DNA of 64,000 nucleotides, from contig DF236956.1 in NCBI GenBank assembly GCA_000708835.1, positions 419,354 through 483,353 on the forward strand. The letters are read 5' to 3'. Position 1 is the first letter of the stretch, and every line of letters starts with the position of its first letter. The notes beneath the pieces are model-generated. The model was not told the DNA's origin, ran no database searches, and worked only from the letters and a program-made list of their open reading frames with translations. The DNA is from Klebsormidium nitens. Lineage: Eukaryota > Plantae > Klebsormidiophyceae. The translations under genes and the position numbers were made by a program. Below are positions 1 to 64,000 of the stretch, piece after piece.

Positions 1-3000
1 CGCCTTCGTCTTGATCAGCCCTCGGATCTCGTCGACCGTGCCACGTGGCGCGCATCGGACGGCCACGACCTGGTCGGGGGGGAGCCCCGGTTGGAAGGCC
101 GGGCCGGCGACAGTCATCGCGGTGATTGCCACGTGTTCGCACAGCGCGGCGGCTTCTTTGTGACAGCTGGCAAGGCGCGCGTAGTGTTGTTCTTTCAGGC
201 GGAGGTGCGATGACTCGGCACGGCTCTCGCGCAGCCGTTTCTGCAATTAGAGGAAAAGAACAAGACTTTACTCAGGGACTCTAGATTCTAATCGTGAGTC
301 TTGACGCAAGGTAAGAGATTTTGGAAAATTTACACAGGTGTACGCACAACTGAGCATGAAGAGAGCTTTCAAGAAGTGTCGTAAGGAACTCAGTTCTGTG
401 CGTGGAGAGTATTCCCACGCCTCATGAAAGGCCGAAGGTTTTCGGTCCTCATCGCATTCCTCTTCAAAACCTTGACCAACGGTACTCTTCTTAACGTGTT
501 TCTTTGTCGCTTGTCAAAAGGACACAGTACTAGAAGTCATAAGTGGTGCCAGTTATGCTCTAGGGGATGAGTCATTCCAGAGTGCGAGGTACAATACGAT
601 ATTGTCGCGAAATTCAGATCCGTTTGAAAACCCTTTTGGACGCAAATTCCCTACGAAGTGGTGGAAGGACCCTGCCGCACTCTGAGCAGCGGCAACCCTC
701 CTTGTGCTGCCACTAGGCACTCCAACGACACCATCACCGCCTAGTGATCTGTAATCTTGAACCTAAGTTTGCATAAAACAAAGCTTCTGGCTAAAAACCA
801 CGATTATGCCAGAAACGATTCCCGAAGGAAAATGACAAGCCCGCCGCACCTTGAGCAGCCGCACCTCTTCGTGCTGCCCCTACTCTTGAGCTTACAAAGA
901 AAGGACCAGATATCGTAAACACCTTCTGATCTGGCGCTCTCGAAACCCTTTTACAAAGCGAACGGGGTAGATTATTATTGCCGGGCAAGAACGGCCGCAC
1001 CTTGAGCAGCTGGAACTTCTCCTCGTGCTGCTGCTGCGCGGCCGCGCGCGAGCGCCGGATTTCGAGCATGGCCTCGTCCATCTCGCGGCGCAGGTCCGCC
1101 GCGTCGCCCTCCAGCAGGCCCTTCTTGACCGTCAGCAGGGCCAGCTCCTGCATAGGCTATGATCAGATTAGGGCTTACATGCACATTTGCAAGAGTTCAC
1201 TGGGTCAAGGTGCCAGGCAGTGACGGGTCCAGGCTTTAGTCCAATTCCTGAAGCAAAGCGTCGCGACCTCGCTTTCCAACAGGCCCTTTGAACCGTCAGC
1301 AGGGCCAGCTCCTGCATATTCTATTAGTGATTGAGTGCTTATGTGACTTGATTATTGTTGATTGGAGGATTTTAGGCAGTAGGTTTCATGGCTATCCTCG
1401 AAAGCTTTCAAAACAAGTGAGAGAAGCGCCGCGGCGCCCTCTAACAGGCCTTTCTTGACCGTCAGCAGGGCCAGCTCCCGCATACGCTATGCTCAAATCA
1501 GTCCATGCATTTAACTCTCATTGTCGGAAGTCACAGTGCGACTTCAATCCTTACGAGTCAGCTTCGCTTTCCGGATACAATCGTCGATCCGCATGCAATT
1601 GAGCAAAGCGATACAGTCATGTTACAGGTCGCATTGAGATCATATACACTGGCACTTTTCGTGATCTCAACAAAAAGATGCTCAGAGCGAAGGGCCCCAA
1701 GAGCCGTGATCCAAGTGCTTGCGGACAAAAGGAAGACGACTCCGGAGATTCAGCACTTTCCACTGCTGAAGCTGCAACGCAATCAAGCTCGCAATCAGCA
1801 TGGAAACACTAAAGCTGATAACACTATGCTAAGTGTTCCTGGAAGAACTAGAGAGGGTATAAAATACCTGGCGGCTGCCGTTCGCAATCGCCAGTAGCTC
1901 CTCCTTGTGCCGCCCCTCCAGCGCCTCGAGCCTCTCCTCTGCCGCGCGCCGCTCCTCCGCGCGCTCGCGCTCGCTCGCGCGCGCGTCCTCCCGCAGCGCG
2001 CGCATCTCCGCGGCCGCGCGCGCGACCCGCTGCTTGAGCACCGTCTGCGCGACCACCATCCGCCAGAACAGCTCCACCCCGCGCTTCGCGCGGTTCTGCG
2101 CTTCCAGGCGCGCGAGACGCGCGTTTTCCTCGGGCGACGATGCGGGTGAGGGACCCCTGTGGTTGTCGCCCGAAAACGCCTTCGCGTGACTGAAAGCTTT
2201 GAGTAGGTCGAGCAGTTCCGCGGCGACCCGCTCATCTTCCTCGTTGCTCTTGAGGACGCTCGCGCGGGGCAGCCACGTGGCGGGGTCCGATTGGGCCGGC
2301 TCGGGCGCGTCCGGCTTGTGCGCGCGCAGGTTGTGGCGGTCGAAGACGGCCGCGCGCTCGCGGAGGAAAGTGTTGTCCGCATGGAGGCGCTTCACCTGTC
2401 GGGGAGGAAGAAACGTGAGCGAAAAGAGAGAACCGGGACAAATGCACGATTCTGTCTTCGTCGATTGCAGGCGCTGCGATTCTACTATTGTCTTTCTGAA
2501 GAAATTGCAATGATGCTAAAAGAGCAGCATCGAGAGTTGTCCGCTATGTCGCTTCGATGGGGATGTGTGACACATCGGCAAGGAACTCACAGCACGACTT
2601 CGCGCTGCCGCCGAAGCCACCGAACAGTGAAAATTGCAATTTCTCTCGCTCCTCCGCAAACGATAGAGAGCGGACGTTCAATGAACAGAGGAAATCTCAA
2701 ATGTTTTCGTCTGGAAAGCAAGAGAACCGGAAACTCGATGATCTCATCGCTCCTCACCCGCAAATTCACGGAGAGCGGATATAAAACGAGTTGACAAATG
2801 TCGTGACTCTTCTCTTGCAAATCGCAAAGAGCTGCCAATCAACGTTTATAAGGTTTCATCAATTGTCTTTCGCACATCACAAAGGGATCCCAAATCCGCA
2901 ACCGATCGCATTTTTCACCTCAGACCGCAGCCGCTCGCTCGTGTGCTCCTCCTCAAACTCCTCCAGCAGCGCCCCGAACGTCTCCCACGGTTCGTCCCCC

Positions 3001-6000
3001 CGGGCGCCCTCTTTTGCCGCCGCCTCTAGTTTCCACACCTTCAGCTTCAGCTCCTCTTCCACTCGCTGGCGCGCCAACTCTGCTTGAGTAGCGTCCCGGG
3101 CCAACTTCCGCAGCTGACGTAAGAGGGCAGCCTCCCGCCCGGTAGACGTGACCGGGGCTGTGGCCGGCTCCTGGAAGAAACAATGACGTCAGCTCATCGT
3201 CACAGCTTCAGCTTCTCTTGGTGCGCAGCCCCGCCTGGGTCACGTTTCGGGCCATCTTGCGCAGCTGATGTACGAGGGCGGCCTCCCGCCCGGTAGAAGC
3301 GACCGGGGTACCGGGCCCCTGGAAAACGAATAAGGTCAGCCATTATCGCGTCTGCACGTTGCGTACCCCTCGCTCAGTAAGCGGTCTGCACTTTGCCATC
3401 CACAATGTCGCTTCATATGCGGAAGATATATTTTGAGCTCCCCATGAATCTCCACAAATGAAGGATTATAGCACCATGTAGACCCGAGACCTCGCACCTC
3501 GCAACAAACTCAACAAAGAAGATGGCCCGTATTCCTGAAGCCGCGCATGTGATTTTGAAAACCAGATTAGATCTCCCCAGTTGTAAGCCTCATCTCCGGT
3601 CAGGTCGATGGTGCACACTTTTGCTCCAACTAAATCCACTTTCAGATCCACAGCATCAATCTCCCGTTGTCGCGGAGTGAGCTTTCACTTGCTCCGAGGA
3701 CGAAGAACCAGGCCCTAGAAAGGTGTCTCCCCACCTGAGCTTCATAACCCTTCCTGACAAAACTGCAACCCACCTCGCCCAATAGAAGCCGCGTGCAGTC
3801 GAGTTTGGCACGCACTTCTTGAGCGGCCGGTGGGCACACGAATCTCCGGTTTCTTTCAAACTAAAAGTTCACCGATACCAACAGGACGCACCGGTACCAA
3901 CAGGACTCACGAATCAAGACCCGGCTGTAAAGGAGTTAACAACAAATGAAAGGCCAGTAAAACCAAATGCACCTCTTCCGACAAGAGCCCCGCGCAGTCG
4001 ACATCGGCACGCGCCTCCTGCGCGAGCGCCCGGTGGAGTTCCCCGACCTGTTCCTGCTGACGCACCAGCTCCGCCTCCAGGCCCGCGCACCGCGCCTCCA
4101 GAGCGGCGATCTGGTCCTCCTGGACCGCGCGCGCGCACGCGCTCGCGAGCAGCTGCTGCCGCAGCTTGCTCGTCTCTTCGACGGTCGCCTGCGGGTAGGA
4201 AAAGGCAGAAATGATGTCAGCATTGACTATGCGTGTTTTGAGAGCTCTTGTTCCTGGACCGCGCGCGCGGACGCGCTCGCGAGCAGCTGCTGGTGCAGCT
4301 GGTTTGTCTCTTGGACGGTCGCCTGCGCGGAGATCGGAGAGATTTGCGTCAGGATGCTTCAGAGATATTCGCGAGGGCTGCTGCTCCTGAATTGCGTGCG
4401 CGCGCACACGCTCGCGAGCAGCTGCTGCCGCAGCTTGCTCGTCTCTTCGACGGTCGCCTGCGGGCGGTGATCGTAAACCAGCGTCGAAATTGGTCAAGGA
4501 TGGCTATGGTCACTCGGCTATGGGCTGCAGCATATGCTGCTCAAGTGCCCCGGCTGCAACATGGAATTGAGGGGCGGGGTTTTGCAGAGCGTCCTTCGAC
4601 GCGCGCGCTGGCATGGCTCTTCTGTACCGCCTATTGCGGCCTTCTCGTCTCCAAGAGTTCGTGGACTGCTCTCATACTCACGCCCTCCTTACATGTCGGG
4701 AACGGCATTGCGTGCAACAGCTCGACTTTACTATTTTGTGCTGACATTGTCCAGCGTACCTGAGCTGGCCTCGCCCCGAGAGCCACGTGAACTGCTCCCT
4801 CTTATCAAAACGCCGGAAGGAAAAGGATATGGAAAAACTCGAATTTCTCGTGCCCCAAGTCATCTAACATACTGCGCCTCGGCGCGCATCCCTTTCTAAA
4901 TCTCGTTCAGAAGGATGCATCATAAATCCAGAATCTCCTCTCCGTGCTGACGTTATCAAACGTACCTGCGCGTCATCCCCGCGCGCCGCTCTCTGCGCCT
5001 CGGCGCGCAGCCCGTCCGCCACCTTCCGCAGCTCCAGGACGAACCGCTGCTGGTCCCGGCCCCGTTCCGCGGCAAGCTTCAGCCGCTCGATGGCGAACTC
5101 GCCCCGCAGCGCCTCCGCTTGAGCCTTCAGTTCGGCGTCGTGAGCGGCAGCAGCCTCCTTGCACTCCTGCAGCGATCGGTTCTACTTAGGAAAACCTCTC
5201 TTGACGAAGTTTAGGGGTTCCAGTTCCGACAGCGAGTTTCAGCCATTTGGGCGACGAGCTTGCCCTGTAGCGCCTCCGCTTGAGCCTGCAGCTCGGCATG
5301 GTGACAAGCAGCAGCCTCCTTGCACTCCTGCGGAGAAGATTGCAGTTAGAGATAACTCTCTTAACGAAGATAAGGAGTTGCCTCTCCCCGAGAAAAAGTA
5401 TTACAAAGCGCGATAAAGTGGTCCTTGAAATATTATCGCCGGCTTTCAACTCAATCGCAAACTCGCCCCGCAGCGCCTCCGCTTGCGCCTGCAGCTCGGC
5501 GTGGTGACAGGTTGCAGCCTCCCTGCACTCCTGCGGAGATCGATTGCGCTTGGGCTTTAGACAAAGCCGAGGGGCATGGAACGTTTCGGACGTGGAAGAC
5601 CTTCCAATCCGCTTTCGAGAAGACGATGTCCCTGTAAGCTGCTCTCGACGGCATTTGTTTGCCTGGCAGCAACTTGTCTAAAAGACGCGCAATGTTCTGA
5701 AGTAGTTGAGGTCAAGAGAATCCATAATCAGAGACGGCTTCCTCCGTTGCCGGAATTGACTAGCCTCTCGAACGTCAAACGTCCCGGTAAAAAGCGAACT
5801 CCCAAACGGAAGTCGGAAACAGCTCGAGACAGTACGTTGCTATCGAGTCGAGGAAACCCTCCAGATGAAAGAGGTCGGAACCGAAGCTCCACCGGTCAAA
5901 GTGGAACCTCGAAGAAGTAGGGCCAAGCCTATGGTAACATCCTCATACCTGCTTGCAAAGTCGCATCTCAACTCAACAGATGCTGTAACAGATCAAGGGG

Positions 6001-7472
6001 CTCGAAAGCCCAAAAGGTTTCGCACCTGCTCGTATCTCGTCATAAGGAAGTGCCTCTCTTGCACGCTGGCCTCCATCTGCCTCCGTAAACTATCGTTCTC
6101 GAAACGGAGATTTGCCAGTAGCAGCTCCCCCTTCGCTTTCATCCCAGCCGTCCGCCACTCCACAGGGGCCAATCCTGGCCCTCCATTTTCAGCCCTCTCG
6201 TTCCCTGGGCCCATAAACGAGCCGCGCTTCTTATCTCTGTTCATCGACTCCCCAATGTCGGCACCTCCCCCAGAGGCCAGAGCTTCCGCACTGTTCTGAT
6301 TCTGCCTGGTGAACGCCTTTCTAGACACCTCGACCAGCACGCCGTCCCCCCCACCAGACTGTTGCGCATCACCCCCCTCTTGCGAGGCTTCCTCTACCCC
6401 CCGGGGAGCCCTGTTTTCTTTCAGCGACCCATGCCTGTTTAGGGCCGCAATCGAGGCTCGGGACTGGAGGAAGTCGGCCAGCTGTTGGTCGATCGGGTAG
6501 GCAAAGTCGCAGGAGAAGGAGCGGTTCTCTGTCAGCTGCTGCAGGAAGAAGCACAGCACCAGGATCGCGAAGCAAGGCTTGAAGGAAGAGCGCTGGATGC
6601 CGGCGGGGTCAAAGACCTGCAAGGAGGGTGGGTATGTTGAGCAAGACTAGCCCCTCTTGGGCCTGTTATGAGGTTTCTGAAAACAAAACGGGGGGTGTTA
6701 CAGAAACGGGGGGTGTTACAGAAATTACCAGCTACCAAGCAGAAGATTGCACTCAGAACAGGTGAGCCGTCTCTTTGTTCAAGATCTACCCAAATAAGTG
6801 CATGGCTAGCTCATGATCAGCCAATCAGGAGGGATGTCAAGGAGCTCAACAAGATAGTTTTGGACTTGGCAGCATTGTTGACTGTTCCCTTCATGAGCGT
6901 CAACCTTGAGCGTGATGTGGGGCCTTCACACTGGGGGCATTCCTGCTCACAAGCAGATGATATAATGGGGCGCATGACCAATTGCCCCCCAGTCATTCCT
7001 AAACGACGCCTGCTACTTTTACCATCCACACGAAATTGATACAGAGTGTTCCTTTGATAACCCTCCCACTCAGAACTTGGCAGCTCCAAGGCGCCTGTTC
7101 AGAGCTGGCGTTTGTCAGCTGCCTCCGAGGGGCCAGGCAGATGAACCAGCCATTACTCAGCACATTACCATCTTGCTTTGAGCTCGAAATTGCATTCGTT
7201 TGAGATGGTAAAGCTTCTCCTGCATGACTTACATGTGAAGGGAGGTGTAGCTCCACGAAGAGGCTCCGCAGAGACTCCCAGTTCCTTTTCACATCCCACA
7301 GGTGAGCTTTGAGCCGGTCCTCCTTGCCCCTGAACACCTGGGGCCATATCTTGGCAAAGACCCTCAGCAGCACGGAGCCGTCGTGCAGGTCTTCGAGCCG
7401 CTGACACGCCTTTCCAGACGTCACGGACGCCCATTGAAGGAGCTCCTTTTTTCCAATCACAGGGCGCCCCAT
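1..7472 (-). CDS. Calponin-homology (EB1/HOOK-like N-terminus) long coiled-coil protein; 8 exons in window, 3' end beyond left edge
   Basis: Exons 7472-7233, 6616-6026, 5166-4966, 4188-3973, 3170-2919, 2395-1868, 1147-1001, 240-<1. All have GT-AG boundaries, all introns are phase 0 and the joined frame is open. N-terminus MGRPVIGKKELLQWASVTSGKACQRLEDLHDGSVLLRVFAKIWP resembles a CH-domain start; later exons are E/A/R/L/Q-rich heptad sequence. Family assignment is from motif recall only. Confidence 0.8.
660..1490 (-). repeat. Splice-junction tandem duplications flanking both sides of exon 1147-1001
   Basis: Acceptor plus exon start (tgcag|gagctggccctgctgacgg) at AG 1149, 1313 and 1479 (last mutated to CGG). 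Exon end plus donor (gctgctcaag|gtgcggc) at GT 1000, 849 and 680. Confidence 0.85.
3100..3330 (-). repeat. Duplicated acceptor plus exon start (2 copies, 148 bp apart)
   Basis: ttccag|g.gcc...accgggcgggagg..gccctc...cagctgcg.aag at AG 3172 (functional) and AG 3320. Confidence 0.85.
4120..4470 (-). repeat. Triplicated acceptor plus exon start (about 135 bp period)
   Basis: cgcag|gcgaccgtc.aagagac.a.c.agctgc..cagcagctgctcgcgagc at AG 4190 (functional), 4324 and 4459. Confidence 0.9.
4740..5545 (-). repeat. Triplicated acceptor upstream and duplicated donor downstream of exon 5166-4966
   Basis: gcag|gagtgca.ggaggctgc... at AG 5168, 5329 and 5532; donor cag|gtacg at GT 4965 and 4759 with similar following intron (plus-strand ctgacgttatcaaacgtacctg vs ctgacattgtccagcgtacctg). 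Confidence 0.85.
6686..6721. repeat. Two adjacent 18-bp direct repeats (aaacggggggtgttacag) in first intron of the CH gene
   Basis: Seen directly in sequence. Confidence 0.8.
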
Positions 7473-7864
7473 CTTATTCGGGGTGGTTCAGGTCATTTGT
7501 GTTCGTACAGTTCCGCAATTGCATGGTAGAGGCTTGTGTTCATCCTTTTGAAGTTCGACTTATCATGGCTTGGCAAGATAAGCGTAGCTGAGGAAGTTGT
7601 ACAAAGCATCAAAGCAAGGCAGCGCCGCAATGCGGTAGTCTGAGCTGAGGAACAAGCTCCTGATGTCACTCTGGCGACCCTGAGAATGATGCAATCCCTT
7701 ACAAAGGGACGCCCTTCCATCAAGAAGACTCTATTCCAACACAATTGTAAGATGTTTAGACACATCGAGTCGTTCTTAAGGAGACAAAAACTAAAAGTGA
7801 GCTGAGGACCATAGTAATTTGTAATACTAATTCATTATACATACTAAAATAGAAGCTTAGCTCG

Positions 7865-7874
7865 AAACCCTAAA
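7865..7874 (+). promoter_or_regulatory. Telo-box (AAACCCTAAA) in the divergent intergenic region
   Basis: Exact plant telomere-type motif between the ATGs of the CH gene (7472, minus) and TRFL gene (8982, plus). Function not shown; a 10-mer can occur by chance. Confidence 0.35.
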
Positions 7875-8981
7875 TTTTCCTGCCTCAGGTACGTACCATT
7901 GGCGACGGTTCCTCTTTCTGCTGGTACCAGGTACGTTGGGTTAGGCCTCTAACTGGCCAGTGACCGTAGGGGGGTTTCAAGTTGAAAATGGAGCGTCCGT
8001 CACAATCGTCGGCCATTTTGAGGCGTCCGATGGCATCTCGCGAGGGTTTGGGTTTTGGCAGGGGTTCGGTGAAAGTTTCAAAATTTTGAGCGCAGTTTCA
8101 ATTGAGCTCATTTGGGCCTGCAACAGTTTGCAATGCAAGAGCTGAAGACTGAAGTGTCAGGGAGTCCTGCCAAGTCCTGCAAAAGAAGGTGCGCCTCAGC
8201 ACATGCAGACGGACCTCCGAACGACCACCTGTGCTCATGGCACATTGACGCCATCTACTGACTTCAGCAGCTTTGCTGGTGTCTTTTTGGATTTGACGTA
8301 AGTTTTGCGCTGCAAAACCATTAGCACAACGGTGTGCGAAGAGGGCCCCGGAGGCCCCCAGTCAGGAAATCGTGGATTTGGGATGCACATGGTGGTCCAG
8401 TCCTGCTCAGGTTGAGGACGTCTTCCGTGCCGCGCCATGGCTGAAAGTGGCTTCTGGACTTGAGGCGACAGGCTAGGAGGAGAGAGTCAAACGGACAAAT
8501 GCGACTAAGAGTTTGAGGATCCAGAAGAATGTGCAATGGTGACGGGCCATAAAAGAAGCTAGTGAAGACAGTGTGTTTATTGTTAGCTTTTGCAAGATCA
8601 GCCAAGGAGGTGGCGTATAGTCAGGAGCTCCTCAAATAGTAGAGCCAGGGTTGTCAGAGCAGAAAAGAATCTCTGGATCACGAGAAGGAACAAGTTGCTG
8701 GAGCTGGCATCATCATGTCTACCAGCGGGAGGGGCATTGTTGAGAGCCATGGAAAGGACGAAACTGAACAAAGTACAGGTGAGTTACATCTTCACAAGTG
8801 CTTGCCCAGTGCTGGAGGGTAAATCTGCCACCATTCCTCTCAAATGTTCTTCTTTGACGGCGATGGCAGAAGTTTCCTCGCGGCTTGTAGAATCTGCCTT
8901 TCGAAGCTGCAGAGAATAATGTTTGATGTTTGAGGACACCCTGCAATGTGTATTTGTTGTTGCGGACCAAAAAGTTGCTTT

Positions 8982-11900
8982 ATGGAAGAAGAATTGCTCA
9001 GACTCGAAGGTAAGTCACCTCAAAAGCTCACTTGACCTGTCTCTTCATTGATGCAGTAAGATCCTGCAAAGCCATGCCAGCACCTGCACCAGGGCACAGT
9101 CAAATCAACAAGTCTCCGCACATCTTCCCATTGCAGGAACAGCAATGCAACAAGAGGCTCCTGATGCTGAAGCCCCAGCGCCGGAGATAACACCCATGGA
9201 TCTGGACCTGGCACCTGTGCCCTTCCACACCGACACGAAGGATGCGGGTTTAAACAATGAGTCAATGAGCAGAGATGCAGACCGAACTGGTGCGGCACTG
9301 TCGCAAGAGCTGGAGATGCTTGGAACTGTGCAGGTCCCGTCTATAGGTAAGTGGTGCTTTCAAATGTTGGGGTGACCCCATTTCTGGTGCTTGTCAAGTT
9401 CTGGGCATGATATTACTTCCGTTCATGGGTTGTTTGGGCGGCAAGCCTTAACGTGCTTGTAACCCCGGTGAAAGGGAGACTAAGCTTCAGTGGGGGTGGG
9501 GCTAGTGCTTCTGCATCAAGGCGCCCTTATGTGTGCTTGATCCGTTAACAAACAGATATTTTTGAATCCAAAGAGCTTGATTATCAAACCATGTGATTGT
9601 GTGGTAATCAAGATCTTGTGACGTCTAAATACATTCATTCCTCACAAGAGTAGGAGACAAGGACCATGAGATAAGTAGGAAGCAGACAGAAGAAGAATCA
9701 AAAGGTTAACGACAGGGCGAACATGGTCAAATGGACTTTTTGTATGCATATGACAAACTCATGCATCGGCGATGATCTCTGCTGCAGTTCGTCGAATTGC
9801 TGTCCGGTCTGTCCTGTGGGAAGACATTGTTGTGGAGATCCCAAGCACAGCCACCATGGCTGACTTCAGGGTAAGCAAGAAGATTTGAGCTTCCTCGTTG
9901 CACAGACTAGCTTGGTTGAAGATGTGTCGCCTATTGTACTGTGGTTTGACTCTCCGTTTGGGAAGGGAAATGTGTATGTCGCTTTGTCAAGGGCTTTTGC
10001 GCCGCCGTGGCCTTTGATTTCATTCGTCGTGCTTTCGCTTCTTCAGGCGCTGTCCCCTACCCTAGAAATCGCGCTTGTATGTTGCATATTTATTGTGTCC
10101 CTGCCTGCTTAGCCCCCCCCTTTCGGTCGCCAAGGATTTGAACAGCATAGTACTACTGATTATTGCACAAATGAGAGTCACCAAGAGCTGGTAATCACAA
10201 GTTTCAACACCTTAACCCCCTGAATCTGTGATTCAAATATGATCACAATTTGCAGTCAACAATTTGCAGTCGGTTACATCAATAACCTGTGGTCGCGCAG
10301 AGAGCCATTGAGGTCCAGAGCGGGGGGAGGCTCCGGGAGGACATGTTGCCTGAACTAGTGTATGACGGGATTCTTCTCCCCACCGACAATACGAGCATCG
10401 AAGAGGCGGGGCTTACGGCCGAGAGTGCGGTGGTCGGCTTTCTGGCAATGAATGTGTCAGCACTGACAGGCTCTGCCGGCTTGGAGTTGGAACAGTAAGT
10501 TGATTCCCAAAAAGTGAACTCAAACCTGCGTCCAAGGTGTGGTAGTTGAAAAGTTTTGCGATGTGACGGTGTGTGAAGTTCTGGAGCGACTTGCAAGATC
10601 CCAATAATCGTGCTGTGGGAATAGATGCTCTGATGAATCCCTATAATGGGCAGTCTTCATGCAAGAATAATACTCTTTAACGTCAAGGTTGATTTTTAAG
10701 AAGAGGGCAGGCAACTGCTTGAAGCCTTTTCTCTGGATCAATATCCAGGCAATTAGTGCTGACTCCTCAAATAAGGTTTGGGATGGGAGAATCGTTTTCT
10801 TTACCTGAATCGGCTCCTGACCATTGCACTGCTGTGCAGGGTGAAGGAGAAAAAGGGTAAAGACCGTCGGATAAAGATCTATGTCCCTAGTGCGCCGCGT
10901 CTGCCAACCAATGCTCCAGGTAAGACCGCGTACTATCATCCTTTGCTTTCAGGATAGTGGCCCGGTTCGCCTATGCATGTTTGACATCCCTTCTTACGCA
11001 CGACAAGTTTGGCATGGGCTTTTCATGGGGAAAGCTGACGAGGCCAGTATGGCTTCGCCTTGGAGGGCTTGGCTGCCGTTGCCATGACGCAGAACTTTTC
11101 AACCCTACAGGATCCGTACAATTCGTCTTGGGGACCTTTGCGGGTCTGATCATGGAGCCTTTTTTTCGGGTTTGCGCATGCAGACTATCTCGATCCGGTT
11201 TTCTGGGGGAACCAATCTTGCGCATGAAAAGAATGGGTCGTAGACTACTTTGAAGAATGCAAAGTATCATGTGGAGATTACTTGGACACGTGCATAAAGA
11301 ATGTGGTAAACTGTGACGTAACTGTCTCCTTTAACACCTTGTCTTTCTCTCTGCAGCTTTGGAGGACACCACGCCCCCTCACAGCACGCCCACGGCTCTT
11401 CCAGCCGAACCTTTGCCATCGGCGCAATTCCAGGGCTTTCCTCCGCCGCCAGTGCCTCAATCCATCCCAGTCCCCTCCAGCGACCTTCCCACCCTCCCCA
11501 ACCGAGTCGAACAACACCCTCCGGTCCCTTCTGAAGCACAAACCCCTCCGCTCGTCCAAGATCAGCCTGCTCCAGTCGTCCGTTCCAGCGCACTTCCCGC
11601 TGGTCCTCCTGCGCTTCATCATACCTCTGCAAACGTCCCTGACGTCAGCCAAGGTCACCAAGCACCCCTTGCCGACGTCCCGGAAACGGCAGCATATTCC
11701 GATGCCTCTCAACCCCTTTCCGAACCCCATGCCGAGGCCCCTCAACCTTTCCCAGCCCCTTCGGAAGGCCAAATACCCTCGTTGTCTTCCGAGCCGCCAA
11801 ACCCCCCAGAAACGTCCACTACTGTTGCTTCCAAAGAATTGGCGCCACCGGAGGAAATCACACCGTCCGAAGCGGAGGAAGCGACCCCATCCAGCGTAGT

Positions 11901-14900
11901 TGGGCCGTCCAACATCGCCCTGGAAATGGTGGACGCGAGCAGCCAGATCGAGCCCGGGGAACTCCACTTCCCGCTTCTAGTTTTGGCTGCGGTACCCCCC
12001 CACCTTCTCCAGTACAGCATGGGGGGGGATCCCAACCCCCCTCCCGAGATTGCGGCCCCCGAAAACGCCCATCCTCCGGAAACAATGGAGCCGCCAGCGA
12101 GCGTTGCACCAGTCGCAGAAATGGTGGTCGAAGAGGCGCCGAGCGCTGGGGGCGGCATGGAAGTTGCGCTGGTTCCGGTGCCCTACCTTGTGAGCAATTC
12201 TCCAACTCTGGATCGATTCTCAGCCCGTCAAAGTTTTCCTGCTTTGTTCTCGTTATCTGCACCAACGACCTCCGCTAATATCTGCGCCAAAATACTGCTA
12301 CCGTCCACCCAGACATTGTCGGCCCGGCCAAGCCAATGTGCATGCTTTCTTTTGTTACAAAAGCATATTGACAGCTCTTGATTTCAAGGTTCTAAACCCG
12401 ATTGAACCAAGCAACGAAATTGCGGCATTCTAACCCACGAGTGCCTGGATACGGAAACCAAAGTGTCAAAACGGCAAATCAATTGTGCGTCCCGCAGCCC
12501 CCGCCGCCTGTCGTCTACGGACCCGGGGGCCGGGAGATGGTTCCAGTCGACACATCCCGGCGACGGAAACAGAAGAGGCGGCTGTCGGAAACAGAGGAAG
12601 AGCGGGAGGTGCGCCTGCGGCGGGCCCGGAAGCTGTTCACAGTGGGCGAGGTGGAGGCGCTCGTGACGGCCGTTGAGAGACTGGGGCCCGGAAGGTGAAT
12701 ACACGCGCTTGGAAAAGTTGCAAGAGAAGCGGAGTCGTGTTCTGCATGGCCGAGCCAGAAAGATGGCGATGGTAGTATGGCGTTTGCTTGCTTTGCTGTG
12801 ATGCTTTAGAAGAGGTGCTTCTATTCGTGGAGACAGTGTGGGGAGGCGGCGCAGATCGGCCGTCATTCGACGTTTGCATCGCTCATCGAAGAATTTGTCA
12901 AACCGCCCCAGATAGTAAATCTTTGCGAACATGTTGCGGGCACTGATATTTTGAGACGGAGGCCTCTGTTTATCGCAATCACCATATAGAAGAAGCTGAG
13001 AACAACTTGCAATTGCGCAGGTGGCGTGAGGTGAAAGAGCGGGTCTTCAGCCACGCAGATCACCGAACTTACGGGGACTTGAAGGTGAGGATATATGCTC
13101 TTTGTCGTAGACAGGGTTCTTGTTCAGGAACCTTTCTGTAAAAAGGCGCAGAGCAAGAGGATTGCCAAGAACTCAGTCTTGACACGTAGACAACATGTCG
13201 CACTTGGTCTCGTGTATCAGTCAGGATATAAGAATGACATGAAATTCTGGAAGATACGAGCAGATCGATGACATGACCGACTGAAAGGCATTCTGGAATC
13301 AGGGATTGAGGAGCAGTTGTCGTATTGTACATTGTGGAAACAACGGAATGTGCTTGCTTTTGCAGGACAAGTGGAAGACGCTGGTGAAGACGGCCCAGAT
13401 TACAGTCCCAACAGCATCCCATGTTTACAAACCCAACTATTGAATGCTGAAATATGTACTTTGATTTCAGGACAGGAAGAAGACGGCCCAGATCGGCCCC
13501 CAGCAAAAACATGGAAACATTCTAAAAACTCCATGGTTAGTCACAATATTAGTCGTCTTCTGTAATAATCTTTTCCCCGTGGTTCCAGGACAAGTGGAAG
13601 ACGCTGGTGAAGACGGCCCAGATCGCGCCCCAGCAGCGGCGGGGCGTGGAGATCCCGGAGGAGCTGCTGGAGCGCGTCACGCGCGCGCACGCGTTCTGGA
13701 CCGCGCAGGCCGCCAAGGACGAGCGCCTCACGGACGCCGATGCGCCGCCACGTGTCCACTATGTGCGGATGCCGCAGCCAATTAGGAGACCCGTGAGCAG
13801 CGTACTTCTGCCTGTGATACAACATGCGTTGGACTTTATAATCTTGTTTCTGGCTCGGTTCTGGCCGTTTGTCTATCTCCTTCCTCTAGCGTTTCTTCTA
13901 ACTTTTTAGGGCCTCTGTCTGTCCGTTCTCACCGCTTCCTCACAGTCCAGGGCACTTAGCAAAGGGTTGACTTAACGAAGGGTTGCGTGTTGAGGGTATG
14001 CTCCTGCTTCTCCATTTTTTGAGTTGTCCGTCTCTTTTCTTTTCAGGCGTTCCTCTGATTATTTTTCTACCTTTCTATCACGTGCACTACATGTGGGGGG
14101 CAGAAAATTTCTTTCGGTATCTCGTCCTTTTCTCGTCGTGTGTCTCGAGGCAGTCGGGAAGCGCCAGCAATGATGATTTGTTGCCCTTAGTATCACCCAA
14201 TCTGAATCTCTGTCTTTGTTCGTATTCCCCCCTCCATCTGCGCAGACAAGGCCATAAGACCCTTTAATCGGCGCCTCGTGTTTCCCGTCTTGATTTGTAA
14301 GGGTCTGCGTCGACTGGGATGGGTGAGCGGTCAACTCCGGTGCTCCGGACCAATGAGAACACTTCAACTGATCACGTGATATTAGAAGTACAGACTGGTA
14401 CAGGATGTCGTTAGAGAGGCAGTGTACAAAGCTGTACGCGGACCGGAGATGCGAAGCTGGTGAGCCTACCAGGTTTGGGTCAACGCGGAACTTCACATTG
14501 AACATCTCCGTCATTTTGTGCTCCGTGTCCCTGTCTTTCTCCCAACCTTTGGTCCGTTGGTCATCGCTGCCTACGTGCTGATTCCACAGCCTTCTTTCTC
14601 CAGGTCTACTTCACAAACGGCGCACACCCCCCCCAGCCCGACATGCACGCCCATCACCACCCCGCTATGCCGCAGGGGGGTCCGGTGGCTGGGCCAACAC
14701 CCCCCCACGATGGCCAGCACATGCATGGCCACGCGGAGGGGATGGGACAGGATGGCGTACCAGCCGGGCAGACGACTGGTCACATGAAGCAAGACGGTTA
14801 CCATGCTCAGGTAAGGCCCTTATGGACAATCTCAACGTGGTGAGAAGGATTGTGAGCGGGAGTTCCGTTGAGAGTCTTGACGAGGGTCCGTTATGGATCC

Positions 14901-16355
14901 TTGGCTTACGATCCATGAAGGTGCTACCTATGTTGTTTGAAGGGCCGTATTTCCAAGGTCAGAGGAGGTTTGACAGTTCTCAGCAAAGTTTTGACTGGCG
15001 GTCTTTTTGGCAATGGCGAGCCAGGCTGTCTCTCGGACCCAAGGTTCATAAAACAAAAGTCTACTGACGTTATCAATTGTCCGTGTTGTGCTGCTAGCGC
15101 ACGTTTACCACCAAGCGCTGCACTTTGTGTGGGGGCATAAAGGCCCAAAGAAAGCCCAACGTCAATCAGCGCTTTTTCATCATATCAACATAAGTGGATT
15201 CTTGAAAGAAGCACTGGTTGTCTGCAAGGCTCCCTAACGTCCCCTCAAGCCCGTCATTAACAAGCTGATGAGGCTGCTACTCCCCTATGCAGCAACCACA
15301 GGGATACCACTTGCAACAGGAGGAGATGGGCCATCGATTGGGCGACCCAGGAGCAACTCAAGCGCAGGGCCAGCAAGGTGCGTGTGTCGTACTTCTTTCT
15401 CAAGCCGTTCGCCGGTCGATAAGCCGTGGAAAGAAGGAAGTTGAAGAGCAGCGACCCTACAAGCAGTCGACCAGCTTGTAACTTTTGCTCTCCAGCGCTT
15501 CGGACTTTTAGCACTTCTTTGACTCGCAGTGGAATTCATGGTGGTCCGTCGCTCCCTGCAGGGCCGCCCATGTCCCAGGACGGTCGGCCGCCCGACGCCC
15601 CCCCTGGCCACGAGCAGTACGCCGGTCATCCCCCCCAATACGTGGACGCCTCCGCCGCGCAGCACTGGCAGCAGCAGATGCACGCGCACTACTACCAGCA
15701 GCAAGCATACCCGCCGCAATATACATACGAGGGCGCCCCGCCTCCAAATGCGCCGTACCAGCAGGGCCAGGAGTATGCGCATATGCAGCCGGGCGCTCCG
15801 CAGCATATGGAGCCGGCGGGTTATCATCAGGGGGGAGCGGAGTATGGGGCTGGGGGCGCAGCGTATCATCAGAGCGGAGAGCAGGTGGTGTATCAGCACG
15901 AGGGCGAGGGTGGGTACCATCAAGGGGGCGCCGAAGCTTATCAGCAGGGGGGGGAGGAAGCGTACCAGCATGAAGGAGCGGGGGCGTATCAACAGGCGAG
16001 CGGAGGGGGGTATCAGCAACCAGGTGAGGGGGTCTATCAGCAGGGAGGGGAAGGGGGGTACCAACAAGAGGGGGGGGCGGTTTATCAGCAGGACGGTTAT
16101 CGGCAAGACGGAGAGGGGGGGTACCAAAACGCGCAGCCCCAGCAGCATCAGGCGCCGCAAGGTTACGTGTTGCAACAGGACGCCGCGCTTAATGAGTATC
16201 TGGTGGGTGACCAAGCTGCGGGCCGGCATTACGCAGAGGGGTATGCTCATCAAGGGGGGCAACCTGGGGGGCCGGACGCCGGGGATACCGGGCAAGCGGG
16301 TGGCTTCCAAAGCGGTGCAACCGAAGGGGCGATACAAGGAGCACCGGTTCAATGA
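8982..16355 (+). CDS. TRFL: Telomere repeat-binding protein (TRP1/TRFL family): ubiquitin-like domain, Pro-rich linker, telobox Myb plus Myb-extension, then Q/G/Y/H-rich tail; about 983 aa
   Basis: 12 phase-consistent exons: 8982-9009, 9137-9346, 9788-9870, 10301-10494, 10840-10919, 11357-12189, 12498-12694, 13021-13084, 13589-13751, 14590-14810, 15293-15377, 15562-16355 (2952 nt). Myb: RRARKLFTVGEVEALVTAVERLGPGRWREVKERVFSHADHRTYGDLKDKWKTLVKTAQIAPQQRRGVEIPEELLERV. Ubiquitin-like: IAVRSVLWEDIVVEIPSTATMADFRRAIE. The last three exons join via a weaker donor (C|GTGTCC, 13752). Confidence 0.85.
13355..13640 (+). repeat. Triplicated acceptor plus exon start in TRFL Myb exon
   Basis: cag|gaca...gaagacggcccagat at AG 13365, 13470 and 13588 (functional). 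Confidence 0.9.
15820..16135 (+). repeat. Coding minisatellite, about 24-bp / 8-aa Tyr-periodic units (Y[QH][QH]xGxG[GA])
   Basis: YHQGGAE, YHQSGEQVV, YQHEGEGG, YHQGGAEA, YQQGGEEA, YQHEGAGA, YQQASGGG, YQQPGEGV, YQQGGEGG, YQQEGGAV, YQQDG, YRQDGEGG in the last TRFL exon. Confidence 0.85.
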
Positions 16356-17446
16356 GCTAGCAGCACAAGCCAGAGCATTGCCAGGAATGAAATGTCAACT
16401 CTGTACCGGATCTGTGAACAATAGCGAGCTGTTGTTGTGCTGCACTTTGTGTACAACGGGTGCATGATGCTATGGCATGTGCAAGTGTCGAGTGTCTTGC
16501 TGAAATTCACTGAGCAAGCATGTGGCTGTTGGCATAGAGTACAGTGTAGAGTCTGCCCATTGCAGTACGGACGTGGATTGGCGTTGCACACTGACATGCG
16601 ACGAAAGTACCCCACGATCAGCTTGCATCATGTTTACATTGACGGCAGCTGTGCACCAACATACACATCCTTAACCATCGTGTTCAACGGTTGCCGGGGC
16701 TGCCCGGCCCTGAATCCGCGTACGTCCAGATCGCTTGATGTACAGATCTCTTGTCAGCTCATGCAACTACACCACAGGCTGCGCAGGGGCCCGGCATCAT
16801 GATGTGCAGCGACACGCATCATCCGGCGCAACAGCGGCCCGGCGTGCCGTTGCATGCAATGGCGCTGGCCTCAGCTCCGGCACGCAGCTTGTGAACCATG
16901 CCATGTTCAAGTTAATACTCGACGCCGGTCTTCAATCAGGTCAGGTAGCCTTCTGGCATGTTGGCGGCCCTGTGCATATGCACGCGGGCCGCCCCACTGA
17001 GCGTGGCGGTCGTGACATATGGCCTGCATGCATGCATGAGCCATGGCTTGCCGCGCAAAGCCTGTTAAGTTGTCTAGCTAGCTGGCCATGGATGAAGAGC
17101 TTGTATTCCACTTGCCCAAGCTGCCGTCCTGTCAAATGCCCGGTCGGTTCACGCATAAGGTCGGAGGCCTTCACTGGCCGTTACACAGTCGTAAGAAAGT
17201 TGCCGAGTGCGGCTCGGCCGGCCACAGCTGGGGCTTATACGAACCTAACCCCGTCGAATCTACACCAGCCAATTGCCTGCATGCGGCCCTCTTCAACTCC
17301 GTCCTACAGTAAGGTTAAGAACGGTGCTCTATGTCTAGCATATCTAAGTTACGGCCGAGCTGGGAGCGGTCCCCCATACTCATGGACACTTCAGCAGCTC
17401 TACAAGCTATAAGGTTCAGTCTACATACACTCCCGTAAATTTACGC

Positions 17447-19060
17447 TCATGTCCTTTCCCACCGAAAAACCTGTGTGTTCGTCTCGAGCCATGGCACACC
17501 GGCCACCTCCCGCAACCTTTGACCCGTGCCCTCGTCTGGAGACATTCCTCGGGACACGAACATTTGCTTGACGTCTTCGAAGCTCTTCTCGTTGACGTGA
17601 GCATAACCGAGCTGACCTGGCCTGCGCGAATAAAGAGCCGTATAGTGGGATATCCCGAGCCTCATTGAACATTGATATTGCCGTTGCTGGCTTTTGACGG
17701 CGGACCGAGCAACTTCGAAGCAATCTGACAGCCAATATTACTGCCGTCCAGGAAGGAACGGTCTCAAGTCTCAGCCTCACAAAAGAAGAACAAGTACAAA
17801 CTTTCCACTTAATCTGCGGCCCAACTTTTTGATTCCCCTGACCAGTAGATCTACCGACAACGGACAGCTCCTGATCTCAGAATCCAGTCCCTAGCTGGAG
17901 GTCTCTAGCCCGCCACCCGAAAGTCACTCAGCAATCGCATCTTTTATAGATGAGTCACACACGCTCAGGTTCCTTATTTCCTTTCGAAACGCCTAACAGT
18001 TATCGAAACGCCTCACCTGGCCCACGTGACCACAACCCCCGCCTTCGCTAACCCGCACAGGTTATCCACAAAGACGTCCTCAAATTGCTTTGGCAGATGC
18101 TCCCCAACTTCGATGCTCATTACCCAGTCCGCTTTTGGCAGCCGAAGCTCTTCCGTGAAGTCAGCAAACTTCACCCAACCCCCAGTCACTTCTTCGATGT
18201 TTTCTGCCCCATCGACGCCCGTCCACGCGACAGTTGGCGCGTGTTCCTTGAACCACCTGGCGGACAAAAGTGGCAGAAACGGCTTGACTTGGGAGGGAAA
18301 GTAGTTCTCAGGCTACGTTACGTGTGTGCCCGGCGATTGGATTGCAAATTTCCGGTTTTTAACACTTGTCAACCATCCAGGGTGGCGTATGCTCCGTCTG
18401 GGGCGCACCGGCAAATCATCTCTTAATCGCAGGACCCTCGACAATAACACGGTTCCAGTAGCCTGATCTAACAAAAGAAAATAGGATCTCAGGACTTCCA
18501 CGGAATGCATAGGCTTCCCCTGGAAAGCAGGACATGAAAACATTACTCAACCCGTCAATATCTGGTCTACTTTCGGATTGCAGCGGCGAAACCACCGACA
18601 ATGCGCAGCTGGAAACAGGGTACCCGCACCTGCCGTAATTCCCAAGGCCCGTGCCTACGTCCAGCACCGACTGCCCGGCAAACAGCTCCCCAAGCACTTT
18701 CGCGTAGCCCTCATCCACCTTGTTCAGCCCAGGACTTTCCCCGGGGCTTTCTACCGAGAGGCAAAACCCACCGGTCGGACCCACACCCTGCACCTTGCAT
18801 GAGAGCGCACCGAGCAGCGCGCGCAGAGCGCGCATCTGAGCTTGATGTGACTGCTGCTCCTTTCGAAGCTCAGCGATCTCAGCATGGAGGGAAGGGGAAG
18901 AATTTGGTGGTGAAGAAAAGAAAAGAAGGAGGGCAGAGTTGTTAGCAGAGCTAAACTGGAGCAGGTAGAGAGCAAAAAGGAGAACGGCTCCCAATGCGAT
19001 GAAGCAGAGGTATGTGCCCCTTGGACAGCCAGCAGGGAAGGTCCTGGGTACTTCCATCAT
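17447..19060 (-). CDS. Type II membrane-anchored class I SAM-dependent methyltransferase, about 281 aa
   Basis: Exons 19060-18630, 18256-18017, 17621-17447 (846 nt, phase-consistent). N-terminal hydrophobic helix (YLCFIALGAVLLFALYLL), short coiled coil, motif I VLDVGTGLG, then WTGVDG, DWVMSIEVGEHLP and WARPGQLGYAHVNE. Confidence 0.75.
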
Positions 19061-19753
19061 TTTCACGGCGTTCAACTTACCCTCTGATCATTGTGTGCCT
19101 GTTCTTTGTAAGTGCAGGTCCGTAAGTCTGTCCTTAATGCTTCGCTTGACTAGCAACTCTGTGTTCAAACCTGCAAATTCAGAGCCAAAGGCCAACTGAG
19201 GAGAACTGGAGCATCCACTTTGGATCTGAGAATCCTTTGTTGCCGCCCTCATGGCTCGATCAATTTGCGCATAGTGGCAGACCAGAGAGCATCGCCCGAG
19301 CAGATGAGGAAAGTGATCGACAGGTTGCGCTGATCTGCTACTAGCAGCGCAGACAAGGGTTTCATCACTTAGTGACACTTGACATATTTCTGATCTACCT
19401 AAGTACCGGTAGAGCTGATTTCACACAGTTTTCTGTTCTTAGCGCTGATGTCGCTCAGAGCAACAGACTCGGCATTCATATGGTGCTTCTCCTGCTTCGG
19501 AATGTGAAACCATCTGGAGTCTGAGCTACACCGTGTTCGTTGATTTGACATACAGCAGTCAATTCTTTTCCTATTCATGATCTGATATCGGCCGTTCGAT
19601 CGCGGACTGATCAATCGGACGGTCGTAGCAACATCAATTGCCCAAAGCACAGGCTTCGTCGCACTGCAGTCACTGAGGCGCCCGGCCCGCCAGGCGCCCC
19701 GCCTAGCTCAAGTTTTCATCAAGAGTTGCAAACATCTGGTTTCTAGGTTGGTT

Positions 19754-19864
19754 CTCAGCTATTAACGAGAACGCGTTAATAGATGAGCGCAGTGCAGAGC
19801 ACTGCGGATGTGTGAAGTAAAACAGTTGGGGTAGGCAAAGTCGGCTCGTGCAGGCTCTTCACAG
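19754..19864 (-). repeat. Split direct repeat B2 (element 3' terminus)
   Basis: Identical to 20596-20706. Confidence 0.95.
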
Positions 19865-20418
19865 TCGTTCCCCGAAAAGGGTAGCGCTGCTCTGCCTTAG
19901 CCGGTTTTATTATGAAAGGGACCGGCCACGAGTGGCAATTGTTTGTGCAAATGTTCGGCTAACTGCCTAATGCACAATGCGATACCCAATGAACTACGGT
20001 ACGCTAAGAATGCAACGGGAACTGCTAAAGAAACCTACGTCGGTACGACGACTAATGTCGAATCGACAACAGCTAAACTAAACTAAACGAAACTGGGGCA
20101 ACGCCCGGGCCGCCGACGACGAAGCACCGCTCGGTCGCCGTCTTCAGGACGCCGCCGAGTCGCCATCTTCGACACGCCGCCAGTCCGCCGGAACGCCGGA
20201 TCGCCGGAACAGGGGCCCGCCGGATGAAACGCCGGGCGGGGGGGAGCGACGAGGGCGCCGTGACGCCAGGTACGGAGGACGCCGGAAACTGCTGGTACGC
20301 GGGAACGCCAGGATGCAGAGCTGAAGACGAACAGGCAACGATGCTGCGGCAAAGAAAACGAAGGCACGTGCAGCAACGGGAACAAGACAGGGCGGGAAGC
20401 AGCGAAGCTGCGGGTGGG

Positions 20419-20706
20419 TCTTGGTGGGGAAGCAAGGAGGCGCCGTCCTCCTTGCGCTGTGTGAACGTGCTGAGCGACAGATTGAAGAAATTTGTCGCGA
20501 AGACGCGGCTTTAAAGCCGCGTATCGGGTTAGAGGTTCTCGTTAAGCGGAGAACCTCCGTTTTCGACTAACTACGAACGTCGAAAACTTTCAATTCTCAG
20601 CTATTAACGAGAACGCGTTAATAGATGAGCGCAGTGCAGAGCACTGCGGATGTGTGAAGTAAAACAGTTGGGGTAGGCAAAGTCGGCTCGTGCAGGCTCT
20701 TCACAG
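20419..20706 (-). repeat. Internal B1 (20596-20706) plus A2 (20419-20595) circle-junction copy
   Basis: A2 identical to 26263-26439; B1 identical to 19754-19864; the two abut directly. Confidence 0.95.
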
Positions 20707-20814
20707 ACAACAGAGGCAGTGGCAGGCGGTCTGGAAGGGCAGTGGCGGTGCACGAGCAGGTGAGGCGACGGGTTAAGGATAACTGAATTTCAGCATACCT
20801 GAGCTAGACAGGGA

Positions 20815-21881
20815 CTAAAAGAAGCAAGCCTCGGACTCGAACGCGCGAAGTTGGGCGATCGGGATATCCTCTTGCAGGCCGAGGTTGCGAGTCGTAGCGA
20901 GGCGGGCCTGAAGTGTTTCCCGCACGTACAGGTCCTTCGCCCGGTCAGAGCGCCAACGGCCGTGGCGCTTGAACAGGCGATCGGGAACATTGTGCGCGGC
21001 CGCGCCCGTCGCGCCGCCGCGCCGGCCGGAATGAGTCCCGTAAAGAGAAGGGTCTAAACCAAGAAGGGAAGCGGCGCCCTTGAACCAACTCAGGACCGTG
21101 TCGTAACAGGGAGTGTTGGATTTGAGGCGTTGGGTGGGAGGGCAGACGATGGTTGAGCGGATGAGGGACCCGGGGCCACGGGCAGGGTATTGACCAACTT
21201 TGAGGAGGCGTTCAAGCAAGGCAACGGGGCAGTAGCGGCCCCCCAGGCGAGCAATGAAAGTAGTATCGCCCCGAAGGTATTGGTCGGTTTTGCTGTCGGG
21301 GATAAAGAGTTCGGCGTGGGTAGGAAGAATTTTGACGTTCTGCCAGGTGAGTGCCATTAGGTCGTCGTAACGGTAGAAGGTTGTGTAGCAGATGACGATT
21401 GCGGAGAACTTCATAAGGCTGTGAAGGGTGGCAGTCGGACCGGCCCAGATTTCAAAAAGACGACGGATTTGGGACGCTAGGAACGGGCGCTTCTGGTTCT
21501 GACTGGCGACTTTGGTGCGACGAGCTGCCTCATGAGCCCTCCGAACGAGGGGATGATTGGTAGGGGAAGGCAGGCCGGCTTGGGTATGGTTAAAGAAGAC
21601 TGCGCCGGAAAAGGTTTTCAGGGGAGCTGGAGTGTTAGCGGTCCTCAGAAGACGCATCATATACAAGGCCACAGTTAACGGGCTCGACGGAAGAGCGGGG
21701 ACTTTCTTCTGAGCGCACCACTCCTTATACTGGCGCCAGGGGCCGGCGTACTGTTTGTAAGTGCCCGGGGCGCGACAGACTAAGGAGGCGTCGTGGAGAT
21801 CGACGGACAGTTGAGCAAGCTCCGGGTCGGTTGAAGAAAGGCCCGCGGCCGGGAGGTCCCAGCTTTCAAAGTTAAACCAAT
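20815..21881 (-). CDS. Tyrosine recombinase of the retrotransposon
   Basis: Open frame with core-binding region (APGTYKQYAGPWRQYKEWC) and catalytic residues R (FYRYDDL), K (SKTDQY), HxxR (HSGRRGGA), H/W (HGRWRSD) and Y (DLYVR). The 5' end is placed at a predicted acceptor (21881); the ORF track extends to 22293 in an overlapping frame. Confidence 0.92.
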
Positions 21882-21944
21882 CTGCGAATGAAAAGCAAGA
21901 AATAAAATCAGAACCGGAGCAAAGGGCAGGAAGTACGCGAACCT

Positions 21945-23983
21945 TCACGTGGAGAAGTCGCAGTCCAGAGCGTACACGTCGGAGATGGGGACGCCCTTCC
22001 CGAGGAACCGGTCGCGAGAAGCGCGCCCGGGGACCAGGACCTCGCGGCCGGCAGGGAAGTAGAGCTGACGGCGCACGAACGGAGCGAAGCCGCGGCCGGA
22101 GGCGACGCTCCCGGAGAGCAGAGGCCACCACGGGGCAGAGCGCCAGCCCAGGACCACCAGCGTCATGCGCGCGCGACACGCGCGCGCGTGCCGAAGCGCG
22201 GGCGCCACCAGGGACGGGGGAGGGAAACAGTAGTTTCGCTCGGGGATCCCCCAGTCTTGCGTGAACGTGTTCGCGGCCGCCGCGCCCGGGCACCAGAAGA
22301 AGGCGTCAAACCGAGGGAGTTTGGCGTTGTGTTCGCTCGCGAACCGATCCACCGTAAACGGACCGAACTGCTGAGAGATGAACGCGAAAGTCGCCGGGGA
22401 GAGGCCGAAGTCATCGAAGTCCCGAACTTTGCTCAGATAATCAGCGCGGGTGTTCTGCTCACGGGGGAGCCACTCGGGGCGAAGCTCGATCCGGTTCTCC
22501 GCACAGAAAAGAAAAATCTTGACGCAAACCAACTGGAGATGCTCTTTTGCTGAGCCACCCTTGGACAAAAGCGTGAAGACGTTAAGGGCATCGCCGCGCG
22601 CGATGACTGAGCAATCTCGGAGGAAAGGGGCGAAAGCGTGAAGAAGACGGAGGAGTCCTGAGAGTTCACGCCAAGTCGAAGAGGCCATGCCGTGGACCTC
22701 ATGAGCTTCCCACGCGCCGTGCGCCTCGTGGCGCTCGCTGCCAATTTCCAAGTGGCCGCCCCACCCATGGCCGCCAGCATCGTAGTAGATCACTCGCAGG
22801 ATGGAATGACGACGCCAAATGTCGCGGCACTGGTAGAGGTCCAAATGAGACTGCCAGAAACGAAGATCTGCGAGGGCGGCTGGATCGAGCGAGATCTTGC
22901 TGTACCAGGAAGAGCGGTTGGCGAGAGCGCTGTGAAGAGAGCGGGAAAAGAGACCAGAGATGGGGCCGGTCACGAGCGAAAAGGAGTTAACCAGGCCCGT
23001 AACCCTAGCGACTAGCTTAGCTGGAACGGAGTGGGGAGAGCGGAAGCACGACGAGATAGCGGAGGCGAGCTTCTGCTTCTGCAGAGAAGTGAGACGGAAT
23101 TGGCCGAAGAGGGTGTCGACAACGAATCCTAGGAACTTGACCACGTGGCTGCGCGAGAGCTGACACTTCTCTAGAGAGACGACTAGACCAGCTGCTGCTA
23201 AATCTGCGAGCACGGAGGCTTGGACACGTGTAAACTCAGCCACGTCGCGGCACGTGAAAAAGAAGTCGTCAATGTAATGGATCAGCTTGTAACCGCGCGC
23301 GCGCCAAGATTTCGTCAGCTGGCGCATCACCTTCGTAAAAACGTAGCAGGCAGGGGCGAGGCCGAAGGGTAGCTGAGTAAAGACGAAATATTGACCCTGC
23401 CACTGGAAACCGAGGTATTTCCAGTGTGACTCGCAGATGTCGATGTGGTGATAACCCGCTTTCAGGTCGACTGTAAACAGGAAGTCCTTGGGAAGGCAAA
23501 GCTCGGAGACGAGGCGAATAGACTCGTACTTGAATTTTGGGACCTGAAGAAACTTGTTCAGAAAGCGGAGGTCTAAGATAAGACGGAGCTTATCCTCTGC
23601 TTTTGGTACGACACCAAGTGGACTGACCAGGAAAGGGGGTAGGTCGACAGGAAGAATTGTGCCCGTGGCCTTCAACGTCCGGATTGCATCCGTCACGAAG
23701 TCTGCGTGTTCGAACGCTGACGGATGGTTGCGCTAATGAAACGGCTCTGTGGGAGGAGAAGAAATCCAAGGAAGCGCATACCCCGAGAGAAGAATCCCCA
23801 TCACGAAAGTGGATGTGACGAAGGACTGCCAGAAAAGGACATGGCGACGAAGTCTGTGACGCAGCCAAGGCTCCTTAGTACCAGCAGACGACTTAGCCGC
23901 GGCATTCTTAGCCGGATCCCGAAAACCCTCAAACTCAGCTGCTTCCGTAAGATCGGCAAGCTTATGGAGCGATTCGTCTGTTG
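21945..23983 (-). CDS. pol: reverse transcriptase, RNase H and DNA N6-adenine methyltransferase-like domain; one in-frame TAG at 23735-23733
   Basis: RT motifs LRLILDLR, DLKAGYHH, LPFGLAPA, YIDDFF; RNase H YYDAGGHGWGG, STWREL, GDAL, WLPREQNTRADYLSK; MT DRFASEHNAKLPRF and NYCFPPPSL. The frame continues upstream of the annotated ORF as ...HVLFWQSFVTSTFVMGILLSGYALPWISSPPTEPFH*RNHPSAFEHADFV. Confidence 0.92.
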
Positions 23984-25094
23984 CTGCGAGAAAGAGAGAT
24001 GAGCAGTGTAAGAATAAGCAGCGTAAACGTCAACAGGGAGAACGGTAAGGTCGTTAACGTAACCCGAATTGACAGAACAGAGGGACGAAGGTAGGAGACT
24101 AACCAGGGAAACGTAGTAAGATGAATTGAAAAATCCAAGTTTTATAGCGAGTGAAAAAACCTGAGAAAGAATATTAGTGGATCAGAGCAGGGCAAGAACT
24201 GGACTTGGTTAGCAATAACCAGGTCCACGTGACATCACGTCCACCAAACAAACTGGCAAAAGAGCCGAAAGGAACGAATCTCAAGTTAGAAAAGAGAAAG
24301 AGCACGTGAGTTTAGGGGACAGGAAAACCTGGATCGTGAACGTGAAGAAAAAGAAAGACAAAGAAAGAAAGCCGTTAACGTTAACAGGAACCGGGTCAGA
24401 TCGGATGTATCAACAACACTTTCCATGGGGTCGTGTAAAAACCCCGTGGATGCCACAGACATCCTGTCCCAGAACAGAACCCCATGGTCTCTGAAAATAA
24501 AAAGGTCCAAAAAGGTTTCGGTAACGTTAACGTGAAGCTTCTGAAGAGTGAGAAAGGTGCTTTAATGGTATGAACAGGAAGTCTGAGAAAGGAAGGACAG
24601 AAAGGAATAACAACAGGGAGAATTATATAAAGAAGCATGGTGAGAGAGACAGAAGCAAAGAAAATGAGGTTTTAGTCTGAGGGAAGGGAGTATTAGAAGA
24701 GAAATAGAGAATTATCAGGGACAGACCAAACATGGATGGGAGAATGGTGAATTATAAGTGATAAGATGCCATTTAGGGACATGAAAATATTGGCCAGCAC
24801 TTCGAAAGTGATCTGAGAAGGATCTGAGATTGAAAATGCAAGATAAGAATCTGCATGAGTATGAAACGCTCCAAGTGAATCGTTAACGAATTGTCAGGCA
24901 GCTCTTGTCCGAAGAATATTACAATAATGTTCTGGCAATCATACGGAGATCCTTCTATAAACTGCAACGATCTACGCTCTATGTATCACTTCTGATAACC
25001 AGGAATTCCCAAACTACCAGGAACACTAGTATGTTGTTGCAAAGGACTACTGACAGTTTGACTAATCCCTGAAGCTCTTCCTGAGTTGAAAACC

Positions 25095-26072
25095 CTAGTA
25101 GTATCTCTTCGGTGCATTCGCAGCCATGCTGGCATTGAGGGGACAATTAGTCTGGATGTGGCCGAACTGGTGGCAAGACCAACACTGGGTGTTGAGTCCA
25201 CGAGCACTGGTCTGCATGGTAGGGCTGGGAGCGCGAGGAATGGGAGCAAGGACAGGAGGGGGCAGAGGTGCTGGAGAAGGGGAACGGTTCGTAGAGAAGT
25301 ATTGGCTCTGGTAGATCGGAGAGGGGACAGGAGCAGGGACAGGACTAGGAAGAGGCTGAGCAGGTTGATGCATCACGAACTGAGGGGGGGGAACAAACCA
25401 GCCAGGAGAAGGGGAGGGGGAGCGAGAACGGAATGAAAAACCGCGGTTGCTAGGTTGCTGGGAAGAGTTTTGCTTCTGTTCCTTCGTTGGCTTGGAGGCT
25501 TCCTCGCAGGCTTTACGTTTCTCTGCCAGAGACTTCTTTGCACGATTGGCCAGTGAAAGTGTTTCAGGATCTTTGGTGGACTCCTCACGCAAGCGACTCA
25601 TCTCCATGGCCACATCGAAACCCTCAGACTCCCAATCCTCGAGAAACAGCATGCGTTCTGTGATAGCATGCTCACCTTCATCGCACTGATTCTTAAGTGC
25701 TGCGATTTGCTCTTCAGAGAGACTTGCCAGGGGAGAAGCTCCATCAAGATGTCCTTCGAAAGCTGCCTTTGCCTGAGACACTGCATGCTGTGCCTTCTCC
25801 AGAGTCTCCATCTGCTTCTTCACTTCGGGGTTCGTCACACGATCAGACTTCTTCGGCAGAGTCTTGGCTTGCAACTGAGCTTGAAGCATGGCAATCTGTT
25901 CCCTCTGCTGAGCCATATTCTGCTGTTGTTCCTTCGAGTGCTGCTGCATCTGATTGGACAGCTGTTCCATGAGGGCTTGACTGCGAAGAGAAGCCTGACG
26001 TGCTTCTTTCACTGCTTCAGCAGGGGAGTAAACCTCCTCCTCTTGCTCGTTGGTATCAGCACCACCTGCCAT
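25095..26072 (-). CDS. gag-like ORF (coiled coil, Pro-rich region, CCHC zinc knuckle)
   Basis: 325-aa ORF; Q/E/K-rich N-terminal coiled coil; CWSCHQFGHIQTNC near the C-terminus; first ORF after repeat A1. Confidence 0.9.
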   Translation of the reverse strand: MAGGADTNEQEEEVYSPAEAVKEARQASLRSQALMEQLSNQMQQHSKEQQQNMAQQREQIAMLQAQLQAKTLPKKSDRVTNPEVKKQMETLEKAQHAVSQAKAAFEGHLDGASPLASLSEEQIAALKNQCDEGEHAITERMLFLEDWESEGFDVAMEMSRLREESTKDPETLSLANRAKKSLAEKRKACEEASKPTKEQKQNSSQQPSNRGFSFRSRSPSPSPGWFVPPPQFVMHQPAQPLPSPVPAPVPSPIYQSQYFSTNRSPSPAPLPPPVLAPIPRAPSPTMQTSARGLNTQCWSCHQFGHIQTNCPLNASMAANAPKRYY

Positions 26073-26262
26073 GCTCGAAGAGACGAAGAAGCTGCAGAGT
26101 TGAAACGAAGCTCAAATGAAAGCAATGTTGGTGAGGGAAAGCTGCATGCTCGCGAGAAAAGGAAGCAGATCGGCTAAAGAAGCAGGTTGAAAGTAGAAGA
26201 CAAACTAAGAGTCGAAATGCTCGTACAGGGACGAAGAATGCTCGAAAGAAAAGAAGAAGATA

Positions 26263-26439
26263 TCTTGGTGGGGAAGCAAGGAGGCGCCGTCCTCCTTGCG
26301 CTGTGTGAACGTGCTGAGCGACAGATTGAAGAAATTTGTCGCGAAGACGCGGCTTTAAAGCCGCGTATCGGGTTAGAGGTTCTCGTTAAGCGGAGAACCT
26401 CCGTTTTCGACTAACTACGAACGTCGAAAACTTTCAATT
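26263..26439 (-). repeat. Split direct repeat A1 (element 5' terminus)
   Basis: Identical to 20419-20595. Confidence 0.95.
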
Positions 26440-27677
26440 GTCTGGATGATGAGCGCACATCCAGGGCGGGCGCTACAGTAGGGGGTGAACTGATATTGGC
26501 TGAAGAGGGCAACTCAAAGAACTCCGACACCGGAAATCTCGTTCTAGCCAGGCAGGTGACAAGGTGAGGAACCCGTGAGGAAGACCTTTGGAAGCTTTCT
26601 CACAATCAATAATATTTTCCTCGTGCATGACAGGATGCACATCTCAGGCCAATATCCAATTCTTGTTAACATCTGCTCCGTTCCAGACGGTGATGTCCGT
26701 AGAAGAAGATATCTCTTTTCATCTTTTTGTGGTTGTCAAAAGACTTGAGGAGTTCCTGAGAGATCGCCTTCATCTGGCAAAGTTAGAGCTTAGTACAGCT
26801 TGTACTATTAACGAAATCCTTTCGAGATTGCTTCATTTCGCTGAAGTAGGTGCTTCACTGTGTATCATGCTCTGCCGTGGTTGTGAATGGAGATCTCAAG
26901 AACCTTCTCATTCAAGAATGTGTGCACAGTTGGCACAGAATATAAGCATGCAAGCTCTTTAGAAAGGTGACCTCCAAGCAACAGCAGGGACTGATGCTTT
27001 GATCAGAGGTCAATCAGTAAATCTGCCTTAAATTCTTAAATCTGCAACGTTATCAAACTTTTCCTTCCTTTCATACTCCTTGCTCCGCTGATCTTCAAGC
27101 TGAATGATATGCATGTATTCTTCTGTTCTTGAATGGTTAGGTACTCAATCTCGTCACTGTGTTGTGTGTCAGGTCTTTGGCACAACTGAAGTCTCTTCTC
27201 CAACCAGTGCCAGATCAACATCTTTAAACGAGAAAGCATGATGGATGTTCACAGATCCTCATCTTGTACCACGTACAATTGGGAAACTTCTCTGTCATAT
27301 CACAGCCGTGCATCCCCCTTGAAGTAGCTAATCCAAGTTTTTGAATCCACAGGTACCAATTTTACCAGAAGAAAAGGGTCGCACGCTGAAGGCTAGCATT
27401 GAAACAGCCAAAGACATCTTAACAGCCTCAGGATTGCTTCAATCCTTAGAGACCTACAAAGCTGAAAATCGAGAGCGGTCCTAGCTAAAGTCCCCACAAG
27501 CGAGAGCAGTGCTGCAACAAAGGGGTACAGGCAGCTTGGGCGCTGGTTTGAAGCCCTTGCAGGCCTAGGAGGAAGCTGCCGCGAAGAGACACTCTTTCCA
27601 ATCAGCTTCTTCTGAGCGAAGGTTCGGTTTCGTGGAGCTTCTAGCTTAGTCACTTTGCAGCTCTCTTAGGAGTCATC

Positions 27678-30600
27678 ATGCCTTCTGTACCCAACGAGAG
27701 TTTAGCAGGAGGGCCCCAGAGAACCACAGAATGGGAGTCCCTCCTCCCAGAGTCTCAGCGAGGTTCTGCTCCCATCCTCCTGACTTTCGACGAGTTCGTG
27801 ACCATCTTTCAGAAAGCGCTGGACACTGTCGGCGCCAGAGAGGTTCAGTTCTCCCCTTCACGGACGTCCGTCACGTTTCGGACAGATACACCCGAGGACC
27901 GATACGCAGTGCATATGGACGCGAACATCGCCAGCTTATACGGCAAAAGGAAGTTTCTGAACGCCGAGAACTGCCTCGCAGCATGCATACGCTGCCTTCA
28001 GAGCAGCATGCGTTACTCACAGCCGGCTGAGCCTAGAGAGTCGCCCCCGGAAAACCTCTTCCTGACCGTCAAGACGCATGAATTCATCCTCCTGCGGAAC
28101 GAGGAGTTTCAGCGCCCGTCCCGCCCGCGCGCGGGACTCGACCGCGTCATGTTCCGCCCGTTCAGCCGGAATTCCGGCGAGCTGTACACCGGGCTGGTGG
28201 TCGGCCTGGAGAACGAAGGCTCCTACTCGGACATCTGGGTCCCTTCCCGGCAGCTTGACACGTGGAACGTGACGGAGGACGAAGCGTTCGACTTGGCGCT
28301 CAAGAACATCGACGTCATCACGCCCGAGAAGCTCAACTACTTTCGCATCGGTTCCTTGGAGGATCTGAAAACATCCGAGGAAGCGAGACGGAAGGATTTC
28401 ATCTTCATTGAGCATATGCATTTCCACTCCCAGTTCAGCAACGGCACGCTCTCGGTGGTGTGCCGTGACAGCAGGGCACTCCCCCGCTTGCTTTTGCCCC
28501 GGGTGGTCGAACAGCTTGCCAACATTCTGAATTGCAATCCGGTGTCTCTGGTGATCGTTCCGTTTGAAGATGAGAACTTCGTGGTGGGAAACGCGGAAGA
28601 CCGGATCTCGATGCTGCTGTTGGCGGTCCACCAGACGCTGCCGTTCTGCCAAGGGGACAACCCGCACGTGCAGCACAAGGTGTCGTGGAACCCGTTCAGA
28701 GTAAGCCATCCTGTTCGTTTATGCTCAGAAGACTTCTCGCGCTGTCCGTACGAATAACGTAAGCTTCGGATGACCGTTTTTGACGGAGCATCCACAGACG
28801 AGTTTGCACTTAAACAAGCCGTCGACTCTCCTGTCAAGAGTTTGCACTTTTTGACGTCTCTGTTTTCTACTTTCTTATGCATTGCCGTTCAGCGCGCTTC
28901 CATGATCATTCGAACAATTTCAACGGGTTCTGTCACGTTATTCTTGGAACTGACTCTAATCTGCTCCGCAATCGAGCCTAAGTCTAAAGCTAAGCTTAGC
29001 AAGTTTTCAAGCTGACTGCTTTCCATGCTGGGCTCAAAATGCATCGAACTAACGAAGCAAGCGACTCCCCGGAAGTATCAACACGGTTTGGCTCGCCGGT
29101 TGCGCGTTAAGGCGCGAAGCTGCAACTTCTCGCAGGTTGGCTTTTCTTGCAACTGAATTTCAATAGACTGCCTCGCACTCGGCAAATTTCCTCGCTTCGC
29201 GGCCTTCTTTTCGTACAGCCTGGCTAACCCTCTGTTCGTACTTTCAGCTTAGCAAGCTGCGCAACGAGGAAACTTTCCGGAGCCATACCTGGTAAACGGG
29301 AAAACGGCGGCCGCAACGCTCCTTTTCACGCAGCAAGTCGGTTTCGTTAGACGGCGTCGCAACTCACAGGGCCCCTAAAAATTCCGGCAAACCCTTGCTT
29401 TGAGTTCTCAGGTTACCAAGCTGCGTAACGAGAAGGGCCTGGTAGAGCTGGAACCGTACCTGGTAAACGGCGGCCGCAAAGAGGCTTTCCCTTGCAAGTC
29501 GGTTTCGTGAGACTTCCTCGCAACTCTCAGAATCTGAAGACAATCCAACTAACCCTTGGTTAGCGTTTTCAGTTTACCAAGCTGCGCAACGAGAAGGGCC
29601 TGGTGGAGCTGGAGCCGTACCTGGTGAATGGCGGCCGCTTCGCGGTGAAGCTGTGGGTCGGCGACAAGCAGACGGTCTTCTACCCCATGCCCCGCACCAA
29701 GGACGACATCGCCGCGGTGGAAGACCTCGTGTGGCGACCTTACAAAGCCAAATTCACCGTGCTGAGCGAGAGTACCTTCCTGAACGGACACTGCTGGCAG
29801 GTGCGCCTCGTTACAGTGTCCAGCTTGTTGATGAGCTTATTGTGCGCCTAAGCTTGCTGAATAGAGGTTTGCCGGCGAGGAGTCGGACAAATTGTCTTGC
29901 CACCGGTCCAGATGCTGCCCAGGCTGTCGCCCTAAAGCGAGGAGTACTGAGAAGTTGAGCGAGCAGTTTACCTCTCTGGCCTATAAAAATTCGGCAACCG
30001 ATCGGTGCAATCGCGGTCAATCGAACGACAGGGTCTTCTAAACGGTGACCAATCCGCGGATCGCTTAGCTCAGGCACCTCTCTGATAATCTTAAAAGCTT
30101 TTGCGCTGTCAACCGGTTGCAAGCCGGTAGAGATACAATTACGATCGAGATGATCGATATTGTGCAGAGCGGACCGTTCGTCTCGAGCGGGGGGTTCAGA
30201 CCACCAATTTCGTGGTAGGAGGCTCTCAGAAACCGACGATGAAAACGCAGATAATATCAGAATAAGACCTAAGAATTCCAACTTTTTCCTTTGAATCCGC
30301 CACCACCGTCCGCCATTCTTAGTCGACAAAAGTCGAAGCATGTTACCCTTGCTGTCTGCAGTGTCGCAAGCGCTTCGACAAGCTCGAGACGTGCGCAAAC
30401 TGCAGAAAGGCCAAGTATTGTTCGCGGAGTGAGTGTTCGAAGTCGTGACCCGAAGTTGCGCTTCTGTCGTTCACTCTCTGCTACAAGATTGCCGGAATGT
30501 ATGCTTCTGTAGTTTCGGCCCGAAAGGTTCAGCCGCGAGCGATGGAACATGAATCAACAAGTCGTAACGAGATTGATTTGAGATTGATAATAGTCCCTAG

Positions 30601-30999
30601 TAGCTTTGCATATGAGCACAGGAGGTGTGAATGATTATTGAAAGTCTACTGCTTCCGTTGAAGAAATTCAACTTTATTGTAACCGCTTTGCCTTCTGGGC
30701 TTTGCAGCGACACGTCAACTTTTGCATTGCCCTTCTGCCCGTTCGACCTGCCACCATCCTTACAGCGTTTTGCTTGTGGAAAAGGAATCATCGTCATCTC
30801 AATCCGCTTCAGCTGGTCGTCACTTGTTTCACAACTTCTTCGGATTCCAGGCGTTTATTCGTCTCACTTGCTCGATCTACTTGTAGATTGCCAGAAGAGG
30901 GCGTGGGGCGCGGGGCACAATGTCAACTGTGAAGAGCGGCGGCGCTTCTGGAAAGCAGCCAAGATGTGTCGGCCACCTAAGACCTCGAAGAAACCATGA
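27678..30999 (+). CDS. Protein with DUF1444-like N-terminal domain and C-terminal MYND zinc finger
   Basis: Exons 27678-28700, 29573-29800, 30362-30428, 30887-30999 (phase-consistent). Spliced MYND: CWQC-RKRFDKLET-CANC-RKAKYCSRNCQKRAWGAGHNVNC. Segment LYTGLVVGL...WVPSRQLDTWNVTEDEAFDLALKNI recalls bacterial DUF1444-type proteins (recall, not searched). Confidence 0.8.
29220..29640 (+). repeat. Triplicated branch point/acceptor plus exon start (about 162 bp period)
   Basis: cag|.tta.caagctgcg.aacgag...cc.tacctggt.aa.ggcggccgc at AG 29247, 29411 and 29572 (functional). The intron-derived part gcaagtcggtttcgt.agac..c.tcgcaactc.cag is also repeated. Confidence 0.9.
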
Positions 31000-31688
31000 T
31001 CTTATCCGTGAAACGGTCCGCGACCTTGACCTCGTGTCCTAATCAACCAAGTCGATCATCAAACCTTCAAGTGCCCGTTAGTACCTATTGGAAAGGCCCT
31101 TTCAAAATCGGGATCTATCTATCATGTCACACTTTGCGTGTTCCTTTTCCATCCCAACCGATGCTACTAGAGTCCTCTCGAAGAACGGGGATGCTGACTT
31201 ACCTGTTCAGACGACTTTTGACCCGCTATGATGTCGATGACATGAAGTCTCAGAAACGTCCTAAGTCCACGAACTTTCATGGATGACCTTATTGATGCAT
31301 CATTTGCGTCTTCTGCGCGCATTCGATACATGGAAAGAGCACAAACTCGTGTTGACTGCAATATGCTGAATCTACAAACTCTGTTTGCCTTCTAATCCTA
31401 CTATCCTGTTCGTCCAACTCTAACATATTGCGCCGGTCGCGCCTACAGCCAAACCCTCCTAGTAGTAAGCGAAGGAAGCTAGTACGCCGTACGCTACAAA
31501 GAGGAAAGCCAACATTATCGAAGTGCACTGAGAAGTTTTGAGAATCTTCATCGGTGTACGAGCCGCTGAGGCTTTGTAACTGGAGACCAAGCAGCAGCCG
31601 CAAGCTGCGTCGTGTTGCTTCATCGCTGTCACGTGACGGTCCCCTGACGGTCCTGTCCCTCTGCGCGACAAAGCCCTTTGGAGGCCTG

Positions 31689-31997
31689 GGAGGGCGGGTA
31701 TTGAGAATAGGATCCAGAACTCGATCTCAGGTTCCTGATCTCAGGACATTCCGGATCTCAGGAAGCTAGCGTAGGGGGTTGAACTCTGCCGGTAATGCAT
31801 CCCCTAGCTTGCCAGTAAACGCGTTTGCCAAATGTCCGGGGTGCCCGGTAGAAGCTACTCATTCGATCGCGACCGTCCGATATAGCGTTCAGGGCTCCAG
31901 ATTGCGCAGATTACGCCCGGCGGAAATGGTACACGTGGCCTTGCAATCCTAGGCTGAGATCAGGAATTCTGGATCCTATTCTCCATACCCGCCCTCC
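31689..31997. mobile_element. 309-bp MITE, PIF/Harbinger-like
   Basis: 31-bp TIRs GGAGGGCGGGTAT(T/G)GAGAATAGGATCCAGAA with 1 mismatch; 3-bp TSD CTG (31686-31688, 31998-32000); no ORF. Confidence 0.75.
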
Positions 31998-32556
31998 CTG
32001 GGGGTGTATATGCCGTCCGATGAGCACCAATGGCTGAATGCGTCCAATTCGACGGTTTAGATGCCTTCTCGAGTTTGCAGATCCAGTATTCTTACCCTGC
32101 CAGGTGTCAACTTGAACAACAAGGTCCACTCGATGGACGGCTCGTTTGCATGACAGCTGTTGCTCAGGAAGTTGAAGTTTGCGGAATGCAAGCCAAATAC
32201 TGGCAACTCTTGCTTTCACTAAGGGGTGCTTTCACTAAGATACAGGAGCCCCGGGCATCTCAACTAAAAACCCTAACCTAGTTAATTACCGCTCCGCACC
32301 CGTGCCCACCCTAACCCCCAAACCAACCCCACCCGTCCACCGGGTGCCTGTCTTAGTGAAAGCACCCCTTAGTGAAAGCAAGAGTTGCCAGAGTATGCAA
32401 GCTTGCTCTCTCAGTCTATGCATAGCGCTGCAGTTTGCACAGGACCCTTTCTTTTCAAATTGCAGGGCGTGTCCTCTCCTCTGTACTCTCCTGTTGGCAG
32501 GGAATTGCGGGCATTACGGAACCAGACATATCGCCTGACGGAAGAAACAGTCATCG

Positions 32557-35500
32557 ATGGCGTCCACAGCAGCCTTGCGCTTATCGTGTTCCTGTCCTTC
32601 TTTGGCCTCGTCATCTACTATAACTACAGATCCACTTGCATTGTCCGAGCCTGCAAATTTCTTTGGGCATCGATCCAGCTTTTATCAACGCAGGAATCTC
32701 CAAATTCATAGGTCCACACCAAATGCGAGGCCGCACCAACCTTCTCTTACAAAGCAGGGATCAGGGCTGTCAATGTAAGTGCAATTGTCAGCAAGCACAA
32801 CCTCTGCGTACACCAGAATAATAATCTCAGGGTACAATCTCTCAAGTGACCCCAAGTTCAACGTTCAATCGCTTACATTAGCAAAGTGTTTCTGTCGGAC
32901 TGCAAACAGCGTTTTGCTTGGTAATTCTTGTGCCGGATTGGAATATATTTGACAAGCATGGTACACAGGAATCTAAGATTGACATGCAGATGATACTGAC
33001 ACTGAACCTAATTCTCTTAGAGCTCAAGGTCTCTGCAAGAGAGTGCTCTCTGACTTACTGCGTCAGCCGTCAGACATCTTAAGCAGGATTGGGTCTTGCT
33101 ACATCCCTTACTTTCGGACTGCTCGTGCTACCACCAGCACCGCGTCCCGCTGCAATATGCCAAGTACGCGGTTGATTGCTGAACAATCAAAGTCTGTGGT
33201 CATCAACACCGTCCGAAACAAAAAAGATCTTTTCACAGTATATCTGTCCCAGTTCAGGCTGCCACCTTTTGGCTGCTAAGACTTCTGAGCATCATCATGG
33301 ACTATGTACACCATAAACAGTCTTCTTTGAAGGCTTGTTGGTTTGGGACCCCGAAGTTCCGCTGTTTAGATATTACTTCTTCCTGGTACAGTGTATCCCT
33401 TAACGCCTTCCAATGGACTCTGGCACTCTCTTACTCACAGTATCCGCTTCCCTTCTAGGCGGAAGCATCCCCGCGGTGGTGCCCTGGCTGCAACTGCGGA
33501 GACTTCCACGGCGTTTGGCACCAAGACGTCGCTGAAGATCCTTCTAGCAAACCAAGTAAACTTTGGAGAACGTCATGCCGTCTTTGGGGCGGGGGATGCT
33601 CTCAAGAATTGGCAGGAGGCGGTTGAGATGCACTGGACAGATGGCGGCTGGGTGTTGGACGTTGGCGCCCTCCAGCCAGGGCAAAAGGTGAAGCCCTTTT
33701 TTATGCATCTTGGTGCACAGGAGGCAGCTGTGGTGCCTGGATTCTTGAATGTAATCAGGTTGGGGGATTGACCTGTGAGACTCCTATAAGGGGCATCACT
33801 TTGGCTTGTTTGCCGGGGGCCGCAATGGTCTGTTCAGGGTGCTCTCAAGTAAGTTTCCTCGAGTCACTTTGAGTTTAGATCGTTCTGACATCCTTCTTAC
33901 CAGTCAATTCTGAAATCACAATCTTTGATCAAGCTTCAACAGAACAAGCGCCCGGTGGCATTATCCGTTTTCACAACATGACAGGGCCAGACAGATCAAT
34001 GACTATGGGACTATGGAAGGAACACAAGGCCAGCCCAACCTCAGCAAGGGATTGCTATTCTATCTTTGAAGCTCTCTTTCTGGTGTGCTTCTTCTCAAAG
34101 CACGCTAATAAGGTTGCTTGGATCGAGCTTGTCAATTGTGAAAACTTACAGTCATTTGACACCATCCCTAGCTGTCCAAAATGCTGGCCTGCCCTCCAGC
34201 GTTCACTCGACATTGAGTCAGATTGAAGCAACAGCCTATGTACCAGTTCTGGATTTGTTCATCTGGCTGAAACCTCGAACCAACTCCTAACCATTTCGAA
34301 TGGATTGACGATCCTCCTCTGCTGTTCAGCTTGAAGAAGCCTGCTCATCTCCCTTTGCTCTTCAGGTGGAGTTCAAGGCTGTGATCGTGCACGGAGACGG
34401 CGGGGTGCAGTGGGAAAACGGCCCTAATCGGATCATCCAACTGCCAGATGGGGGAGGCGCTTATTCCGTCACTCTGCACTGGGAGAAGACTGGGGAAGAG
34501 TTGCAGTTGCAAGGAGTGGATGGACAGATTGCCAACGGGGAGGCTGCGCAGGGGGCCCCAACAGAGGCACCAAAGGATGCGGGGAACGGCAGGGCCAGAA
34601 GTGAGAACGGGGCCAGTGAGGTCAGCGAGTTTGGGAGCAAGTGGCAGGGCAAGGACATTGCGTTCATGAGGAGCAATGAGCACTCAAGGTGAGCAAGCTC
34701 AGGTTCCGATGCCGTTCGATTAGACATATGTTCTTTTTCTGCTTTTTCAAGAGACTGCAGTTGTGAGTGAGTTCTGGATCCACGTTGTCAAGTGAGTGCG
34801 GCAGGCACTCGCTTTGAGTGGCTCGGACCTAAACGGATCGCTGATCCCTCAAAGCAGAGTGGCCCTGACGTTGGGGTATGCGAGACCGAATGCAGTTTCC
34901 CTTTTGCCTCAAGGAAAGAAGCGAAAAATGGGAGATGATTGATTTGAGCGGCCATCGTGTTGCAACGGATGAATCTTCAAATTTTTGCTTTGCAAAGACA
35001 CACCTTTGAATACACACCCTATCTGCAATATTAGCCTTTCTTCTGCCTCAGGGAGAAAAGCGGCAAGGCGTAAACAAGCAAGTTGAGCGGGCCCTCTTAT
35101 CTTGACGGGCGCACCAATTGGGAAGACTTGGAAAAAGACAATCCCGTTCTTTGTCTTGCCGCAAGGAGAGAAGCGGGAAAGGGTACGTGATTAACTTGAG
35201 CGGCTCCGCTTCATAGCATGCTTTCAAAGCTTTGCGTCCTATGCGTGCTGGTTCTCAAGTTAACCGCCGTGCTTGTTATTCTGTCCCAGGGAAAGAAGCG
35301 GGAAATGGGACACGAGCAATCTGAGCGGCCCCGCGGCGCGCCTGGTGGACGGCGACAAGCACGGCGGCAGCTGGTGGCAGAAGCTGGAGGTGGTGAAGGG
35401 CCTCGTGGTGCCGCCGGAGGTCGGGCAGAAGCCGGACTTCGACGCGCTGGTGAACGCCAACATCTACCTGCAATGGTAAGTATCTCGTAAATTTGACTTT

Positions 35501-38500
35501 GGAACACCCGGGAAACGAGCAATTCAGAGTTGAGTATTTTGGCTGAATAGGCCTCGCCGGACTTTGACGTGCTTGTCGACGTCAACATCTACCTGCAATG
35601 GTGAGTAGTTTGCAGGCTCGATGCTGAAATGCCCAGGAAACGAGCTATTCCAAGTAGAGTTTCCTGGCTGAAAAGGCCTCGCCGGACTTTGCGCAATGGT
35701 CAAATGCTAATATCTATCTACATTGGTGAGAAGTTATGGGGCTCCAGGGGTTGTAAACATGGAGGTATTTGGGTTGAGAATCTGTGAAGACTAGGTTAGC
35801 CCGAAATAAGCAAGTTGTATCGCTGCCAATGTTTAACTGCTTCGAGCATCTACGAGATTTGAGACAGAACGTGGATCGGATTCGTAGTGGTATACGTTTC
35901 TTGCAGGAAGTAAGCTACAGTGTGATACAACGGCTTGACTTTCGGTCGAAGACACCCTGTGCTCCAGTGACACAGAAAAGTCGTCGTATCTGGCAAAAAA
36001 AGGCAGCATGTTTTCCCTTGCAGCGCACTCTGAGAGCTTATGAGTATCTCTCCAAAAGACAGGGGATCCCTTCTCTGCAAAAGTTGTGCGACAGAGCGTC
36101 CGTCCTTATGCAGGATTAACACGGGCGCCATTTCGTGTGTTGAGAGCGGGGGCCACCACCGGCCCAACAAGCACGCCGAGATTGCGCGCAAGATCTTCCG
36201 GCAACTAGAGTGGGAGCTCGGTAGGAAGACCACAACGTCCGAGGAGGTAAGCGGGTCTCCCTTGTTTGTAAGCAGCGCAGTGTTTGTCGTCGACGGACGC
36301 TTCTCAGACGTACGGCGGTTGAATATCGTTCTACGAAGTAGGTTTGCATCTGAGCAATGTCGTCAAGACAGGGTTTTGCTTGGTCGAAGCGCATAGGCTG
36401 AAGGAAAGAACTCCGTGTATCATGTACAGCGTTTGGGCTTTAGCGGGACGCTGAACAATTCAGGCCTGTCTCTGAAGCAGGAAGCCATGCTTGTCGCAGG
36501 AGTTTTGAAGGCTCACTTTTGGGTAGCTTGGTTGCCAGACCCCACGTGTCCTGTTGGCCGAAGTTTTGTTGAAGTGGGCTATGGACGGCGCTTCGTTGGC
36601 CTACAAGTCTGATATTGTCTTGATCGTTTCGACCTTCCAGACATCGATCTTTCCAGCTTTTGAGACTCCTGCGCTTTTAGCAAACAAGGACACAGACGCG
36701 CTTCCGGGCGTTTGAACCAAGGCTTCAGAGAATGTTCCGTCGCTTCCTGCCAGATGCTGGTGCTCCGGCGGATCCAGCCCCGGCTGCCCTCCTTCTCGGA
36801 GCAGTTCACACAGTCCGTTCCGCTCACCCGGATCAGAGACATCGCCCACCGGAACGACATCCCGCACGACTTGAAGGTAAGTAAAGCCCGCAAGGAGGGA
36901 ACGGAGAGTACTTATGCAAGGGTGGTAAAGCGACATTCGTGCTTATGACGCACGGTTCTACTTGGAGATGAAGTTTCGCTCTGACTCTTCTTTGTGAACG
37001 AGACTATCCAAAAAGGTTTCATCTCCTGGACAGCCCTTTCGTTCGTAGCGGCATCCCTCTCGGCAAGGAAGTATAAGTTCGTTCCACAATAAAGTGCTAC
37101 CGAACCGCTCTTTGTCGTGCACATAGTTCGGCCTACGGCTCAGCGTTGTTGTTTAATGGCAGTGGATCGTAATGCCTATGTTAGCTCGCAAACGTCAGGC
37201 ACATATCAAGGGACTACGCGCTGAAAACAAAACGCTGTCTGCTTGCAGCAAGAGATCAAGCACACGATCCAGAACAAGCTCCACCGCAACGCTGGCCCGG
37301 AGGACCTGGTTGCCACGGAAGCGATGCTGCAGCGGGTTTCAAAGGGCGACTACAGCCAGGATTTCGTGAAGGAGCTCCGGGTCTTCTACGGCGAGCTCAA
37401 GGACTTTTTCAATGCTGGCAGGTGGGCACGTCAAAATGTCGCCAGAACAGTCGTAACGCGAGTCGACCAGTTGCTGACGAGCAATACCTGGTTACGCAAA
37501 TCGAATACAGAACGGTCTAGCCTAAACGGAGTAGCACAAAACGGACGCTCTGTTTGGTCGGCCTTTGAGCGTACGTCTTTGTTGCAATCTACTGTTAGGC
37601 ACGCTGGGACAGGTAATTGTCGTTGCCAGTGACACCGATTTCCCTCTGCCTTTCCATCGATAATGCTGGGACTAACGAGTCTTCTTTGGTTTCTTTGTCG
37701 AACAAGCTTTTCACAATCGACGAACGATCCGATTTCGCTGCACACCATTCCGCTCACCACGCTCTCTTCATCGCTTCCCGCAGCTTGACCGAGCGCCTGG
37801 AGCAGATCCGCCACTCCCTCGACGACAGCGCCACGTCAGCACTCGACCACTTCCTCAGCCGCAAGCAGATCCTCGACGACTTCGACGCGCAGCAAAAGGC
37901 GGAGAAGCTTCCGGAGGTCCTCGTTGGCGCGCTGCACGCGCTTACGGGGCTGAGGGCGCAACTTCTGGGGGGCCTCGCGAGTGGGCTCAGGAACGATGCC
38001 CCGGACTCGTCGCTTGCGCAGCGCCAGAAGGTGGGTGGGGCTGTAGAGTTCCTTGAGTTGTGGGCTTCTCCTGGACTGCGGGCTTTCCTGCTCCGGTTAT
38101 AGTGCTGGTCGAGGCACTGAAGAGAGATTCAGGAAGCGTGTGAAACCCGGTTCGTTGTCCTCACAGTATCTCAGGTGTTCCCTCTTTCTCTCGAGGACTT
38201 TAGCGCTTGCAAGCCGCAGGGTAAGACTATAACGGTCTCCCGATTACGCTGTTCTCAACGTAGCACTGATGCGCTGCTTGGAACTCCTCTGTGTTGTTCC
38301 TTGAATTTGGAAACACAATTGGTGCAACTATCTCAGCGACAGTTTGGATTAGTTTCATAAGCCATGCGGCTAAACGATTTGTTCGCTTGGGCTGCAGTGG
38401 CGATTGTCGGAGATCGGGCTCGAGGACTACAGCTTCGTCCTGCTGAGCCGCTTCGTGAACGCGGTTGAGGAGAAGGGAGGGCCTGCGGCGCTGGCGGAAG

Positions 38501-41500
38501 AGGCCAAGAAAAGTAAGGCCGTAGCGTTGTCAAAAAGCGGAATGTGGCTTTACATGTCAGAGACTGTGTGTTCTCCTGTTCCTTTCTCAAGGATTGGGCT
38601 GTTCAGAAGGGTATTCCTGCGGGCTCACAATCCTGAATTGTGCAGATGGACTTGTTTCCCTACATTTTGCCAAGCAAGCGTCTGATATATCTTTCTCTAG
38701 TCAGTATAAGTACTTTGCGGTTGGCGGGATAAGCTCTCCGAGTCGTTGCGAACGCATTCGACACCTCAGGCAAATGCCAACCCGTCAACTTCTCACTTTG
38801 CGCCACGGTCCTTGGATTCCGCTTACCGAGCCTCTCGGGCAGTATATCTTCTCACTTCTGACACACGCTAACACACACTAACCCAACCCTGACTGCTTCG
38901 TCCGCTTTCACTCAGCCCTGTGTCTCCTGCTACGTCTATAACCCAGTCCATAAACTTCGTACCGCAGGCAATGTCAAGCCCTTCACCTTTATGCTTGGCG
39001 CCACAGTACTTTGCATCCGCCAATTCCCCTCCAGCTGGCAGTATAACCTATCCAAATGAACCCAACCCTAACCCGCTTCTCTGCCCTGCGTCTCTTGTAC
39101 TAACCCACTCCCGAAGCCCATTCCCCAGGCAACGTCCAGCCTTTTAACTTCCCACTCGGCGCAACAGTTCTTGGCATCCGCCACCGGGCCTCTCTGCCTG
39201 GCAGTAAAGACTCATTGTCCAACCTCAACCCAACTCAATCCGCTTCTCTACCCTATGTCCTACCTCCTTAGTCATGCTAACCCACTCCTATTTCTCAATT
39301 TTCAGGCAACGTCCAGCCCTTCAACTTCCCGCTCGGCGCGACGGTCCTCAGCATCCGCCAACTCGGCCCCTCCGGCTGGCAGTATAACCTCTCCATTCCA
39401 AATTAACCCAACCCTGACACGCTTCTCTGCCCTGTCTCTCTCCTTCTGACCCACTCCCAAACCTTGTCCTTCAGGCAACGTCCAGCCCTTCAACTTCCCG
39501 CTCGGCGCCACCGTTCTCGGCATCCGCCAACTCGGCGTCTCTGGCACAGTGTTGTCACTTTTATCCACGATGACCCAACCTTAAACTCTGCCATTCCCTC
39601 GGCACCTGCTTAACCACGCTAAACCACTCATAATCCCATTCCCCAGGCAACGGCCAGCCCTTGAACTTCCCGCTCAGCGCAACCCTGTCGAGTGACGGAG
39701 AAATCCCTTTATCCCATTTTAATCCAACTTGAACCCGCTCCTCTGCCCTCTCTCCTCCGCTAAACCATTCTAACCCACTCCTAAACCGTGTTCGCCAGGC
39801 AACGTCCAGCCCTTCAACTTCCCCCTCGGCGCGACCGTCCTCGGCATCCGCCATCTGGGCCTCTCCGGCTGGCAGACCGCCGAGTGCCTCGCGATCGAGA
39901 ACGAGCTTCACGCGTGGCAGCATGCGGGGATCGTCGACCGGGAAGGCCCTGTCAAGGACGTCAAGACGTGGGCGCTCAGGCTGAAGGCGACGCTGGACAG
40001 GGCCCGCCGGCTCGCGGAGTCGTACTCGGAGGCGTTGTTGGAGATCTATCCGGAGCGGAGCCTGAAGCTGGGGGACGCGCTTGGGGTGCCGGAGAATTCG
40101 GTGAGTGGGGTGAAGACCGTTTGCGGAGCCTTGAGTACAGGCTCAAGATCTGCGTCTGACGTTTTCGCTCGACTTTGAGGGCTCGTGTGCGGGGACGGGC
40201 GCAGCTCACTTATCAATCGAAGGAAGCGCTTCGGAGTTGTGGGCCCTTTGCTTGATTGAAACTACTACAGAAAGGCGGCCGGTAACTCTCATCAAGCTGT
40301 CAACACTTCCTGTGAACTGCCCCTACTCCATTTGGCATAAACATAGCAACAGGTGCTGTCTGCTCGTTTTTAGTGTTCTGAGGGCCATTTTCTCTTTCAA
40401 AAACAGGTTCGGACGTTCACCGAGGCCGAGATCCGGGCGTCCGTCGTGTTCCAGCTGTCCAAGCTGTGCAGCCTGCTGCTCAAGGCGCTGCGTGACGTCA
40501 TCGGAGGGGGTGGCTGGGACGCCCTTGTCTCGGGCAGTGCGGTGGGCACTTTGGTGTCGGTGGACAGGATCGAGCCCGGCGCGCTGACGTCAGCAGCGAA
40601 GGGCGGCCCGCTGATCCTGCTCGTGAAGGAGGCGTCGGGTGACGAGGAGGTGAAGGCGGCAGGCGAGGAGGTCAAGGGCGTGGTGCTGTGCCAGGTGAGA
40701 AAACGACCGACAGTGAAACTTCATCATCATCGTAAAGATTCATAATGATGCTGCCGTTGAGCCCCGGGCTTGCATTACTTAGAGCCAAGGATCTCCGTCT
40801 TCGACCCCGTTCTCTGAAGGTTTCTTTCAGCCAGCAACAGCAGCGACTAAGCTTACCGCTTTCTGTTTGACCGTGATTGATTGAAAATCCTCGTGTTACT
40901 AGCGGCAGTCCAGAGAAAGCCGCTCAGACTTCGCACTTCAGTTGTTGTCCTCGTCTGTCTGTGTTTGAGGGAGTTGTTGATCGTCCCTCGTCTAATGCCT
41001 TAGTCGCATTTGGTTCGGTGCTGACGCACTTGACTTGGTCGCATCTGGTTCGGTGCAGACGTGCTTGACCCGCCCATTGCCTTCCGGGCCCAAAGATCAT
41101 TCCACACTGTGATTGTTAAATCTAAATTGGTGATCACATAAATGCAGGAGTTGCCACACTTGTCTCATCTGGGCGTGCGCGCGCGGCAAGAAGGCGTCGT
41201 CTTCGTGACTGCTGAGGACGAAGAAAAGGTGCGGGACCTGCGCGGGCTGGAGGGGAAGCGGGTCAAGATTGACGCCAGCGCGGAGGGCGTGACTGTCGAA
41301 CCATTTGACGGGGAAGAGGCAGTGTCAAGCAATAACGGTCAGGACTCTGCCAAACCGCATGGTGATAAAGCAGCTTCGCATCAAGGCTCTTGGCCGTGTG
41401 CGGAGAAAATGTATCAGAATCCAGTCTTCTGCTCTCAATTGAAGACTGGCAGGTCGTTTCTTGTCTCCGCTGCCAGGCAACTTGTCGAGGGGTCAGACAA

Positions 41501-44500
41501 CACTAAAGCTGCAAAATTCCCGAGCACGCGGCAGGACCTGTTCACCGTCGGTGTCCTTGTCAATCAGGAGAACACAAGCGTCCAAATAACGAAGACCGAA
41601 GGCCCTGTTCTCAGAGTTGCCTCCTGCTTTCAGGCGCAGCATCAGCCGCCGGAGTGCCGGGCAAGGCCTCCTCAGCCGGCAAGATCAAGTACAGCCCGGG
41701 AGGAACGTTCATCGAGTTGGCAGATACGACCGTTGAGACCGGCGGGGCGAAAGCAGCAGCGTGCGGCGAGATTGCCGGCTTGGCGAAAAGCTCTACTGAA
41801 GGTGAGAGGCTGTGGTCGGAACTCAATGTAGTGTTTTGACGCTGGAGGGTTTTGCATTGCTCGAATGCTGCTTGGGTTGTCAAGCTAGCTAAAGGCAAGT
41901 TAAAGGGCGCAGCTTCCGTCTCCGAATTCTCCCCTCCCGGCTGGCCTTGCGAGTGTAGGGACGGCCCTGTCGTTTGAATTCCTTCCCAGTTTGTGCTGCT
42001 TACTTCATGCACGCTTTTGCTGCCTCGACCTCTGAGCGGCACTGCCGTTTGCTAGACTTCATCGAGGGTATCTCACCGAAAGATTGTCGATCTCAGAGAA
42101 TAGTAAATAAGCAGTCGGTAATGCTGAGAATCCGACTAGTTACCTATTGAGCTTGCGCCCTTCTGCGTAATATCTCCATTTCCTCTCTCTTTCCTCTCCC
42201 AAGATCTATTCCCGATGTGCCCCTCCGTTTCATCCCATAACTTTAAGCTTGAAACCTCGTGCAGTCAAGAGCTCCTCAGGCGTTCCGGCCACGTTCAAGT
42301 CGCCCACCGGGGGCCTCATCCCTTTCGGCGCTTTGGAAGCCGCGCTTGACGCAAGCAAAAGCCGGGCGAAGTTCAACGAACTGGTCAAGAAGACGGAAAC
42401 GGCGAAAGTGGAGGGCGGGGAACTAGACGCGGTCTGCAATGAGCTGCGGGCGCTGATCGAAGCACAGCGACTGCCGGAGAAAGTGATCCAGCGAGTCGGG
42501 AAGGCCTTCTCGGCAGGTAAGGGGTGAAGCTTTTCATATCCTAATCGTCACTGACGAAGGAACTTGAAGCTCTTCTTTGAGCACGTGGGCGAAGTGTGAT
42601 CTTGAGCACGAGTGTTGGAAATATAAGAATATGTCAACGTTCAAGAAGCTTTTTTCAGAGACTGTAAAAGTGAGCCCAGCCTGGTGTCCAAAATGCCTGA
42701 ATTCGTGAGCGGTGCCCCCCACTTTTCTTATACTTCAACTCGAAACTAGTCCGTGGTCCTTTGCGCACTTTCTTCTTTCGTGACCTTCGTCGTGTAAGAG
42801 TTCAAGAGTGGCCCGTGCAACTTTGCGTATTTTCCTCTCTGTTCCTTCGCGCACCTCCTTTGTTCTTCTTCGACAAAGAAGTTTCGCGTTTCAATATTGT
42901 GACCTTTGAACCTCTTGAAAATTCTTGTCTGCAGATGCGCGGCTTATTGTGCGCTCCAGTGCCAACGTGGAGGACCTTGCTGGCATGTCCGGAGCCGGGC
43001 TGTATGACTCCATCCCCAACGTCAAGGCGTCCGAACCAGAGGAGTTTGCAGAGGCCGTCTCAAAGGTCAGTTACCGAGACTGGTTCTAAGGAGCTGTCTC
43101 GTTTGTTCAAGTGGCCGTCTTCAAAGAGAGTTGTTTGCACATGTGATTTCGTCCGCTCCAGTATCAGCCCAGATCATGTGCACACCTTTTTGCCCGGATC
43201 AACTCAAGGATTGGGCAAGGCAAAGCTTCCTTGAAATGCTCCATACCCTTGATAGGACGCTGTCCATTTTGTGGATCTCTAATATAGAGTCGTTTCCTTG
43301 TATTCAAATAGCAGCAGGCCGAGCGCAAGTCGCTCCTTCCGATAGTGCTATGTTTCTGCTGCAATTCAAAGCCGCATGTTTCCAAGACATACCCCCTTGA
43401 TCCGTTTCAATACGCCAATATCTTACATTATACTCACACCCTATTCCTCAGGTGTGGGCGTCCCTGTTCACGCGGCGTGCGGTGCTGAGCCGACGCGTTG
43501 CGGGCGTCCCCCAAAAGGAGGCGGCGATGGCCATCCTGGTGCAAGAGCTCTTGGCGCCGTCGCTCAGCTTCGTTCTGCACACCGTCAGGTGGGCAGAATT
43601 CAGACCCAATCGATGCAATGAATAGCAAGCCCAGTGAACAGCAAGGGACGGGTGGGGTTGCTTAAAGGGTTGTGGGTTCGATTCAAACTTACTCGATGCC
43701 GTGAACAGCAAAGGGACGGGTGGGGTTGCTTAAAGGACTATGGTGGGTTCAAATTCAGCGCGCATGAAGCTTTGCTTTAGGGTTTTTTTGAAGATCGAGA
43801 AGCTTGTATTTCCCTGGGCTTCCTTTCTACTGGATCGAGAAAAGACTGTTTGCGTCCATCGGGCATGGGAGGACCGTCCTCCTTACAGCCCGAAACTTTC
43901 TAGCCGGATCTGATCGCCCCTTAGAAAGGGGTCAACCACTCTTTTTTCACCTTTGTCGTTCATGTAGCAGGTGTAGCGCTTTCTGGTCGGTATGCAGCTT
44001 GTTCATACCCGCAACAAGCTGGTTTGGGCAGGCTGCAAACCCGTATCCATAATGCAGAAAGGTCGGCCATCTGTTTGGTGACGCCCATATTACGTGGATC
44101 TTCGTGAACACCCGTAAGATCGGCGGCAGTAAGAACATAGATTGCACCTTTGAACAATTGTCGGCCTTCAAAAATTCTTGCAGCCTGTCGGATATTGATT
44201 GGAAACGCAACATTCCTCGTTGGCGCTCTTGCAGCCCCGCAATCAGTTACTAGGCACGCAGTAACTCAGCGCCCCCTGGGAAGTAAGCAGCCCTTATTCT
44301 CCGCCGTTCTGCCCCCCCCGCAACTCACAATCAGGCGCAGCGTCTTCTGACGTCTCCCTCTCGTCTTGCAGCCCGGTTGACGGCAATCGGGACATCGTCC
44401 AGGCGGAAATTGCCCTGGGTCTTGGCGAGACGCTGGCCTCCGGCACTCGGGGCACGCCTTGGAGGCTCGCCGCAAGCAAGTCCAGCAAGACGGTCGACAC

Positions 44501-45213
44501 GCTGGCGTTCGCCAACTTCAGCGAGAAGCTGGTCGTGGCGGGGGGCAAGGCGGACGGGAGCATGACGCGGGAGGTCGCTGACTACAGCAAAGTGGTAAGG
44601 GCAGCGCGGAGCATCTTACCAATTGGTTTTAAATAGATTGTCCGATTGCAGTCGCCAGGATTGTGGGAGTCGCGCCGAGTATTGGAGAAGTATCTTGTCT
44701 TGTTGGGGTGCTGACTCACCTCTGATACTGCTTTCAAAGTGTTCATTCACCAGTGCACAGGAATCTTGACTGGAAGGAAAGACTAGGCAAGTCCGTCCCG
44801 CATACATGAAGGAGGTTTGAAGCGAGTTTTGTTTCAGGTGTTGATTACGGAGGAGCGCAAAGGTAGGCTTAGACGGGCGTGGCTCGGGAGGGAAAGACAT
44901 TGGTTTGAGCTCCTTCAGGTCCTGCTTCAGCTTAGAAGTATTTTGATATGTAGCCGCTCTTTGAAAGTTGGCAAGCAGCAATTGTTGATTTTGATCATTG
45001 GCTGCTCCGATCGGCACAGCATGCTTCTTCCTGACTGATTGAATTATTGCACAGGCCTTGACAAAGGACGCCGAGGAGCGGATACGTCTGGGACAGAGGT
45101 TAGCGTCCATTGGGGCGTACTTAGAGAAGAGCCTCGGAGCGCCGCAGGACGTTGAGGGTGCCGTTGTTGGGGGAGACGTGTATATTGTGCAGTCAAGGCC
45201 CCAACCTTTGTAG
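32557..45213 (+). CDS. PWD: Phosphoglucan, water dikinase (plastid), about 18 exons
   Basis: Transit peptide [20 protein letters not shown] (32557-32774); CBM20 exons at 33459 and 34366 (WENGPNR); [68 protein letters not shown]; phosphohistidine motif [20 protein letters not shown]; nucleotide-binding [19 protein letters not shown]; ends [22 protein letters not shown] (stop 45211-45213). Some internal boundaries are approximate. Confidence 0.93.
34895..35740 (+). repeat. PWD exon 35290-35475 flanked by 3 extra acceptor copies upstream and 2 extra donor copies downstream
   Basis: ag|gga.agaagcg..aa...g.....a..tgagcgg at AG 34913, 35051, 35165 and 35289 (functional); ccggactt.g.....tggt.aa.g..aa.atcta.ct.ca.tg|gt at GT 35476 (functional), 35601 and 35726. 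Confidence 0.88.
38740..39880 (+). repeat. Seven-copy tandem array of intron 3' end plus PWD exon start
   Basis: cag|gcaacgtccagcccttcaacttccc.ctcggcgc... at AG 38769, 38967, 39128, 39305, 39474, 39646 and 39798 (functional); spacings 198, 161, 177, 169, 172, 152; the C-rich ctaac-containing intron segment is repeated too. Confidence 0.93.
43634..43760. repeat. About 68-bp intronic tandem duplication carrying GACGGGTGGGGTTG
   Basis: gtgaacagca(a)agggacgggtggggttgcttaaagg occurs twice; motif at 43647-43660 and 43715-43728. Confidence 0.8.
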
Positions 45214-46879
45214 AGCTTGCAAGTTCAGCGTGATTTTTGTTCGCACTCTATCGAACATTTCAGAGGTACTCTTTGGCAATAAGATCGGAAGACTGAGGTA
45301 ACCTGACGGTCACATGGCAATAACCAGATCCTGCTTGTTCGGTTTTCAGTTGCTGTTGCAGGCAGTGTGAACAGTGAACGGAGAAAGTAACTCGACCAGC
45401 ACGTTAGTATTTGATAGATATGGGACCTTTTGAGAATGTGTTGAATCTGTGCCTCCATATGATGCACAACACACCGGGCCCCAGCCATCACCAGCCGGCG
45501 GCTGCCAGCCGGGCGTTGGGCGGCCGCCAGGCGTCAAGATACCATGTGGCATGCAAAATATGAAGCATTGAGCCTGGTCGGTGGGGTCGTATTCAAAGCC
45601 TGGCAGTATATATTGAACTTGAACGCAGCTAGTTCGTGAACCAGATGTATATTTGCAGCGCCCGCGCCGCCTGGCTGATTGAGGCCGCAGAATTGGCTGC
45701 TCCCAGTGAAAGTCAACGTACCGTACTCAGCCCCCATCCTACTGAGCACAATTCTTCGAAGGCCTCAAGGTCCTTAAATTGGTCATGATTCTCTCCCTTG
45801 CAATGCAAGGAGGTTGATGGAGACCTACAACGAAAGCAGCATGCAAACTGCACTCTCGCCATGAAAACTGAGCGGAGGAACATCAGGTGCAAGGCTTGGG
45901 GCTGGGCGCTTTGCGAGAGTGTATACATATGTGGTTGAGAAGGTTGCACAGAAGGTCAGTTGCGCTCGAAAGAACCGCAAATCCAAACTGCTGTCCTGAC
46001 CTATTCGAGTATTATGAAGCATTGAAGCGCATCCACCCTGGCGGAGCTTGCAGCTCCTCCTTCTCCATTACATCAGTATCACTTGTCTCGATCGCCGCCT
46101 GCTCAGACTGCCTCCAGTATAATCGAATTCCACTGATCTTTTATCATTACGCCCTATCCGTTCGAAGTGCTCCACCAGCATTTCGGACTCCACAAGACGA
46201 GCTCGGTCGATCCGAGTCCCACACGTCTTCAAGGGCCATCGTTATCCAACATGATACATCTTGAGCATCTCGAGGTAAAATAACTGCGCTTTCAGGCTTG
46301 CATATAAGGTCCGCTTGTTGCTTCGAATCCCAAGAACGAACATTGTCCTGAATGAATCTCGAGAGTTACAGAACAGTTTCCTATATGAGAGTTACTTGCT
46401 GATGATCATGCACAATAAAACTTGTGGATATTAATATAGCACTGAGGACGACAGAAACCTTATCATACCACCAAAACACCCCCAATGAGCAAAGAACTCC
46501 TGAACGAACAACCGTCACGCAAAACAACCTAACTGTGTAACCAAACAACACTGAACGAATGTTTCCACCATGGGGTCCAAGTATGCTACTCATCCACGAA
46601 AACCACCTTACGATCACTAGCTTATCTCTAGCTTTTCAAACGGCTAAGCACTGTAAGAGTGTCGACATCTGTCCATCTGGACAAATGGACACGGATTGTT
46701 TGCAACCAAGTCAGGTAAAAAAGCAGCCGAACCCCGTGAAGCTTGATCATCTTGGTGTAACAAATTTCGAAGCTAACAACACTGTGCTCTTATGAGACGG
46801 ACGCACTCCAGACGAAGAGCTCAGGCTATCAAGGTACGCTGACGATCCCTCCGACTTCCACACGTCTTCTTCTGTAAAA

Positions 46880-48212
46880 CCCGAGTCAACCGTACTACCA
46901 ATGCCAGCTCAAGCTGCGAGCCGCCCACACCTGTTATGTCTGTCGACCTGTCTGTCCACAGGCAAGCCAGCGCGACGTGGATATACTCAGCGCGCCTCCT
47001 CCGCATTGCAGTCATGCCCGAGAGCCGGGTCGACCATTTCCAGAATTCTCCCCTCCCTAACCATATCCGTCGCCACTTTGAGGTGCCGCTCCACCACTCC
47101 GCTCTCGGGTTTGCGTACCGCTGGGCGCCCGCTGTTCAGCTCCAACGATAGCATACCAAAGCTATACACGTCACATCTCAGTACACAAAGATGGCTTGAA
47201 CAGCTAGGAGAAAAGCAGCTCCAGCAACAACCCCACCAACAATAGGTCCAACTGGAGGGGATGCTGACGTCGATGGCTCAGGGAATGGTCTACATGGTCT
47301 GCCGACGAAATTACAATTCTCGCAGCACAACTCCGGGTTTCCAGGATAGAAACTCGTGTTGTAGTACTGGTATTTGTACAGCAGACTTGGAGGTATTGGC
47401 CCGGAGAGGCTGTTGTTTTGAAGGTCCAGGGACGCATATGGCAGGAAGCCGAGCTCGGCGGGAATTGTGCCGGAGAGGTTATTGTTGGAGAGACCTAGAC
47501 GGGAAAGGTAGGTCAGGGTGCCAAGCTCGCGGGGGATGGGGCCGGAGAGGTTGTTCTTGTCGATTTCGAGATATACAAGGTTGGTCAGGTTGCCGAGCTC
47601 GGGGGGAATGGGGCCGGAGAGGTTGTTCATGTCGATTTCGAGATTATTAAGGTTGGTCAGGTTGCCGAGCTCGGGGGGATGGGGCCGGAGATGTTGCTCA
47701 TGTCGATTTCGAGATTTTCAAGATTGGTCAGGTTGCCGAGCTCGGGGGGGATGGGGCCCGAGAGGCTGTTGTTGCTCAGGAAGAGATATTTGGTCAAGGC
47801 TGCCAAACTCAGGAGGGATGGGACCAGAAAGGTTGTTGTCTTGGAGGACGAGCTCGATAAGTCTGGTCAGCCTGCCGAGCTCCGGGGGGATGGGCCCGGA
47901 GAGGCTATTGTTTTGAAGTTCCAAGTAGGCAAGGCTGGTCATGTTGCCGGGCTCGGGAGGGATGGGTCCGGAGAGATTGTTGGAGTAGAGGAACAAATGG
48001 GTAAGGTTGGTGAGGCTGCCGAGCTCCGGGGGGAGGGGACCTGACAGTCCCCTAGAGCTAAGGAAGATACTGGTTTGATTCCAAAGGGGGCCCTCGACCA
48101 GACTGTCGATCTGCTCAATAGTCAACGAGTGGGCGACACTTATGAGCCGGCACCCAAAGAGGGTCACCAGGATCAGCACCCGCGCACACGTGGTCCGTGG
48201 AACCATGGCCAT
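46880..48212 (-). pseudogene. Intronless LRR receptor-like kinase, disrupted: signal peptide, about 10 plant-type LRRs, TM helix, stop, then kinase subdomain IX-XI remnant
   Basis: LxxLxLxxNxLSGPIPPELGxLT repeats at 48070-47380 with frameshifts near 47790 and 47670; TM VGPIVGGVVAGAAFLLAVQAIFVY* (stop 47180-47178) abuts CDVYSFGMLSLELNSGR...EMVDPALG...(frameshift)YIHVALAC. Kinase subdomains I-VIII are absent. Confidence 0.85.
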
Positions 48213-48742
48213 GGACGTGTGGCTCAAAGAATCAGGGGTCAACCTACAAAACAAAGGCACTGCCGGTCAAAGTGGGGGTTGCTTGGTTGTCAATAGTTGG
48301 AGGATGTTTTTGTAAAAGGTTTCTTACCGCACTCAGGGCATTGTAAAGGTTTCCCTGTTGGCTTCCATATTGGCTTGCACTATGTTAATGGATACTTCTG
48401 TCAGAAGGTTTGCAAATACAATGTTAAGTTGCGACTCTGGCACCATACAACCCTGAAAAGGGGGAGTCACACAAAAGACCCTCCCCTCTGCCCTGCCAGA
48501 GCTTCCGAGTCCGTCTCCTACTTTTGCTCATTGTGCCTCTTCCAACACAGGTGCACTCAGCATGGAAAGCATCACAACAGCAACCAATGTAGGCAACATG
48601 CGACAGCAATACGGAGTTCCGAGCTGACAGTATAAGCGGCAAAATGTAAAAAGTCACCTTTCAGGTTCCTGCACCAACCAACTTCAGTTCAGTCCTGCGC
48701 TGCTGCCTTTGATGGGAGAGGGGCCCGACTGAGCTTAGAAAT

Positions 48743-48785
48743 GTTAGAAATGTGCAAGTTGTCACTGAGCTTGCACATTTCTAAC
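48743..48785. other. Perfect 16-bp inverted repeat with 11-nt loop
   Basis: GTTAGAAATGTGCAAG-ttgtcactgag-CTTGCACATTTCTAAC. Confidence 0.7.
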
Positions 48786-49294
48786 CAAGGTCAGCACTGT
48801 AGTGCTTTTCCACATCTACTGCAGAACCCTTCTTAGTAACAAACAGTTCCAAAGCAGTTTTACAAGTTCTCGGAATCGGCGAGGGCGTCTCTCCGTGCGT
48901 TTGACCGAACACGACCTTCCTGCCAGGCAATACGGAATCCCTCTCCGACACGAAAACAAACTTGACCTTGAAATTCTGGGTCGTTTTCGACACTTCTGGT
49001 ATTGCCAAGTGTCGAATAGTTCCAAGCGCCTGCGCGCTTTCTTGACCTGCCCGTTAATCTCGGGGTAAAGCACGCCCCGGCCGGCTCCAGGCTGCCGGGC
49101 AGAAAGGGCAATACCTATTCCCCTTCTTTTCAAACGCTCATGCTCCATGCATGGAGCAAGGTGAGTCTGTGGCGCCTCAAAAGCTCCCCCCCCCCTCCGA
49201 CACCCCCCGGTCCCCGCCCCCCAAATCGCGCGCTTAATTAACGTCAGGAGATATGCCCAAAAAAACCCAATTACATTTTGGAGCCGTGACACAA

Positions 49295-49526
49295 NNNNNN
49301 NNNNNNNNNNNNNNNNNNNNNNNNNNNNNNNNNNNNNNNNNNNNNNNNNNNNNNNNNNNNNNNNNNNNNNNNNNNNNNNNNNNNNNNNNNNNNNNNNNNN
49401 NNNNNNNNNNNNNNNNNNNNNNNNNNNNNNNNNNNNNNNNNNNNNNNNNNNNNNNNNNNNNNNNNNNNNNNNNNNNNNNNNNNNNNNNNNNNNNNNNNNN
49501 NNNNNNNNNNNNNNNNNNNNNNNNNN
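49295..49526. other. Assembly gap (232 N)
   Basis: Run of N. Confidence 1.
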
Positions 49527-49919
49527 CTACACTGTACATACTACAGTCTCCGGGACACAACTTTTGGTCTGAATAGGCCCGGCCCAAGTTTCAAAAGGGG
49601 GTTCGGGAATCGGGACCCGGGTTCACCAACAACTATTCTCAAGTACGGTACGAATGCGACGTGTAATCGGTCACATAATGTCGACATACCGACCTGCCGA
49701 CCTGTCGACATACCGATACACCGACACACGCACGCGCAAGCCTCAAGGCTCACTGGCATAGTCGCTCACATCATAATATGTGCTTTTCCACTACTTCGAT
49801 CACTCCGAAATTGCTTGTTTCTGCGCCATGGGCCCAGGTGCCTAAGCGTGTATAAAAAGAAGTGACCATCACTCCGATCTCCACAATAAAACCACATTGC
49901 AACCACGCCCAACCCCTAA

Positions 49920-50446
49920 GGGAAGGGTCATTTTGAAGCTGTACCCCCCGTAGTAACTGTTGAGCCCTTTTCGTTTGAGGACCCTTGTCCCCCCCCCATA
50001 CTCACTTGTCTCGCTGGCTCAAGTTCCAAGTACCCCCCCCATGCCGTCGAAGCGTTGGAGGGTTTCAAGTCCCCCTCCCATAGAAAGGCTTAAAAATTGC
50101 AAATATTTTGGCTGATCGGAGTATTTTCCAGAATTCTTTTCCTATTAGCTCCTATAGCAAGCTAGTCGCGAGGGCTTTTTGACAAGCCTGTAGACTCTAG
50201 AGTATTTGCCGAAGAAAGCAGAGTAAAATCCGTTGAAAAAGGTTGTATCGGTCTTTTAATTTAGAGATTTCTCTCTCTGACCTTTCTTCTGCAAGATCTG
50301 CAAAGGCTCCCCCCCCATGTAGCCTCAAGGAACTTCACAGGTGGCCAAGTCCCCCCCCCTTCATGACCCTGGAATCCAATCTTGGTCCCGGGTCCCCCCC
50401 CCTCAACAGTTACTACGGGGGGTACCGCTTCAAAATGACCCTTCCC
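49920..50446. mobile_element. 527-bp Tourist-like (PIF/Harbinger) MITE
   Basis: 45-bp TIRs GGGAAGGGTCATTTTGAAGC(T/G)GTACCCCCCGTAGTAACTGTTGAG with 1 mismatch; TAA TSD at 49917-49919 and 50447-50449; no convincing ORF. Confidence 0.9.
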
Positions 50447-51144
50447 TAACGCCGAATGAAACCCAAAATCATACTCTCTCACATCTCAGACTGCCAAACG
50501 GAACCAACGGAATCTGCAGTCTCACTTGCAGATCTCACTAGCTGTGAGACTGCCCGGCCATTCATCAAATCAAAGGCCCAAGCTCTAGCTCCTATCTCTG
50601 CAGAATTGCAGCAAGCTTCCAAACCTCAGCCGGTCACTGGCGGAAGCGCTCCTCATGCCACTCTGGGGGCAAAAATATCCCAAGCGGAAACGGAAGCAAG
50701 CCAACGGAAGCAGAGACCCATGTAGGTACTTAAAATCACCATCTTTCCGCTCTTCAGCCCTTCCTTCATAGTATCATGCATGCACGATCTAGTCATTGCG
50801 AGGCTGAGCGATTTTGGGTTCGAGCCCGCACAGTAGCACCATGCCAAGGGTGCATTGAATGTTGTTATTACGTCATGGCTTGATGTCACTAGCTTCTTCT
50901 GGTGAGTGCACGATTAAGATCAAGACATGTTGGATCAGCTCACTCTCGTCCTCAAACGCTGTGAATAAAGCACCGCACATTTTACGAAATGTGGTTGGAG
51001 GTGCAATGCGCGCCGAGCTGTATCAAGGGGCGCCTTTTGCTATACATGGATATGCCGTCCGGCTCTCGTTTTCAGTAACTACATATACAATTTGACATTG
51101 TCGGAGAGTTGCCTACAAAACCCTGTATGCACATACGACGCTGG

Positions 51145-54100
51145 CTATAGTCTCGGGTCTTGTCCTTGTTGCCAAACATATACAGTTTCGTCCCAGGCCG
51201 TGCTCGCCATCAAGCCGTCCACGAGCGTACTCAGATCCAGCCCAACCGCGAATTCCTGCACAAGATAATCAAACGCCTGCCTTCAGAAAGAGTTCAACCG
51301 CAACACCCTGCACAAAACGTTCAAACGCCTGCTTTTCAAACATATCTCAAGTGCCTTCCTTCGCTGTTGAAGCAATTATATACCTGAGCCCTGCCGAGAA
51401 GGAAACGACACGGGCGTGTGAGGAATGAAGAAGAGAGAACGGGAGAGAAGAACATCCAAGGAAACCGAATAGACCGGAGGTCGCATACCGGTGTCTCGAA
51501 AGGACACGTGGAGCTCACCGTATGGTGGTCGTATCGCATGAGGAGGGCATCCTCGGGCGCTTGGTAGTCCCACAGGCAGAGCGACATATCACTGCAAATG
51601 GGAGCGTGGCGTCAGCTGATGTAGCTGGCAAGCCGCTCTGCCGGCACTCAAGCCTTCGCTTCCTGAACCCCAGCGCTCGTTTTCTTGTCCCATGCAATCT
51701 TCGAAAGCGGAGTCTCTACCTGCCCACACCAGACCGCAGACCTCGCGAATCAGTAAGACATTGATCCGAAGTCATTTCCTCTTCCCATGCAACACTGCGA
51801 CATCATTAAATCTTGCGCATCAAAGGAGATATTTCAAGTCGGATCCGAAGAGGATCTGACGAAAATCAAAGCTCTCGCCATAACTCTTCATAAGTGTCTG
51901 TGCTTGCAATTCAAAGTGCTGTCAGATGGCCGAAAATGAGAAAGAGATACGCAACACATTTCCGTCCAAATAGAACATCGGTGACTTTGACATCATTGCT
52001 TAGAGTTCTGCGTCAACCGGAATCGCTGAAAGCTCGATCTGCTCTCCTCCATCCCCTAAAACGACGCGGCCAAGACAATAACGCACCTAATGAAATCGAT
52101 CGAGCAGGAGCGGTTCGATACGTGACGACGCCGAATTCAGAGATTGAAATGAGGGAGCGAGAAACTTGCGGTTGAGGTCAAATGCAAAGCGGCGCTAACG
52201 TTGGCCTTCAACTTTACCGCGAGGAGAACGGCTACTTACTAGGAGCAGGAAGCGATGAGGTTGGCGTGGTGGGGGGAGAACTTCACTCGTCGGACAGCGT
52301 ACCTGCAACCCCCGAAAGGGAAAAATAAAAACAATTGGCCCAACATTCCACACAATCGGCTCGGATACTCGTTGAAAGAAGCTACAAGAGGAAGAACCTG
52401 GAGATTATGAAACAAGGGGAAATCCAAACGCAATCTAAGCTCCAGAAATGGTTCGTCGAAGGGTTTTGAAGGCAGGCCTCAATTATGACCACTCGGAGTG
52501 CCCTGAGTTACCGCAGACGATACAGTCGAGCAGAACTGGCCAACATATTAATGCATTCCTTCCCGGAGGCGACAAAAGGCCCGTTAGACAGGATGCAGAC
52601 ACATTTTGAACGATGTTGCCTACGAGTACATCGGCGCCCAATCTCAATGTCCTGCTCCCAAAGAAAAAGCTTACGTGTGGCCTTGTAAGACGGTCATAGG
52701 TTCCCGGGGACTCCTTACATCCTGCAGCATGGATAGCAGCTTGAGTTGAGAGAAATTGATTGGCCATTAAAGAAGAATCAGGAACGGCAAATTTGAATTA
52801 ACCTAGTAAACTAGCAGCTGGGTGCGGCTAAGCAGATAAGGAATCAGCAGCCCCTTGTTGACTCGTAACCATCGAGTTGTCATTCAAACAGGTGAGGTGG
52901 TGCAAAGCCGTGATCGTATCTCTATCCAGATATTAATAGGGTGTTCGCACTGGATTTTTTTTGGATGGGAGGTTTCGACCACCCGGCCTCATCGGCCTCG
53001 GTATGACCCGTACCGTTTGCACTTCTGGTCCGTACACGGTCGACACGATCTTTGGTGTTTGGGCGCGAGGAGTTCAAAACCCGAGCTTAACTGATCATTT
53101 TTCTTGGTGACCCAATTTAAAACCAATCAAGCTCTCAAGCTTGAAAGGTCCAGACGGAGCTCGATCGGGCTCGGTTTTGGCCGAGAAATGCCAAGTGCGA
53201 ACATCCTATGGCTGGTGAGACCAATCGGACGCACTGCATTCAGGGAATGGGCAGCAGACAACCTCCTTCTCCCTCTCGAGATTCTCAACGTCCGAAGATT
53301 CAGGTATTCCGAGCTGCGGCCTCCCAAACACCCAACTTCGACGTTGGATTACGTTCTTCAACAAAACACATTGAGCTCAGTCTGAGGGCGTTGGATGTGA
53401 AGACTCCTTCCGGCAACGGATTAATAAAAGCTGAGGCACACCCAAAGCTTTACGGTCTGTCAACGAAGGCCGAGACGATTCGCCGACATAGCTCTATGGT
53501 CTTTTCTCAGAGCCCAAACCAACTCACCCAAAGCTCTATGCTTTTATAAACAAAACCCGAGATGACTCGCCGAGGCTCTGAGGTCTCCTTTTAGAGCCCG
53601 AGACAACTCACCCAGAGTTTTATAAATTTATCTACAGACCCGGAGACAACTTGCCGAAAGGGCTCCATGATCTTTCCTGAGAGCCCGAGACAACTCACCC
53701 AGAGCTTTATGGTTTTATCTACAGAGCCGGAGACGAGGACGCAGTCGTTGTACTTGTTCCAGTCGCAGGCCAGGATTTCGAACTCGTGCGCCGGGATCGC
53801 GAGAGTCGAATGAGGCTCTGCACACCGGGGCGGCAGACGGATGAGTGGTGGAATCCCGGAAAGAAAATGTCCCGGAAATATTCCCACTTAGCGGCACACA
53901 ATCAGGTTGAAATACGCCGTGAAGCAGTCCGAACAATGGACGTGATTGAGATATGCTCAGAAGCGCATGGGAGAGCAAGAGCATAGCCGAGCTCCGTCTG
54001 GATCAGGAATAATAAGCGGCAGGAATACTTAACTCGCCAGCCTGAGACGGGTGGGGTTGGTTTCGGGGTTAGGGAGGGTGTGGGTGCGGAGCATGTGAAT

Positions 54101-57100
54101 CGTTGGGTTAGGATTTCAGTGTTGGTTGTGGCTCATTAATCCTGGCTCTAACCATTTCTGAAGATGACCGTCATGCATTAATCTCACAGTCATGCACAGC
54201 CGTGCCAAGAGCAACTAATTGGGCTCCGGAAAAGGACTTTGTCAAAAAAAAACGAAAAGGGAAACGTTTTCCTCGGCGGAATCCTTCAGGTGCACCGGTA
54301 GATTATCAAAAAGGGGACTTCTACACACCGTTTTTGACATTGAGAGCAAAGCAGACTCGTACGATTCGAGACAATAACTCGTCATCACCAAAGAAAATAC
54401 TGAAATGGCCACAAAGGCGTCTATCACTCACGTCGGACGTCCCATATCCGCAGCGTGCAATCACCGGACGCAGAAGCAAAGATGTCCGCGTGGGCCGGGT
54501 TCCTGCACACGACGTCAGCATGACGTCAGAAAGCAGCACCTACAGACATCGATAGATGTTGTCCCTATCTTTGAGGCCTTGCCGGAACGCCCAGTCTTGA
54601 AGGGATGGCGCGAAACATTGCCGTTCGAGGATACGGAAGCTGAGAAGAAACCGGTAGGAAGTTCTTGAGAGGCATGTTCTCGTGCCATCATAGAATCATA
54701 ATCGAGGCAATCAAAGTAAGGCAAAGCTTGTAATCAACTCTTGCACTCAGCCAACTCTTCAAGAGAAAGGCATCTCGCTTCCTTAGCATCCGCCTTTCAG
54801 ACAATCTGAAGAAATTGACAAAGCCTTCGACTCCTTCTGAATCGTGGCGGCGCAAGCGGTTCTCTAACGGGAGATCCGTAGGGGTTCCGTGGGAGATCCG
54901 CAATCTTGGAAGAGGTAAAGAATGCAGCGTGATTCAGTCGGCAAGTAAAGGAGGCTGGAATTACAATGTGAGGAAGGCAGCGAAACTCAAGCGACAGAAT
55001 GAGGAGGCTTACCAGGCGACCGTGTAAACGCAGTACTTGTGCTCGGCGAACGTTCGCAGAGAGCCTGGTGCGCCCAACGACCAGAGCTGCGACAGGTACA
55101 GGAAAAGACTTCTTTACCAGAGGCTGAGAGAGGGACAAAAGGTGGCGCGATTGAGCTCGCGCCTCGCAAGGACTGCAGCCTGTAGAAAGCTGGCAGGACT
55201 AACTTGACTGGAAGGTTGGAATCAACGTTGCAGAAATGGCCGAAGCCAATACGCGACGATTGACATGGAAGGAGACTGATCCGCGAAAAGCAATGGGTAC
55301 CCATAGTAGTTTCAGCATCGTCAATGAGGTGCAAGGCAACCCGTTCACACAAGAAAACAATTCTGGGCCCAGGTCTTGCAGGTTTGTCAGTGTGTTGTCG
55401 TCCGCCTCCACATGCCCTTGAGGACACGGTCTCTTGTCGTTGACCCTTCGTGCGAACAGATGATGCTTTCACCGCCGCATAAACAAATGTACGGACAACG
55501 GACTCTGCTTTTCGAGTCTTCAAAAGTTTCCCCTTGTCCTTCCTGCTGGAAATTATCGCCATCGCTGCTATCCACCCGGTTCTTGAAACCCTGATTGCAT
55601 CCACAGCAATCAGGCGCACGGCAAAATGACTACTGACAGAACGGAAGCAGGAGGAACATGGACTCCCGGCCAGCTTGCGATGACCCCCTCTGCCATAACC
55701 GTTTCAGATCGACGGCTCCAAACACTTCTGTTATCTCCGTCGACCGTCGATCCCCTGGGATTGTAGCCGAGGGGGCTCGCGAGGGTTAGCCGGGAGTCCA
55801 TGTTCTCCTTCCTTTCATTCTGACACTCGAGGTTGCTGATCCTCACCTTTATAGAGTCATCCCAAGACCCACTGAGGAACACGTCTCGCCGCACTGTGTT
55901 CCAGTCCAACGAGTACCTGAAGCCAACGAGAGAGAGAAGCTTCGAAGAATGCCCGCCAAACCCTGTCTCTGAGACCACAGGAAATTGTTCTTGCGACATG
56001 GCCGTGCACAGAAGCTTGTGTAATAGCTCGACAAAGGCAACCCGACGGCAGCATATGCCCGCATCGGAGCCATTCGATTTCTGGCGCACTTTCTGCCACA
56101 CTGAAGGTGACCTTCCTCTTATGAAGCCCGACTCTTACTATTCTCAGATCGAGCCCGGCCTCGGAAGTAACGTAAAGCTGAAGCAACAAGCCGAACTGAA
56201 CCCGCTGCAATCGCACTTTACTATGGATTCGACTGTCAGCTGCCATTCGTGAACTTCGATGTAAGTATCTCTCTTCGAGTATGTCTCTCACACTTCGTGC
56301 GAATGCTCCTCGAAGCTCTTGAGCGGGTTCTGATGGGGGGGCGCCGCCAGGTCCCAAACCTTGACGCTCCCGTCGCCGCTCGCAGACACCAAGATGTTTT
56401 CGTTCTCCTGCGGCAAGAAAAGCATTCAGAGGGAGCGATATTTTGTGGTCAGAGACCCCGGTGAGAGGTTTGCAGTCCATTGTAATGATCGGCACATTTC
56501 TTTTCCATTTCAAGAAAATCTCAGGGATGCCTCAGGGATACCCCATGATTGTTGACTTGTCGTGACGTCGCCGTCACAAAAATCAACGCAATACGGTTCG
56601 GTAATCCCCAAAGAAAATGCCCCCTACGCAGGCGACAACGTCCTTGGGATATGCGGACCTTAGTTCCACGAAGCGTTGAATTTGAGAGTCGCCTTTGAAT
56701 CAGGTCAGCGGGTAAAACTTAAATTGCGAGTTAGGACCCCACAGAGATGCGAATGGACAGCTTCTGAGAGAGATGAGCTGACGCGCTTGAGACTTAGTCC
56801 AACGCCTGCCCCTAGATATATTACAAGCTCGAAAATTGAGAAGATGTGCTCACTTCACTCCAGGTGCAATCGTACAGCCCGTCTCTTGTATCGAACGAAA
56901 TAAGCTCCTGGATTCCCTGGGGTGTGAGCTGCAAGGAAGCACGGGTAAACCTCAATTTGAGAGGGAGAAGACAAGTCCGGTGGAGGACGAGGAGAGACAT
57001 AAGACAAGAGTAGCCAAGCGCGAAGCATCATTGCTCTGATTGGCAGACAGCGGCATTGTGGAAATTGGTTATAGAGAGGGTGGGGGGCCGGAGGACTTTT

Positions 57101-58246
57101 CCTTCAGTTGACACAGAATCCTCCGACAACAATCACTTCAAGAGTCTGCTGCAGTGCTTTTCTGGTTCACAGGAAGTTTATTCTTCGGAAACGTCATTTC
57201 TGTCAGGTCTTGCGACAATCCCCCCCCCCCACATTTATTATTTTTATCACCGCAAAAAAGCCACGCAAGAAGGGTTCAGGCAAAAAAAAGGGTAGTATGC
57301 CGCCGACCATGGTATATGTTTCGCACGACCACCCACGAACACGGACTCATCTCCTGTCATCAAACTTTTCAAAGGAAGCGTACATCGATATTACTACGTC
57401 CATTCTGAACATTGTAGATGGTTCCCAGGAGACCAACCAATGTTTTCGAAATATTGGGAACATTCCATCAAAGAAAGTCTCAGCACCCGACCCTTCAGGA
57501 AACGAGGACCCACCTCGAGGACGTACTGCCGCCCATTGCCAATGATGCCAAAGTTTTGTGAGGTGGCGACGGCCAGCCGCGTCTCCAGGAACGGACTGAA
57601 CTTCACCTGTTTCCCAAAAACAAACGTCAGAATTGATTCATTTTTGACAATGTCCAAGGAGTGGCGCCTTCCCAGGAAGAGTGAACTCCACCTTTTCCCT
57701 GAAAACCAACGTCAGACCGGATTGATTCTGTGACAAACGTCCGATGAGTGGCGTCCCACCACCCAGCTTATCAGCGCTTCGTCGTTGACCAGGAATGAGA
57801 AGTTTTGAGAAAGTAAAGAAACTGGGGTGGGAACAACAAGATTCTGATTTCAGCATTCTTTCTTTTGAATGCTGCCATGATGCCTTTTTCCCCCATCAAT
57901 GCCTTCTGGGAGACTGGTGACACAGTAACAGCTGTTCAAGCCCAGCGAACATTGCTAGGAGTTTGACAAATGGTCAGACTGAATTAGTGTCCTGAGCACT
58001 TGTTGTCTTTGTGATGTATGCAACTTTTATACAGAACCAACGATACATTAACAAACTTTGATGTAAGAAAGAATCAACAAAGTTGTGAGCATTCCAGCAC
58101 TTGGGCAGATTGACACCAGGGCCATCACAATGAACTTGATCCTGTGAATGAAGATAATTGAAAACAACAAAAAGTGTGACCTATCAAGAGGATGACTGAT
58201 GGAATCATACCCCGTATCCATTGTATGCTGTCTTGAAGATGGGCAT
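51145..58246 (-). CDS. PEX7: Peroxisomal targeting signal 2 receptor (WD40)
   Basis: Exons give MPIFKTAYNGYG / VKFSPFLETRLAVATSQNFGIIGNGRQYVLE / FDTRDGLYDCTWSE / ILVSASGDGSVKVWD / YSLDWNTVRRDVFLSGSWDDSIK / EHKYCVY / NPAHADIFASASGDCTLRIWD / AHEFEILACDWNKY / YAVRRVKFSPHHANLIASCSY / DMSLCLWD / EFAVGLDLSTLVDGLMASTAWDETVYVWQQGQDPRL*. Confidence 0.95.
53505..53740 (-). repeat. Triplicated exon end plus donor in PEX7 (about 85 bp period)
   Basis: ata.a.ct.tgg|gtgagttg at GT 53698 (functional), 53611 and 53527. Confidence 0.9.
57595..57730 (-). repeat. Duplicated acceptor plus exon start in PEX7 (85 bp apart)
   Basis: gaatcaat...ctgacgtt.gtttt..ggaaa.ag|gtg.agttca at AG 57608 (functional) and 57693. 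Confidence 0.8.
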
Positions 58247-58752
58247 CGCAGCAGCCCCCAGGGACGAAACCACAACCTTTTCTCTCAAAAGACCTGGAGG
58301 CAGAACTCAATCTGGCTTTTCCTGCGGCTTCTCCTGCAGGCTCTTAGACGAGCCGCTTCAGGCTTGCTGTGGCACCACGATAAGTCGCTTTCCCCTCCCT
58401 GATTCTAGGAATAGAAGTTAAATGTATCTTCTTCCAAGTTTCTTTGTCAAAGCCTCAGAGGCAGAGCTGAGTAGGACATGGCTAGGGTTTGCTGGCCTCA
58501 AGCTGCCTCAAAACCCTAATGAGCTCCTCGAGTCAAATCTGTTGCTCGTCTTTCTCGGGGCGTTGGTTTTGAGGAGGTCAGGACGCGCCCTCCAGCCCCT
58601 TTGGCGCCCCTTTGCCCTGCATGCACAATAACGTGAAGAGGTGATCATCATCTTGTTGCATTGTAAAGACAGGGCGTCTCACCACTTGCTTTTCATAGTT
58701 CAAGGAGCTTGGGCTTTACGCGGTTGTAATGCTGTGAGCTGCGGAAGCAGAG

Positions 58753-61700
58753 ATGGGGCGGGCAAAGCAAGCTGGCGCACAGAAAAGTGCGCGGACGAGG
58801 GACGTACAATTCGACGAATCTGACAGTGAGAAGTCTGCCTTTGGGATGCCTTCACTGATTTGTACATACATTACTTCACCCAATATGTGGTCTGCGTGTG
58901 AAGCTCAGGAGTTTGTAGATCGATGCAGGGTCCTTGTGAAGTGCTTTCCTCATCATCATGTGAGTGGTGCAACAAAGGCCTATTCAGATGTTGAGGGCTT
59001 CATGGGTTTTGATTGCTTATCTGGGTTCTCCTCCTTTTGATGCATCCTAGCAGCAATAATAAGATCTAAAAGCTTGCAAAACGACGGGATTGAAAAATTC
59101 GTCAAAGCATGTGATGTAGTTCCAAATGAACCTGTGCCTTGCATTGCTTGACTCTGATATCTTCCGTCACTGAGCAGAACGGTCGGGTAAGAGTGGTCAA
59201 GGACCTCGTTGGCCTGATCTATCTGCTAAGGTGAGGCTTGAACTGAACAGCTGAGTTTCTATTTTGTTGAAGTTTCCAAGTTTTGTACGAGGGCAGAGCC
59301 ATGAAGTCCAAGCCGTGACGTTCGTCTCAAGCATAAACATCCATAAAGCGATTACATCTTCAGAGCCACATTCTGATCAGTCACCGCAGTCAAAAGCAGA
59401 GCGACTAGGTGTAATGTTTGAGTGTACTTCTAAAGTCCTACTTCATGCTTTCTAGCTGTCAGCTCTATCAATCTCCCACAGTATTCCTAAGATGCTGCAC
59501 CTCGCTGGTTGCAGGCCAACCTTAGTCCGGTGTTACACAAGGACTGGCAGCTCTTCACAGTCCCTGGATATCTGACCAGGGGCGAATGCATTGCCTTCAT
59601 TGAGCAGGCGCACGTCCTTGGTGAGGGGTGATTTGTTGTTCAGAATCATCCTGTTTGCAAATTTCAGAACAAGTCCCCTTCAGGGAGCATCAAACTCATA
59701 GCAATCATTGGGTCTTTTGGTGGACAGAGTTCACATCTGGCTCAAGTTGGTTCAAGTTGGGGCCCGGGCCAGCACCGTATGATGGGGAAGTGAAAAGGCA
59801 CCGCCTATGTGAATTGCGGCCGCACATTAATCTGTGCGACGTCTGCCAGGAGTCTATTCTAGAATTCAGATACTGTTTCAGCTTTGAGGTCGTATGAGAC
59901 GTCTTGTTTCTTGACGTTCAGAGGCCGTTTATGTATGAGTCTAGAAAGTGCTCTGAGGACTACCGTACGTATGGGATATCTTCCAGCGGTTTTGCTGTTG
60001 ACGCTTGAACGTTCGTACGCAACATCAGAAATTCCAAGTTGGAGGCGACACATCGACAACTTCTTTTCTATCATATGCGACCCTACAACGATTACTGCTG
60101 AACTCGACGCGTGCAATTGGCAGGTCCTCTTGTGAAAGGCTGTGCTTGTTATAAAGTGTCCTTGACTGTTTACATAACATCTATGCTGTGACTTATGCGG
60201 GTCTCAATCTTCGGTGTCCAGGCTTCAAACACGTCAGCAGCAAAGGCCCTGAGGCGGGCGAAGCTTTCAGGGACAACGAGAGCGCCTCAACGGTGGATCC
60301 TGCGTTGGCCCAACGACTTTGGGACGGTGGACTGGCCAGCATCTTTGAAGTAAGGAAAAGTCACTCAGCTCAGGAAGTAGCAGAAGACTTAAAGCAACAT
60401 TGAGCCAATCACCCTGATTTTCCCAAGAGGATCTGAATGCATCCATTGCTAGACAGCTGCTTCATACGAGTTTCTCTTGCAGCCTCTGCTTTTAACGGCC
60501 CACGTCACAGACTGAACAGCAAGGTTTTCCAAGGAAAGGTACACAGATTTCATCGGTTCCGCAACCTATCCACAAGTGCTCGCAGTACTCTGTTCATTCT
60601 CGTGACCGATCAAGCAAAACTGCCTTCCGGTGACGGTCATTCCTTCTGCGTTTAAGTAACGCCTCGCTGAGCCGTTTCGTTTTCGTGTTTTGCAGAGGCA
60701 AGTCCCGGCCGTCGGGGGCCGTCGTGCGGTTGGCTTGGATCCACACATTCGCTTCTACTGTTACAACCCGGGGCAGCGATTTGACAAAGTGCGTGACCAC
60801 GTCATGTGTATCCTGCCAATCGCTTCCGTTCATCCCCGCTGGTTGAACAGGCCGCTGACTGAGTTCGGCTTCTGCTTGCATTGACGGTTTACTTCTGAGA
60901 ATGAGGCTTACCGTGTGTACCTCCGCTTAAGAAATGAGGGCCCTACTGATTCCGACAATGCTGTGTGCCCGAGCGTCAGATCTTCCGGTAGAGGATACGA
61001 AAGGAAGCAAGATACTGTGCGAATCTTGGAATTGTCGAGATCAACGTGGCTTTGTCACATTCTTTCTCAACATGCGACTTCGTATGCAATGTCCGATTGG
61101 ACAAGACGTACAGTCCGCATGCACAAGCCCAGCGGCTCTCCAGGCCTTCTCGGTATCATACTCGTGTAAAACTCTGCGACCTGATTCCTCTCTTGTTCCT
61201 CTTCCCGTCCTATTGTACCAGTCTTGTCCTAACACGTCCATTCTTTCAGCACATCGACGTGAGCATTCCTCACGGGCGCGGCAAACGGACAGAGTACACG
61301 CTCTTGGTCTACCTCTCGGGCGGGCCCGCCTCCGCAACCAAAGGCCTGCCGCCGCTAGAAGGTGGCGAGACGGCGTTCTATGATGAGCAAGACAACATCG
61401 TAGCTGAGGTACGCCTTGTCCTCTTTGAAGTTGACATTTGCTGCTCTTCTTGATTGTTTCTCATTCGCAGCCTCGCACTGGGACTTTGAGTCTGTTGAAG
61501 GTGTCAGTCAATGCTTCGATTGTACTTTCGTTGGTCATCCTACCATCAATGTCTCGGGGGACCTTTGCTGCGTTTGTGGAAAACGGCAAGTTTAGGCAAT
61601 AGCCAGGGGGTGTTGATGTAATCAACGGTTCAATGGTTTTGGCTGTCTCACAGAGCAGTTCGCAATCAATATCAGTCGCAGGCTTCGCCTCGCACTGCTG

Positions 61701-61984
61701 CGCAGTGGGCACGAACGGACCTCTCTCCTGCCTAGCATCGCTACCATTTCTTTGCATAGCTCAGTACGATTCCGCGAGGGGCTGGTAGGACTAATTTTAC
61801 CCCTTCCTGCTCGGGATCCGTTGATGAAAGTATGTTAAGAATTTTCTTGATGCAGATCGCGCCGCGAGCTGGCACAGCTCTTCTTCACATCCACGGCAAT
61901 CGTTGCATGGGGCATGAAGCGCGCGCAGTTACTGCAGGGACGAAGTTTGTCCTAAGAAGCGATGTCGTCTTCTCCGAGTCTTAA
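58753..61984 (+). CDS. 2-oxoglutarate/Fe(II)-dependent dioxygenase (prolyl-4-hydroxylase-like fold)
   Basis: Exons 58753-58825, 59178-59230, 59515-59620, 60222-60349, 60696-60788, 61250-61408, 61856-61984 (phase-consistent). Motifs GEAFRDN, GLDPHIRFY, H-x-D (HID), YTLLVYL, GGETAFY, distal His (HEA), KFVLRSDVVF. Confidence 0.9.
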
Positions 61985-64000
61985 AAACCCGGGTTGCGTC
62001 GAGGGTGGCTAGCGAGGGCCTTCGATTGCCTAGTCCTAAACGGACGGCATCACCTTTGGCATGTCAATGCGTAGGTAGGAGCGAATTTCGCGTCAGGGTT
62101 GCGTCAAGTCTACACTTTGTCAACTATAAACAAGAAATGCAGGGCATATGGCATCCTGACAGCTTGCAGTGGCACGAAGCATAAGGGTCATAGTACGTCA
62201 GGAACAAGGACATTTTGAAGTTGTTGACGTCTTTTAAACATATGTGAGATCTGGCGGTACACAACACGGCACTACACTACTTTCGGGAACCGATGCTTCT
62301 CAAGTTAAGTCGGAATTGGAGAATCAAAGAACCGATTTGACTAGTGAGTCATGCATATAGTACAGCCCTGTTTTCTGCTGCCAGCGCTTTCGTTTCTCTA
62401 GATCTATGGATCGAATTCTGTTGGAAACCCCGGTTCCATTCTATTAAAGCTCCCAGCCTGCCGTGTGTCTTGTCTGAGAGAGTTTCGAGAACTTATATTC
62501 TTGGAGGCTACCGTTTACGGTTTAGAAGCCAGTGGCACGCTGGGCTTTCGTAATTTCAAATCTTCAAAATTCATGCTGCCACAAAACCTAGAAGAGCCTT
62601 GCCAATTTCGATCAACCCTAGGAAGTGGTTCCACTTAAAAAGGAACTTGTGCACATACCGTCATACGCGGTGCACGGATCCCCAGCATCATTCACAAAGA
62701 AGCTTCAAACATGCTTTCAAACGTTGAGTGCTAATTGAATTCAATTTGAGGCAATGAGTTTGAGCGTCGACGGCCGTCTAGTAAATGACGTCACTGGTGT
62801 CCCGTCGTTGCGATGCGTACGACGGTTGCTTTGTGCGGAACGCAAAACGTCCCCCTATAGGCTTTACTGAAGCGGAGGCACACCAATGTGCGCGCACACC
62901 CCGCGCAGGCCATTTGATTTAGTTAGTTCTTGAAACATTTTGCCATCGGACGATGTACGAGCACGCAGTGTGTTTTGCTCACTAAATTTGGGCCGTCGGA
63001 TAATCGAAAAGAGAAACTTACCGAATTTACACTGCGTACATGTTGGATTTGCTTTTTATTTTTTTGACACTAATCTTCTAGCGCTATGCCTTCCACTCTT
63101 TCCGATGCCTAAGCATCGTACTCGAGTGTCAGGACATAGATGCGCAGAAATAAAAATAAAAGGTCGCTGGTGAGGCTTTCTTAGCCTTTTGCTAGCTTTC
63201 GACGGCGGTCTCCTGGTCAAGGTATTGCAACCGTCCGGAGCACAGGCGGAACGCCGAATCTGCGTTTAGACTCTTCTGATAGCGCATTGGCTCCAGGATT
63301 TTCGGGGACCGAAAGTCGCGATCGTTTCATCGGACGGTTCGAATAATATCATAGAATTATGTGTGACGTCAAGCTGACGAGAGTTCAACAATGGCTGCCA
63401 AGCTTCACGAGCTTCCTTGTTGGACCTAGGGTGGTCTGTGCTGCGGCGCTTCTCATCCTGCTCATCGTTCAAGCCAAAGAAGCTTTGTATCTCATAGTGA
63501 ATTCATGTATCCAGCTGCTTCAAGTTTTTACAGGACCAGAGATGCTCATTTGACCCTTGTCCCAAGACGGCGAAGTGTATCGTATGGTTTCGGGACCCTC
63601 GAGGACCTCATCAAATCTGCTTGCAGCAAGCCTTCTGCAAGGCTGTAGAGGGATGAAAAGCACTTTCAAAACCTTACAACAGCTGAGAAAGAAGAAAGGA
63701 GAAGTGCAATGCCGCAAGAAGTTGAGCTTCCAGCTCCACAATGGGTGTAGGAGCTAGCTTCAAGGCAGCCATGGCGGGACTAGCGCCTGTGATTTGAGCT
63801 GGAGAGGCTTTGTCCCTGTCCTGGACGGCTGTCCAGTCTGACGATGGTATGCAGATTGGGATTAGACCTCTTCCTCCTCGATGTTCTTGATTGGATCGAG
63901 CGGTCAAAAGATGAAGAAGTTTGATCGGACGGTTCCGCTATGGTTTTCGCGGAATCCTCAGGCAAATCGAGATTCGGCTACCCACCTGGCAAGGCGTTTA

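Follow-up and report, generated by a model that had tools for sequence, protein, structure and literature searches.

How could a retrotransposon in which only gag has an obvious start codon express the two enzyme genes that follow it? The question is raised by an element in a 64,000-nucleotide stretch of Klebsormidium nitens DNA (contig DF236956.1, positions 419,354 to 483,353; hereafter the window, to which all positions refer). For the downstream proteins of DIRS-order elements the literature gives overlapping open reading frames (ORFs) and no mechanism (PMC3266345, PMC6681497). An original prediction, made from the letters of the window, held that this element may produce Gag, reverse transcriptase (RT) and recombinase by alternative splicing from a single 5′ exon within gag.

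A PAT-like element and its layout

The element is a PAT-like (split-direct-repeat) tyrosine-recombinase (YR) retrotransposon of K. nitens lying on the minus strand at 26442-19752. From 5′ to 3′, its features are:

26263..26442, minus strand: A1 (5′ split direct repeat) of 180 nt, a 99% match to A2 at 20419-20598
25095..26072, minus strand: gag ORF from the ORF list, 325 aa, with a helical N-terminal half, a proline-rich linker and a CCHC zinc knuckle
25676..26072, minus strand: proposed exon 1, from the gag ATG through 132 codons and one base, 397 nt, phase 1
25670..25678, minus strand: candidate 5′ splice site AAG/GTGAGC (cut after AAG), last exon base 25676, conserved across relatives
23984..25094, minus strand: gag-pol spacer, within a proposed 1692-nt intron (23984-25675), judged by composition, stops and non-alignability
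23984..24005, minus strand: candidate pol 3′ splice site, with CAG closing a pyrimidine tract; found at the homologous base in 11/11 elements
21945..23983, minus strand: pol exon, encoding an N-terminal region, RT, an RNase H region and a putative Dam-like methyltransferase; TGA stop at 21947-21945
23733..23735, minus strand: in-frame TAG interrupting pol in translation, 83 codons past the pol acceptor
21882..21944, minus strand: pyrimidine-rich stretch from the pol stop to the YR acceptor, opening with the donor-like GTs CAC/GTGAAG and AAG/GTTCGC and ending in CAG
20815..21881, minus strand: YR exon, 354 codons and a stop, with 347 homologues, many carrying PF00589
20594..20706, minus strand: B1 split direct repeat, 113 nt, 100% identical to 19752-19864
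20419..20598, minus strand: A2 split direct repeat, 99% match to A1
19752..19864, minus strand: B2 split direct repeat, 100% match to B1

The repeats, 99-100% identical, stand in the A1 ... B1-A2-B2 order that defines PAT-like elements. A unique 554-nt segment separates A2 from B2, which is atypical for such elements. The coding content is that of the DIRS order: the RT is of the LTR/DIRS type (Pfam RVT_1 at about 23121-23609, E=6.5e-19, 68.9 bits against a cut-off of 29.6), and a tyrosine recombinase, recognised by its homologues, replaces a DDE integrase. The Pfam scan returned no integrase or protease family in any piece of the element, and the YR piece itself had no Pfam match at E<=0.01. 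A Dam match in pol (about 22125-22394, E=2.7e-6, 27.6 bits) falls slightly below the 28.1 cut-off, and close relatives are recorded with PF05869; a methyltransferase domain after RT/RNase H is absent from Ngaro and VIPER (PMC3266345). Gag has homologues (P0001, P0002), a zinc knuckle with a weak Pfam match to zf-CCHC_6, and an AlphaFold model with helices spanning residues 17-192. Two NCBI proteins, KFL_000070570 (P0007) and a “reverse transcriptase” (P0123), match the window element at 100%.

The PAT-like, kangaroo and TOC members of the DIRS order (PMC3266345, PMC6681497) have this repeat order too, together with gag, RT/RNase H and YR, and a methyltransferase where the present element has its putative one. 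Those elements are described with overlapping ORFs that have their own starts, and introns are not mentioned (PMC3266345, PMC6681497); here, in contrast, a 1.1-kb spacer lies between gag and pol, and pol and YR lack starts. The candidate sites were compared across 11 related elements with protein identities of 25-88%: three are K. nitens paralogues and eight come from contigs of other samples. None of the contigs looks human.

One candidate donor in gag

The predicted gag donor is present in the context TGC GAT GAA G/GTGAGC, 397 nt from the ATG at 26072 and in phase 1. Within gag no GT fits the donor consensus better: it agrees at 8/9 positions, and none of the others exceeds 6. All relatives that hold the site keep AAG/GT in phase 1 ([G/C]AA G/GT). 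On the intron side, two K. nitens paralogues (L010 and L011) share GTGAG with L001, L002 and L005; the match is weaker where gag is only 25-30% identical: GTTCGT in L006, GTTTGG in L007, and GTATCA in L008 and L009. This weakness in distant families counts against the splicing reading.

Among the 208 GTs of the coding parts, 20 are conserved in all lineages; 19 of these are forced by Val or Trp-Trp/Trp-Cys codons, and the gag donor, which relies on a synonymous base, is the sole exception. Synonymous sites are saturated between the lineages (four-fold-site identity to the window copy is 0.30-0.46), GGT makes up 23-44% of Gly codons, and A-ending codons account for 19-52% of Glu/Gln codons. A rough estimate from four-fold-site identity and codon use puts the chance of a donor match in five other lineages at ~5e-6. 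A second, weaker donor proposed at 26066, just after the gag start, did not hold up: the codon is GGT in the three K. nitens lineages and GGG, GGA or GGC elsewhere, and was discarded with the GT missing in L002, L005 and L006.

These counts also bear on whether splicing is real but starts from another donor, towards the gag 3′ end, to make a full-length Gag-Pol fusion. The AUGUSTUS models P0124 and P0126 do join about 280-290 gag residues to pol, but they use differing joins; the only other conserved gag GT belongs to a Val codon, and in the window copy none besides the donor at 25676 scores above 6/9. We consider this reading highly improbable, the least probable of those weighed here. A further AUGUSTUS model, P0123 (the NCBI model of the window copy), ends its first exon at 25676 exactly, and P0124, from another copy, chooses the same pol acceptor as is proposed here. 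Hori et al. (2014, PMC4052687) state that Augustus was used to predict the nuclear genes of K. nitens. Since the NCBI models are such predictions and those of different copies conflict, they were discarded as RNA evidence.

Candidate acceptors before pol and YR

The region between gag and pol is intron-like, as had been suggested: its 1111 nt are 42% GC and 38% T, with 9-17 stops per frame, and it does not resemble the spacers of L002 or L010-L012, although the flanking coding DNA is 65-76% identical. DNA similarity to the paralogues resumes 6-10 nt upstream of the pol acceptor, and Pol protein similarity begins at the acceptor. There the predicted tract ends in tttctcgcag/CA with 23983 as the first exon base, in phase 1, so that the G from the donor and the CA of the acceptor would form an Ala codon from which the pol frame continues. 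A CAG stands at the homologous base in 11/11 elements, preceded by sequence that is 59-85% pyrimidine. Ala-Ala, Ala-Asp or Ala-Val immediately precedes the start of similarity in no fewer than 15 other Pol proteins of this clade, as expected from the acceptor bases GCAG plus one exon base.

Pol has no obvious start of its own. The closest stop upstream lies 16 codons from the acceptor, and after that stop no in-frame ATG occurs until codon 60, which sits within the conserved N-terminal region; across four K. nitens copies the first in-frame ATG comes 60-218 codons in. In more distant algal relatives Pol begins with its own Met, at the position equivalent to residue 40 here. Pol is intact in L010-L012 (678-690 aa). 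In the window copy the in-frame TAG at 23735-23733, aligned with Gln in P0124 and P0125, leaves this copy unable to make Pol, and thus the proposed Gag-RT-RNase H-methyltransferase fusion.

The YR acceptor is likewise where it was expected: its pyrimidine tract ends in ttttcattcgcag/AT, the first exon base is 21881, and the phase is again 1. The donor G and the acceptor AT would form an Asp codon, after which the YR frame continues. A CAG ending a pyrimidine tract occupies the homologous base in 10/10 elements, YR protein similarity begins at the acceptor, and the first in-frame ATG is at codon 73 in the four K. nitens copies, consistent with the claim that YR has no evident start. Judged by the reading frames, pol and YR do not truly overlap. 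Overlap or a frameshift from pol into YR was discarded: the open YR-frame stretch upstream of the acceptor is not conserved and varies in length (142, 95, 36 and 49 codons in the four K. nitens copies).

The YR acceptor could instead be paired with pol. The acceptors would then be real, with the gag donor serving pol only, and YR would be joined to pol either by removal of a short intron (giving a Pol-YR fusion) or in an mRNA of exon 1, pol and YR exons. A donor-like GT does occur 34-80 nt before the YR acceptor in 10/10 elements, and it is in phase 1 in L006 and L007 (both GTAAGT) and in L009 (GTGAGT), where removal of 34-37 nt would leave an in-frame Pol-YR. However, an intron of that size is very short for a plant-type spliceosome. 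In the window lineage the join is either out of frame (phase 0 in L004, L005 and L011) or falls beyond the pol stop (a TGA or TAA in the window copy, L010 and L012). In L008 the GT is in phase 2. For the YR acceptor of the window lineage, no in-frame partner other than the gag donor was found. Joining of YR to pol is therefore unlikely, if the least unlikely of the alternatives.

Proposed retrovirus-like expression

The single phase-1 gag donor and the two phase-1 acceptors that open pol and YR support alternative splicing from one gag exon, and from this arrangement we infer that the sites are used. The sites and their phases are as originally predicted, and their conservation across about eight lineages with saturated synonymous sites, with phase 1 at all three in the window copy and its relatives, supports this reading strongly; the Gag-RT fusion cannot come from the window copy, whose pol the TAG breaks. 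The full proposal, retrovirus-like expression in which Gag comes from unspliced RNA and 132-residue Gag-Pol and Gag-YR fusions come from splicing, has in our estimate a probability of about 0.7. The unspliced transcript would be translated into Gag and presumably be reverse-transcribed as well, since all genomic copies retain the introns. The gag donor, in phase 1 after codon 132, would be joined to one of two 3′ splice sites: joining to 23983 would fuse the first 132 Gag residues to RT-RNase H-methyltransferase, and joining to 21881 would fuse them to the recombinase, in either case without the C-terminal 193 residues of Gag. With one donor feeding both acceptors, Pol and YR would borrow the gag start codon, and the ratio Gag:Pol:YR would be set by the choice of splice site.

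The Gag segment may have a function within the fusion proteins. One idea is that it could serve as a shared coiled-coil tag that takes the enzymes into the particle; the AlphaFold model of Gag is helical, but the donor position falls inside a predicted helix. A difficulty for the proposal is how enough RNA would escape splicing when a strong donor serves introns of 1.7 and 3.8 kb.

No spliced RNA or protein with a junction emerged from searches made exon by exon at the protein level; the matches were unspliced or AUGUSTUS models. Gag residues 1-132 returned only unspliced gag proteins, and the N-terminal 250 residues of pol returned only gene models and calls starting in the upstream intron-like region. 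The 132-residue segment, searched without a length limit against 1.84 billion representatives, matched three proteins (two of them fragments), all reading through the donor as gag. Apart from the NCBI gene models, none of the Pol and YR proteins retrieved carries a Gag segment upstream of the start of similarity, and metagenome scans with an alignment of the segment and with a degenerate DNA pattern of the end of exon 1 gave no match.

These null results favour an account without splicing, in which Pol and YR are made from full-length or internally started RNA by non-AUG initiation, reinitiation or an IRES, and the splice-like motifs arise from composition. Descriptions of DIRS-order elements elsewhere give overlapping ORFs without introns, and the absence of the word “intron” from the overview by Piednoel et al. 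(PMC3266345) was counted on the same side. No report of introns or splicing in the order was found in the literature outside subscription journals. This account nevertheless leaves four things unexplained: a CAG exactly at the start of similarity in 21/21 cases, an AAG/GT that depends on a synonymous site across saturated lineages, the same phase at all three sites, and the loss of the pol-start Met found in distant relatives. We judge it quite unlikely, more so than the joining of YR to pol.

Known systems and significance

The closest parallel to the proposed alternative splicing is retroviral. In Rous sarcoma virus/avian leukosis virus, the subgenomic env and src mRNAs are made by splicing from a single 5′ site, a few codons past the gag start, to either of two 3′ sites. 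The sequence features of that scheme recur here: a donor inside gag, alternative acceptors before the downstream genes, and compatible phase (phase 1 throughout), so that the gag AUG and N-terminal residues would be borrowed and, as proposed here, unspliced RNA would be both gag mRNA and genome. The differences are that 132 Gag codons would be carried rather than about six, that the spliced-on genes would be Pol and tyrosine recombinase rather than env and src, and that the host is a streptophyte alga, where the scheme is predicted from DNA sequence. Retroviral Pol is made by frameshift or readthrough. Foamy virus is closer in this respect, with Pol from its own spliced mRNA and not a frameshift product; there, however, Pol is translated from an ATG of its own and splicing starts at a donor in the leader, so that no Gag-Pol fusion results, unlike the proposal for K. 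nitens.

Among LTR retrotransposons, Ogre (Ty3/gypsy), copia and BARE (Ty1/copia) similarly retain spliceosomal introns that set protein ratios (PMC3735527). Ogre differs in removing one intron to join neighbouring ORFs, copia and BARE differ in that splicing yields a gag-only RNA, none of the three is known to pair one donor with two acceptors, and none is a YR element. A single Ogre-type intron joining adjacent ORFs does not describe the K. nitens element, whose donor lies 581 nt before the gag stop and is followed by two alternative acceptors.

A broader claim, which we hold only slightly above even odds, is that the whole PAT-like YR clade of Klebsormidium and its relatives dispenses with separate starts and makes Pol and recombinase as N-terminal Gag fusions by retrovirus-like alternative splicing. 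In that case pol would act as a cassette exon, followed by a 5′ splice site of its own: including it would yield Gag(1-132)-Pol, and skipping it Gag(1-132)-YR. The DIRS order would thereby gain its first described case of expression through splicing, and the Rous sarcoma virus scheme would have been invented here independently.

For annotation, the published gene models of these elements are inconsistent artefacts, and masking or re-annotation is advised. For the DIRS order, the family offers a concrete, testable answer to how downstream proteins are expressed, predicting two specific junctions. If the proposal is true, protein ratios set by splicing and the borrowing of the gag start arose outside retroviruses, in a retroelement with a different integration enzyme, and unspliced RNA must be shielded from a strong donor in an alga closely related to land plants.

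Element layout and relatives

The element in the window (W) is a tyrosine-recombinase (YR) retrotransposon, probably PAT-like, on the minus strand, and its parts are laid out as follows.

Features of the W element (window coordinates)
26442-26263, minus strand: direct repeat A1 (pair A1/A2)
26072-25095, minus strand: gag, 325 codons, from the ORF listing and reading of the sequence
after the gag stop, minus strand: gag-pol spacer, 1111 nt
opening at ~24030 and ending at 21945, minus strand: pol frame, interrupted by an in-frame TAG
23735-23733, minus strand: the in-frame TAG within pol, 83 codons past the pol acceptor
ending at 20815, minus strand: YR (recombinase) frame, 354 codons
20706-20594, minus strand: direct repeat B1 (pair B1/B2)
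20598-20419, minus strand: direct repeat A2 (pair A1/A2)
19864-19752, minus strand: direct repeat B2 (pair B1/B2)

The two direct repeat pairs flank the element in the order A1 ... B1, A2, B2 with 99-100% identity, the same split-direct-repeat arrangement as has been described for PAT-like and Ngaro elements (PMC6681497). In Pfam, pol carries RVT_1 (E=6.5e-19) and gag gives a weak match to a CCHC knuckle. Pol also matches a Dam-like methyltransferase (27.6 bits, slightly below the Pfam cut-off), a feature that Ngaro and VIPER lack (PMC3266345); for close relatives, PF05869 is on record. The 554 nt between A2 and B2 (19865-20418) are unique and GC-rich (60-69%), with no match elsewhere within the window or in any relative retrieved; one NCBI gene model, KFL_000070570 (P0007), has a splice from the end of YR into this segment. 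Both P0007 and P0123, the NCBI model of the W copy, are Klebsormidium nitens proteins and match the window at 100%, which identifies K. nitens as the host. At the position of the pol TAG, the paralogues P0124 and P0125 have Gln. The 99-100% identity of the terminal repeats suggests that the W copy is a young insertion despite its broken pol; it may have arisen in trans, or have mutated soon after inserting.

Eleven related elements were assembled from protein searches and look-up of the encoding contigs (an additional locus, L003, is a second contig with the gag of L002). Three of them, L010-L012, are paralogues from K. nitens itself whose ORFs are intact (L010 lies on DF237304.1; L012 covers the gag 3′ end only); their identity to W is 59-74% in gag, 83-87% in pol and 73-81% in YR. 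Two more, L001 and L002, are Logan contigs, while the source of L004 and L005 is JGI samples 3300060285 and 3300060284. L006-L009 are more distant (25-30% identical in gag, 50-56% in pol and YR). Between W and the eight elements that come from other samples, four-fold-site identity is 0.30-0.46: synonymous sites are saturated, and the lineages are therefore nearly independent at silent positions. The two JGI metagenome samples (sources of L004-L007 and L009) include many long contigs on which Klebsormidium-like YR elements from several families occur, and probably contain a related alga.

A conserved donor within gag

The original prediction placed a splice donor inside gag and one acceptor each before pol and YR, and reading of the sequence bears out all three sites (25676, 23983 and 21881) and their shared phase 1. 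The donor, GAA G|GTGAGC with 25676 as its last exon base, lies 397 nt from the ATG and scores 8/9 against the general donor consensus; all other GTs in gag score 6 or less. Every element that holds the site has [G/C]AA GGT (that is, AAG|GT in phase 1) at the homologous codon pair. On the intron side, the nearer lineages have GTGAG and the distant ones the weaker GTTCGT, GTTTGG or GTATCA. A second, weaker donor had been proposed at 26066, and it is not conserved among relatives.

Of the Gly codons, only 23-44% are GGT, and of the Glu/Gln codons only 19-52% end in A; a rough estimate from these values puts a chance match of the donor bases in five further lineages at ~5e-6. A scan of the coding parts found 208 GT dinucleotides, 20 of them conserved in every lineage. 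Nineteen of the 20 are fixed by the protein (17 in Val codons, two at Trp-Trp or Trp-Cys boundaries), and the gag donor alone depends on a silent third base. Asp-Glu-Gly is invariant in Gag at the donor and may reflect a constraint on the bases of the splice site, not protein need. AlphaFold models Gag (mean pLDDT 68) as helical over residues 17-192, and the donor falls mid-way in a confidently predicted helix of residues 120-150 (window 25620-25713); by this model, the carried-over Gag segment would comprise two long helices and the beginning of a third. As originally suggested, this segment might carry the enzymes into particles.

Acceptors, spacer and missing start codons

At both acceptors a pyrimidine tract runs into a terminal CAG, and the exon starts at 23983 (pol) or 21881 (YR). 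Each leaves a codon one base short, to be supplied from upstream; codon logic gives GCA (Ala) at pol and GAT (Asp) at YR, as had been predicted. A CAG after 59-89% pyrimidine occupies precisely the homologous position before pol (11 of 11 elements) and before YR (10 of 10), and the sequence upstream of it is unalignable among elements. Between W and its paralogues, DNA similarity ends at the gag stop and resumes 6-10 nt before the pol acceptor. The spacer ranges from ~280 nt to 1.9 kb among elements, and that of W has no match in any relative.

For pol and YR alike, protein similarity starts at the acceptor. In at least 15 other Pol proteins from this clade, Ala-Ala, Ala-Asp or Ala-Val directly precedes the start of similarity, the expected translation of the acceptor GCAG plus one exon base. 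Neither frame has an obvious start of its own, as originally noted: the first in-frame ATG is codon 60 in pol, within the conserved N-terminal region, and codon 73 in YR. In distant green-algal relatives (Closterium and others; P0164, P0174, P0178, P0180, P0203, P0213 and others), Pol does start with its own Met, in a Met-Arg-x-Arg-Leu-like motif at the place of N-terminal residue 40 of W; the absent start codon is therefore derived in the clade of W. The Klebsormidium clade seems to have lost its own Pol start and gained a 39-residue extension beginning at the acceptor.

In 10 of 10 elements a further donor-like GT coincides with the pol stop or closely follows it, 34-80 nt upstream of the YR acceptor (W 21941-21948; L006 ~9519, L007 ~8239, L008 ~6302, L009 ~10157; right after the pol stop in L010-L012). 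It is a phase-1 consensus GTAAGT or GTGAGT in L006, L007 and L009, where removal of a 34-37-nt mini-intron would join Pol to YR in frame. Within the W lineage it is in phase 0 (L004, L005, L011) or past the stop (W, L010, L012), and so is unable to serve YR there. We infer that this GT may mark out the pol region as a cassette exon, retained in some transcripts and skipped in others.

Proposed expression by alternative splicing

A conserved phase-1 donor, two conserved phase-1 acceptors, the lack of own starts and an unconstrained spacer together fit three mRNAs. The unspliced mRNA would give Gag, and presumably genomic RNA too; joining the donor to 23983 would give Gag(1-132)-Pol, the first 132 Gag residues fused to Pol, and joining it to 21881 would give Gag(1-132)-YR. 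We assign a probability of roughly 0.7 to this reading, alternative splicing from one gag donor. The comparison of sequences favours it; protein searches, exon by exon, returned only unspliced gag and pol gene calls and NCBI models, with no spliced product. Two metagenome scans gave no match, and in the literature searched no account of splicing in DIRS-order elements turned up.

The NCBI models of family copies (GCA_000708835.1) join gag, pol and YR at varying places, some of them cryptic. P0123 uses the same gag donor and then a cryptic AG at 23702, beyond the TAG; P0124 pairs the true pol acceptor with another donor, and P0125, P0126, P0144 and P0229 have yet other joins. Family models carry the names 'reverse transcriptase' or 'DNA adenine methyltransferase', and look like artefacts that arose in annotating a repeat family. 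We rejected them as proof of site use, as they differ from one another and K. nitens gene models are Augustus predictions (PMC4052687). What they indicate is that a gene finder, too, picks these sites as intron boundaries, which does not imply their use.

Splicing from a shared gag donor remains our preferred reading. Rous sarcoma virus makes env and src by this scheme. The W element would follow it with Pol and the recombinase as the spliced-on products. Well supported by comparison, alternative splicing in this family would be a variant of an already known expression strategy.
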